Assembly (NCBI RefSeq): GCF_004010195.1
Contig: NC_057719.1
Coordinates: forward strand, 60,866,809-60,930,808
Direction of reading: 5' to 3'
DNA: 64,000 nt
From: Chiloscyllium plagiosum
Taxonomy: Eukaryota
Below are positions 1-64,000 of this stretch, piece by piece (within the stretch, counting starts at the first letter, position 1; each line of letters starts with the position of its first letter). A program made the translations under genes and the position numbers. A model generated the notes under the pieces. It was given only the letters and a program-made list of their open reading frames with translations. It ran no database searches and was not told where the DNA came from.

Positions 1-320
1 CCACCCTCTCTAATCTTACTGAAACATCTGTAACCAGGAACCTCCAACAACCGTTCCTGTCCCTCTTCTATCCACGTTTCCGTGATGGCCACAACATCGT
101 AGTCCCAGGTACCGATCCATGCCTTAAGTTCACCCACCTTATTTCTGATACTCCTTGCATTGAAGTATACACACTTGAGCCCATCTCTGTGTCCGCAAGT
201 ACTCCCTGTCAGTGCTACCTTCTCCACAGCCTCCCTACATTCTTGGACATCCCTGACAAACAGCTAGCCTACTTGCTGGACTTCAAGTCCGGATCCCATC
301 CCCCTGCCAAATTAGTTTAA
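1..320 (-). mobile_element. CR1 LINE fragment (ORF1 end / ORF2 APE endonuclease start)
   Basis: Reverse strand reads CVYFNARSIRNKVGELKAWIGTWDYDVVAITETW, a typical CR1 endonuclease N-terminus. Confidence 0.9.
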
Positions 321-329
321 TTTTAGTTA

Positions 330-1180
330 ATGTTATTACTTTTGCAAGATGAATCTATGGAAGTGAGATTCAATGATCCCTAAAAGGTAGTTAAGAGTGC
401 TCCTAAAGATTCTTGTCTAGTAGATCCTTCTGATTATTGGAAGCAGAATTAGTTGCCTCCCATGAATTATGTTAAAATAATGCCTTTGCAAGGTGAAGGA
501 TAAGAAACAGCAAGTATATCAGATGTGAGAATTGTGCAGGATTACAGAGACAATAAGAATGAGGTAATGAGGTAGACCCCAGGAGGGAGGTGAGTTGAGA
601 TTGTTCACAATGTGAACCTTCTATAATCCAAAGAGCTAAAATTAAAATACTCAATTACTCAACATCCTTCCTCTAAGGATGTATTTTCATCCTTAGAGGA
701 AGGATAACAGAAAGATTGAATAAACAAACTTAAGAAATTCAATGAAACCTGTAAAGATAAACCAGGATGTACTGTGTTAGCCATTTGATCATGCAATGGA
801 ATTAATATCAATAAAACAACATCCTTATCAGTTAAGCCTGATAAAGCAAGCTCAAGTGGAATCATAGATTCAATACATGCATGAAAATCACCAGATTGAA
901 CTTAGCCAAACTATTCTGAGTTCATTGGTATTGTTAATTCTTCAGCAGAATGGGTTGACTAGAAAAGTAAATGCTGCTTGAAAACATATGAGTAACCAAT
1001 TCATTGGTTTGAAGATTTCATTGATAACATTGCTTCATTTCTTTCCAGAATTGATCTATTGGAGAAGTGCTGGCAAGTACCAGTAACATCAAAATCTAAG
1101 GAGATGTCAGCCTTTGTTATACCAAATCAGTGTATATTGTTGTCAAGTTATACCATTGATCATCAAAACTGCCTTAAGAC
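330..1180 (+). mobile_element. Degenerate Gypsy LTR-retrotransposon pol (RT) remnant
   Basis: IKQHPYQLS...IQYMHEN and FLSRIDLLEKCWQVPVTSKSKEMSAFVIP resemble Gypsy RT motifs; contains stops and frameshifts; 5' boundary uncertain. Confidence 0.75.
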
Positions 1181-1339
1181 CTGGGAAGGCAGTAATGAAG
1201 AGAATGACCTTGGTGCATGAGCAGTCAAATACAGTTTTTTCTGGACTTGCAAATAATGATGACAGCATCAGTTGGCATAAGCATAAAGGAACTGTTTCTG
1301 TCCCTCAGGGCATTCATGCCATTTTAGCAACTGACTAGC

Positions 1340-1640
1340 CACGCGTTCATGAGAGTAGAAACCACTTTTGTTCAGGAAGCTGTTTGGGTCACAGATCAGA
1401 ATCAATATAGTTGCATGCGCCATCATTAATGACCAGCATTTTGGGGAAACTTGCTTTTTGACCAAAAATGTTGCTATCTATTTTCCGTGGAGAAACTGAT
1501 AAAGTTCTTTGCCAGGAGAAACAATTTCATTTTACTTACTTGATGCAGCAATATGTTGCTGTTTGTGAGATTGAGCAGACATCATCTACTGATGCTTTAA
1601 AGAACTATCTGTCGGGAAATTGAAGGGCAGTTATTTTCTT
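1340..1640 (-). mobile_element. PIF/Harbinger transposase remnant
   Basis: FLNKSGFYS resembles the HARBI1-type FxNRKGFHS motif; upstream ISQTATYCCIK resembles ISQSxVxRCI. Confidence 0.5.
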
Positions 1641-1668
1641 GATAGTCACTGACTAAACCATCTTTATC

Positions 1669-2090
1669 TTGATGGTTATCCACTTTGGTGGCAAGAACAG
1701 GAAGGCAGATTACTACCTAAATGGAGTCCAGTTAGGAGGATTGGACACTCTGGCAGCAGGAAACATGTTTCCGCTGATGGGTGAGTGCCGAACCAGAGGA
1801 CACAGCTTAAAAATACGGGGTAGTCCATTTAGGATAGAGCTCAGGAGAAACTTCTTCACACAGAGAGTGGTGGGTGTGTGGAATGCTCTGCCACAGGGGG
1901 CAGTGGAGGCCTAGTCTCTGGATTCGTTTAAGAAAGAGTTGGATAGAGCTCTCAAGGATAGTGGAATCAAGGATTATGGAAATAAGGCAGGAGCAGGATA
2001 CTGATTGAGGATGATCAGCCATGATCATAATGAATGTTGGTGCAGGTTCGAAGGGCAGAATGGCCTACTCCTGCACCTATTGTCTATTGA
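1669..2090 (+). mobile_element. CR1 LINE 3' end, internally deleted
   Basis: VIHFGGKNRKADY...TRGHSLKIRG...RRNFFTQRVVGVWNALP followed by CR1 3'UTR ending CCTATTGTCTATTG. Confidence 0.9.
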
Positions 2091-2779
2091 CACTGGTCTG
2101 CAAGTTTGACTCCAGGAAGCAGCATTTTTCCACATCAGCTCCCTTGTAAATTGGTAACGTAATTGTAAGTATGTAATGACTGTCTAAATGTATAAATCCT
2201 CCTTGGATCCTCATCTTTCTCCTCCAAAACTAACAATTGTAATAGCAAGTCAGAACAGCCTGCTTGAATTGCACTTGCAATCATTTATAGACAACAGACA
2301 GCATCCTGCTAGAACTTATAAAAATCAAGCCCTGAAGTAAAGTGAATGATTAAAGGCTAAAAGTAACAAAAAGAATCTGCAGAATGTGTTTTTACTGAAA
2401 ACTTAAACACCAAGACTCCCCTTTCAAATATCTTCTATAAGACAGAAAACAGAATCTGAACATCAAGATGGTCATAGAAACACAGCACATTGTTCTTGTT
2501 CCAATGCATATAATAGTAGAAACATCCACATTGATAGGACAATATATTTTGGGTGCTACTTCTTTACTCTCATCACTGTTAATATCATATATATTGTAAA
2601 TTCGGTGGTTCAGGCAAACCATGGACCTCAGGTTTCTATATAATAAAATGAAATATACTCATACTGTCAGTTCTCTTAACACATTCAAATAAAATCCAAT
2701 CATCCATGGAAAAAGTTAAAATAAATTCATTCAATAAACTATAAACAAATCTGCATTATTCTGTTATTTCTCACTTCCT

Positions 2780-3036
2780 AGGAACAGTAGCATACTGACA
2801 ATGTTACTGGACTCCTTACCCAGATACCCAGATTAATGCTCTGGGGACTTGTGTACAAATCTCACTATGACGGCTCGTGGGATTTCATTTCAAATAACGA
2901 TGTAAGACTAGTTCAAATGAAAGTGCCTCTGAAATTATTGGATTGCCTAAAAATCTCTGCTGGTTCACTAATGTTCTTTATGGAATTAAAGTTACATGCT
3001 TATCTAACCTCCTATTTAGCTTCTATGTGACTCCAG
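2780..3036 (+). mobile_element. Degenerate tRNA-headed SINE-like element, same family as 62000-62300
   Basis: Similar to 62000-62300 (AATGCTCTGGGGAC...GGTTCACTAATG...ATGTGACTCCAGA). Confidence 0.55.
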
Positions 3037-4970
3037 AAACATAGAAAATAGGCGCAGGAGTAGACTCTTTGGCCCTTCGAGCCTGCACCACCATTCAATA
3101 TGATCATGGTTAATCATGCAATTTCAGTATCACGTTCCTGCTTTTTCTCCATAGCTCTTGATCCCTTTATCCGCTAGGGCCCATACAGCTTTCTCTTGAA
3201 TATATCTAATGAACATGTCCCAAAAGCTTTCTGTGGAAGAGAATTCCACAGGTTCACAACTCGCTGACTGAAGAAAGTTTTCCTCATCTCATTCAATTCA
3301 GGCTTTCTCCATAAATCACTCGTTCCATCCCAAGAATCAGTCTGGTCAACCTTCACTGGACTCCCTCAATAGCAAGAATGCCTTTCCACAGACTAGGAGA
3401 CCAAACCTGCACACAATACTCAAGATGTGGCCTCACCAAGGTTCTGTATAATTGTAGTAAGATATCCCTACTCTGATACTCAAATCTTTTTGCTATGAAG
3501 GCTAGCATGCCATTAGCTTTTCTCATTACCTGCTGCACCTGCATGCCAACCTTCAGTGATTGTTCCACTATGACAGCCAAGTCTCATTGCACCTCACCGT
3601 TTCCTAAACTGTCCCTATTCAGATTATTATCTGCCCTCACGTTTGTGTGACCAAAGTGGATAATCTCACATTTATCCACATTATATTGCATGTGCCAAGT
3701 ATCTGTCCACTCAGCCAGTCAGTCCAAATCACCCTCAACCTCCTCGCATCTTCCTCACAGCATACACTGCTTAGTGTCATTTGCAAATTTGGAGATATTG
3801 CATTCAATTATTTTGTCCAAGTTGTTAATGTATATTTTGTTAATGTCCCAGCACTGAACCCTGCAGCACCCCACTCATCACTGCCTGCCACTCTGAAAAG
3901 GCCCTGTTTATTCCAACTCTCTGTTTTCTGTCTGGCAAACCATTCTCTATCAATGTCAATACATTATCTCTGATTCCATGAGTTTTAATTTTTCTTACTA
4001 ATCTCAGGTGGAACCTTGTCAAAAGACTTTTGAAAGTCCAGACATGCAACATCTACAGATTCACCCTTGTCCATGCTACTGGTCACATCCTCAAAAAAAA
4101 TCCAGAAGATTTGTCAAGTATTATTTCCCTTTGGTGAATCCTTGCTGACTTGGACTGATTCTGGCACCGCTTTCCAAATGCTCAGTTATTATATCCTTAA
4201 TAACCGACTCCAGCATTTTCCCCATTACTGATGTCGGACTATAATTCCCCATTTTCTCTTTCCCTCCTTTTTAAAAAAAAAGTGGGGCTACATTAGCTAT
4301 AATCCATTGGAACTCTTCCAGAGTCTATAGAATGCTACAAAATGATACCAATGCATATTTCTAGGGCCACTTCCTTAGGTGCTCTGGGATGCACAGCATC
4401 GGAGCCTAGGGACTTATCAGGTTTTAATCCCATCAATTTCTCCAATACCATTTTCTAACTAATAAGGATTTCCTTCAGTTCCTCCTTCATGCTTCAGCCT
4501 CTGTCCCCTGGCATTTCTGGAAGGTTATTTATTTCCTCCTTAGTGAGGACAGATCCAAAGTATTTGTTCAACTGGTCTGCCATCCCTTTATTGGCCATTG
4601 TGAATTCAAGTGATTCTAACTGCAAGGGTCCTACATTTGTCTTCACCAATCTTTTTCTCTTCACATATCTATAGAAGCTTTTGCAGTCAGTTTTTATGTT
4701 TTCAGAAAGCTTACTTTCATATTCCCCTTCCGAATTAAACCCTTTATCCCCATCTGCTGAATTTTAAATTTGTCCCAGTCCTCAGGTTTGCTGCTTTATC
4801 TGGCCAGCTTATATGCCTCCTCTTTGGCTTTAACACTCTCCCTCATTTTCTTTGTTAGCCATGGTTGAGTCATCTTTCCTGTTTTACTGTTTGCACAATT
4901 GTTGAAGTTCATCCATGTGTTCTTTAAAAGTCTGCCATTGCCTATCCACTATCAGTCCCTTAAGTATCAG
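3037..4970 (-). mobile_element. CR1 LINE ORF2 (RT) fragment
   Basis: ORFs LYRTLVRPHLEYCVQVWSP, HGIRDNVLTLIEN, RKTFFSQRVVNLWNSLP; tail AGAAACATAGAAAA. Confidence 0.92.
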
Positions 4971-5284
4971 TAAGATGCAATTAGGACACAAACAGTTAAT
5001 GTCTCTTGTCATTGGTTAAACGCCACAACTTACAGTAACTGGTGAGAGAAAATGAAATGGTTTTCTTCATGTTTGGGATACCTTACTGGTGAGAAAGATA
5101 CACATTGTGCCCCTTGCAGCAATCTGTTCTTTCAATTACCAACATGCCATGTTTTCAAAATGTTCCAATGGTCTGATAAACAAAAACATCAAGGATTTTC
5201 TTATGCACTTCAGCGTAACTCACGGCTGAAAACCATGAATTTCAACTAAAGGTAAACTTTCTTGCAGATTTTTAAAGCATGGTA

Positions 5285-5390
5285 GATAAGCAGGAGGCTG
5301 GAAGAACACAGCAAGCCAGACAGCATCAGGAGGTGGAGAAGTCAACATTTCGGGTGCAACCCTTCTTCAGTTTTTTTTGTCTCTAACTGA
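5285..5390. mobile_element. Short Penelope-like (PLE) terminal fragment
   Basis: GCAGGAGGCTGGAAGAACACAGCAAGCC shared with 49500 and 50090; contains a hammerhead-like core. Confidence 0.65.
5341..5370 (-). ncRNA. Minimal hammerhead ribozyme-like core (PLE-associated)
   Basis: Minus strand CTGAAGA-A-GGGT-TGC-ACCC-GAAA-TGTTGAC: CUGANGA box, perfect stem II, GAAA box. Confidence 0.55.
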
Positions 5391-5422
5391 GATTTAAATA
5401 CGACAGGCCTCATAAGCATGAT

Positions 5423-6400
5423 GGGTGGAATTTTATAGGGGTCTGCGTGACGTGGGCTATGTCGTGATTTATGGCAGAATTGAGTAAGAAATACTGCTAG
5501 GCCTAACTCATCATCGGGAGCATCTCACTGCATCCTTTCTGATTTTATTGGGCATGAGGGAATATCGCATTGGGCAAAGACGAGTTGCCAATAAAGTGGG
5601 ATTTTAGCTTGTTAACGATGCAACTTGCCTAATTAATATTCAGCTTCCTATCTCACCAATAAATTCTCAACATGGAGGTCAAAATGTGTACCTGGAAACT
5701 TCAGGTCACCACTTACTGAGGCACTTCCATATTAAACGCTGGGCATAGGCATTTCAGGAAATGCACCATGCACACTGGCTACATGCACCCCATGTTCATG
5801 GATATTGGCATGTGTCAATCTCTAAGAATCCTAATGGCACATCTCTGATCCACATACAGGATGCTTCTGTGCTTCAGTTCTGCATATCAAGGTAAGTGCC
5901 ATTCCAACGTTGCTGCAAGGACACTTTATCCTATACACCCAACTCATGGACTGAACCAGGCGCCATTGCCAGGCTCTTTGTTTGCCACAATACTGTTCAC
6001 TCACAGCCTACCTACCTGCATTGCCTTGCCTTTCCCTTTGGCACTTTGCAACCCCATACCCTCACCCCCCAACCACAGCTGCTAGGCTCATATTACTTCT
6101 GTCTTACCTTGCCATTTAGCAAACACACAAAGCCAGTAAGCTTGTCAAACTATCAGCAGGCCTTAGTCAAGTGAAGAGAGATAAAGTGTCTCAAAGGCCA
6201 GGTACAAAACCAACACATTCTTTTTACTATGTATTGACAGATTAATCCCTGCTGCCATGCATTCTGGAGACTATGGGCTCACTCCAACGAACAGATAAAC
6301 GCAACTCTCCCGACCAGCTGTGAGAAGTTGCAACTGTTGTCAATTGGGCAACCTTCTGCATAACAAACATAAGCATATTCAGGAGGTATTCCAATTAGAA
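5423..6400 (+). mobile_element. Possible degenerate Harbinger-type element
   Basis: GGGTGGAATTTT terminus-like start, an AAG|GTAAGT donor at about 5890 and a TTGACAG acceptor at 6240, resembling the split Myb-like gene; weak. Confidence 0.3.
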
Positions 6401-7733
6401 TGAGTGATTATTAGCATTTTCAAGGATCAAGGATGGAATAAATAAACACCTCAATAGTTTTCAGTTAATCAGGGCTTGTGTTGATTAAATTTTCAGTAGT
6501 TTCAATTGAATAAATGGATTGAAGCCCAAAGTCCAGAAAGGTTCTGGTGTCTCTGGCACAACATATGTCAGAAGGCTAACACTGCACTCTGGTCCAAACT
6601 GGTGCTCTTGCTATTGCAGATCCTTCTAACATCAAGGAGATATTACAAAATAAATATTACAAATTAAAAGTATCTCTTCAATAACAAATCCAAGTCAATT
6701 GTTTGCCGACTGTATCAGTATCAAATCAATTCCGTTCTATAAAATTCCCATGCTCCAAATACAATCCGTGCATATCCCTCTGAAGTCGGTTGTCTCCAAT
6801 AAATAGCTTCAAAGAAATTTTGACTGATTTTGAACTTCCAGCAGTATAAGCATTTAAAGTTCTATCGGTCACATTAGACAATGGCTAAGTTCTCAAAGAA
6901 GTAACATTGGTGGTCTATCTATACCTTTTACACCTGAGATACATGGTTAAAACATGGTTCTCTTAATTATACAGGGATCAATGTTTCCTGTTCCTTATCC
7001 TATTCATTCTCCCAAATGAATTGCACCTACTGGCAACCTTCTCATCTCACTGCTCAGTTCTGACTAATTTCATCTTAGTGCAATGTTGTCAAGCAGCCCT
7101 CCTGTCCCTATGGCTTTAATCGATTAGCTCAACATCTCTATAATGTATCACCAGCTGCAAGAGAAGGAACTGAGCCTCTGAAGGATTTCAGCTAACAGAC
7201 AGTTTAATTACCTGTATCTCAAATACTTCTAGCTCAAACACAGCAACAAATTATTGAAATATTTGTTGTCAGTCTAATAGCTTCAATAACATGGGATGAA
7301 GAAAGAGGCAATCATCACTTACAAATCTATCAACAAATTAGTTTATATATTCAATATCAAAATGCTAAAAATGCTTGTTTGTCTGCTTCTGCCAGTTTTT
7401 GTGGTCATGGTATTTAGACTTTTCAATTGTCTTCCTTTACCAAGTATTCGTGCAAGCTGATTTATGTTTATTGTTTTACAATTTCCACAGACTCATAAAT
7501 AGTGCTATTAAGCTGCAATACCTACTAAAATGCTTTTCAAATGTCAAAGAAAACATATTATTTGCTGTGAGAATAAAAAGGGAAGTTATGTAATATTTGA
7601 GGTCACAATTTCTGACCAAACAACTCAAAGGATACATGATTCTAAATTGAAAACAAAATCTTTGCTAACATTTTGATAGTAGAAATGATTGCAGCTCAGC
7701 AAGCAAACCTACATCCAGAATAAAAATGAGTTC

Positions 7734-8133
7734 AACATTTGAATCCAAAGATTGATTAGAATTGTGACTTTCCCTTTGAAGTTGGTCCCATCATGCCCTA
7801 AAATGGGATTACTTTCAAATTTCCCACAAATAATGCAAACAGAAAGGATTGATTCCCTAAGTGATGATTCTCACAAAAATACAGCGACCAACTGAATTAG
7901 AAATTCAATGTGAAATGTGAGATGTAGTTAAGTTTTGATAAGTAGCAAATAGATGAAGCCGCCCGGAAGAATATCGTACAGAAATTGTGGGAAGTAATTA
8001 GCCATGATGAAACTAGCCAGCAGGCCAACAACTTGTCATGGCCCAGAGGGCCAAACTGGCAAAACCCAGGCAACCGCTAAGTTAATCAGCTGACTGAGGC
8101 AAATCATCTAAAGAGTTAGGGGGTAGTTAAGAC
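7734..8133 (+). repeat. About 400-bp direct repeat, copy 1 (copy 2 at 10465-10856)
   Basis: Colinear match, e.g. CCAGCAGGCCAACAACTTGTCA and AAAACCCAGGCAACC shared. Confidence 0.9.
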
Positions 8134-8939
8134 CCTGACATTGTGTCACCCTTATAAATATTTAATGTGTGACAGTTTATATGTGAGTCATTATCTTTGC
8201 GGTTTTCAATCTCAAGCCTGAAGGTTTACTTCTTCTAAGCATTTAATTAACTTTTTTTTTGTAAATGTTATGGATTGTTAGATCTTATTTACAATGAATG
8301 AAAGCTCAAAACTAAGTCTCTCTGAGGGTTCAAAGCACATTATTGTTGACACTTCTATCTGAAATCTGCATGTGAGGCAATATACATAATCCTATCTTAA
8401 TAATAATGCAATACATTGCTGTCTAATAGAATTCACATTATCTTGCTTAGTTTTGAGATGTTGAGGTTTAAAATTCTTACCTCATTTCCAAGTGTATAGT
8501 AGTATAACTAGATTGTCAGTAAAGTCAACTGATGCCCCTTTAGGTCATTGCTCCTCCTCAATATGATATATTCACTCCAGTGATTATTAGTGGAAGAGCT
8601 TACATGTTCAAGAACGCTGTGGCTTGAAGATGACAATAAAGGTATTGCAATGGGTGAGAATCTTACGCAGCAGGGCATCACTCGGTGACCCCTCTAAGTT
8701 GGATTCTTTCCCTCACTCAGGTTGGAAAATTGTCATGCTGTAAGTTATTGTAAGCGCAAAGTCTTGAAAGAGTGATCAGGTCAATGTGCTATCTGAGACC
8801 TCAATGAACAATGGGAGTTTTAAGGGCAAAGGAAAAAGCAGAACAAATGATGGAAAAGAGAATGGTCTGTGTAGTATGTAGAGAAACATTAAAAAAAATA
8901 AACTAATTCATGTTGATGAAGCTGCTCCTTCAATAAGGT

Positions 8940-9562
8940 TATGTTGTCCTTGTATTTTTTTACAGAAGTCGTAAAACACACATACTCTGAAAAGTCTAAG
9001 TTTGACAGGTTTCAGGGCCAGTTTGATTATAGCTAACAGATACTGCTTCAGGAAAAAGACTTTCAAGTTTAAAAAAGTTGTACATTGAAAGGGTAGTGGC
9101 CAGTTCTCCCAGCCCAGCTTTTCTCTGGTTTGAGTTGGTTTTAGCAGTCTGGCTAATCACTGAAACCAGTCAGGAAGTTTTGAAGCTACTGGACCCAAAG
9201 AAGCAGGTCTATGCTGGTCCCCTCTCTCTAACATCTCTCCTGTAACACTCTGTGTTTGGTTTTACCTTTTGTGCCAAGGGGTGTTTATGGGGATTGTTGC
9301 AAATATTTGGAACAGCGTCATTACGTTGGTATAATCTGTTGGATTTTTGGACAGGTTAAATGATTTTGTATTCTGTTCTCTTTTGTTTGGGTTTCATTTG
9401 GTAATTTTGTAAATAAATTCTGTTTTGTTTAGAACTAAGTGGTTTGACTGGTTGCATCCCTCCTGGAATATCTGTGTTACACCTCCTGAAAACAACTAGC
9501 AAAGATAGGATACGGGCCACTTCCTTAAAATTCCTTGATTGGATCTGGCCTGGTCCATAACA
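8940..9562 (+). mobile_element. Probable solo LTR
   Basis: TG...CA ends (TGTTGT...CCATAACA), AATAAA at about 9412, non-coding. Confidence 0.45.
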
Positions 9563-9859
9563 CATGGTATGTGAGTATTGCTGAGAATGGTGGTAGTGAA
9601 TTGCATTCGTGAACCAAAGTGCTATTAGGGAGGGAATTTCAGGATTTTAACCTAGCGACCTATGGAACATTAGCATCAGCACTGGGGAAAGAGAAGTTGT
9701 TTCGTTGGGATAGACTTCATTTGAACCATGCTGGGAACAGAATCCAGCACAACTGAAATAAATAAATATGATTCCAGAGCTATTATGAATATATGCTTAC
9801 AGGGTGACCAAAACTGAGACCTAAATTTTCAAGTATGTCTGTTGGTCTAGAAAACAGAC

Positions 9860-10425
9860 CTTATGATCCCAGCTGGTGTACTACTGGACAAGACATTTGT
9901 AGACTGAAATATGCTTTGGTTTGGTTTTAACAAAATAGTTTATCACTGAAACATAAGCTCAGAAATGTTGCAGATTTTGTTTGAGTAAAGATTTCCAAAT
10001 ATGCAGAAGTACAGTATAATCCAATTAATCATAAAACATCTGAAAAGAAAAGAATAAACAGCTTTTGTATAGGACCCCTCTTACAAAACCAAAAAACCAC
10101 TCATACAATAGCCAAACTTGTGACTCCAATTTAGACTGGAACTGCAGCTTCTCCCTGGAGCTATTATATACATGTGCTCAAATGTACTCAGCTTTAAATA
10201 ACACCAACACTTCATTCTAAGGTAACCTAGCTCACTATATATATTTCACTTTGCAGGAATACAGCCATCTTCATTCAATAGGACTGTCCAACTCAAAATA
10301 AAACTGAAACCAAAATTCTTCCTTTTAAGCTATGGGTGTTTCTCTTAACTGTCACTGGTGTACAAAAATGCATTAATTGTAAAGTGAGACCTCAAAACTG
10401 TTTTGAAAGAAATTAGCGTGGCCAC
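9860..10425 (-). mobile_element. Probable solo LTR (second family)
   Basis: TTATGATCCCAG...GTGGCCACA termini, non-coding; recognised by pattern only. Confidence 0.35.
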
Positions 10426-10464
10426 AGAAGCTTGTGTAAGATAGTTATTAGCATCAGAATGCTA

Positions 10465-10856
10465 AACATTTGAATCCATAAATTGATCAGGATTGTGACT
10501 ATCGCTTAAAAGATGTTCCAATCCTGCCCTAAAATAGGAGTATTTACAGATTTCCCACAAACGATGCAAACAGAAATAAATGATTCGCCTTGTGTGAATA
10601 TTTACAGAAAAATACAGTGAGCAACTGAAATAGAAGTTCAATGTGAGATGTATTTAAGTTTTAATAAACAGCAATAGATGAAGCAGCCCTGAAGAATTTC
10701 ATGCGGAAATTGTAGAAGTAACTAGCAACAATCAAACTAACCAGCAGGCCAACAACTTGTCAAGGTCCAGAGGACCAAACTGGAAAAACCCAGGCAACCA
10801 CTAAATTAATCAGCTGATCTGAGGCAAATGAATTAGAGTTAGAGGATAGTTAAGAC
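10465..10856 (+). repeat. About 400-bp direct repeat, copy 2
   Basis: Matches 7734-8133. Confidence 0.9.
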
Positions 10857-10879
10857 TATTTCCATTCTCTCCATTCCTC

Positions 10880-11830
10880 AACAACCAGCACATCGCCTTA
10901 TTGCCTGCTCCAGCTGTGCAGAGCAGAGCACACCAGGATGATGTAGCACACTTTGTCTCGACAAAACTGGAGAGACACACCCACAACGATCCAAGCTGGA
11001 ACTACTTATTCAACAGATCTATACTCTGCTTCTGGCCCTGGTGGAGGCATGGGCAGCATTAAACCTGCATTCCACATCATTAAACTGGTTCATGAGCTAA
11101 GGTCACAGTCAGCAGCCTTTGTTGCCCAGTAGCCAGCCTTGTAAGTATCATGAACCCTCAAATACACCAGGTACACGAGACACTTGAGAGATACATACAT
11201 GAGCGTGCTCCAAGATGTAGGAGTCTGGGTATTGAGCATACACCTCCAAGAAGTGATAATAGTGATCACAGATAGTCCTGACACTTATTGAAGTCTGCAG
11301 CATTATGATGTGGTCCTCTCAATGCCATGTATTGATGACATCCTGTACCTGGAGAAAGCAGCTATATTCCAGGCTATCCAGGCTGCAGCACTTGCCTCAT
11401 AACTGGCAAACGAAATGAACCGATCCAATCTTATGTAGGTAGCATTGATAACTGTCCTGATGCATTTGTGGGTGACAACTAGGATATCCCCTGTAGGGCT
11501 CATGTCAATTCCTGAAAGGAGCCAGTCACATAGAGGTTCAGAGACACAGTGGCCTTTACTGCCACCAGAACACAATAGTCTCCCACTACTCTCCAGTCCC
11601 AATCCAGCTTCCAGCACAGTTCATCAATATGGCTGACAGAGCATACATTGTCACTGCATCTCGTTCATCACCAGGAAATTGTGTCACAGTCTAAAACCTC
11701 TACATCTCCTGCACACCACACTCATCTTGATGTGACCTATTGTTGTAGCTGCTTGGCTAGCTGTTCGTTCTGTTCCACCTGCATCTATCTTTTCCTTTTT
11801 AAACAGGCAGAATGAGCGACCAATATGCCA
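10880..11830. mobile_element. Possible degenerate Harbinger element
   Basis: Plus-strand IMNPQIHQVHETLERY resembles the transposase C-terminal LMTP..P....ExRYN motif; weak. Confidence 0.3.
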
Positions 11831-12038
11831 CTAGTGGCAGGGGCCAAGCACTCTCAATGGACCTAAATCATGAACAGAAGATACAAAAGAGTTTCTCACG
11901 TTTCAGAACAGTCATTAGTTGTGGACTTTCCAGATGGGGGCTGAGCGCACATCATGACTCACTGGTAAATACTGCAAGTTGATAATGGAGAACATGCATT
12001 GAACACCCTCTATTTGCCTCAACAGATGCAATGACTTA

Positions 12039-14640
12039 GAACATAGAACATAGAACAGTACATCACAGTACAGGCCTTGATGTTGTCCGGCCCATTATCC
12101 TACTCTAAGATTAGACTAACCTACACATCTTTCATTGTACTATACTCCATGTCTCTATCCAAAAGTCGATTAAATGTCTCTAATGTACCTGACTCGTCTA
12201 CCACTGCCAGCAGTGCATTCCACGCACACACCACTCTCTGTGTAAAGAACCTATTTCTGATATCTCCTCTAAGCCTTCCTCCAATTCCCTTAAAATTACT
12301 CTCCCTCATGATAGACATTTCCGCCATGGGAAAAAGTCTCTGACTATCCAACCTATCTATGCCTCTCAACATCCTGTACACCTCAATCAGATCACCTCTC
12401 ATCCCTCTTCGCTCCAATGAAAAAGGCCCGAGCCCTCTCAACCTCTCTTCGTAAGTTATGCCCTCTAGTCCAGGCAACATTCCAATAAATCTCCTCTGCA
12501 CCCTCACCAAGGCCTCCACGTCTTTCTTATAATGAGGTGACCAGATCTGAACACAATATTTCAAATGTAGACTAACCATGACTCCATAGAGTTTCAGCAT
12601 AGCCTTGTAGATCTTAAACTCAATCCCCTGCTGATGAAAGCCAACACACTATACACCTTCTTAACAACCCCATACACTTGGGTGGCAACTTTGAGGGATC
12701 TGTGGACATGGATCCCAAGATGTCTCTGTTCCTCCACACTGCCAAAACTCCTGCCTTTGATCCTGTATTTTGCATTCAAATTCGACCTTTTACAGGGAAT
12801 CACTTCACATCTTTCCAGGTTGAACTCCATCTGCCACTTCTCGGTCCAGTTCTGCATCCTGTCAATGTCCCGTTGAACCTACAACAGCCCTCCACTCTAC
12901 CCAGAACTCCATCAACCTTCGTGTCATCAGCAAATAACCCAGCCTTCCACTTCCTCATCCAAGTCACTTATAAAATCACAAGCAGCAGAGGTTGGAGAAC
13001 TGATCCCTGTGGAACACACTGGTCACCAAGCTCCAGGCTGAATAATTTCCATCAACCATCACCCTCTATCTTCTATGGGCCAGCCAATTCTTTACCCAGG
13101 CAGCCAGATTTCTCTATATCCCATACCTCCTTACCTTTTGAATGAGCCTACATGGGGAACCTTACCAAATACACTGCTAAAATGTATGTACTCTACATCC
13201 ACTGCTCTACCTTCATCGATGTGTTTTGTCATATCCTCAAAGAATTCAATAAGGCTTGTGAGGAATGACCTGCCCCTCAAAACTATGGTTTTTTGAAGTA
13301 ATCATAAATTTTGCCTCTTAGAATCCTCTCCAATACTTTGCCCACCACTGACCTAAGGCTGACTTGTCTGTAATTCTCAGGATTATTCCTATTCACTTTC
13401 TTGAACAAAGAAATAACATTTTTCACCCTCCAATCATCTCGCACTACTCCAGTGGACAGTGAGGACACAAAGATCATCGCCAAAGGCTCAGCAATCTCCT
13501 CCCTCACTTCCTGTAGTATCCTAGGGTATATCCCGTTTGGCCCAGGGATTTACCTATCCTTATGGTTTTCAAACTTTTCAGCACATCCTCCTTTCTAGCA
13601 TCAACTTGTTCTCGCACATCAGTCTGTTTCATGCTGCCCTCAAAAATGACAAGGTCCCTGTCAGTAGTGAGTACTGAAGCAAAATATTCATTAAGGAGCT
13701 CCCCTACTTCCTCCAATTCTCCACTATCCCTGATCAGACCTACCCTCTCTCTCTGGCCATGCTCTTGTTACTTACAGAAGTGTAGAACGCCTTAGGGTTT
13801 TCCTTAATCCTACCTGCTAAAGTTTTTTCATGCCCCCTTTGGCTCTCCTAAATCCATTCGTCAGTTCCTTCCTGGCTAGCTTGTAATCCTCTAAAGCCCT
13901 GTCTGATCCTTGCCTCCTCAACCTTTATCCTCTTGGCAAGACATTCCACATCCCTTATCACCCAAGGTTCTTTCAACCTACCATCTCTTCCTTGCCTCAG
14001 TGGGACAAACCTATCCAGCACTATAAGCAAGTGCTTCCTAAACATTTCCCTAAGAACATCTGTCCCAATTTAGGCACCCGTGTCCATGCCTAATTGCATT
14101 GTAATTCCCCCTCCCCCAATTAAATACTTTCCCATAATGTCTGCTCCTATCCCTCTCCATGAGTATAGTAAAGTTCATGGAGCTGTGATCTCAATCACTG
14201 AAATGCTCTCCCACCAAGAGATCTGACACCTGGCCTGGTTCGTTGCCAAGCACCAAATCCAATATGGCCTCCCCTCTAAGTTGGCCTATCTACATATTGC
14301 ATCAGGAACTATTCCTGGACACACCTGACAAAAACTGCCTCATCTAAACTATTTGAACTGAGTAGGTTCCAATCAATATTGGGGATGTTAAAGTCACCCA
14401 TGACAATAACCCTGATACTTCTGCACTTTTCCACAATTTGCACCCCAATCTGCTCCTCTCTGTCTCTGTTACTACTGGGGAGCCTGTACAAACCCCTAAT
14501 AAAGTGACTACTCTTTTCCTGTTTCCACCCATACTGACGCTGTAGACAAACTCTCTTCGATGATCTCCCTTTCTGCAGCTATGATACTATCCCTAATTAG
14601 CAATGCCAATCCTCCACCATTTTGCCTCCCCACCTATTCC
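12039..14640 (-). mobile_element. CR1 LINE ORF2 (endonuclease to RT 3' end), degenerate
   Basis: ORFs YRLPSSNRD..IVMGDFNIPNIDW, EEIAEPLAMIF..NYRQVSL, HLKYCVQIWSPHYKKDV, FFTQRVVCAWNAL; (AGAACAT)n tail. Confidence 0.95.
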
Positions 14641-16389
14641 ACAGCCCAAATATATCAGTTCACATGCCCAGCAATCCCTGTGTCTATGGCCACTCCTTTT
14701 GAGTCTTCACTGCGCCTATTCACTAAGTAAGTATTGAAGAGGCAAACTTACCTTCCAGGCAGCACCCTAGTCCTTGCTCTTACCACTCCCACTGCTGCAA
14801 AAGGTGCCATGTCAGTTGAAGATTCACCATGCATCAACGAAAATAGGGTGTCTGAAATGCAACACCCCCTTCCAAACTGACACCCACATCAAATGCTCTA
14901 TCTCAACATACATTCAGTACACACAACCGTGATACTTTAATAACTGAGGAGGAGCTGAAACTGTGTGGTTCACACAGGACCCGTTGAAGTAACACAACTT
15001 TGCCTTCAGCTCATACTGGCATTTAAAACTGTTACTGCTGATATTATTGATATGGTTAGGTTCAATATGCAATCACCAAATGGCATGTTATAAATAACTT
15101 TTGACCAGCATCTGACCTTTCTGCACCCTCAATCTGAATGCAGTTGAAATGGGTGATGCATTTGTGGATCCGCCACTTATGGTCATCAAACAGACATTTA
15201 CTCCACCTACCCTGGGTGTTGTTTCACCGCTTATTAGTAGCACTTCACATCTGGAGAAAAGAAAGTCACAACTGGACATCATCAGCACTGGGTCCCTCCT
15301 GGTCATCAGTTGCCGCCCCATTAAAGCCAGTGTGTCCCCTTTTATCTCACACTACCATGACAATCCATTTCAACCCATTTTCCCAATATGGACACTCATC
15401 TCCTTTAGCATTGTCCTCTGTATCCCCTGAACTCCAGTGTTACACATTGCTGATGATCACTCTGCTCCTTAGAGTTGTGGTACTGTCATTAATTCCCCCC
15501 TCACCCGCCCTAGCCTCTGATGCTGTTGTGAATGTCCCTCCCATTTAATTTCAGACTCACTCCTCCTGCCCCCATCAACACCCTTATCCCTACTGGTATA
15601 TGCATCTAACAACAAGTGGAGAAGGGGGAGGAGATGGAGAGAGAGAGAGAGAGCAGAATGACAGAAGGATGGAAGAGATGATATGTGGGGTATTGCAAGG
15701 GATTTGGAGCAAGGATATGGGTGAGGTGGTAGTGACAGCCTTTAGCATCAGTGCAGCTTTTGACAGAATGTGGCAGCATCTCAGTCACAGGTGAGAAGTA
15801 TAGGTGTTCCTCAGTATTGCTATTTTCTACTCAACTTGTTCAGAGAAGTTATTGCACATCTCTGGAGTATGTGGAACCTGGGTCAGAGATTAGGATACTA
15901 CTATGCTGTCATGGAACCCTTGTTCCTCAGGGATCAACTATCTCCAGGTCCAGGTTCAGCTCCAGATCTTCCTGAGCGTGTAAGGGCATTGGAACATGGA
16001 GCAAACTTGTGATGAATACACAGAGCTGTACTTTACCAAGTATACATACCATAATGTGAGTAGTATTAGAATAGATTAGTAAGATGAGTAGAAGAAACTA
16101 CACTAAAATTTGCTACTTTCCAGAAACAGGCAGAGAGCAAATGCAGTGGCCACATGAAGTTCATTAATCATTGCCAACTACAACTATAAATCAAAGCCTG
16201 GTATCATTACAATTACTGTGCATTAAAGTACTTAGCATTAATGTACAATAAATAGTGTTACTTTGAAATCTAAGGTTGAAGACAGCTGTTGATTTTGACT
16301 TCTCCTCAACCAATCTGTAAAGAATCCAAACTTAGTGTGGCATCAACATACATGACAAAAGATTTCTCTTCATCGTAATGTCATATATG

Positions 16390-17256
16390 TGGATCGTCAG
16401 TGATGATTGCACAATATTTAGTATGATTTCTGATGCCCCAGCTACAGAAGCAGACTGAATGCAGCAATATCTCACCCTAATTACATTTGAATTGATAAAT
16501 GGCAAGTAACATTCACATCAAGCAAATGCCATTAAATAACAATTTTCAGCAAGAGAGAATCAAATAATTTTGCCTGCACATTCGACAACATTGCCACTGC
16601 TGAATTCCCCACAATCAACATACTGGGGCTTACATTTAACCAGAAATTTAGCTGGACCAGCCATATAAATACTGTGATTATAATAGCAGATGAGAGGTTC
16701 GGAACTCTGCTGTGAATAACTCACCATCTGTCTCCACGAAGCCTGTCTGCTATCTGAAAGGCACAAGTTAGGAGTGTGATGGAATATTCTTCACTTGCTG
16801 GATGAATGCATTGCCAACAACACTTAAGAGGTTTGATAGCATCCAAAACAAAGCCATCCAATGTGACTAGCATCCCAAACATCATCGCATTCACACCCTC
16901 CACCACCAATATATAATGGCAATATTATTGCCATCTACAAGAGCCCACCGTATGCAGACTCTTCTGACTGCATTTTCCAAAACAACAAAATCTACCATGT
17001 AGAAGTGATAAAGCATCAGATACATGGGAACAACGTCACATGTGAGTATCCCTCCAAGCCACACTCCATCTTGATGCACTGGGTCAAAATCTTGGAACTT
17101 CTGTCCTAACATGGGCACACTTGCATCCCACCCCCATGGACTACAGTAATTCAATAAGGAGGCTCACCACCATCTTTGCAAGGATAATTATAAATGAAGT
17201 ATAATTGGTGGTCCAACCAGCAATACCTATAACCCATGAACAAACAAAAGAAAAAA
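16390..17256 (+). mobile_element. LINE 3' portion (CR1/L2-group, same family as 35890-36720 and probably 62390-64000)
   Basis: AAGGCACAAGTTAGGAGTGTGATGGAATA (KAQVRSVMEY); 3' tail GCTCACCACCA...CCCATGAACAAACAAAAGAAAA. Confidence 0.8.
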
Positions 17257-17269
17257 GTGGCAGCTAAAT

Positions 17270-17660
17270 AGGGATCAGAGAGTGCGTACGAATGAGGGAG
17301 TAGGGGCTGAATGGGGAGAGAGGGAGGGCAGAAATGTTTGAGTAGGGGCTGAGTGTGGATAGAATAGGTGGTGTGAATTGGGTTGACTAAGGATGGGATT
17401 ATAGGGGTGAGTGAGTGAGTGAGAGGTGGGTAGGGATGGGAGAGAGAACATAAGCGGGGTCAGTATAGGAGGGAAGGACATGCATATGTGTGAGACTGAT
17501 TACGGATGAGAGAGAGAAGATGAATGAGTGTGCAGGGCTGAGTGGGGAGGGAAGACAAAGTGTGCAAGAGTATGGTGAGGGAAGTGTATTGGGAAGACAG
17601 ATGTGTGTATGTGGTGAGTGGAAAGAACGAACTACATGATATGTGATGGGTGGGAAGAGG
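17270..17660. repeat. Purine-rich (GA/GT) low-complexity tract
   Basis: Strong G+A strand bias with GTGA/GGGA repeats. Confidence 0.6.
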
Positions 17661-18184
17661 GTCTTGTTAGAATTTACTTTATTACTGTGCAATTAATGCA
17701 GTTTAAAATTGGCAAATTGTACTATATGTATTAACAGTACAGGGAATCTTAAATTGTATGTCAATAATTTTCAGACATTGGGATGCTATATTACGTGATA
17801 AATAAATCCTACAGACTTCACTACATTTCTGATGTCTAATAATCACTTTTGATACCTGCTAATTACTTCTAATGTTCATTGATTTCTTCTGATGGTTAAC
17901 AAATGCTTCTGAAAGCTAATGACCCCTTTTGAATGCTTATGATCATTTTAACAAATTTACCAAAGCTGCAATATTTTTGAATGGTTTGGTGCTTTGGTGA
18001 TTGCTTTAAGTAATCGGTAGCATTCAAAAATGCTGATGTTAAAAGAACAATTAATAGTGAATGATAGTTGTTACTGCCACACAAACTGCTCCTAGATTTA
18101 ATCCTTGATCCCAAATTATATCAAATAAGGATATTGCATGGTTTAAGCACATTGAATGTCAAAACTTACACTGTGCTGGTTGGG

Positions 18185-19535
18185 CCATTAGACTGTCCTG
18201 GTTGGGCCATTAGGGTTAGCCAGCCCATAGTAATGACAGGGAATGTCATCCTCCACACTAAACACACCCTAGTAGAGATCTCAACACAGGCAACTGAGCG
18301 CCATTTCCAATGTGAGAAGGGCAAAGTGGAAGACAGTTCTTCTACCCCAAATCAGTCCATGGTAATAGTTGGGGATATGGGAGAAAACCCAGCTGAGGGA
18401 ATTCTAGGCACACGGGAACTGCACAACTGTGGGGATATAGATGGCAATGAAGATAGGGGGAGAGTAAAGGATATCCTCCTAGATGCAGCCAAGGAGACCC
18501 TCTCCTGGGCGGATCACGAAAATACGTAGCAGGATCACTCCGAATAGGATAGAAACAGTTATGTCCATAAGGATTGATGGAAGTCAATCCGCACAGGTAG
18601 CAGAACTGGAAGCACTCACCAAAGCACTGGAACTAGCAAAACGAAAAAGCATGAATATATATACAGACAATGAATATGCCTTCGGTGTAGTTCATGACTA
18701 CATAGTGGCATCGGATAAAAGAGGGTTCACCACCACGGGGGACCCCCTATCAGACACCAATTAAGAATTCAGGAATTATTGCGTGCCAGTGAACAGCCAA
18801 AACAGGTTGCAGTAATTTAAAAAAGGCCCATCAAAAGGGGCCAGCAAAAAAGAGTCCAAGTTGGCTAAAATTCAAAGGAAACCAGGCAGCAGACAGAGCA
18901 TCTCAGAAAGCCCTAGAACAAGAAGCCATTGACGAGGCTGCAATAGTTACTGATGAATTAGCAAAAAACACTGCACAAATTCAGCATCTACAGGAGGATA
19001 CCCCGCAGGAAATGAGAGAGCAATAGGAACTGCAAGGGGCATTCAAAGGGGAGGATGGTATCTGGAGGCGAGCAGACAAAGTGGTAGCACCAGTGTGTAT
19101 ACAGAATACATTGCTTGAACTGCACCACGGCTCTCCCGAGGCCATAATAGCAAGTCTAAGGAGAGAGTGGTGATGGAAGGGAATCGGAAGAGATGTGGTC
19201 AAGTATTGCCGCAAAAGCATGGTTTGTGCACAACATAATCCAGGGAGACCCATAAAAGTTAGGATGGGACACCAGCCCAAACCAAAGGGACCTTTGGAAC
19301 ATCTTCAGATAGATTTTAGAGGGCCACTACCACCTTCCCATGGGAAAACATACTGCCTGGTCATCATAGACCAATTCACCCGGTGGATAGATGCATTCCT
19401 GACCAAAAGCTGCACTGCGACCACAGTAGCCAGAATATTAGTGGAGGAGGTAATCCCGAAGTGGGGGGTACCCCTCCAGATTGACTCCAACTAAAGGATG
19501 CATTTTACAGGCAAGGTCATGAAGACTGTATCCTA
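18185..19535 (+). mobile_element. Endogenous retrovirus pol fragment (connection, RNase H, integrase), class I-like (gamma/epsilon)
   Basis: NPAEGIL..LHNC; SAQVAELEALTKALELAKRKSMNIYTDNEYAFGVVH; GNQAADRA; C..C zinc finger; HLQIDF.GPLP...YCLVIIDQFTRW..AF...VIPKWGVPLQIDS; contains stops. Confidence 0.88.
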
Positions 19536-20685
19536 CCGTCAAGACTATTTTGTAACCAATTGGAAGCTCACCCTGAATCCCATGTGATCTAACTTTACTA
19601 ATTTGTCTACCATATGGAACCTTGTCAAAGGTTTTACTAAAGTCCACAAAACAACGTTTACCACACTGCCCGCATCAATCCTTTTGGTTACTTCCTCAAA
19701 ACACTTTCACAAGCTTGCAAGACACAATTTCTCTTGCATAAAACCATGCTGACTATTCCTAATCAATCCTTGCCTCTCCAAATGCATGAAAATTCAATCT
19801 TGCAGAATCACCATCAATGTTAGGCTCACATGTCTGTTTTTCCCAGGCTTCTCCTTACAATCTTCAATAAAGGCACAACATTAGCCTCCAGATCTCTAGC
19901 ACCTCACCCATGGTTATAGATGACACAAGTATTTCTACAATGCCCCGCCACCCCCCCCCAATTTATCCCCTAACTTTCCACAATGTCCTGGGATACACTT
20001 GATCAAGTTCCAGTGATTTATCCAAGTTTATGTTTTCTAAGACCTCAAGAACTTCCCTTTTATCAAATGAACTGTTTTCAAAACATCAATATTTATTTCC
20101 TGGAGTTCTATAGCCTCCATTTGTTTCTCCACAGTAAAAACTGAGGCAAAATGTTTATTTAGTATCTCTCCCATTTCCTGTGGTTCAACACAGAGATGAC
20201 CTTGTTGATCTTTATGGGGCCCTATTTGCTCTCTCATTGCACTTAATGTGCTTGTAGTATCTCTCTGGATTATCCTTAACCATATGTGCAAAGGCTCTCC
20301 CTCCTAATTTCCCTCTCAAGAATGCCCCAACATTCATTTGATCCCACTTGACTTTGTCTCATATATATTTCTTCCTTTTCTTGTCTAGAGCCTCAATACC
20401 TTTATTTATCTATTGTACCCTACTCTTACCAGCCTTACCCTTCACTCTAAGAGAAACATAATGCCTCTAAACTCTCATTATCACCCTTTTGAAAGTGTCT
20501 CATTTGTCAGTCATCCCTTTACTTGTGAACAGTCTGCTCTAATCAACTTTTGAAGTTTCTTGTCTTATACTGTTAAAATTTTCCTTACTACAATTAAAAA
20601 AATTAACTTATGGAAGGCTTATCCTTTTCCATAACTTTTTTAAATTAATAGAATTAGGATCACTAGTCCCAATAGGTTCCCCTAC
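19536..20685 (-). mobile_element. CR1 LINE ORF2 fragment
   Basis: MDFSKTFDKVPYGR..SHGIQGEL; IGPHKDQQGHLCVEPQEMGEILNKHFASVFT. Confidence 0.9.
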
Positions 20686-20841
20686 TGCAGTGATTGCAAC
20701 AAGGTCCAGGTGAATCTTATTGACTAAGAGATCTTTGATTGAGGTTGTTAACCTCAGTCAATCAGACAGCCCTGGCTGACAGATATAAACAGGAGATTCA
20801 GAGTCTGCTTAATTTAGGGGACTGACTCTGTGCTGGCTGGT
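20686..20841 (+). mobile_element. Gypsy 5' LTR (U3 and TATA part), interrupted
   Basis: TGCAGTGATTGCAACAAGGTC...GTTAACC...CAATCAG..CCTGGCTGACAGATATAAAC aligns with the reverse complement of the LTR at 40652-40887. Confidence 0.85.
20784..20789 (+). promoter_or_regulatory. LTR TATA box (TATAAA), downstream of a CAAT-like box
   Basis: CAATCAG at about 20759, TATAAA at 20784 inside the LTR. Confidence 0.6.
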
Positions 20842-21200
20842 GTTATAGTCAGTATGTCACTGTTTATTTCTGCTTCTCTTTTTTGGGAGGGGGAAAACCT
20901 GATTTCTGAACTGGCTGAATTATTTAGNNNNNNNNNNNNNNNNNNNNNNNNNNNNNNTTGTCTGCACTTTTGTATGTAACGGTATTGTCTAATGTATAAA
21001 TGTCATTGTCACTGTCTTGTCATATGTGGAACTGGGATTTGAGGTTTGTCCTCCTCTCCCTGTAAAATGGTTGAACAGTAGGGTTCGGGGCCTAGCTTTG
21101 CTGCTCCTCTCCCTTGTAAAATTGCTGTCTTTTGTGTACAGCTGTCAATGTTTTTTGTAAACTGTTTTGTAATTTGTTTAATAAAATTAAAAAAAAAAAA
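20789..21200 (+). mobile_element. Tx1-like non-autonomous unit 1 (interrupted by N gap)
   Basis: 5' end matches units 2 and 3; 3' end matches 22720-22935; AATAAA at 21180 followed by poly(A). Confidence 0.75.
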
Positions 21201-22943
21201 ACAGGAGATTCAGAGTCTGCTTAATTTAGGGGACTGACTCTGTGCTGGCTGGTACTATTGCCAACATGTTACTGTTGGTTTCTGCTTTTTTTTTTGGAGG
21301 GGGAAACCAGATCACTGAACTGGCTGAATTATTGTTAACTGGCATTCCTCTTAGTGAAGACTAATTGTTAAACTCCTGATGCACATAATGTGTTTCAGGT
21401 GTAACTCAGTTGTCATTAGAGGATTGTTGTTTCACTGGCTGGTTACAGCCTGTGTTACTCTTTTCTCCCTTTTTTTGAGAAAAGGACAATGTTAATTTTG
21501 TGGTGGGGTTTAGCCCTTGGACTCTAGGTTTTATGTGTCTTCACTTTTTATTGGTGTTTTGGACTGAGCCCTGTGGAAGACGTACATTTTACCAGAGGAG
21601 CTGTTCCTTGGGGAGGCCTAGCCCTGGGACTGGGCCTCTGAAGATTGAACACCTGTGTGTGCTGGGACGTGAGCAGTTGCTGTATCCTGGAGTTTAGCAG
21701 CAGACCTTTCCTTCATGAGTAGACCAAATCCCTGTGAGTGTACTATGTTCCTGTGAGTGGGCCTAGTTTTCCAAGGCTGGGCCAGGACTCCATGGAGACT
21801 GAGCACCTGTGGGGTGTGCACTTGCTGCCTTCAGGAGTGGACTCTGCCTGGAAATGGATTCTATATGTTGAAGACTGCATAGATTTGGACTGTGTACCAG
21901 AAAGGACTCTGTTTTTTGGTAACTAACTGTATTGTGGTGTTTCCTGGGTCTATCACCTGCACTGTCTTGTGTCCCTGGGTCTGGCAGACCTTACAGTGAG
22001 CTGGGAAGCTCATGGGTCATCCTGAAAGCTGTCACCCTGAGCTGGCGGGTGGGTCGACCATCCTGTGAACCTGAAGGTTGGTAGGCTGTCCCAAAAGCCA
22101 GCAGGTGGATAGACCACCCTGATGCCAGTTGCCCTGAGCCAGATGGTGGGTAGGCCATTCTGAGCACTGCCCTGAGAAGGGGTAATTGGGACAGGCTGTC
22201 CTAGAGGTGGTCGAAAGGTGTCAGAGCAGCTGAGCACCAGAAGGTGTGTAGGGGCGGGCTGAGATCCAGAAGGCTTATGGGCTACCCTGCACGCTGCCTT
22301 CCCAGGGAAGGGGATGGGCTGTTCTCGAGGTGGCTGGAAGGTGTGCCAGGATAGCCCACTGGCCGGATGGCACATTGGGGTGGGTGAGAGCCTGATGGTA
22401 CATAGGGGCAGACCGAAAGCCAGAAGGTGGGTAGCCATCTTCAGTGCGTTACCCCAGGCAGGTACCAGGGTGGGCTGCCCCAGAGGTGGTTGAAAGGTGC
22501 CGAGGGTGGTTAGTGAAGCCGGAAGGTGGGTAGGCCATCCTGACTTCTGTCACCCCGGGTGGGTACTGGGGCGGGCTGTCCTACAGGTGGTTGAAAGTTG
22601 TCAGGGTGGACTGAACTGGAAGGGGCATGGGGTGGACCGAGAGCCAGAAGGTACGTAGGAGTGGGCTGCCTTAGAGTGGCTGGAAGGTGGGAGGGACTGG
22701 GGCTTGCTGGGTCTGTACTGTATGCACTTTTTATATAACTGGATTGTCCTTTTTTATGTACAAATGTCACTGTCTTTTATGTGAAACTGGAATTTGAGGT
22801 CTGTCCTCATCTCCCTGTAAACTGGTTGAATGGTAGGGTTTGGGGCCTAGCTTTGCTGCTCCTCTCCCTTGTAAAATTGTTGTATACAGCTGTGAATATT
22901 AACTTTTTTAAACTTTTGTAATTTGTTTAATAAAATATTATAA
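21201..22943 (+). mobile_element. Tx1-like non-autonomous unit 2 (complete, about 1743 bp)
   Basis: Starts with the LTR-derived ACAGGAGATTCAG; degenerate FLLVFW...GLVFQGWAR..SMETEH..AAFR resembles the Tx1 ORF2 C-terminus (compare 59140-59830); internal repeats; AATAAA at 22929. Confidence 0.75.
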
Positions 22944-23981
22944 ACAGGAGATTGAGTCTCCTCAATTTTGGAGACTGACTCTGTGCTGGCTGGTGTTAGT
23001 CAGTATGTTACTGTTGCAGCTGGTTTCTGCTCCTTTTTTCTGGGGTGGAAACCTGATTCCTGAACTGGCTGAATTATTTAGCCAGTTTAACTGGCATTCC
23101 TTTTAGTGACGACTGATTTTGTTAAACTCCTGATGCACCTAATGTTTCAGGTGTAACTCTGTTCTCATAAGGGGATTGTTGTTTCACTGACTGGTTACAG
23201 CCTATGTTTCTCCTTTTGAGAAAAGGATGTCAATTTTTTGTGGTAGGGCTTAGCCCTTGGACTTTGTTTTTTGTCTGTGTCTTCACTTTTTATTGGTGTT
23301 TGGATTGAGCCCTTGTGGAAGACATACATTTTTCCAGAGGAGCTGTTCCTGGGGGAGGCCTAGCCTTGGGGCTGGGCCTCTGAAGATTGAACACGTGCTG
23401 GGAAGTGAGCACTTGCTGTATCCTGGAGTTTGGGTGAAGATTTTCCTTTGGCAGTGGACCAAACCCCCGTGAGTTAACTGCACCTGTACTATATTTCTGT
23501 GGGTGGGCCTGGTTTTCCAAGGCTGGGGCAGGACTCCATGGAGACTGAACACCTGTGGGGTGTGCATTTGCTGCCTTCAGGAGTGGACGCTGCAGTTTGG
23601 TGTGGTCTCCATGTTGGACAATGCACCTCAAACTGGAGTGGACTCCATTTCTGGGAATAGACTCTATTTAGACTATGTACCAGAAAGGACTCTGTTCGGT
23701 TTTTTTGGTAATTAACTGTATATTTTTTTGTTGGGTCTACCACCCGCACTCTTGTGTCCCTGGGTCTGTCAGGCCTTGCTATGAGCTGGGAGGCTCATGG
23801 GTCATCCTGAAAGCTGTCACCCTGAGAGCCAGAGGGTGGGTAGGCCATCCTGTCAACCTGAAGGTTGGTAGGCTGTCCTGAAAGCCAGAGGGTGGTTAGG
23901 CCACCCTGATGCCAGTCACCCTGAGAGCCAGATGGTGGGTAGGCCGTTCTGAGCACTGTCATCCTGAAGAGTAATTGGACA
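22944..23981 (+). mobile_element. Tx1-like non-autonomous unit 3 (3' truncated)
   Basis: Colinear with 21201-22190; ends abruptly at Gypsy pol. Confidence 0.8.
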
Positions 23982-25860
23982 ATGTAGAACTTAGTGTTTC
24001 CTTTTGGTTGGTGAATTATTCTAGGAAATTTTATGTAACCTGGCCTCTAGCAGATGTATGGGTGTCAAGTTAATGAAAAAGTCAGCCTTGGAAATGATGT
24101 AGCTATGAAGTAGCTTTTAGTGAAGTGAGAAAACAGCTATCACCATCTAAGGTGTTGGTGCACTAAGCTACCAAATGAGAGATGGTGTTGACATGTGATA
24201 CCTCCACATAGGGTATTGGGTAGTGTTGGCTCACCATATGCCCCAACCATGCATGTTTCCTGGGTTTTAGCTGATTCTGAATGCAAATACACCTAGATGG
24301 AGAAGGAAAAGTTGGTGGTCATTTTCGTGAGTAGGTTCTGTCACTATCTTTCATAATAACTGACCACAAACCCCTGCTAGGGTTACTTGAATAAGACCAG
24401 GCTGTGCTGCCCATAACTTCTCCTCAAATTCAACAGTGGACCCTGATCTTCAGTGTGTACAATTACAAGTTGGAACACCACCCAGGAGGCCAGGTAGCAA
24501 ATGCCACCAGTAGTGCCTCCCTGGAAGAATCCATTCTAGTTTTTAAATTTTCTGAACACTCTTTTTCTGGTCACCATTGATAATATCTGACTGTGGACTC
24601 AAAGATTTTGTTCTGGCAAAACTAACACAGCTTGTGCTAATAGGGAAACAAAAGGCCCAGCTCAACTGGAATTGAAACCTTTCTGAGCATGGTGAGAACC
24701 AGGTCACCGTGGAAGTTGGCATTTTATGGGGAGCAAAGGTGATTGTCCCAAGTGTATGTCACTGTCTGATGCTGGCTGAACTCCTCCAGGGTCTTTCAGG
24801 GGTTTCTGAAATGAAAATAGTGGCTAGAGGTTATGGCTGGTGCTCAAGATTGGATGCTAAGATGGCTGCACTGGTTGGCAGTGTCCAGAGTGCCAATAAG
24901 TACAAAACATTACCACCATATTCATGGTAATGGCTAGGTAAACTCTGGACTCAGTTACACTGACTGTGCCAGTCCTTTCATGGGCTCAATGTTTTTGGTT
25001 ATTATGCATGTCCAGCCAAAGTCATTGGGTGTGAACAAGGTTCATTCAGCAAATTTGGGGATAATGACTGAAAAGCTGCAATTGTTCATGATACAAGGAC
25101 TTCAGGAAGTATTCATCAGACAATGGGATGTCATTTTCCAGCTGGGAATCTGAATATATCCTAAGTTGAATGGTATTTAGCATAATTGGATGATTTATGG
25201 TATGGAGCTGTCCAATGGTCTGGCAGAAAAAGCAGTCCAACTGTTGAAGACAGGCTGAAAGAAAAACCCATGGCTTCATTCGACTCCAAACTGTCTCAGT
25301 TCCTGTTTGATTATAGGACCACCCTCGTGCAACTACAGGAATAGCTCCAGCAGAGTTGCTGATGGGAAGAAGACTCTGCATGTTAAATCTGATATTGCCA
25401 TACCTGGAGTGGAGGGAGAAACGGCAGCAGGAAGCCAGTGCTGGCCACATACCACCTCTAAATGAGACGGTTTGGTGTGGAAACCATGGGAAAGTTCCTA
25501 CAGGGGTGTGAGTTGATGTCGATGTGAGGTCATGTCCTGTGACATACAAAGGATCACCTGAAAACTGCTACCATTCAGAAAGGCTGTCAGAAGCATGGGC
25601 TCGCTCCCTCCGTCTAGCATCAAAGAAACCTCAGAGTCCAAGATGGATGCAGCCTTGATACTGTTACTTCCTGCAGAAGAGAGGAGGAAACTCTCCCAAG
25701 ACATTCCAGGTTCAAGAGATGGGATGCAGCTTGATACATGCCACCTGTATCTCAGTCAGAGGAACTGGGTCTCATCTTAGGAGAAGCTAAAAGAAAAAGA
25801 ACAGGACCATATGCCTAGACTTTCATTGGCTGTCCTGACAAGGATTAGCAGACTTAGAGG
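23982..25860 (+). mobile_element. Gypsy pol remnant (RT end, RNase H, integrase), K02A2.6-like family
   Basis: LTCDTST.GIG.VLAH; ITDHKPLLGLL; ASPFMGSMFLVI; LSQFLFDYRTT; TGIAPAELLMGRRL; many stops. Confidence 0.88.
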
Positions 25861-26139
25861 TTGGGGTAAGAGATGCAGAGGGGATAAGAGAAATAACAAC
25901 ATGTTTACATAATGAGTGGCAATGTACTGGAATTTGCTATTGAAAAGGGAGGTGTAAATAGTGGTGAGCAATGATTTAAAGATGAAATTTGATCAGTATT
26001 TTAGGAAAATAAACTTTTAGTTCTGACAATAAATTGGGAAGAGATGTGACTGGGTTACACTGCAGAGAGCCAGTATGGGCTGGATGCACTCATTATGATA
26101 CAGGAAAAAGTCAGACTTAGTAAAAATTTAATTCTGGCA

Positions 26140-26450
26140 AATTCCATGAAGGGTTTCTCTCCATGAGATTTAGCATGATTTCTCATAGCATTTTTCCAAA
26201 CTGGCATGATTACTTATGCACCATGCTAAAATGGGAAACCATCCATCATATCTCCTTACATGCAGATGTACTTACCACGACCAGGACCAAGGTAGATGTT
26301 CACCAGTTGTACACCTATAAGTCTGGAACTGCCTTTAATGCCTCCTGTTATTTGCCTGCACATGGTGACAAAGGCAGAACTTGGTCTGTCACTTGGAACT
26401 GGAAGCACTGGTGGATGGGTGATACAGAGGATGGTTGTCCCCTTACCCTA
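26140..26450 (+). mobile_element. Possible Harbinger transposase N-terminal remnant
   Basis: Frameshifted SYMQM motif, V.QLY and LP.HGDKGRTWSV resemble the HARBI1-like N-terminus; weak. Confidence 0.3.
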
Positions 26451-27763
26451 GGACTTGTAGAGGAGACCACAACACCAAATCCTGCTAATCTGTTCTGAGT
26501 TTGTTGCCTGGCGCAGTGCAATAGCCACGATAGGCTGAAATGCTCAGCAATGCCGAAAGAAAGTCAAAGACATTCCCTGCTCAATTTATCTCTGTTATTA
26601 CACAGCTTTCTCACCCAAGGTTTATGTTTCTGCCACTCTCATTGTTACATGAAATAGGATCCTTCACTTGCTTTCATCCATCCCAACATCCACTATTCAC
26701 TGTGTTGCCTACTCACATATTATGAACATCACAAGACCTTCTCCCACAGCAGCACTGGTACATAGTTTTCCAAGCAACTTTCATCTCAATCTACTCTTCT
26801 AATTGTCATTCCGGGAAAGAAAAAGTCCTCAATAGGATAGAGGGAGTCAGAATGGGTGACGGGTTGCCAATATTCAGCTGCTTAACCCCTACAAGGAGAG
26901 GATCCTGGCCCTGGCAGGTGAGGACTGTGAGGTTTTGGTGTCACCACATGAATAACCAATGTCTCAGCAACCAAGTAAGAATCCATGTCTATTGCTGCAC
27001 TGCTCTCCCCTTAATGCTACTGTGAATCTATCCTTAACATACCCAATCTTATACTCCTTCACATTCTTGTCTTTTGTTGTGTTCTCCTCTGCAAGTCCTG
27101 GGGCAAGGGGACACCCATTCTCTCTATCATCCATCCACTAGGGCCTCCAGCTCCGAGTGACAAAGTAAGATCTCCCTTTGTCTACCATGTCTGGGCAAAT
27201 AACAGGAAACATTAAAGGCAGTTCCAGACTAACAGGTGTACTGGCATCTGCATGATACCAAAAAAGACCCAGATGGTGGAGGAGCCACACACAAGCCTCC
27301 CAGAAACTTCCTCTGAGGTCAGGCCTTCCATCTTCACCTTAGCTGCTGCCCTGAGCTCTGCCAGTATTCAAGTGAGGGAAGGTGCACCTATCTCTGGGTA
27401 GGACACACACACTCAATATGTCTGAGCCCACAAATCACAATGCACCCAGGAGCAACAAAGCTCCAAGACCAACTCCAAACCAAGACTATTGGCAAGCTCC
27501 CTCCAATCAAATTGCAGACCTGAGGACTGTATCGAGATTTTAATGGAAAGATAAGCATACAGTATTCACTTTTGATCATCAGCTGTATCAGTGAATAACT
27601 TTCTCGATGCAACTAAAAGATTAAAGGTAATGTGTCTTGCCATCTTTAGCCTAACACAATGTTGTGTGGCCCAAGGTGTAAAGTAAGCAGCATTTCATCC
27701 ATGTAGACTGTGGGATATTGGAAGACATTGACCTTGGTTGCCAAAGCAACAATCTTCCCAGGC

Positions 27764-27946
27764 TAGGGGAAAGTGAAGACTGCAAATGCTGGAGATCAGA
27801 GTAGAGAGTGTGTTGCTGGAAAAGCACAGCATCCGAGGAGCAGAAGAATCAACATTTCAGGCAGAAGCCCTTCATCAGGAATGAGGCTTGTATGTTGGGG
27901 CTGAGAGATAAATGGGANNNGGGGGGGGGGGGGGGGGGGGGGGGGG

Positions 27947-27993
<47 letters not shown>

Positions 27994-28853
27994 AGGTAGA
28001 TGGGAAAGCAATAGGTGGATGAAGGCGAGAGAGAGAGTGATAGATCAGAGGGGGAAGTGATGGACAGGTCCAGAGGGTGGTGCCGAGTTGGAGACTTGGG
28101 AACGGGGATAATCTGGGGGGTGGGGAAATGAAAAAGCTGTTGAAATCCAGATTTATCTGGTGTGGTTGCAGGGTCCTAAGGCGGAATATGAGTCGTTCTT
28201 CCTCCAGGCGTCGGATGGTAATGGTTTGGCGGTGGAGGAGGCCCAGGTTCTGCATGCCCTTGAAGGAGGGGGAGTTGAAGTGTTCAGCCACGGGCAGTGG
28301 GGTTTGTCGGTGTGGGTGTCCCAGAGATGTGCTCTGAAATGATCCGCAAGAAGGTGTCCTGTCTCCCCGATCTCAAGGAGACCACACCAGGTGCAACGGA
28401 TTGTACAGGTAAATTTCTGACGGATGTGGAAGAATACTTTGGGGCCTTGGACAGAGATGAGGGGAGTGGTGTGGGCACAGATTTTGTACTTTCTGTGGCA
28501 GGAAAAATAGATAAAGTCCCCTGGGCCTGATGGCATTTATCCTAGGATTCTCTGGGAAATGTTCTATGAAAAGGTGCCAGGAGTGGGGTGTGGACTGGTG
28601 GGGGTTGTGGACCTGACGAGGGGGTCACTGAGGGAATGGTCTTTCTAGAATACTGACCTGATGACCTATCACCTTCTCCCTCACCTTCATCCACCTATCG
28701 TTTTCCTAGCTTCGTTGCTCCCAATCCCACCCCCCCCTCCCATTTCTCAGCCCTGACCCACAAGCCTCATTCTTGATGAAGGGTATCTGCCTGAAATGTC
28801 GATCCTTCTGCTCCTCGGATGCTGCCTGACCTGCTGTGCTTTTGCAGCAAATC
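27764..28853 (-). mobile_element. Penelope-like element 3' part (GIY-YIG endonuclease) with inverted pseudo-LTR ends and 15-bp TSD
   Basis: CTWCGLLEIGETGHLLADHFRAHL...AEHFNSPS...RRLEEERLIFRLRTLQPHQINLDFNSF; inverted ends; TSD ACAATCTTCCCAGGC at 27749-27763 and 28854-28868. Confidence 0.92.
27848..27879 (-). ncRNA. Minimal hammerhead ribozyme-like core in PLE pseudo-LTR
   Basis: CTGATGA-A-GGGC-TTCT-GCCT-GAAA-TGTTGA on the minus strand; mirrored degenerate copy at about 28771-28803. Confidence 0.55.
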
Positions 28854-28979
28854 ACAATCTTCCCAGGCAGCAATACACTGTTTATGCATCACGCTCATTA
28901 TTTGCATTGATTCCTCTTGACCATGATGTAGTCAAGAGTGCTTGAGGCCAAGAGTTTGACCACATAATAGGTCAATGCG

Positions 28980-29140
28980 TAAAACAAACACAGAAAATGC
29001 TGGCAAAACATAGCAAGTCTGGCAACATCTGTGGAGAGAAATATGGAATTAATTTTGTGTATAGTATGACTTCTGAAGTAGTTCTGAGCTTCCAGACCTG
29101 CTTAGTTTCACTCACATTTTCTGCATTTATTTTAGATTTT
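28980..29140. mobile_element. Degenerate PLE-derived palindromic element
   Basis: AAATGCTGGCAAAAC...GTCTGGCAACATCTGTGGAG with inverted CCAGACCTGC...CATTTTCTG. Confidence 0.55.
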
Positions 29141-29644
29141 AGTACACGGCTTTTATATAGGTCAATACCTAAGGTTTACATGAAGTATTTAGTGCTCACA
29201 GGTGTGTTTCACCGACACTGTAGGAATCTATTTAATGCTATTGCCCTTGGAAGGGCTTCACACTGCACAAACTAGAAGCCCTCTCCTTCACTGAAACAGC
29301 CCACCCAAGGTGTGGTAGTAGCCATTTCCAAATCTATTGTGCACCTGATACTTGAATCATGATGAAAGGGAACGGCAGTCTGCCTCGCACAGTGAACATA
29401 CGCACAGGCTCTGAGTGTAGCTTTCCTGCCAAATCCTTACATTCCCTTCTTGATGGCACTCTGTTGACACAATTGGCTTTTCATCTTGCTCATGTTACCA
29501 CCTTCACATTCCCACTTTAGCATCAGGCATATCATGTCATTATGCTAGATTTAGTAATGCACTGTCCATCCCATCGAAGCCAAGCTATCAACGATACACA
29601 TTCTCATATTTCTCCAATCTTCATGTGCTATATCATGATTAGAT

Positions 29645-29838
29645 TACTTACAGTGTGGAAACAGGCCCTTCAGCCCAACAAGTCCACAGCAACCTTCCGA
29701 AGAGCAACCCACCCAGACCCATTCCCCAACATTTACCCCTTCACCTAACACTACAGACAATTTAGCCAGTTCACCTAACCTGCACATTTTTGGACTATGG
29801 GAGGAAACCCACGCAGACACGGTGAGAATGTGCACACT
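29645..29838 (-). mobile_element. HE1-type tRNA SINE (partial)
   Basis: Reverse complement of the SINE body seen at 48720 and 52561 (GGCCTGTTTCCACACTGTA tail). Confidence 0.85.
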
Positions 29839-29984
29839 TTTCCATTATCGGATAACTTCCAAACCCTTTTCAATTGTTATTCTCCTTGCTGTCTATAGAC
29901 CTTACAACAGTTCCCCACATTGCCTCCAACAGCTGTTGTCTCTGATAACCTCCCATGACTTTAAGTGGACGGACCCCCAAGGGA

Positions 29985-31160
29985 GACTTCAGTAAGGCAT
30001 TCAACAAGGTTCCGTATGGTAATTGGTTAGCAAGGTTAGATCACATGGAATACAGGGAGAACCAGCCATTTGGATACAGAAATGGCTTGAAGGTAGAAAT
30101 CAGAGGGCAGTGGTAGAGGGTTGCTTTTCAGACTGGAGGCTGGTGACCAGCGGAATGCCACAAGGATTGGTGCTAGGTCCCCTCCTTTTCATCACTTATA
30201 TAGACAATTTGGACGTGAACATAGGAGGTATGGTTAGTAAGTTTGCAGATGACACCAAAATTAGAGATGTAGTGGATAGTAAAGAAGGTTACCTCAGAGT
30301 ACAGCGGGAGCATGATCAGGTGGCCCACTGGGCCGAGGAGTGGCAGATGGAATTTAATGTAGATAATTCTGAGATGCTGTATTTTGGAAAGGCAAATCAG
30401 GGCAGGACTTATATACTTAATGATAAGGTCTTGGAGAGTGTTGCTGAACAAAGAGACCTTGGAGTGCAGGTTCATAGTTCCTTGTAAGTGGAGTCCCAGG
30501 TGGAGAGGATAGTGAAGAAGGCACTTGGTATGTTTGCCTTTATTGAAGTTGCATTGAGTATAGGAGATGGCAGGTCATGTTGCAGCAGTACAGGACATTG
30601 GTTTGGCCACTTTTGGAATAATGCAAGCAATTCTGGTCTCCCTGTTATAGGAAGGAAGTTGTGAAACTTGAAAGGGTTTAGAAAACATTTACAAGAATGT
30701 TGCCAGATTGGAGGGTTTGAGCTATTGGGAGACACTGAAAAGGCTGGGGCTGTTTTCTCTAGAGTTTTGAAGGCTAACAATGACCTTATACAGGATTATA
30801 ATATCATGAGGGACATGGATAGGTATATAGACAAGATCTTTCCCCTGGGATGGGGGGAGTCCAAACCTAGAGGGTATAGGTTTAAGGTGAGAGGGGAAAG
30901 ATTTAAAAAGCACTTAAGGGGCAACATTTTCACGCAGAAGGTGGTGCATGTATGGAATGAGCTGCCAGAGGAAGTGGTGGAGGATGGTACAATTTCAACA
31001 TTTAAAAGGAATCTGGATGGGTATATGAATGGGAAGTGTTTAGAGGGATCTGGGCCAAATGCTGGCAAATGGGACTATATTTTTTTTCGACAGCTGGTCA
31101 GCATGGACAAGCTGGCCAAAGGGTCTTTTTCCATACTGTACAGCTCTATGATTCTATGAC
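29985..31160 (+). mobile_element. CR1 LINE RT 3' fragment
   Basis: SGMPQGLVLGPLLF...SKFADDTK...WQMEFN; NIFTQKVVHVWNELP; tail CTCTATGATTCTATGA. Confidence 0.95.
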
Positions 31161-31869
31161 TGAACATGGCCTACTCCCTGACTGACTTGGATGGAAACCC
31201 GACTGAGGAGTGAACAGGTCCATGATTAATCTGTGCGCAGCTCCCTGACAGATGTCTCCTGACTTCCAGACTGTTTGCAATGGATCCACAGGGCTGAATG
31301 TTGCTCTCTGCCAGGACTGGGGGAAGCAGACCCATGATCATAACCCAAGCAACCAATGACCATGTCCAAAACCTTGGACTGACATTGCCAGCTGCCCATG
31401 ACTTATTGTGCCGGAGTCCCCTGACTGAAGGGTTGTTTTCCTTGAATTGACTGAGGACTCCTTAGACTTTGAGAGGATTTGAGCTGTAGGGAGATGTTGA
31501 AAAGGCTGAGGTTATTTTCCCTGGAATGCCAGAGGCTGAGGAGTGAACTTAATCAACAGAATTGTCTCCATTCCTGAGGATAGAATTGTTTGCATAACAG
31601 CCAGAGTATGTCAACTCTCTTGGGGCAGATAGTGCTAAGCAATAGGTCAAGTGTTTTCTTCCAAGATATTAATGTGTCACCACACAAATAAATTTGCCTC
31701 TTCTCTTTCTATCAAGTGAACATGTCCATACAATAAAACATTGATGGACTAAAAACAAAAATATTCACTGTCCCTATCTTTTATAGATATGTAGTAGGAA
31801 CATATCTGCCTCATTCTAATGAAAGACTGAGTTATGATCAAAACCTTATAAAAGTTACAAATTACATGT

Positions 31870-32000
31870 GCCAGTGATCATGATAAACTAATCCTCCTCA
31901 TCACTTTTGACCTGTCTGCATGCTTTGACATGACTGATCATCTCATCTAACATCTCTCCTTCATCTAGCAGCGTGGTAAGGAATCACTCATTTATTTCCA
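31870..32000 (+). mobile_element. L2-like LINE RT fragment
   Basis: ILLITFDLSACFDMTDH resembles LLDLSAAFDTVDH. Confidence 0.5.
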
Positions 32001-32009
32001 TTTATTAAT

Positions 32010-33030
32010 CTGGCCCTAATTCTTTGACCATGCTTCTGTTCTAGAATGTTCAACAATTGCAAATAGTTAATTGTTGTCTACCTTGTCTTTCCTTATTAAT
32101 ATCCAATTAGATCACCCCTTAATCTTCTAAATTCTAGAGAATAAAGGCCTAATTTGCCTAATCTCTCATCATAATTTAACGCTGAAGTCCAAGGATCACC
32201 CTTGTAAGCTGCACTGAAACATCCTTCCTAAACTGTGGTGCCCAGGTCTGCCCATTGTACTCTATGTGGGATGTCTAACTCGCATTTTGTATAATTGCAG
32301 CATATCATCTGCATCCCCAAATATCAGCCTTTTATATTATAGGCTTAGCCGTCCTGACTGTTTTCTACATTTGTCTGTGGCATTTCAAAGAGTTATGTAC
32401 CTGACCTCCCACCCACCAATCTCCAGTTAGATATTCATTGTATTTAAAATTGTGCCATCTAAAACATAGCCTGGTCTATCCTTTCTTGGTCTGAAATAGA
32501 TTACCTTACACTAGAGTACATTAAAATTCCTCAGCCACAGTTTTGCCATTCACCTAATCTATCAATATACAGCTGTAATTTTATGCTGTAATCAACATTG
32601 TCTACAATGCTGCCCAATTTTGTGCTGTCAGCAAATTTGGATATTTGACTTCTTATGACATTATCCAAGTCATTGATGAATACTGTCAATAACTGAGGCC
32701 CCAGCACAGGTCCCTACGGGACACCACTGGTCATGTCCTACCAATTTGAGTACTTGCTCATTAATCCAACTCTCTGTTTACTGCCGCTCAATCAGTTTCC
32801 TATTTATGTCAGTAATTTGCCCTCAATCTCATGGGCTTCCACCTTAGCTAACAGTCTCTTGAGTGGCATTTTATCAAAAGCCCTCTGGAAGTCCATATAA
32901 AACAAATCCGCTGACTCACGTCTGCCCACTATCTTTGTCATCTCTTCAAAACACTCTGATGTGTGTCAGGAATGACCTACCCTTGAAGAATCCATGGGGA
33001 TTCTCCCTGATCAACTGAGATTTTTTTGAG
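32010..33030 (-). mobile_element. Old CR1 LINE RT fragment
   Basis: Reverse strand YMDFQRAFDKMP, SGVP.GPVLGP, KFADSTKLG. Confidence 0.85.
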
Positions 33031-34625
33031 GTGATCTTGGTCAGCAGTCAGCAGCATCTCAAGGCATTCTCCATGGGCAGCGACTGCCCATGCCCCACAA
33101 TCATAGAGGTTAGCATCAGACATGTACCAGCCTTTCCACATTCTCATGGCACATCTCCGATTCACTTAGAATACAGTCCTCCACTTCATTGCTGCACTTT
33201 GAAGCACAATGGCACCATAAACTGTAATAAGCTGCATATTGCACACAATCATTCACCTAATGGTTTAGACCACAGTGTATATCAGGAGTTCAGATTGCTT
33301 TCTTAGTGCTCATTCATTTTGCGCGTACTTGGATGATCATAGTATCCCAGCCTCACCATTTTAAGATATGACCCCTCAATTCAGAACATAAAGACTCACA
33401 ATTCTTGTATGTTACCTTGCCATTTAGCACAAGCACAAAGCCAGGAAAATTCTCATGGTTGTCAGAAGTGATCAGCCAAGGGGGTGGACATTTTGCAAAT
33501 GCAAATGTGCTACATAATTGTCTAAATTGTACCATCAGCTGAGGCAGCAAACACATAACATGTGATTCAACCAAATGATCATGACTTAAAGACAAAGGAG
33601 AGGTGACCTTGGTCAAGTCAAGAGAGACAGCTAACCAGGGGCTTGGACATAGTCAGTTAGCCACCTGGGGTGGTCACGGTCAAGAATTGCATATCAGTAC
33701 AATCCAAGGTGTCTGCTAAGGTCAGTTCTGCAAGTCCATGCAACCAGTCCAGCAATCTGTGATACATCAGCAGGGATCTAAAGAAAGATCAGTCAGGGGT
33801 CTGGTCACTCATCAATCAGTGCTGCCCATCCAAGTTAAGGGTGTGGGCCATGGACACTTTGGGATCAGATTAATGCCAGTCGGGGAGCGGGGTGGGGGGG
33901 GGGGTGAGGTTATCAGGCGCCATCGCTGTGGTAGGGAAGTTGGGGAAATCAATTGTGGGAATTGAAGGCAGAATGCGATGATGCAGAGGCGGTAATAATT
34001 GTGAACTCATTAAAAAAAAATAAGGGAAATGGTAAATTTTTGGAGAGCATGATTACAGCATATGGGGTCAGGGTGGCGCATCAATCATTCTGGCTAAAAC
34101 AGTAGCAGCAAAGCCTAATCATTGGCATAACTAAGCTGTAGAACTGCAGCTCAAGGATAATATTTGAAGATGAAGTCAAAAACTGAAGAGATGCATGCAT
34201 GTGGCAATAGCTCAGTACTGATGAGCTCAGCAGGAAGTTCAAGGAAGAATTAAGGTGAAGGGGCCTTGTTTAGCTGTCTAAGCCTGCAAGTCTTTGTACT
34301 AGACATAAACTGTGTTGCCTTCTATATTCACAAATTCACAATGAAATGGGAAATGGGCTGGACCACACCTGGAAATTGCAGAGTAAGTGTTTTATATTCT
34401 GCCTGACATCACAAGCTGTACTTCTAGATATGACTAATCAACCTGTTCACATCTGGAGCAGGCGGACTTGAAGCCAGGCATCTTGGCTTAAAGATAGGCT
34501 CACCATCAAGACACCTTCAAAGCCCGTCAAACTCTCCTTCTAAAAAATGTCTGGCCTTTCCGAGGGATGATTGCAATAATCAGTTCCTTATACAGTACAG
34601 GTTTGAGTCATCTGTAATTATAGTA

Positions 34626-34971
34626 CAGGTGAACAGTCCTTTATTCGAAACGCTTGGGACCAGCTGGTTTTCGGAATTCAGAATTTTTCGAATTTCAGAA
34701 GAAGTGACAGTTTGATGGTGAAATTTTAAAAAGTCTTTCTGAAGAACCGACTCACTGAGTAAAACGGGCGCTGAAACAAAATTGAGGCCTTCCAGTGCGG
34801 GGCCACGCCCCCACACGTCGCATCTGAGTGACATGCATCGGATGGGTGTGGAGTTGGGTAAACTGTTTGCATGTCAAACAACCTTAGTAATGAGAAAAAA
34901 AATTCACAAAAAACCTTCGGACTTTAGGGCTTTTCAGATTTCGGGATTTCAGATAAAGGGTTGTCTATCTA
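34626..34971. mobile_element. Tc1/mariner-Tigger-type MITE
   Basis: Imperfect TIRs CAGGTGAACAGTCCTTTATTCGAAA / TTTCAGATAAAGGGTTGTCTATCTA flanked by TA dinucleotides. Confidence 0.7.
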
Positions 34972-35049
34972 TACCCTCCATGAGTAACTACAGTGTAGGA
35001 TACAAATTTTGGTCAAAAACAATCTTAGCCATGGCACATTGATCATAGT

Positions 35050-35256
35050 TTAAAAAAATCACACAACACCAGGTTATAGCCCAACAGATTTATTTGGAAG
35101 CACTAGCTTTTTGAGCACTGCTCCTTCATCAGGTGTCACCTGATGTAGGAGCGGCGCTCCGAAAGCTAGTGCTTCGAAATAAATCTGCTGGACTATAACC
35201 TGGAGTTGTGTGACTTTTAACTTTGTCCACTCCAGTCTAACACCAGCACCTCCAAG
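35050..35256. mobile_element. PLE-derived palindromic element with degenerate hammerhead cores and 12-bp TSD
   Basis: Inverted arms centred at about 35136; CTGATG(T)AGGAGCGGCGCTCCGAAAGCTA; TSD ATTGATCATAGT at 35038-35049 and 35257-35268. Confidence 0.85.
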
Positions 35257-35889
35257 ATTGATCATAGTCATATTTGTGAAGCAGAAGTAATCACAGGTGA
35301 CCTTGAAAGTGTCAGCTATGGATTACATTCAACAAAGGCAAGACAAGACCTCACTGTCCTTGTAAAGGCACAGACCTGATTCCCTCTCATCTTAAACTCT
35401 AAGTATTTACCAATATCATTTTATATATACTGCCGCATTTTTCAGTAATGCGGTGGCTGGGAGTAGAGGAACTATGTCAAAGATTGATGTAGAAACAATC
35501 CATTTTCTTCCTTGGTGAAGTCTTCCAAGTACTTCTGATATGGAGGACGATGCTAAACCATCATTTATGTGATGAAAATGCAGACTGCTTACATTATTAA
35601 GGATCAATTCTATTTCTGATATTCTTCAGAACTATGATCAATGGATCCGTCCACATCAGGAATCTTCATTCTTGTGGCTGTGGTGCTATGAAGGTGCTAT
35701 TGAAGAGGAATAGATGTAACATCAACCACCAGTGGCTGCCAAACTTCCTCAATATGAAGAGAAGGTCCCATTATGATACCAGGAGGTACACAAAATCCAG
35801 AATTATTGTCCTCAATGTCATTTGTTCGAGATGGGTGAGCCACGATGTCTCTGCAGACTATAGATCTTTTTGCTCACTCGTGGGATATG

Positions 35890-36720
35890 AGCATCACTAG
35901 CTAGATTGAAATTTAATACCTGTCCCTAGTTGCCCTTGTAAAGGTGGTGGTGAGCTGCCTTCTTGACTCTCTGCAGTACATATGCTGTCAGTAGATCCAC
36001 AATGCTATTAAGGAAAGAATTCTAGGATTTTGACTATATGATACTGAAACAACAATATATTTCCACGTCAGGATGGTAAGTGTCATGGAAGAAAACTTGC
36101 TGATAGTGATGTTCCCATTAATCTGTTGTCCTTGATCTTTGTTGAATTTAATCCACAGCTGACACTTTCAAGGTCACCTGTGATTACTTCTCCTTCACAA
36201 ATATGACTATGATCAATCTTGGAAGTGCTGGTGTTGGACTGGAGTGGACAAAGTTAAAAATCACACAACTCCAAGTCATTGGTTTGGGTTTGGTAGGGGG
36301 TGTCTAAGGATCTTTGGTGAATTTCTGCAGTGCACCTTGTTCATGTTACACATTGCTACTAATGAGTGTCAGTGATAGAGGAAGAGTATGCTTGTGGATG
36401 TGGTGCCAATCAAACAGGTTGCTTTGTCCTGGATGGTGTCAAATTTCTTTAGTGTTTTTAGGCTGTAACCATTTAGGCAAGTGGGAATGCACAATCACAA
36501 TCTTGATTTGTGGCTTGTCTATTGTGGGTAGGTTTGGGGGAGACAGGAGATAAGTTACCCTCTGCAGGATTCCTAGTTTCTGATCTGTTCTTGTAGCCAC
36601 TGTATTTCTATGGTAGGTCCAGCTCCATTTCTGATCAATGGTGACTACCAGGATGCTGATAGTGGGGGATTCAGTAATGGTAGGGTGATTAAATGTTAAG
36701 GGGTAGTGGTGAGATTGTCA
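35890..36720 (-). mobile_element. LINE 3' portion (same family as 16390-17256)
   Basis: Reverse complement of AAGGCAGCTCACCACCACCTTTACAAGGGCAACTAGGG tail; interrupted at 36137-36273. Confidence 0.8.
36137..36273 (-). repeat. Inverted copy of 35201-35337
   Basis: Near-identical reverse complement that includes the unique flank beyond the TSD. Confidence 0.9.
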
Positions 36721-36724
36721 GAGA

Positions 36725-39700
36725 TTGTCAGAGACTTCTTTGATGCTAGACAGAGGGCAGGATGACCCACAGGTTCTGACAGTCTTGCTGGATGTTCTGA
36801 GGGGCCTAATATGTTTTGCTCCTGCCCTGTTTGTGAGGTTGCAGCTTTCATATGGTCCATGTGCTTGTTCAGGATCTCTTCACATACTTGAACTTTGTAT
36901 GTCACAGAACCTAACCTTGTATTGACCAGGCCTCTTACCATTGCAGGGCCAATTCCATGGTATTGACACCAACCCTAGTCCCCTGAAGTAAACTGCCTCT
37001 CTCACTTAGAGGAATCTTCTATCCGGCAGTGGTGTTCCTGATACTTTTTCACCTTCAAGGTCCAAGAAGATCAGATTTAACCTGATGCTGAATCTTCTCA
37101 CCATTAGCAACTCTGCTAGAACTGTCCCTGTAGTTGCATGAGAGGTGGTCCTGTAATCAAACAGGAACCAAGACAGTTTGGTATCAAATGAAGCTGTAGG
37201 CTGTTTCTTTAAGCCTGCTTTCAAAGTTTGGACTGCTCATTCCACCAGAACACTGGATAATAGATGGCATGGAGCTGTCTGAACATGCTGAAAGCCATTC
37301 GACTTGGGGAAATAAACAAATTTCCTGGTTGGTAAATGTTCCCTTTGTCTGGAACCAACATCGCTAGGAGTCTATGTAATGCAAAATATGCTTGCAGCTT
37401 TTCAGTTGTCTCTGTGTTTGCCAAACAACCTCTTTGCACATCCAACTACTTTGAATGGGCATCCACAATGTCTAAAAATATACAGCCTATAAAAGGACCG
37501 GCATAGTCAACATGTCATTGAGTCCAAGGTTTATCCAGGCATTCAAACGAATGTAGGGGAGCTGCTGGTGGTGATTTCTGTCCTTTTAGGCACTCTGGGT
37601 ACTGACCCACAAATGCAGCTATGTTGGCATCCAATCCTCGTCACCAGACATTACTTCTCTTCAACATCTTCATTTGGAAGTTCCTGGATGACCCCAGTGA
37701 AGTTGAGCCAATATCTGGCAGCAACCTTTGCTTGAGCCAATCACTCTTGTTTCCCATATTGACATGCTGTTCTCTATGGTGATCTCATCTCATTAAGTCC
37801 AGAAAGGTTTCAATTCCAGTTGTGATAGCTCTTTTGCTTCCGCCATCATCCACGGTATTTTACTTTTGCAGGATGGGATCTTTTTGTGTCCACAGTCTGA
37901 TGTTGTCAGCAGTGACCAGAAGTGTGTTCAGAAAGTTTAAAACCAGAACGGACTGTTGCAGTGGCGGCACAACCGGTGGCGTATCCATCAGTGGGTGGTG
38001 TCTCAGGGCATCTGCATTTCCCACCTGTCCTCCCAGATGTTGTTACAACTTGTTACTGTATGCGCTCAAATAAAGAGCGGAATGCTGAATTCAGCCCGAA
38101 GCTATAGGCAACACAGGCTTGTCCTCTTTAATTTGCCACTGACGGGTTTGTGGTCTGTTACTATTACAACTTTATGTCCATAATGCATTGGTTGAACTTT
38201 GTCACACCAAAAATGACTGCTAAATCTTCCTTCTCCATATGGGCATTCCTTCATTCAGCACCAGCCAAGGTCTGGGACGTGTCTCCATTGGGCCATCTGT
38301 GAGCCAATACTACCCTGATACTGCCTGGGAAGCATCGCATGTCAGCACCACATCTCGCTTGGGATCATAGTGTGACAATACCTTAGATGGTGATAGCTGC
38401 TTCTTAACTTCCCTAAAGACCACATCTTGGCTACAAGACCATTTTCAAGCCTGACCTTTTTTCAGTAGGAACTGTACGGGTGCCAGGATGTAGACCAGGT
38501 TACGTTTGAATTTTCTGTAATAATTTGCCAACCCGAGGAAAGACCTAAGCTCTCGTACAGACGTCAGAGCTGGGGCACCTTTGATCACCTTCATTTTATC
38601 TTCCAACAGGTGTAACCCAGTTTTGTCAACTCTGTAACCCAAGTTGGTCACTTGGGGTGCCTGGAACACACATTTTCCCCTCCTAAGTGAAACCCCTGCC
38701 TTAGAGAAAGGTTTAAGCACCATGTCCAGGTTCTCTAAATGCTCTTTACTGGTCTTCCAGTTATTAGCACGTCATTCAGATAAATAGCTACCTGAGATAG
38801 ACCTTGTAAAATGTTCTCCATCATCCACTGCAAAATGGCACAGGCTGATGATACCCCAAAAGGCAATCTCCTATGTTGTACAAACCCTAATGAGTAGTAA
38901 TTGTAGCACACTTCTGGGAATCCTCATCTAATCACAGTTGCAGGTACACATGGCTCATGTGCAGTTTCATGAAGGACAGATGCCCCCGCCAACCCCCACT
39001 GCTAGTTTTAGTTTTGCATACAAGTCCTCTATGTGAGGGATTGGGTATTTATCCAGATGTGAAAAATGGTTCGCCTTTTGTTTGAAATCTCCGCAAAGGT
39101 AAACTGACCCATCATTCTTCACAATTGGTATGACCAGTGCAGCCTATTCCACAAACTGTACCGGTTTGATGATTCTTTTATTTTCCAGCCTCCAGATTTC
39201 TGCCTCCATTTTAACACACAAGGCAAATGGCACTGGGTGGACTTTGCAGAATTGTGCAATTTCTTCTAGGTCAACATGTCAGGTGGCCTTGGCCCATTTG
39301 ATAGTCCCTAGACCTCTGGGTGAAATCTCTGGTATTTACTCTGACTTCACTCAGGCAGCCATTTTCCAGTTAAAAAATGTTGAACCAATCAAGTTGAATC
39401 TTTCTCAACCAATTTTGCCCCATTAAGCTTGGGCCCAAGACTTTCACTCCAATCAGTAGTAACTGAACCAGCTGCTTCTCATATGACACCGGAACCAATG
39501 TTACACTCTTAATCAGTAAAGGTTCCCCAATATAGGTTCTCAGCTGGACGAGGTTTTATGCAGCCGAAGGGTTGGAGTCAGAGTGAAGTTCAATAAAGAC
39601 TGGTTCTGCAATCACTGATGCAGCTGCGCTGATATCAACTTCCATTAGAGCTGGGTGACCATTTAACCAGATATTTATTTTGATGGTTCTGATATGGGTG

Positions 39701-40887
39701 TTGTTAAGCAATTTAACTGTTACTAACCAGGCATCAGTGAATTTTACAGGGTGTGCATTCTCATGGATATCAGCCTATGAATTCTCTTACACAATTTAGG
39801 CTCAGTGGGACTCTTTTGTTGTCTCGAGTCAGCATATCGGCAGCAACTACAATGGTCTGCTGGTCTGGATCCTGGAGAAAGTTTTAACCGTTTGGCTGAG
39901 GCTTGGCTTTGTTTTGCAGTTTTGCTGTAGGCTGACCTAGAGTCCCTCTGTTCATCACATATCCTGAATGCAGCTGTGTAACTGCCTTCAGTCAAGTGGT
40001 GTTCCTGAAACTCAATCGGACTGACAAGAGTGTCCACTTCCATGGGCATACTTGTAACTTATGAGCTCCATTTGCCGCAATTTCTAATGACAAAGCCACT
40101 TATAATGCCTGCTTGAAGTTCAGTTGGGCTTCAGCTAGCAGACACTTTTGCATGGTCACATCATTAATCCCATATACCAACTGGTCTCTTAGCATCTCAC
40201 TTTGGTTAAAGCAAAATCACACACCTCTGCCAGTCATTGTAATCTCACCAAAAATCCCGATACAGATTCTCTTGGTTCTCAAGCTATCCAGTAATTCCGA
40301 TAGCATCTCATAATTAGAGGATGCTAGAGTTTGCCATATTCCTTAGCTAAAGCTGTCAATTCTTGAAAGATTTTAGTATCTGCTGCCTTTGGGAAAGTTA
40401 AGCTTGTAATAACCAAAAAAGTTGCACGTGCACACACTATCAGGAGAATTACTCGTTTTTCCTCTGTCCCAATGTCATTTGCCTGGACAAAGTAATACAT
40501 TTTTTCCACATGCTGGGCCCAATCTTCAATGGCAGGATCAAACAAGTCAAGTTTTCTAAGTAGTGGCATCATGCCAGAAAAGCTTCCCCCAATTCAAAGA
40601 CAACTGTTGCAAATGAATCTCTTAAGGGGCGTATTTTCCTCTTGTCACCACTGAAATAACTCCATAAAGGCCAGTTTCCCATCACCAAGTCGCCCTTTAT
40701 TTTTGCATGCCTAGTACAAGACACTGAACCAGTTTGCACAGAGCTGGCTCCTAGAGAAGCAGGAACCCCTGACAGTCTTGTGTATATTTGTCGGCCAGGA
40801 CTCCCTGATTGGACCAGGTTAACAGCTCTAGTCAGGGAACACATTTTCAAGGAGATCCACCTGACTGACATTGTTCCAATCACTACA
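36725..40887 (-). mobile_element. Gypsy LTR retrotransposon (5' LTR, PBS, gag, protease, RT, RNase H, integrase), degenerate, 3' LTR missing
   Basis: gag MPLLRKLDLFDPAIEDWAQHVE; RT KCVFQAPQVTNLGY..ELRSFLGLANYY; IN LSWFLFDYRTTSHATTGT.LAELLM. Confidence 0.92.
40652..40887 (-). mobile_element. Gypsy 5' LTR (TGTAGTG...TATTTCA) followed by degenerate PBS TGGTGACAAG
   Basis: TG...CA ends, CCAAT, TATA-like box, AATAAA; PBS resembles TGGCGACGAG (complement of the tRNA-Ser GCU 3' end). Confidence 0.85.
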
Positions 40888-41509
40888 TAAACCAAGAACA
40901 AATCTAATGAATCATTTCTGGACTGCCTCCAATGCCATTTAGAAGACTGCTGGAGAACAGCCACCTGTTCAGTCCCAAGCATGAGATGACCGTGTGATAT
41001 CAGCAAACAGGGACTACATCCGAACATGTAGAGAGGAGCAGAAGCAATAGATGGGCATGCGTAGACACCCTCAATCCTCAGATGCTGAATCAGTTTGAAA
41101 GCTGCCATGGAGAACCTGGCTTAGCACTCTCAAAGGCTTCTGGAAAAACACACACACTTGTAATCCTTTATTCCATTTATTGGTCCTCAATACCAAGGTC
41201 ATGGCAACAAGGGGATGGCAAAGCTTACCCCCATTCCAAGTACCCCATCCTCACAAGGAGACAGGATTGTACCAGAAGGCACTCAGCCAAAAGTAGAACC
41301 AAATACAAACCCATTTATACTTTTCACTCAGGGTACTGTAGGGTTAGATGGGATCTTCACTTCCATTCTGCCTGGCCTCCTCGTGCCCTTGAAAATTCAT
41401 GCCAAGGAGGGTTAACTTTCAGACCCTCACCATCTTTGGCTCATCCAGGCATAACTTCTCCATCAAACCTGCAGGACCAATAGATTTCAGATGTAAGGAG
41501 ACTCCCTTT

Positions 41510-41900
41510 ATGTGACTTGTGTAGTTGGGTGGACAGAAGAAAATATATTGAGGGGACTTTGGTGGCACAAGTGAAAAAGGCATGTACTTCACTATCAATT
41601 TCTGCATAAATGTTCCTGATTTTAATTTCCATGTGCTTGTCAGTATTTCTATGCTACGTACGTCTTAACACTGTCTGGTAGTACTTCATGGCCACAGATT
41701 AGGCTTTATGGATGGAGCCTACTGCCAAGGATAGAGCCATCTGGAAGCAAGGAGAACAATATGTACACAAGGCATTGGGTTCTAGTGACAGCTTTATCCC
41801 TCCTTATTCAATATTCATTATGTTTGACTTCATCTGTGCTCAAAGCTGCAGCAGTCAAAGAGTGGACAAGCAGTGGTTGTGCCAGAGAGGATCACCATAC
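41510..41900 (+). mobile_element. RTE-clade LINE 3' remnant
   Basis: GGQKKIY, WMEPTAKDRAIWK and FICAQSCSS resemble RTE C-terminal GGQxKRY, WExLAxDRxxW and CxxC motifs. Confidence 0.5.
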
Positions 41901-42059
41901 AGAGAAGGTCAATGCTTGGATGGCCATTTTCACCAAAGTCCTTAGCCTTTAAAAGCCTTATGATTGGCATTTGCTACAGACCTCTCCCTCACAGGTCAAG
42001 TCACTTACGTAGCCCATGTGTAGTTAAAGCCATTTTCTTCTCCATTGCATACTTTCAAT

Positions 42060-42813
42060 TTCCAGCATGATGAAAGGTGACAGCGAGCACTCCACCATGA
42101 CTGGGTTCCAGCCTCAGCCTGAACATGTCACTGAACCCCCAAATTTTCACATTTCTCCAGTTCCTAGTTCTGAAGACTAATTGCCAAGACTCAGTTCCCC
42201 AGCTAAGCCTGTAAAAAGGAAGCATTAAAAAGTCTTTCTGTCTTTCTCTCCCTGTCTCTCTCTCATGTGGAGGTACCAGCAAGTTTCCAGTAACAACTAG
42301 CTGTTTTCCACTCACTTTTCTCTGCAAAACCCCTGTTGAAGGATGAATAAAGTATCTTCAAAAGACAGTAAAAGGACAAATTCTCAACCGGGGATGAAAG
42401 AGAGAATCTATGCAAAACAACCCTTTGTCAATAGCAAAGAACGAGAAATATTTGGAATAAACTGAAAGAAACAACTCAACAAATCACATGGTCCTGACTC
42501 ATGCTATTGAACAATGTTTCCCTGTTTTTCCCCCTATTAATCGCTGTAATATCTAAGTCTTATCTGTCTTTGTGTGTCTGTCTGTATGTAGGGGAAGGAG
42601 GGAATTTAAAAGGGGTAGAGTTTCCTTATTGCCACTGGTTTCAAACAATTTGTTGTTTTCTTGCTAATTACAGAAAGGTAGTGAGTGTTTTCTTTTAATC
42701 GGAGTCTGTCAGGCAGGTAAATTGGGACATTTTGATAGTTTGACTAAGTCTTTTTACATTTCTTACAATAGTGGGGGTAGATTTTCAGTGTACTACCCGA
42801 GTGAGTTATGACA
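42060..42813 (+). mobile_element. Probable solo LTR
   Basis: Non-coding, ends GAGTTATGACA; recognised by pattern only. Confidence 0.35.
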
Positions 42814-42899
42814 ACATGATAGCTTTTACTCCTTAAAATGATTTTCACACTGAGGTGAAACTGCAGATTCAAAAATAAACAAACAAAAACAGCAAAAGA

Positions 42900-43335
42900 A
42901 AAAACTAAATGCTGGAAATTTAAAACAAGAACAGAAATTGCTGGAGAAACTTAGAAGTCTGGCAGCATCTGGAGAAGGAAAGCAGAATTAAATTCTTCAA
43001 TAAAAGCAAATTACTGCAGATGCTGGAATCTGAAACTAAAAGAGAAAATGCTGGAAAATCTCAGCAGGTCTGGCAGCATCTGTAAGGAGAGAAAAGAGCT
43101 GATGTTTCAAATCTAACTGACCCTTTGTCAGCTTTGACAAAGGGTCAGTTAGACTCGAAACATCAGCTCTCTTCTCTCCTTACAGATGCTGCCAGACCTG
43201 CTGAGATTTTCCAGCATTTTCTCTTTGGGTTAAATTCTTCGAAATCAGTTCTGAAGAAGGGACACTTGTCTGAAATGTTGACTCTGCTTTCTCTCCAAAG
43301 AACTCCCATACCTGCTGAATTTCTTCAGAAGCTCT
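42900..43335. mobile_element. Nested PLE-derived elements: young palindrome (42999-43229) inside an older copy
   Basis: About 190-bp near-perfect hairpin at 43038-43226; TSD TTAAATTCTTC at 42988-42998 and 43230-43240; HHR-like CTGAAGAAGGGACACTTGTCTGAAA at 43251. Confidence 0.85.
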
Positions 43336-43899
43336 CATTAAAGATTTAAAATCAGGCAAAACATAGAGCTTCATTTAAATCGCAGGAACTTGATCTCTTT
43401 AATCTGACCACAAGTTCCTATCTGCACTCTGCATGGTGGACAATAGAAGATACCGCCATCTCCCTGCTTTCTGCCTCAGTTTCTTACAGACAGACACCAC
43501 CTGTGATGTTCAGTGATACATTTAGAAAAACCTGCAACCAAATCCTACATTTTTTTAGACTCTTTAGGACATCTCCAATGGCAAGGTGAATCACATGCGT
43601 AAATGCCTAGAAATGGCAATTAAATACTCTTCAGATCCCCAAGTTTTTTTCTATTTCAGGTTTAAATGGAAAGTTAAAGCATAACCATTTTGAAAACCTG
43701 ACACTTTCAATAGTTCCAACAGTGGAAGCTAATGGTCTATTCACCATCAGCACAGTTGCTCAGGTCATTGTTTACCAATGCAAATATCATGCATCCTCTT
43801 CCCACTGAAATAACCTTTTAACTTTAAACAACAAAGCCATCCAAGATTACTGTTGGGCAGAATTCAGAACAGCTCACAGTCCCAAAATCTTATCTGTCC

Positions 43900-44565
43900 G
43901 AGATGGTGGAATTGGCATGGTAGGGAGTGCTAGAGCTCCTGAACCTCTCTGCTCCAGGTCGGCCATATCCTTCCCTCTGCCTGTCTCTTTCTCACTCTCT
44001 CCTTTTCCTTGTTTTTTTTTGGGAAGCTGGAGCGGTGGTCAGAGGATCATTGGCAGCAGCGGTGGTGGGATTTAGGACTCCTGGCTTCAGTAGGCCAGGA
44101 ACCTGGATTTGGAAGTTGGCGCCTGGAGTGGGGCTGTGATAGACCCACAGTGGGAACTTATCGATTCTGGAGACCAGGTAGGCATGGATTGGAGCAGAGG
44201 CCTAGCATGGACTAGAATCGAGGCCTGGTATGGACCAGAAGTGAAGCCCAAAATGGACTGGAAAAGAGGCTCAGCATGGACTGGGGAAAATGTGCTGATG
44301 CAGAGTAGAGGCGAGGCCTGGCACGATCTACAGGCGAGGCTGGCGCGGTCTGGAGGCGAAGCCTAGTGTGGTCTGGTGGCAAAGTCTAGACTGCTTGAAG
44401 AACTGTAATGCTGAACTTTTCATTTTTTTATTTTCTAATTTTCTTCTGAAGATCTTATATGTAGGTACATTTGTACCTAAGATAGTGCTGTAAGTGGCGA
44501 CTTTGTAAACTTTTCACTGCACTCAATGTGAATGCATGTGACAATAAATTTGTTCTAATTCTAAT
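43900..44565 (+). mobile_element. Non-autonomous element with Rex1/Babar-like 3' tail and internal ~27-bp degenerate repeats
   Basis: 3' TTTTCACTG...ATGTGACAATAAA followed by (TTCTAA)n; repeats GAGGCCTAGCATGGACT at 44200-44390. Confidence 0.5.
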
Positions 44566-45060
44566 GTCACATTTGAAACAGGAATCAGAATAAGAGTTTG
44601 TAATATTATTTATCACAGTATTTATTTTCACACAATTACCAAATAGGCATGGTAATGGAGAGTTACTAGTAACTGCAGGACCTTAGTAGTTTTAGGATTA
44701 ATTTGGAAAAGACACCACAGTATCACAGATTTACTGCTTCCAGAATATCCAACACCTAAGATTATGGTAGCTGTTAAAATATCTTATAGTGGTTTAAATT
44801 GTTGATATCCAGCTGGCTTTGTATTGATATTTTAACAAGGGATTAAAGCAAAGATGTAAGGAAGTGAATCATATTTCTGCAAGCATAAACAAAGAAAGCA
44901 CAAAGCCAGTAAGCGCTTAGTTCTCTTTTAGCTGCAACTCCCAAGTCAGGATGTGGCTCTTACCTATATGAGGTGACATCATGCTTAATATGGGAAACTG
45001 CTACTGCATGTAATGTTTGCCAACTCTTATCACACAGTATTTGATAACATAGACTTGCAC

Positions 45061-45237
45061 AAAGTTAAAAATCACACAACACCAGTTTATAGTCCAACAG
45101 GTTTAATTGGAAGCACGAGCTTTCGGAGCGCTGCTCCTTCACCAGGTAGTTGTTGCACTATAACCTGTTGGACTATAACCTGATGTTGTGTGATTTTTAA
45201 CTTTGCACACCCCAGTCCAACACCGGCATCTCCGAAT
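45061..45237. mobile_element. PLE-derived palindromic element (same family as 35050) with TSD
   Basis: AAGTTAAAAATCACACAAC...GTTGTGTGATTTTTAACTTT; TSD CATAGACTTGCAC at 45048-45060 and 45238-45250. Confidence 0.85.
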
Positions 45238-48200
45238 CATAGACTTGCACATTCGTTAGTGATACATACTGTGTCTCCTGTCTAAATGAAAGAATGGGCC
45301 ACCAGCATTCCATAGACAGTTAAAAGCAGACAGAATCATGGAATTAGTCATGACTAAGAGAAAAGAAAAGAAGAGGTGTATGTGCAGCCTAAGGCAGCAA
45401 AATCGTAGAAAAGTGGTGATTCCCCTTTGGAGGTTAACATTTTCAGGATGGTTGAAAGTCCATAGCTGAATAAGCAACTAAGGCAGTTGGAGTTGATCAC
45501 TCAAAGTGTAGAAGCATAGTTTGATTACTAGCTTGTCATTTAATGCAATCTGAAATCAGTTATATTATAATAGTTCATAAATATTCAAACTTATTGCTTC
45601 ATAAACTACTTAAGCATGAATCAGTCATAAGCTATTTCTGAAGGAATAACGACCATCTTTGTGACAGTAACCATGACAGTTTTAACTAATATTTGCGATT
45701 TTGATACGAGGCCCAAGTTACTCGTTTAAGTTGTTCCACTTAATAGATTTACAGAATACACATGGAACAACAAATTGGTTTTGCTAATTGTTCATTAAAG
45801 ATATGCAAAATATTGATGTTAGGTAGATGATGGGTCCACGTAAGAATCTTTCAAAATTAAAATTCATAAGATCATAGCATTCAAAGCTAGGTGTGATTTC
45901 ACCTTGTATATTGGATTTTATTGATAAATATTTTAATATTTTTCCACTTAATATAGCTACTACTTTTGTGTTTCTATACTCTAGCCTTTGGTTCATGTTT
46001 TGATACTACTAACTATGTTTTCATATTATTGGCTAAAGCTTCATTATAAAATTGAGAATTTCACAAGTAAAGCAAGGGCAGCTCAAGGCTGACAAATCAG
46101 ACTTCACCAAACTTGAATCCTAAGTTAACATTGTTTTCTTAAAAGGTTGTATCATTGATATTAATTCAATGGCACAGGAGCAATGTTTGAAGAGGTGATT
46201 GTTAAATATTGTTGTAGCAACATATAACTGTGACCTGCTCCTGGGGAATTTTTTCTGAGCTGACAGGAAGAGTCCACTGTCTACATATCAATGTCAGTGG
46301 AAATTTTCATCACTTCAGTCCTGTATTTATTGCTGTTGCCATCTTCTGTTCCAGAAGCAGCATCTAAAATATTTGTTGTTAAGTAATGCACCAAGAAAGT
46401 TCAAAACACCATGGACAGGCGTTTTGGTTTGTACATCAGGATTCTTGATGTTGAGTCAAACTGCCAGGGGTCATGACACCACACTGTTGGGAAATCATCA
46501 TCAGCAATGATTTTCAAGAAATTGTACGATTAAGGATGGTAGGAGTAATCTCAAAGTTCATGAGCTATTAGGAGATCCTCCAAGCGGAATAAGATAAAAC
46601 TTGTTTTTCAGGTAAAAGAGCAAAATGGTGTCTCGATTCTGAAGTGCTTTCTTGACCAGTATGGTCTGCATTCACAGTTATGACCATGCAAATAGAGAGA
46701 CATCAGATTGTGCCTGGAGTGGCTGCCTGTGTGTTGGCCTCTCAATCTGCTATCAGGAGCTGCCTCCAGGCAGGTGGACAAGTCCCTGACACATTGCAGG
46801 AGCTCATAGGCAATTTTGAAATTCCATTGGAGTCTGGAAATAGACATTAAGTGATCATTTAATCCTCTTAACTAGTTGACTGCTGCTTGTGGGCAGATAG
46901 CCTTGACAAAACCCCAAAGCATCCTCTACGAAAATGGCCCAAGTGAAGACTTTTTATTTTTTAAAAATGGCATGCTGGCTATCATGAAATTTGATACTTG
47001 CCCCTTACCTCTATAGAGGGGTGCAAATCCTACCTAATATTCCCAAAAGCAGTCATCTGCGTTAGCTGACAACTGAAGCAGCAGTGAAGAAAATATACTT
47101 TACAACATGCAGTGTTATTGTTTGCAAACATGTTATAAATTGAATCTGTACTTTTAATTCTGGAATGTATGACAGTCTCACTGCTCGTAACCAGCAGAAT
47201 TGATGATGCACGTTAATATCAGATTCCTTAGCTGTTCACTGGTACTTAATTTTCTGGTAATCCAGTATGCTATTCCTTTCAAGGGAAACAACACATTGGT
47301 ATAAAGTTAATCTGCTTTACCATGAAGTATCATTGCACTGTTCAACCCCTTTAACTGAGATAGAAGATCAATTCAGCAAGCTAACATTGAACCACAGTGG
47401 TGTTAGAACATATTTTCAATATCAAAATTCAGTCATTTATCAGATTATGAAGGGGCTTAGTAGGGTATATGTTGAGACCCCGATAAGATCTGTATAATTG
47501 TGATAATTTGATTGTTTTGTAAATTCCTGCTCTTTAAAGGTTAAATAAAACAGGCAACAGCAATCACTGAGAAGTGCAACATCCCTTTGCGGGACTGCTT
47601 TCATTGATAAGCCATTTGTTTCAGGTTAGAAAATACATCCAGTTTCAGTCGAGTTCTTTGATGACATTCTTTGCAAGTTCTTTGTGTCATTGTGAATGTT
47701 TTTGGCTGAGTTTCAAAAGTTTAAGTTGTCTCAGTAGGGGGTGGGTGTTCTGAACTCAGTTTAATTGACAGCTTAAACAGACTACCAAAAGAATATCTTT
47801 CTCTGATGTTTGATGTGAATGCAAATTTGTTTTTTTTAACGAGAACAATCCCTTGAGGCTTAAAAATTTTGAATGGTTTACATGAAAACAGAATAGAAAT
47901 TTGGCTCAGAATAGTAATGTGAAAAAGTAGATGTGCTCAAGGGAAGAAATGGGAAAAGTATGAGAAAACAAAGCAAATTGAAAAGACGTCAGTGGAACAG
48001 TTGATGATCTTTATAAAGTAAAAGTGTTTGTTCATAAAACATGAAATTATGCAAGAGAAATAGCAAAGTGAATAAGATATATAAAGATTGACTTCAGGAG
48101 AGTGCAAAAATGGAGGACAGGATTGAGCAGCACTGACCAAGCAGGTGGCCTTTCTTTTGGAAACTGAAACATCCACAAGAACCTCACGTATCATGTCTCA

Positions 48201-48239
48201 GGCATAAAAGGAATTTGTAGAGGTAGCAAATTGCAGAGT

Positions 48240-48715
48240 TAAGACCATAAATTGGAGAAGAAGAAGTAGGCCATTCAGCCCAAAAGATCTGCTACACCGT
48301 TCAGTTAAATCATGGCTGATTTGATGATCCTCAACGCCACTTTCCTGCCTAGTCCCAAAAACCTTGATTCTTTTACAGAATGAAAAACCGCCTCTCTTCA
48401 CCTTGAATATGCTCAACAACACAGCCTCAACAGCTATTCACAGTAATGAATTCCATGAATTGACCACCCTCTGAGAGAAGAAATTCCTCCATGTTTCTCT
48501 TAATTGGGAAACCCCTACTCTGAGATTGCATACTCTAGTCCTAGACTCTTCTACAAAGGGAAAAGATGTGGTCTGACTCATGCCTTGTACAATTTAGAAA
48601 ACCTTCCCTATTTTTACACTTCATCCTCTTTGAAATAAAGGCCAACATTTTATTTGTCTTCCCTATTACCTGCTTAACTATATGCTAGCCTTTTGTGACT
48701 TTTGCACAAAGACCT
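48240..48715 (-). mobile_element. CR1 3' fragment
   Basis: Reverse strand NFFSQRVVNSWNSL and CR1 3'UTR; resumes at 49055-49200 after the SINE. Confidence 0.8.
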
Positions 48716-48718
48716 CAA

Positions 48719-49053
48719 AGCATGGTGGCACTGTGGTTAGCACTGCTGCCTCACAGCGCTAGGAACTCAGGTTCGATTCCACCCTTAGATGACAGTCTAA
48801 TGTTTACACAATCTCCCTGCGTCTGGAAGGGTTTACTCTGGATGTTCCAGTTTCCTCTCACATTTCAAAGATACACAGGTTTGGTGGATCAGCCATGTTA
48901 AATTACCCATAGTGTCCAGGAATGTGCAGACTAGGTGGATTAGGAACAAGAATGCAGGGTTATAGGTTAGGTCTGAGCGGGATGCTCTTCAGAGAGGCAG
49001 TTTGGACTAGATAAGCCAAATGGCCTGCTTCCATCCTGTAGGAATTCTATGAT
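48719..49053 (+). mobile_element. HE1-type tRNA SINE
   Basis: Box A TGGCACTGTGG, box B GGTTCGATTCC, GCACTGCTGCCTCACAGC head, ATTCTATGA tail. Confidence 0.88.
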
Positions 49054-49399
49054 ATTTGGCTCTTCTATTCTTCCTGTCAACGTCCATGAATTCACACCAT
49101 CTGGCAATTTTTTACCTATTCACTTTAGAGAGTTGTCGAGCCATAAAGATCATTTGACCATATACTTCTGTGTACTTTTAGAGTCATCCTAACTACTTGC
49201 GTCCCTGAGGCAATCTGAGAGAGAACTCTGCCGAAATATTAGGTACAATAGACAGTATATGATTGAGATTTTTACAACTATAGTGAATAAGAGCCTGTGT
49301 AAATTTTCAATTATTCAGAGATTGTTTATTCATGTCATATGGGATGCATTTAAGATGCTTGACGGTTTTTCATTTTTGTACCCATGCAGAAGTGTTAAT

Positions 49400-50280
49400 T
49401 GACAAAAGCAAAATATTACAGATGTTGCAAATATGAAATAAAAACAGAAAATGCTGGCAAAACTCAAAGGGTCAGGAAGCCACTGAGAAGGAGAATCCAT
49501 AATAGACAGGCAGGAGGCTGCAACAACACACTATGCTCTGCAAACTTCCGATTTTTTATATTGGGCATGAAACTGAAAACTATTTGTTGAGCTGGTGGAT
49601 TCCCCATTGGATGTAGAATAATAGCTGTCCTTCACGCATTTGGGAAAGGGAGGCCTTGAGCTGGGGTAGGGTGGAGGAGAGGGAATGGAAGTACCTCTGC
49701 ATAGCCGAGACGGTACAGTGGAGAATCTGGAGAGAGAATTGTTTGTGGAGGCATTGGAGGTATTGCAAGTTGGGAGCATCAAAGGTGGGTCCAAATTTGG
49801 AGGGTTTAAAATGTACCTGTAGGCCTTGAGGGATGAGATAGTTGAAAAGACAGCAGCTGAGAAATGTCATGTAGCTGTAGTATCGAGTTTGTTTCATTGT
49901 GTGATCAAAGAGCTGGAGGGCTGAGGAGGTCACGGTGTTGTGGCAGTGAGAAAAGAGCTCACTAAGTGCACATCTGAGGGAGACAGAGAACTTCTTCAAA
50001 AGTGGGCATCCTTTGAAGAGATCTCGTAGTGGAAAAAACTTGGTTAGAGAAACAAACCTGCAGATGCTGGAATCCAAAATAGACAGGCAGGAGGCTGGAA
50101 GAACACAACAAGCCTGTCTATTTTGGATTCCAGCATTCGCAGTTTTTTTTTGTCTCTAACTGTGAAGGCTTAACATGTCAAACCACCACTGGCCTAAAAC
50201 ATGAACCATAACTTTTTCTCTCCAAAGATGCTGCCTGTCCACTTAAATGCTTTCTCCATTCCCCACTTTTATTTCAGAAG
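49400..50280 (-). mobile_element. Penelope-like element 5' ORF fragment (49493-50160) nested in an older PLE-derived copy
   Basis: ORF 49580-50077 (LFDHTMKQTRYYSYMTFLSCCL...LIPQGLQ) resembles a PLE N-terminus; hairpin at 50043-50160; PLE terminal motifs on both sides. Confidence 0.7.
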
Positions 50281-50779
50281 TAGTCTATCCTTTCCATGCT
50301 CTGAAATTATTAACTGATATGAAGTTCAGATAATATTGCTGGTGAGAAGTTTCATTGTTTTGTTACCGCTAATCGAGAATGCTGATGGGTGTGAAATTGG
50401 TTTTGGGCATGTGCAAACCAAACAACAGTGAATTGGCAGTCCATTTTACACCTTGCTCAAATTGCATTTCCATTCAAGTCAAATTAAATGCCTGTAAAGC
50501 AAGATTCCATTCATTAACATCCATTTTCTCAGACTATCCAAGACCAATTTCAACCCAAATGTTTTTGTGTTGCTTCCTGATTGTAAACTACAAGTGCAAC
50601 CAGTAACCTGCATAGTGTTCAAATGTTATGCAACCATCGAGATACAAAGTATCATTTACCCATATGGTATTACTGCACTGCTCGCATACGTTTTGTATGA
50701 GATACAAGAAGTAGATGGATCAATCTATACGCCTAAGCTCAAACTGAAAGTTCAAAATATGTTACACTGCTTTGGGAAT

Positions 50780-52500
50780 AATGATCTGCAATTCCTCGAC
50801 ATCATCATTGCTCATATTTCTGGGATGATCTGCTACAGAAATTGTCATGCAAGTCAACATTCTGGCCAGTGCAATGAAATTGACGCAGACAGTGTCATGG
50901 CAGTGCAAAGCATATTCCTGCTCCAAAGTAGTGCAAGGAAGTCGGCTGTATACACCTCAAAATACTCGTAGCCTGACATCCATTAAAAACAAACGACTCA
51001 TGCACACATTCATGCTTGTACAGAAGCCTTTTGAAAGAAGACTCCAGCAATCAGAAACAGGAATCAACTCCACTAGGCCCATGGACATGCAAAATATATG
51101 TGCAGCATACCTCTTCATCAATAAGAACCTGCACCTCACCCTCTAATACCTCCTGTTCCACACTATCACTATGCATGTCTCTGTGCTGTGACTTGTGTGG
51201 CTGAAGCATAACAACAAGTGGTGCTGCTGAACGATGGACTCCAGCTCTTCTGCCTCTTGACTGGGTCCTGGCTTTTCTGCAACCAAACATATGAGCAAAG
51301 TGTGAATGGGACTTCAGGTTTGGAGAAATTCTGCAAAATGTAATTATATCCTGTGTACATTGAAGGTATAGTGACTGCATTTGAGTTCATTTGCGATCAC
51401 TTTTTGAAGCACAGGACACTGCATCTTACCAGGATGACTAAGAAGGGTCGTAACAGAACCTCCAAATTCTGTTTTCTCAATTCACACACTGGGCTAATTA
51501 ACAATGCAGTTCACAGTACATTTCTTGAAGTAAATGAGGGCATTCACTTCTATGGTTTTATCACGCTTGCTGTTGCTTAGCATTAAAGGCAAACTTATTC
51601 CAGAACAGCATAGCATGCCCAAGTGAGAATAGCTGCAGCATCTTAAAGGTAAGTAAGTGGCATATTTCAAATAACTTCACCTCTTAAAATTGTTTTCAGT
51701 GAGTCTAAGAATATAATGCTTTAGAATGGCTTTCATCGTTTAACAGACAACATACTGTATAGTAAATTTGTTACATTAGCATTCTTCACAGATAAAGTAA
51801 AAAAAAAATTCTAATCTCGCAGCTATTTTGATCATTTTATTCTCCAACTAATTCCTGTGTATTTTCCAGCACTATTGTAGTCCTAAACAGCTCACCCTTA
51901 GCTTCAAACCATTGCTTCTTGCCTCACACTCAATTCTCACTGTTTGCATATAATTTCACTTGTTCTGCTTTGACAACAAAGCAGGGTAATGTGGGAAGTA
52001 AGAGGTCCATAGTCACATCATCTACTGGTTTCTAATTGTGAAAGTTAGCAGGATGAGGTTGTGCTAGAGTTGATCAAGGACCTAAGTCAGAAACATCATC
52101 AGCGTTCCAAGTGAGGCCAGATGTTGGAACTTAAGCATAGCATAAAGATACTATTCTTACCATCATATACCTACGAGTGCTGTCAGCCTCATATTCATAT
52201 TTGCTGCTTCCACACAGCTCTATTTTTCATATGGAGTGGTACACAACCATTAATAATCTACTTTTGTTCTTGCAGGACACAACTGCACGCTACAGAAGTG
52301 AGAGGATTAAAACTGAACGGACAAGGAGGCCTGCATTGACTGAGTCCTATTGGAGAAATTGTTTTCAGCATCAGGGAACCAGTAGAAATGGACATTGGCA
52401 TTCAATGCTACAGAGCACTGTGGACAAGGGTATCTGCTGTCTCATGCTTCAATGTACTTGGAAGGTCGTTATGCTAAACCCTAAGAGTAAACAGTACAGG
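50780..52500 (+). mobile_element. Degenerate Harbinger-type sequences (transposase and Myb/SANT-like gene remnants)
   Basis: Strong acceptor TTCTTGCAG at 52275 followed by DTTARYRSERIKT, resembling EKxAHNRRERxxTGGG; INNAVHSTFLEV resembles ISQxAVHxxIxEV. Confidence 0.4.
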
Positions 52501-52560
52501 TCAAGACAGAACATTTGGAATTTTGTCAAGTTTGGAATTCTGAGACCGTTTCTGCCAATG

Positions 52561-52855
52561 GACAGCACGATGGCTCAGTAGTCAGCACTGCTGCCTCACA
52601 GTGCAAGGGATATCAGTTCAATTCCACCCTCAGGCAGCTGTGTGGAGTTTGCACAACGTCCTCATGTCTGCATAGGTTTCCTCTGAGGTGCTCCAGTTTC
52701 CTCCCATAGACCAGGCTAAGTGGGTTAGCCATGGGAAGTCCAGGGTCACAGGGATGGGGAACAAGTGGTTCTGGGTGGGATGCTATTCGGAGGGTCTGAA
52801 TGGACTTGATGAGCCAAATAGCCTGCTTCCACACTGTAAAGATTGTATGATTCAA
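52561..52855 (+). mobile_element. HE1-type tRNA SINE
   Basis: GCACGATGGCTCAGTAGTCAGCACTGCTGCCTCACAG head, box B-like AGTTCAATTCC, GCCTGCTTCCACACTGTA tail. Confidence 0.88.
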
Positions 52856-52929
52856 TGAACTGAACTTTGTGACATCAGAACTACTGCAATAAAGCATGCT
52901 TGAGGACAGTTTTAATGCCTCCCCGAGGT

Positions 52930-53200
52930 AGTGTTCTGGAAACCAAGCCTCGCAATTCCCAAGTCCTGACAAAAGAGGAATGTTTTATAAAAGTACACAA
53001 TATTATCCAATTTATACAGCTTTTTAGAGTCAAGTTAACAGAAAGCACAGACTAGGTTTCTGTATTTTACAAGAACAACTATTTATTACAAATAAATTGG
53101 TTTCAGTAAACAATTATGAACTGCTGACATATAATTCTAATGGTTAAATCTCTAACCCCTTTATAAAAATCCATTTGCACATACAAAGGGATAGTAGATG
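52930..53200. repeat. Interspersed repeat (LTR-like), related to 58590-58870
   Basis: Shared CTGGAAA(C/T)CAAGCC, CAGAAAGCACAGAC and TATGAACTG blocks. Confidence 0.55.
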
Positions 53201-53539
53201 GTTGGTCAGAATGAAAGCAACAAAAGAGCAATATGATCCAGGGAGTAAATAGCAGCACCTGAGGAGCAGGGGTTGATCAAGCTCAGTCAGACCAGAGGCA
53301 GTGGGAGCAGAGCAGAATCCAGAGGCTGAGTTCTGGAGATGATGTCATGACTCAAAAGTGACATAGGCTTGGCTGTTCAGGAACCAGGACGAGGGACTAA
53401 TTGAGTAGTACCCAGAGAGAGATTGTGGTTTGTAGGAAAGAGAGAGAGTGAGAAATCGGATTTTGGTGAGGTTGTGGGTAAGGTTGTGTATTTGAGCCGA
53501 GGTAAACATATGTAGAGTTTAGGAACCTAAAATCAAACA

Positions 53540-55430
53540 AGGCCCTGTAGAGTAATAAAGCAGAAAAGAATTTAACGAAAAGTTAGAAAGGCTAGAAGGG
53601 GCCATGAAATGTCCTTGGCAAGTAGGATAAAGGTGTATACCAAGGCATTTTATCCATATATTAGGAACAAGATGGTACCTAGTGAAAGGGTAGTCCACTC
53701 AAGGACAAAAGAGTGAATTTATGCGATGAGCCAAAGTGAGGTCATTAATGAATACTTTGCATCAATGTTCATCAAGGAGAAGATCATGGGTGATGGTAAG
53801 TTTAGGGAGGAGTATGTTGATATTCAGACATGTTGATATTAAGAAGGAGGAGATGTTGGGTGTCTTGAACAACATAAAGGTAGGTAAGACCCCAGGTCTG
53901 ATGGGATCGATCCCAGGATACAGAGGGACAAAATGGAGGATATTGCTGAGGCCTTCACAAAGACCTTTGCATCCTCTTTAGCCATAGGAGAGGTCCCAAA
54001 AAGGCTGCAGAATAGCAAATGCTGTTCCGTTGTTTAAAAGGCAAAAGGGATAATCCAGGAAATTATAGGCCAAAGAGCATATTCGAGGGGAAGTTATTCG
54101 AGGGGATTCTTTGGGACAGGATTTATTCACATTAGGAAAAGAATGGACGTAACTGGCACAGTCAGTACGGTTTTATGCAAGGGACATCTTGTCTCACAAA
54201 CTTGATTGAATCTTTTGAGGAAGTAATGAAAATGATTGAAGATTAAAGCAGTACAGATAATGTCTACATGGATAACACTTACTAAAGCATTTGACAAAAG
54301 CCCTCGTGGTAGACAAAACTAAGTCACATGGCATCCATAGTGAGTTGGCAAACTGAATACGAAATTGGCTTGATTATATAAGGCAGAGCGTAATTATGGA
54401 GAGGTGTTTCTCTGACTGTAGGTCTGTGACCTATATACCGAAAGTTTCAGTGCTGGGACCTTTGCTGTTTGTAATACATATAAATGGCCTAGATGAAAAT
54501 ATAGATTATCTGATTAGTAAGTTTGTAGACATCACAAAAATTTGTGGATTTGTGGGTAGTGAGGAAGGCTATGAAAGAATACAATAGGATATAGATCAGT
54601 TGAAAAGTTGGGAAAAAAACAGCAGATGGAAATTTATCTATTTATTTATAAGTGTGAGAGGATGCATTTTGGAGGTCAAGTGTAAGAGGAAAGTATACAA
54701 TAAATGGCAGTCCTCTTAGGAGCAATGATATACAGAGTGGGGGCACAGATCCATAGCTTCGTAACAGGGGCAACACAAGTGGATAAGGTGGTAAAGAAAA
54801 CATATGACATATTTGCCTTCATTGGTTGAGGTACTGAGCACAGAAGTTGTAAAGTCATATTGCAGCTCTTTAAAACTTTAGTTGGTCCACATTTGGAGTA
54901 CTGTGTGCAGATCTGGTCACCACAGTATAGGAAAGATGTAGAGGCTTTGGAGAAGATGTAAAAGAAGTTAAACAAGTTGTTACCTGGACCAGAATGTATT
55001 AGCTATAAGGAGAGGTTGGACAAATTTTGAATTGTTTTTACGAGAGCATCAGAGGCTGACGAGTAACTTAGTAGAAGTATATAAAACTATCAGCTGTATG
55101 GGCAGGGTGGATAGAGTCAGAGTCTTTTTCTCGGGTTGCAAATGTCAAATAGTAAGGAACATATGTTTAAGGTGAGAGGAGAAAAGTTTAAAAGAGATGT
55201 GCGAGGCAAGTTTTTATACGAGGGTACTAGGTGCCTGGAATGGCAGGGGAGGTGGTAGGATCAGAGACAATAGCAACGTTTAAGACTTAGACAGACACAA
55301 AAGAAGGAGAGAATAAATAGATACAGACCACGTGCAAGCAAATGGGATTACTTTAAAATGTTTGTGGTCAGAGCAGTGATGGTGGGCCAAGGGGTCTGTT
55401 CCAATGCTGTACTGTTCTCCATTCTACACA
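53540..55430 (+). mobile_element. CR1 LINE ORF2 fragment
   Basis: PKVSVLGPLLFVIHINGLD..LISKFVDITK; LVGPHLEYCVQIWSP; CR1 3'UTR. Confidence 0.92.
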
Positions 55431-55974
55431 CAAAAGCATTGGTGCAATGGGTAGAAGGAAAAACTGGGAAAGCATTTCAATGGTCCCTGTTTACAGGGTT
55501 CACTGAGGTTAACCTTTTGGTTGCCAGGAAATGCTGTTCCACAATCACTTTCCTTCAGATGCTTTAACTGGCTTGCAGGAGACACAGAGCAACTAGTTTG
55601 CAACTTTTAAGCTCTCTGATTTATCAAGTAAAAGAAACACCTTCCAATAACTGCTGAGGGAGAATAGACCAGCTTTCTTCAGGCTTTTGTTTTTATCCTT
55701 GCAGACAAGGTCATCATTTCCCATGTTGGAGTTCTGAAAGTTTCTGGCTAGCTTGTTCACACATTCAGGTTCCGAGGAATTAGTCAGTTGTTAGCAGGCA
55801 GAGGTCTTTATCATTGATAACTGATCATCACTCCATAGTGTAATCAGCGACTTATTGTCCAAATTTCACTTAGCGCACTCAAAGGGGAGAAGAAGAGATG
55901 CAGGCGGAAATACACAAAATGGTGTCGGAAACAGAATAGGACCTAGTCTACTACAGAAGAGAGCGGAAATCCTC

Positions 55975-56210
55975 AGTTGAGCTAAAAGGATGACACTTTT
56001 ATGGAAAGTGGCATTGTCAGAACAAATGTGATGGAGCTGGAGAAAGTGGTAGAATGGAATGGGGTTCTTGCAGGAACCAGGGCACGAGGAAGCATAGTCA
56101 CGATAACTGGGAGTTGATTGGAGTGATATTAGTGAACAGTGTGTCTCCAGATATGTAAGCAGGGAAGTCAAGGAATGGAAGAGTCAGAGATAGACCACAT
56201 GAAGGTGACA
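55975..56210 (-). mobile_element. Penelope RT C-terminal fragment
   Basis: YRDYASSCPGSCKNPIPFYHFLQLHHICSD resembles YLxYxSxHP..CKxAIPxSQFLRLRRICS. Confidence 0.75.
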
Positions 56211-56329
56211 GAACGACTTTGTACTACTGTTGGTACCCAATATGCTTTCAAACACAGTACTGTTTCATTGTTCTCATGGTTAGTTATTCTTTTTCTTCAA
56301 CATATTCTCACAGGTATAATGGAAGCTAG

Positions 56330-56695
56330 ACTTTAGAAAACTTTATAAGCAGAAAAGGCTGGCAGGGGTCTGATTAAGATGTACAAAGAGTAGACTGAAA
56401 TAAACCTTTCCCCTTTGTAGAGGGATCAGTAAGCAGAGGCCGAGAAGGAGTACAGGGCATTTAAGGAAAAAGTTCTTCACCCAGGGAACTCACTTCCTGG
56501 AAGGGCGACAGAGGCAGAAACTATCAAGAAATTTAAGAAATATTTAGATGAGCATTTGAAATGCCAAGGCATACAAGGCAATGCACTACGTGTTGAAAAA
56601 TGGGATTAGAATAAATAGATCCGTGATGACCTGTGCAAATACTGAAGGGCATTCTTCCACACTTTGAAAACTAGATATCTCTCCATGATTCTAAA
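56330..56695 (+). mobile_element. CR1 3' fragment
   Basis: KKFFTQ..., FKKYLDEHL and CR1 3'UTR ending CCATGATTCTA. Confidence 0.7.
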
Positions 56696-58589
56696 ATTAA
56701 AATTTCCTCCTTTAACTTAAGTTGAGGCACAGAATATTAGAAGGATGTCAACTCAGAGAAAGGCAGATATGATTTGGGTGACTTGGGAAGAGAAACTCAG
56801 ACAGAAAATGACGAAAATACCAAGCGAGTATCTACACTTTTGCACATTTAACAACAAAAGTACAGCTCTTCCTTTGAAATCAACGACACATACAGCTAGA
56901 GAAAGACAAAGCAGCAGGAGGACTGCTCACAGTGTTAACAACCAACTAGGATGTCTGTGAGGGTTCAAGTTCTGTCTTAAAATAAGGAATAGAAAGATGT
57001 AACTTAGAAATTTAAGAAACACTGATATACCAATGTGGTCTGCTGGTAAAAATCATAGCTCGGAGATTCGGGCTAAGCAAAGCAACTTTTAAAGTGCACT
57101 AGACATTGCAATCTAGATGGTAGAAACAATGTGAGCCGAAGTTATTTTGTACCTACTCTATATATAACTTCCAGAAGTGTTGTGTTTCATTGGCCTTGTG
57201 ATGAATGTGTTCTTTAGTTTATATAAAAGTAACTATTCCTTAGTTAGATGCATCTGTTCCTTATTCATTAACGTTTGACTTATGTAAATTTTAGTTTTTT
57301 TCAGTAATAACATGAAATCTTGCCCTTTGGTAATTTCTGTCAGTTGCCAAGCGATTCATTTTTTTTACATAGAAGTTATTGGCTAACATGGGTCTTGGTA
57401 ACTCAGGCCACAATTACCAGACAGAGTGTGTCTGGTAACCAATTTTCTGATTGGTTTTTCTAAACAGAAAACTTCCTTGTTCAGCACAGTATTCATCACG
57501 TAGATAATGATATCTGTATTGCTTATATTGCCTGTTGCTCGTTTGTGTAAGGGAAAACATGCTCAAATGTTCAAATAAATATGGTTTCATGTTAAGAAAG
57601 TGCAAGCTGAAGGGTGAGATAAGGACTGTTCAGACACTGCCTCGGGGCCAGATTTCAATTTCCCTAAAAATTCCTTTTCTTGCCTTTTCAGCTAAGCAGC
57701 AGAGCTAGAAAGAGAAAAAGACTAGGCCTTTGATCACAAGGGATGGGGCACATCCAGTACACCCTCTCACCACCAACCATTCCTCTCATCACTATCCTAT
57801 ACCTGGTGATAGTGCACCTGGTTTTCACTTCCTCTATCAATGGCCAACCTAACTCTCACTGCCTTCATCCCGCTAACAGAAACCCCCCAACTCTCACATC
57901 ACCTGCACTCCATCCCCCAGGATGTTGGTCTGCCTAACTTTGATCCTACATTTTATGGTTGCCCCTCGGTGACTAAACTGTACCCCTCCTTCCCAAGCCA
58001 CTGTCTTCATGAAATCCTTTCAATTCCCTTATGGCAGATTCACTGTCACAGTGCCAGGTCTCAGTCAGACTTAAATTTCTCAAGTTGTGCTATTTGCTGC
58101 TCATCCAATCATAGATTGCTTCTCTCCTTCATTTGCTGCTGATACGCTCACTAGTGTTCCAATAAGAGGCAAATATAGGAGAGAACTGATTTCTGATTGG
58201 AGAAACACCAAAATTATGCATTTCGACTTTTCTCTATTTTGAATAAATAGCTTGGTGGGAGCCAAACGACCCCTCATTGGCTGCTTGTGGTGCAAGCCTG
58301 TGTCAGAATGTAACATATGAAACAGAAGCAGTACACCAGATGGCCTTAAACCTGCTTTGTCATTCAATAGATGATCGTTTGGCTCAACACCACAACCTCA
58401 TTCATTCCCTGTATTCTTTGATTAACAAAGTGATACAAAATCTATTTATCCTAGTCTTGAGCAAATTCAATTATGAAACATACTCAAATGTTTTATTGTA
58501 CAAAATTCCTAATATTTTGAATAAGACCAGTGGACAACATAAAAGAGCAGCAGCAACAACTAGAGTGAGAACAGTGTCATGGCTCAGAG

Positions 58590-58870
58590 ATAATGCACTG
58601 GAAATCAAGCCCCATATTCTCAGGGTAATACAAAAGTTAAAGATCTTAAAAGTATACAAAATCCCTAATTTACCTGATTTTTAGATTCAGGTTGTCAGAA
58701 AGCACAGACCAACTTGTTGTTCTTAACAAGAATTATTATTCATCACAAAGAAATCGACACTAGCGGTAGGTAAGCAACTATGAACTGTTGGCATATACCA
58801 GTTAAAACTTTAAATCCCTTGTAAACTTTTCCATACAAATGCACACAAACATATGAATAAAAAGATGGAT
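58590..58870. repeat. Interspersed repeat (LTR-like), related to 52930-53200
   Basis: Shared blocks with 52930-53200. Confidence 0.55.
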
Positions 58871-59139
58871 GTTTTGACAGTAGGAAAACTGGGAAACCAG
58901 TTCAAAACTGGGAAACCAGTTCACAGTATCACAAGTTCAAGGGTCTGGTAGAGGGGAGTTGTGGCCATGGAGGTGACTAGATTTGGGTATATACTGAATT
59001 GTGGATGCCTGAGCTGGATGTTGCTTGCAGCTGATGCCATCCATTGCCTGAAAACAGCGATGCTTGACCTGACTTTGTGCACAAGTTGGAGAATGCTCAG
59101 ATACGTGCTGTAATCCTGTCTGCACATATCCCTGTGAGG

Positions 59140-59830
59140 ATGAAATTTCACATCAACCCGAGGTTCCTGTACTTCCCTCAGGAGCCCGCGCCCTACAACC
59201 TAAGCTACCTCAAGGGAATGCCGAATGTGTCCTTCCACCTTGCACACTATCCACTTCAACTCCTTCATTCCCTGCCTAGATATCCTTTGGTATGCTTATT
59301 GATTGCTGTCTACACAGGTGTTCTTACTTTGCATTAGGACCTGGGGTGGAAGATGTGCCCGCAGCAGTTTCACGTAACCACAGATTGCGGTGGTTCACAG
59401 ACTCCTGATCGAACTATTTATTTTGTGACACAGTGGAGTCTGTGAAACATGTATCTATTGATTGTGGAAAACTGCACACCCTTTTTAGTATTTTAAAAAT
59501 CTTTTGTTGTGCTTTTGATTGCACTTACCCCCATGTTCCGGATCTTCGGGCATCTGGTGCTGAGGGGTGTGGTCAAGTCAGAGGATCTCTTCATGGGTCC
59601 TGCTACTGGTCCTGGCCAGGTTGGCTATTAACAGGTCAAGGCTATGGAGGGGGATCATTGTTGCTGACTATCTGTCCTCTCCCACAGCTATGTCCGTGCC
59701 CAGGTCTTTTCGGAGAAGGAGAATGTGATGTCTACCATTACTCTCAATGCCTTTAGAGAGAGGTTAGCACTGCATCGGGTAGAATGCTTTATCTCCTGCT
59801 TCAACTTCATATTGTTTTAGACTTCCCTCT
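59140..59830 (+). mobile_element. Tx1-clade (L1 group) ORF2 3' fragment
   Basis: DLGWK...HRLRWFTDS...FCDTVESVKHVSIDCGKL...IFGHLVLRG..KSEDL...LARLAINRSR...SYVRAQVFSEKENVMSTITLNAFRERL. Confidence 0.85.
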
Positions 59831-60759
59831 CCCCCTACCTCTTCCTCACCTCTGATGCTATGCAGTGTCCTTAACAGACTGTGCTCAAAAATTATTCATT
59901 TGGAAAATAAAGGTGATTTACTGGTGGCAGCTAATATATTGGAAAAGAAATCAGTTTAATCCACAGCCATCACAGCTGTGCAGAGTTTGCAGCTCAGGTT
60001 TATTTCAAAGTTGGAATCTATGCTTTGGATGCCTTGATGTATCAGACAGGATGAACATTTCCTGAACACTTTGTTTCAGGAAAATATCAGACACCTTAGG
60101 TTAAGTACTTCAGATTTTGTCTGTAGTCAGGGACTGGACTTGAGCTCGTGATATCTGTTAGGGAGAGGGAGTTAAAGTTACTGATATTGTCACAAACCTA
60201 GTAAAGGTCTTCATGTATCAAAAACTGGACTGACCATTAACCAACAATGATTTACCCATTGGATAAGCAATGATGCATGCTAAACAAATCAATTTTAAAG
60301 GCGTAGGTATTGAAAATATACAGATATCATTGTTCTTTTTGGCAAAAACATTTTGTGCAGATAAATTACCATCCTTCAAACCACCTCTTATTTCCCACAA
60401 CTTAAAAAGGTATGGATAGACATTGATCCATCTGAAAGGGTAACACAATCGCAGAAGCATCAAACAACAATGACAACCTATTCCACATTCATTGGGCAAT
60501 GCCCAGCATTTGAAAGTCACCAGACTTTGTTGAAGCTTACTGCATGAGCATCCGAGTAAGCAAAATGTAATTAAGTTCTTCCAAGGTTTAATAATATATA
60601 CAGCTAAATGTGATCACTAAAAGTCACCTGAATGAACTATTGTACACCTGCCATATATTACTCAAAGACAAGAAAGCAAAAAGCTTGCAAAAGATCAAAA
60701 GCCAAATCAAAATTTCTGGGTGTCTTCCTTCCTCACTTATTCTGAATCTTTCTGTACCA

Positions 60760-61250
60760 ATGGACACAATAAAAACATTGGGGAGGCTGGAAATCTGAAC
60801 TAAAAACATTGCTGGATAACCTATGTGTCATCACCTGTGGAGAGAGGATTAGAGTTCATGATTCAATTAATTTCAACAAAGAATCATATTGGATTCAAAA
60901 CATGAACTTTGCTTCCTCTCTGCTGCTATACTTGCTGAAGATCTCCAGAACTTTCATTTCTGAAAGAAAGACTAAAATCTTCTGATTTACAACAGGATTT
61001 CTTTTCCAATCCTGCTGACATAGAAAGTTACAAGGAACAGGGAGTTTATGCTCAGAAATTGTTAAACCCGATGCTGAGTCCTGAGGGCTGTAAGGTGCTG
61101 AAGCAGAAGATGAGGAGCTGTTCCTCCAGCTTGCAGAGTTTCACTAGAGCACTGTAACAGGCCTGAGAAAGAAATGGAACACAGCGGTGTATTGAAGTGG
61201 CAGACAACTGAAGAGCCATGGTTGGGGACAGAACATAAGTATTCCATATA
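60760..61250 (-). mobile_element. Penelope-like remnants (terminal hairpin and GIY-YIG C-terminus)
   Basis: CKLEEQLLIFCFSTLQPSGLSIGFNNF matches the C-terminus seen in the element at 27764-28853. Confidence 0.75.
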
Positions 61251-61999
61251 ATCTGTGATGACTGGATCATCAGTTAGTATAATAGATCTCAAAAGGAGGT
61301 GTTCGGAATGTCAGATGTTGTTAAGTTTTCATACTTTAAACTATTTGATTCAAAGATGAAACAAAGTTGAGTCAAATGGATGGCTAATTACTATTTCTAC
61401 TGTATTCAAGGCCTATGTGATTCACACTTCCATAGAGATTGACTTTCAAATGGGAAGTATCCAGAGAAAGCCAACATATGTGCATGCACATATCCAACAG
61501 ACACAGTGTGCCAGGCAAGGACCTCAGCAGATGCCCACTCTCTAGCAGTCTTTTGACTGGGAGTATTTCTTACTTGATCAACTTGGAGACATGCCAGTGA
61601 TGTGTTCACCAAATTGTGCTTCCAAATTTGGTCAAGGAAGAGAACCAAATCGATGTGGAATTCTCATAGGCTGCAAGGGAAATCCTTGCCATTGCATGCT
61701 TTGAGGGATGTGACTTCCTTCTCAGTGGTGGAGAGGAGGTGATGACATGAGCAACTGGCCTCTTCCCAGGAGTAGATGTGTGGGTGCCACTGGTGCCTGT
61801 GTAAGAGATGAGAAGCCATTAGTTATGTAATAGGGGGAGAAGCTTCCAGCACCTTAAGAATAAATTGATGGTGGTGGTATTGAGACAGCAGCACAGCCCA
61901 GCACAATTAAACTTACGGGGTTGTCTTGGCATAGAGGTCATGGTGAATGCATCTGAGCAGTCTTCCAGCTACCTCAAAGATCTTCTGTTCTGGAGGAAA

Positions 62000-62300
62000 G
62001 GCAATGACTTAGTGCAATTGTCACTAGATTATTAATCCAGAGGCCCAGGTAATGTTCTACGGACTCAGGTTCGAATTCTGCCATGGCAGATGGTAAAATT
62101 TGAATTCAATGTTTTTAAAAATCTGGAATTAAGAATCTACTGATGACCATGAAATCATTTCCAATTGTCAGATCATTAATACCCTTCAGGAAAGGAAATC
62201 TGCCATCCTCACCTGATCTGGCCTAAACGTGACTGCAGATCCACAGCAATGTGGTTGACTCTCAATGCCCTAGCAAGCCGTTCAGTTGTACCAATAGCTA
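62000..62300 (+). mobile_element. tRNA-derived SINE-like head forming the 5' end of the downstream LINE
   Basis: Box A-like TGACTTAGTGC, box B GGTTCGAATTC (62068-62078), body GGAAATCTGCCATCCTCACCTG. Confidence 0.65.
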
Positions 62301-62389
62301 CAAAGACTTAAAGAAATAAAACCGGATGAATTACCTGGTATTGACCTAAGCACTAGAAAAGACAACAACAGAAAAAGCCAGTTGACCCT

Positions 62390-64000
62390 GCAAAATCCTC
62401 CTCACTCACATCTGGGGGCTAGTGTCAAAATTGTGAGAGCTGTCTCACAGCATAGTCAAGAAACAGCCTGAAATAGTCATACTAAAGAAACTATACCTTA
62501 CAGACAATGTTCCAGACACCACCATCACCATTCCTGGATATGTGTTGTCTCATCAGCAGGACAGACCCAGCAGAGGTATACAATCAGGAGGAAGATGTTC
62601 TGGGAGTCCTCAATATTGACTCTGGATCCCATGAAGTCTCATGGCTTCAGGTTAAACATGGGCAAGGAAACCTCCTGCTGATTACCAGATACTATTTTGC
62701 CTCAGCTGATAAATCGGTACTCTTCATTGTTGAACAACACTTAGAGGAAGCACTGAGGTTCACAAGGGCTCAAAATGTACTCTGGGTGGGAGATTTCAAT
62801 GTCCACCAATGACAGTAGCTTAGCAGCACTATTAATTGAGCTGGTCGGGTCTAACGAACATAGCTGCTAGACTGGATCTGTGGCTGGTGGTGAGGGAACC
62901 AACAAGAGGGAAAAATATACTTGAGCTCATCCTTAACAATCTGCCAGCTGCAAATGCATCTTGTCCATGACAGCATTGGTAACAGCAACCAGTACACATT
63001 CCTTGTGGAGATGAAGTCCTGCCATCACATTGAGAATAACCTCCAAAGTGTTGTGTAGCACTATTACCATACTAAATGGGTCAGACTTGGAACAGATTTA
63101 GCAACTCAAGCCTGGGCATTCATGAGATGCTGAAGACCATCAATAGCAACAAAATTGTACTCCAGCATAATCTGTAACCTCATGGCCTGGCGTATCCCCC
63201 ATTTAACCACTACCATCACAAGGGGACCAACCCTAGTTCAAGGGGCAGTGCAGGAGGGCATGCCAGGAGCAGCACCAGGCATAGCTGAAGATGAGGTGCC
63301 AACTGGTGAAGCCACCAAACTGGACTACCTGCATGCCCAACAGCATAAACAGCGAGTGTTAGACAGGGCTAAGCAATCTCACAAGCAATGGATCAGAACT
63401 GAGCTCTGCATTCCTCCCACATCCAATCGTGAATGTTAGTGGACAATTAAACAAATCATGGAGAAGGAGGGTCCACAAATATCCCCATTCTCAATGTTAG
63501 AAGACCCCAGCACATCCATGCAAAACATGAGGCTGAAGCTTTCACAACAATCTTCAGTCAGAAATGCCGAGTGGATGATCCATCTCAGCCTGTTCCAGTG
63601 GTCCCCAACATTTACAGATACCAGTCTTCAGCCAATTCAGTTAATTCCACGTGATATCAAGAAACAGTTGCCATCACTGGATATTGCAAAGGCTATAGGC
63701 CTGACAATATTCCAGCAACAGTACTGAAGACCTGTGCTCCAACACTTGCCACTCCTCCACCCAAGCTGTTTCAGTACAGTTACAACATTGGCAACTACCT
63801 GACAATGTGGAAAATTGCCCAAGTACGTCCTGCACATAAAATAACAAGAAATTCCAACCCGGGGAATTACCCGTCCCATCAATCTACTGTTGACTATCAA
63901 TAAAGTGATGGAAGATGTCATTAACAGTGATATTAAGCAGCATCTGCTTAGCTATAACCTGCTTAGTGGCACCCAATTTGGGTTTCACCAGGGCCACACA
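62390..64000 (+). mobile_element. LINE ORF2 (APE endonuclease into RT), CR1/L2-group, degenerate
   Basis: IWGLVSKL...QPEIVIL; HEVSWLQVKHGQGNLLL...NVLWVGDFNVHQ; LKTCAPTLATP..LFQ; NYPSHQ/NYRPISLL-like. Confidence 0.88.

Follow-up and report, generated by a model that had tools for sequence, protein, structure and literature searches.

The closest described relatives of the arrangement reported here come from crocodilians, in which there are Tx1 families that prefer LTR retrotransposons (Kojima 2015, PMC4494074). By the rule used in that paper, an element is target-specific if more than 20% of its flanks are of one kind. For Tx1-8_Crp and Tx1-4_AMi, its main text mentions neither where in the LTR they insert nor a 5' head derived from it, and describes no rider. 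SINEU-3, also from crocodilians, resembles the retroposon unit examined here in that it is non-autonomous, has no tail in common with a LINE, is inferred to ride a Tx1 LINE into a transposon target, forms tandem copies around a duplication, and is excluded as a Pol III transcript; transcription from the flanking target has been proposed for it (PMC4494074). However, SINEU-3 is short, derived from U2 and directed at Mariner-N4, whereas our unit is about 1.9 kb long, begins with a head of post-TATA target sequence, and is directed at the core promoter of an LTR (PMC4494074).

Drosophila R1 likewise forms tandem arrays by insertion into the 5' duplication, with duplications of 14 bp, and target sequence on its RNA ends pairs with the target (Stage and Eickbush 2009, PMC2718515). 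R1 is autonomous and targets 28S rDNA inside the transcript, whereas the unit is non-autonomous and its cut lies upstream of the presumed start. In addition, the 5' target sequence of R1 is from upstream of the cut, while the head of the unit copies sequence downstream of it (PMC2718515). R2 and R2/R1 SIDEs are also non-autonomous, site-specific and promoterless riders of a site-specific LINE, but they arose from their partner by deletion, keep its 3' end and have a ribozyme (PMC3414825), whereas the unit has no sequence in common with the LINE that presumably moves it. In Xenopus, the Tx1L target is Tx1D, a piggyBac-type DNA transposon (PMC4494074), rather than a Gypsy LTR. The likeness to Tx1L is that of the presumed driver and not that of the unit: over 508 aa, the ORF2 of the driver shares 55% identity with the 149-kDa protein of Xenopus Tx1. 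There are also models of 5' junction formation (PMC6895275), and transcription of HeT-A arrays is driven from upstream (PMC5537684).

Work on crocodilians and Drosophila R1 has therefore already described Tx1 elements that target LTRs, riders that are non-autonomous, and tandem arrays. The new part is the presence of LTR-derived heads on two unrelated elements, the unit and a Tx1 LINE. Our literature search, with Repbase, Dfam and subscription journals outside its scope, returned no report of a shark Tx1 element that targets LTRs or of an LTR-headed rider.

The window is a stretch of 64,000 nucleotides from Chiloscyllium plagiosum (contig NC_057719.1, positions 60,866,809 to 60,930,808). It carries an array of three units with the following features.

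20686 to 20788, plus strand: 5' half of a Gypsy LTR (U3 up to the TATA box), subfamily A, by alignment.
20784 to 20798, plus strand: target site, made up of the TATA box, ACAGGAG and 2-4 more bases; this stretch is duplicated on insertion.
20789 to 21200, plus strand: unit 1, with its head part to 20927, a 30-N gap at 20928-20957, AATAAA at 21180-21185 and an A-run.
20789 to 20843, plus strand: LTR-derived head of unit 1, with the post-TATA spacer, a predicted initiator (TCAGT, +23 to +27) and the start of the LTR leader.
21201 to 21255 and 22944 to 22996, plus strand: heads of units 2 and 3, counterparts of the unit 1 head.
21201 to 22943, plus strand: unit 2, near-full and non-coding, with AATAAA at 22929-22934 and the fixed TATTATAA end.
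22944 to 23978, plus strand: unit 3, the 5' ~60% of a unit with its 3' end lost (profile positions 1-1130 of 1894).
23986 to 25635, plus strand: decayed Gypsy pol from the end of RT onward, by homology to the in-window Gypsy.
36700 to 40887, minus strand: reference copy, a related Gypsy with an empty LTR at 40652-40887 (subfamily B), identified by comparison of its RT with Ty3.

Alignments and coordinates agree with the first-pass annotation that a Gypsy LTR is interrupted after its TATA box and that three colinear units follow. TATAAA lies at 20784-20789, and the units start at 20789, 21201 and 22944 with ACAGGAG at each. This word had been taken as the repeated target; it is indeed present at every unit, but it is not the whole of the shared sequence because the first ~55 nt of the unit also correspond to LTR. 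The period of 1743 bp given by the annotation is one spacing only, since unit 1 holds the 30-N assembly gap, and a typical full unit is ~1.9 kb. Likewise, AATAAA and an A-rich tail had been assigned to units 1 and 2. Unit 1 has a true A-run, but unit 2 ends in TATTATAA with no A-run. There is an ~80-bp internal deletion in unit 2, the middle of which is a G-rich minisatellite.

The LTR 5' half matches the in-window LTR at 71% over 112 nt by BLAST, with 78 of 99 aligned letters the same, and its 40 best genomic matches (self excluded) are at 82-91%. Unit 3 lacks a tail, and the Gypsy copy has lost gag, most of its RT and the 3' half of the LTR; thus the right edge is a deletion rather than an insertion junction. 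Gypsy pol of the same family had been said to resume at 23982. The two are related, but homology begins at 23986, is only 68% to the in-window Gypsy, and joins copies of different subfamilies. The geometry is such that insertion would be expected to disable a host Gypsy, and this copy is dead anyway through deletion and decay. The RT segment of the reference Gypsy matches Ty3 RT with an E value of 7e-11 in a PDB search, and Pfam matches on short Gypsy segments are weak.

We consider it probable that a non-coding retroposon of ~1.9 kb inserted three times independently at the LTR TATA box to give the array, with the endonuclease and reverse transcriptase supplied by a Tx1-clade LINE. A search with the 5' 800 bp of the unit yields 1843 candidates, and the 40 best scored places are 75-86% identical and lie on many contigs; the 3' end yields 2247 genome candidates. 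These are first-look numbers and not copy numbers, and all locus samples consist of the 30-40 best matches of each search rather than random draws. The full unit has 1894 profile columns.

For the 3' ends, 30 loci were fetched with the 3' 246 bp, and 29 of these are distinct. By manual reading, 25 of the 29 ends in this best-match sample lie either at the LTR TATA site or in arrays that contain the target core, one is unclear (L127), and three are off-target (L117, L120 and L128). A regular expression for the target core finds 22 of 29 ends, where 5.8 are expected by chance, and 113 of 122 in a set that is biased by the sampling of unit/LTR junction loci. We prefer the manual count because the expression is too loose. 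The unit is therefore target-specific by Kojima's rule, and the random 3' flanks that the first-pass annotation had named as counter-evidence were not found.

The duplications were read from 18 single truncated inserts that retain both LTR halves, drawn from 30 unit/LTR junction loci. With one mismatch allowed, they are 12-17 bp in 16 cases, 9 in one and 19 in another. They start inside the TATA box and reach about +9 to +12, and locus-private variants are present on both sides. Of 124 sampled copies with a 3' end, 91 are truncated or broken, and 47 of these 91 are truncated copies that start directly behind the target core. Single 5'-truncated inserts of many lengths, each with its own duplication, are found in both LTR subfamilies. 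These truncated 5' ends, the A-rich tail and the duplications establish that the unit moves by target-primed reverse transcription. Thus the earlier description of a non-autonomous, retrotransposed and array-forming element is borne out genome-wide by truncated copies, target duplications and multi-unit loci. Among 122 unit 3' ends, 64 have an A-run, 29 have the fixed TATTATAA end and 29 are of other kinds. The fixed end is TATA-like and lacks an A-run, and it is absent from all 44 LTR halves compared, so the unit's 3' end, too, mimics the target.

Complete LTR-array-LTR arrangements are found at several loci, including L135, L136, L149, L008 and L013. Among 49 heads, 20 adjacent pairs were compared with 1150 between-locus pairs. 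Mean likeness is 0.85 versus 0.78 for +1 to +10 and 0.75 versus 0.61 for +11 to +25 (SD ~0.2), and from +26 on the means lie within 0.03 of each other. Neighbouring units are thus no closer to each other than distant ones, which indicates that the arrays arose by serial insertion.

A-tailed sequences upstream of many units are the ORF2 ends of a Tx1 LINE, and L062, L222 and L225 are long Tx1 copies with ORF1 and ORF2. The ORF2 matches RVT_1 (E 8e-26) and zf-RVT (E 2e-5). The RT part gave matches in a homolog search, while the C-terminal part gave none in a search that was crowded. By similarity ranking, this LINE can be assigned to the Tx1 clade. Its young copies share 93-95% identity, and in a best-match sample about 16 of 27 of their 3' ends are on target, which is less faithful than the unit and yet is above the 20% of Kojima's rule.

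Tx1 fragments interleave with units in mixed arrays. Pieces located 5' of all units have a mean identity of 93.8% to a young copy (20 loci), whereas pieces located 3' of units have 85.0% (13 loci; Mann-Whitney p 9e-5, with four loci in both groups). This age gradient indicates that new inserts join on the TATA side and that Tx1 used the site both before and after the wave of the unit. Other RNAs are also found at the TATA site, including a chimera of 5S rRNA and a SINE, tails of SINEs, and an end of ~430 bp that resembles an mRNA. Such unrelated A-tailed inserts fit a relaxed, tail-independent choice of RNA by Tx1. A site-preferring LINE with relaxed RNA choice may be of interest as a gene-insertion tool, although some 40% of the young copies lie outside the target.

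The LINE likely drives the unit. Because the two have neither a tail nor homology in common, we infer this from site, geometry and timing. A link to Tx1 had been claimed in the first-pass annotation and appears to hold in trans, in that a Tx1 LINE uses the site of the unit, but there is no Tx1 remnant within the unit. Similarly, of the shared tail and target that were to be sought in full-length Tx1 elements, the target proved to be common and the tail differs.

When the LTR 5' half was used as query, its 30 best matches, with the window among them, comprised 15 empty sites, 2 followed by the unit, 9 by Tx1 fragments and 4 by A-tailed inserts of other kinds. With 15 of 30 sampled LTR halves occupied, the TATA site forms a large natural record. 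Occupied sites date insertions by position, would show Tx1 moving unrelated A-tailed RNAs into one site, and offer many junctions for the question of how APE-type LINEs form 5' junctions. These junctions also bear on the transcription of promoterless riders such as SINEU.

The post-TATA sequence of empty subfamily-A LTRs matches the first 42-75 nt of the unit at 80-90% in eight of eight cases, and each match lies above the best of 200 shuffles. Judged by these alignments, the first ~55 nt of the unit are LTR sequence from directly behind the TATA box. When the query lacked the head, 22 of 29 unit 5' ends were found to begin at the target core; among the others, one begins at +24, one has a second LTR head, one has lost the TATA region and four have been replaced by unrelated DNA. 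Full-length Tx1 copies begin with ~75 nt of subfamily-B leader, and in 25 of 30 Tx1 5' ends this leader is joined to the target core, as recovered with a query that contained part of the head. Consequently, a full insertion of either element would restore the TATA box, the spacer, an initiator-like TCAGT word at +23 to +27 and the leader in front of the element, and we take TCAGT to be the predicted initiator. Local LTR variants extend to +26 to +31 in the heads at L135, L136 and L226, and LTR-type letters extend to +45 to +50 at L211 and L251. Where target and head are alike, such local letters are consistent with pairing between cDNA and target.

One possible sequence of events is as follows. 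A Tx1 protein would nick the bottom strand within the TATA box, and its RT would begin priming wherever a suitable RNA offers an A-rich 3' end. The top-strand cut would fall some 9-12 nt past the TATA box, and every target duplication would leave a fresh target for a further insertion. The LTR-derived head might pair the cDNA with the target to give precise full-length junctions. It might also restore the TATA box, initiator and leader, which would allow Pol II transcription in the setting of the LTR, whether started from the TATA box itself or reached by upstream read-through. Read from the DNA copies, the RNA of the unit would carry target sequence at its ends, as described for R1 and R2.

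The present case extends target-specific retrotransposition from transcribed targets (rDNA and snRNA genes) to a core promoter, and two elements have kept a copy of the half that their own insertion cuts off. Perhaps there is a class of LTR-headed retroposons in which a LINE and an unrelated non-coding rider both enter a Gypsy LTR at its TATA box and each bring a replacement for the downstream half of the core promoter, captured separately from two LTR subfamilies. We advance this idea tentatively and give it somewhat less than an even chance. If it holds, the invader would gain a rebuilt LTR promoter with every full insertion, transcripts would stop short of the Gypsy leader, a new source copy would be made, and the rider would be a Pol II 'SINE' with the target's own promoter as its head.

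A serious contender, although one that falls somewhat short of an even call, is that the head is only a pairing aid and a by-product of long target duplications, with an internal Pol II promoter or host read-through producing the RNA and with no role for the LTR promoter. This alternative differs from our preferred explanation on the promoter alone. In six copies that sit in differing LTRs (L008, L011, L013, L133, L149 and L170), the head is of element type from about +8, and L228 is the reciprocal Tx1 case, in which the head is of element type from about +8 in a differing target. At least six donor RNAs must therefore have begun upstream of the predicted initiator. The TATA-to-start spacing is about 25-30 nt, and an RNA started from that TATA box would thus lack +8 to +22. 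Only one of 29 heads (L255) begins at the predicted initiator. Starts at the initiator would be masked where the target matches the head.

Some donors may reach further still. A whole U3 with its flank is found inside the arrays at L019 and L137, and a piece of U3 is found at L143, L234 and L237; the sequences of these five arrays point to either read-through donors or local duplication at a microhomology. Donor RNAs that reach +8 or into U3, together with heads that exchange with local target sequence, favour a pairing role, and cDNA-target pairing has been proposed for both R1 and R2 (PMC2718515, PMC6895275). However, in two unrelated elements, heads have been retained that begin at the cut and take in both the predicted initiator and the leader, each from its own LTR subfamily. 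Furthermore, Pol III can be excluded for the unit because it has no tRNA B box and carries T-runs of 4-10 within its first 400 nt.

RNA reads were collected on L149 from four runs at 85% likeness, and 221 were found in one single-cell poly(A) run versus 0 in its sister run. About 2 in 100 of the reads of the single-cell run were scanned, and most matching reads come from other copies. The reads pile up over the final ~300 nt of the unit in a sense-consistent manner and, in the other direction, near an internal T-run, and they show no start positions. This pattern is indistinguishable from what nuclear RNA would give if oligo-dT had primed on A-runs of genomic origin. LTR-driven transcription of some donors, in line with the borrowing of the TATA box suggested in the first-pass annotation, has about an even chance of being correct.

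A second alternative, which we consider unlikely, is that the unit is what remains, without coding sequence, of a different and older Tx1/L1 family that used the same site and moved the unit by recognising its tail; it would then be a derivative formed by deletion or a long 3' UTR. The tail of the unit is indeed LINE-like (T-rich, with AATAAA and an A-run), the units (75-86%) are older than young Tx1 copies (93-95%), and non-autonomous deletion derivatives of site-specific LINEs are described (PMC3414825). However, a C-terminal ORF2 profile detects no remnant in 22 unit copies (best iE 2.8), whereas it does detect a decayed Tx1 control (0.009). A whole-ORF2 profile had missed this positive control, and the C-terminal profile was used for that reason. 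The longest ATG frame in the 22 copies is 39-94 aa, and they show no ORF1 or ORF2 with an APE endonuclease and RT. Moreover, deletions of 1, 2 and 3 nt number 57, 59 and 24, such that those of 1-2 nt are commoner than those of 3 nt. Among 124 unit 3' ends, all from best-match loci in which a rare partner could be missed, none is preceded by an unknown coding LINE. Finally, the older Tx1 pieces located 3' of units have the ordinary Tx1 tail.

The units had been called Tx1-like in the first-pass annotation, a label that has to be dropped since tblastx, blastn and profiles reveal no Tx1 homology. In tblastx and blastn comparisons with the Tx1 copy L062, the only matches were to genuine Tx1 pieces inserted alongside. 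A DNA profile built from 22 units gave no match in three Tx1 copies or three Gypsy internal regions, and sequence and profile comparison found no tail common to the unit and the Tx1 LINE. The unit is also not a classical SINE, as it has an LTR-derived head in place of a tRNA, 7SL or 5S head and has no partner-LINE tail. Rfam returned no match in the array at E 1 and no ribozyme; outside the array, L214 matches 5S below the threshold, and next to L149 there is a weak match to U6atac. The searches made did not find an origin for the body of the unit.

It is very improbable that the unit spread as a passenger in an LTR element, either as a long LTR variant or as a TRIM-like tandem. The unit does begin with LTR sequence and sits in LTRs. 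However, this possibility is ruled out by the truncated single inserts with their own duplications in both LTR subfamilies, and by the three off-target copies, which have 13-17-bp duplications in non-LTR DNA and therefore mark the unit as independent of LTR amplification. In addition, the unit-unit junctions hold only a tail and the duplication, with no U3. A TRIM or other non-autonomous LTR element was rejected on similar grounds, because there is no whole LTR between tandem units.

Least probable of all is a local tandem duplication, satellite or misassembly at one locus, for which the gap in unit 1 and the private head variants common to units 1 and 2 might be cited, but which is ruled out by dispersed copies with duplications and identical geometry at dozens of loci on many contigs, by the gapped alignment of units 2 and 3 at only 79%, and by adjacent units that are no closer than distant ones past +40. 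The possibility of an array restricted to this place, which the first-pass annotation had raised against itself, can thus be set aside. There is one Tx1 array, at L029, that bears signs of unequal exchange.

Fragments of the Tx1-clade LINE that belong to one array frequently share a common 5' truncation point, as is seen at four loci elsewhere in the genome (L-numbers denote such loci, with their own coordinates):

L146:1921-8342, about 8 copies
L217:2177-4624, about 7 copies
L143:1261-2627, about 5 copies
L084, about 5 copies

These common points may reflect either homology-directed 5' joining to the neighbouring copy or else unequal exchange. A recombinant pattern is found in the Tx1 array of L029.

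There are also Tx1 pieces of two other kinds, both listed for the element strand:

L223, L224, L227 and L228, first 450 bases: body-less Tx1 5' heads
L131:5975-7600; L133; L145:2285-2410; L215:6154-6350: antisense Tx1 3' fragments

The body-less heads (150-200 nt) end in an A-run at a purine-rich stretch, and are likely to be internally primed short copies. The antisense fragments went in off the main site, where either a unit or U3 (the LTR part preceding the TATA box) is rich in T.

About 10 loci carry single inserts of the non-coding unit truncated at its G-rich stretch (unit position ~1480-1490; window 22680-22700). Possible causes are reverse transcriptase stalling at a G-quadruplex or the existence of a short subfamily. 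A unit variant carries a subfamily-B LTR leader before unit position ~28, which is a second head capture:

L141:6390-6510, element strand; L246: unit variant with subfamily-B leader

In addition, a head(1-76)-U3-TATA-head structure recurs on three contigs (L143:2715-2880, L234, L237), wherein the join is a CTGTTAA microhomology.

The LTR site also holds other A-tailed inserts:

L088, minus strand, behind TATA: ~430-bp mRNA-like 3' end
L069:3683-3780: SINE tail
L085:2602-2900: retrocopy of the LTR leader itself
L214:5460-5647: chimera of a 5S rRNA 5' half and a SINE-like 3' part, flanked by the target duplication

Further repeats occur in the window:

35054-35253, 36137-36279, 43034-43231, 45056-45233: short MITE-like palindromes whose inverted arms are long
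26309-27241 and 27827-28824: local inverted duplications, with arms of 58-167 nt at 78-88%
7734-8093 and 10465-10817: two direct repeats at a distance of 2.7 kb (77-88%)

The direct repeats are possibly the LTRs of another element. A 72-nt G run adjoins a 3-N gap (window 27918-27992), and the same MITE-like palindromic family interrupts the LTRs at L093 and L108.
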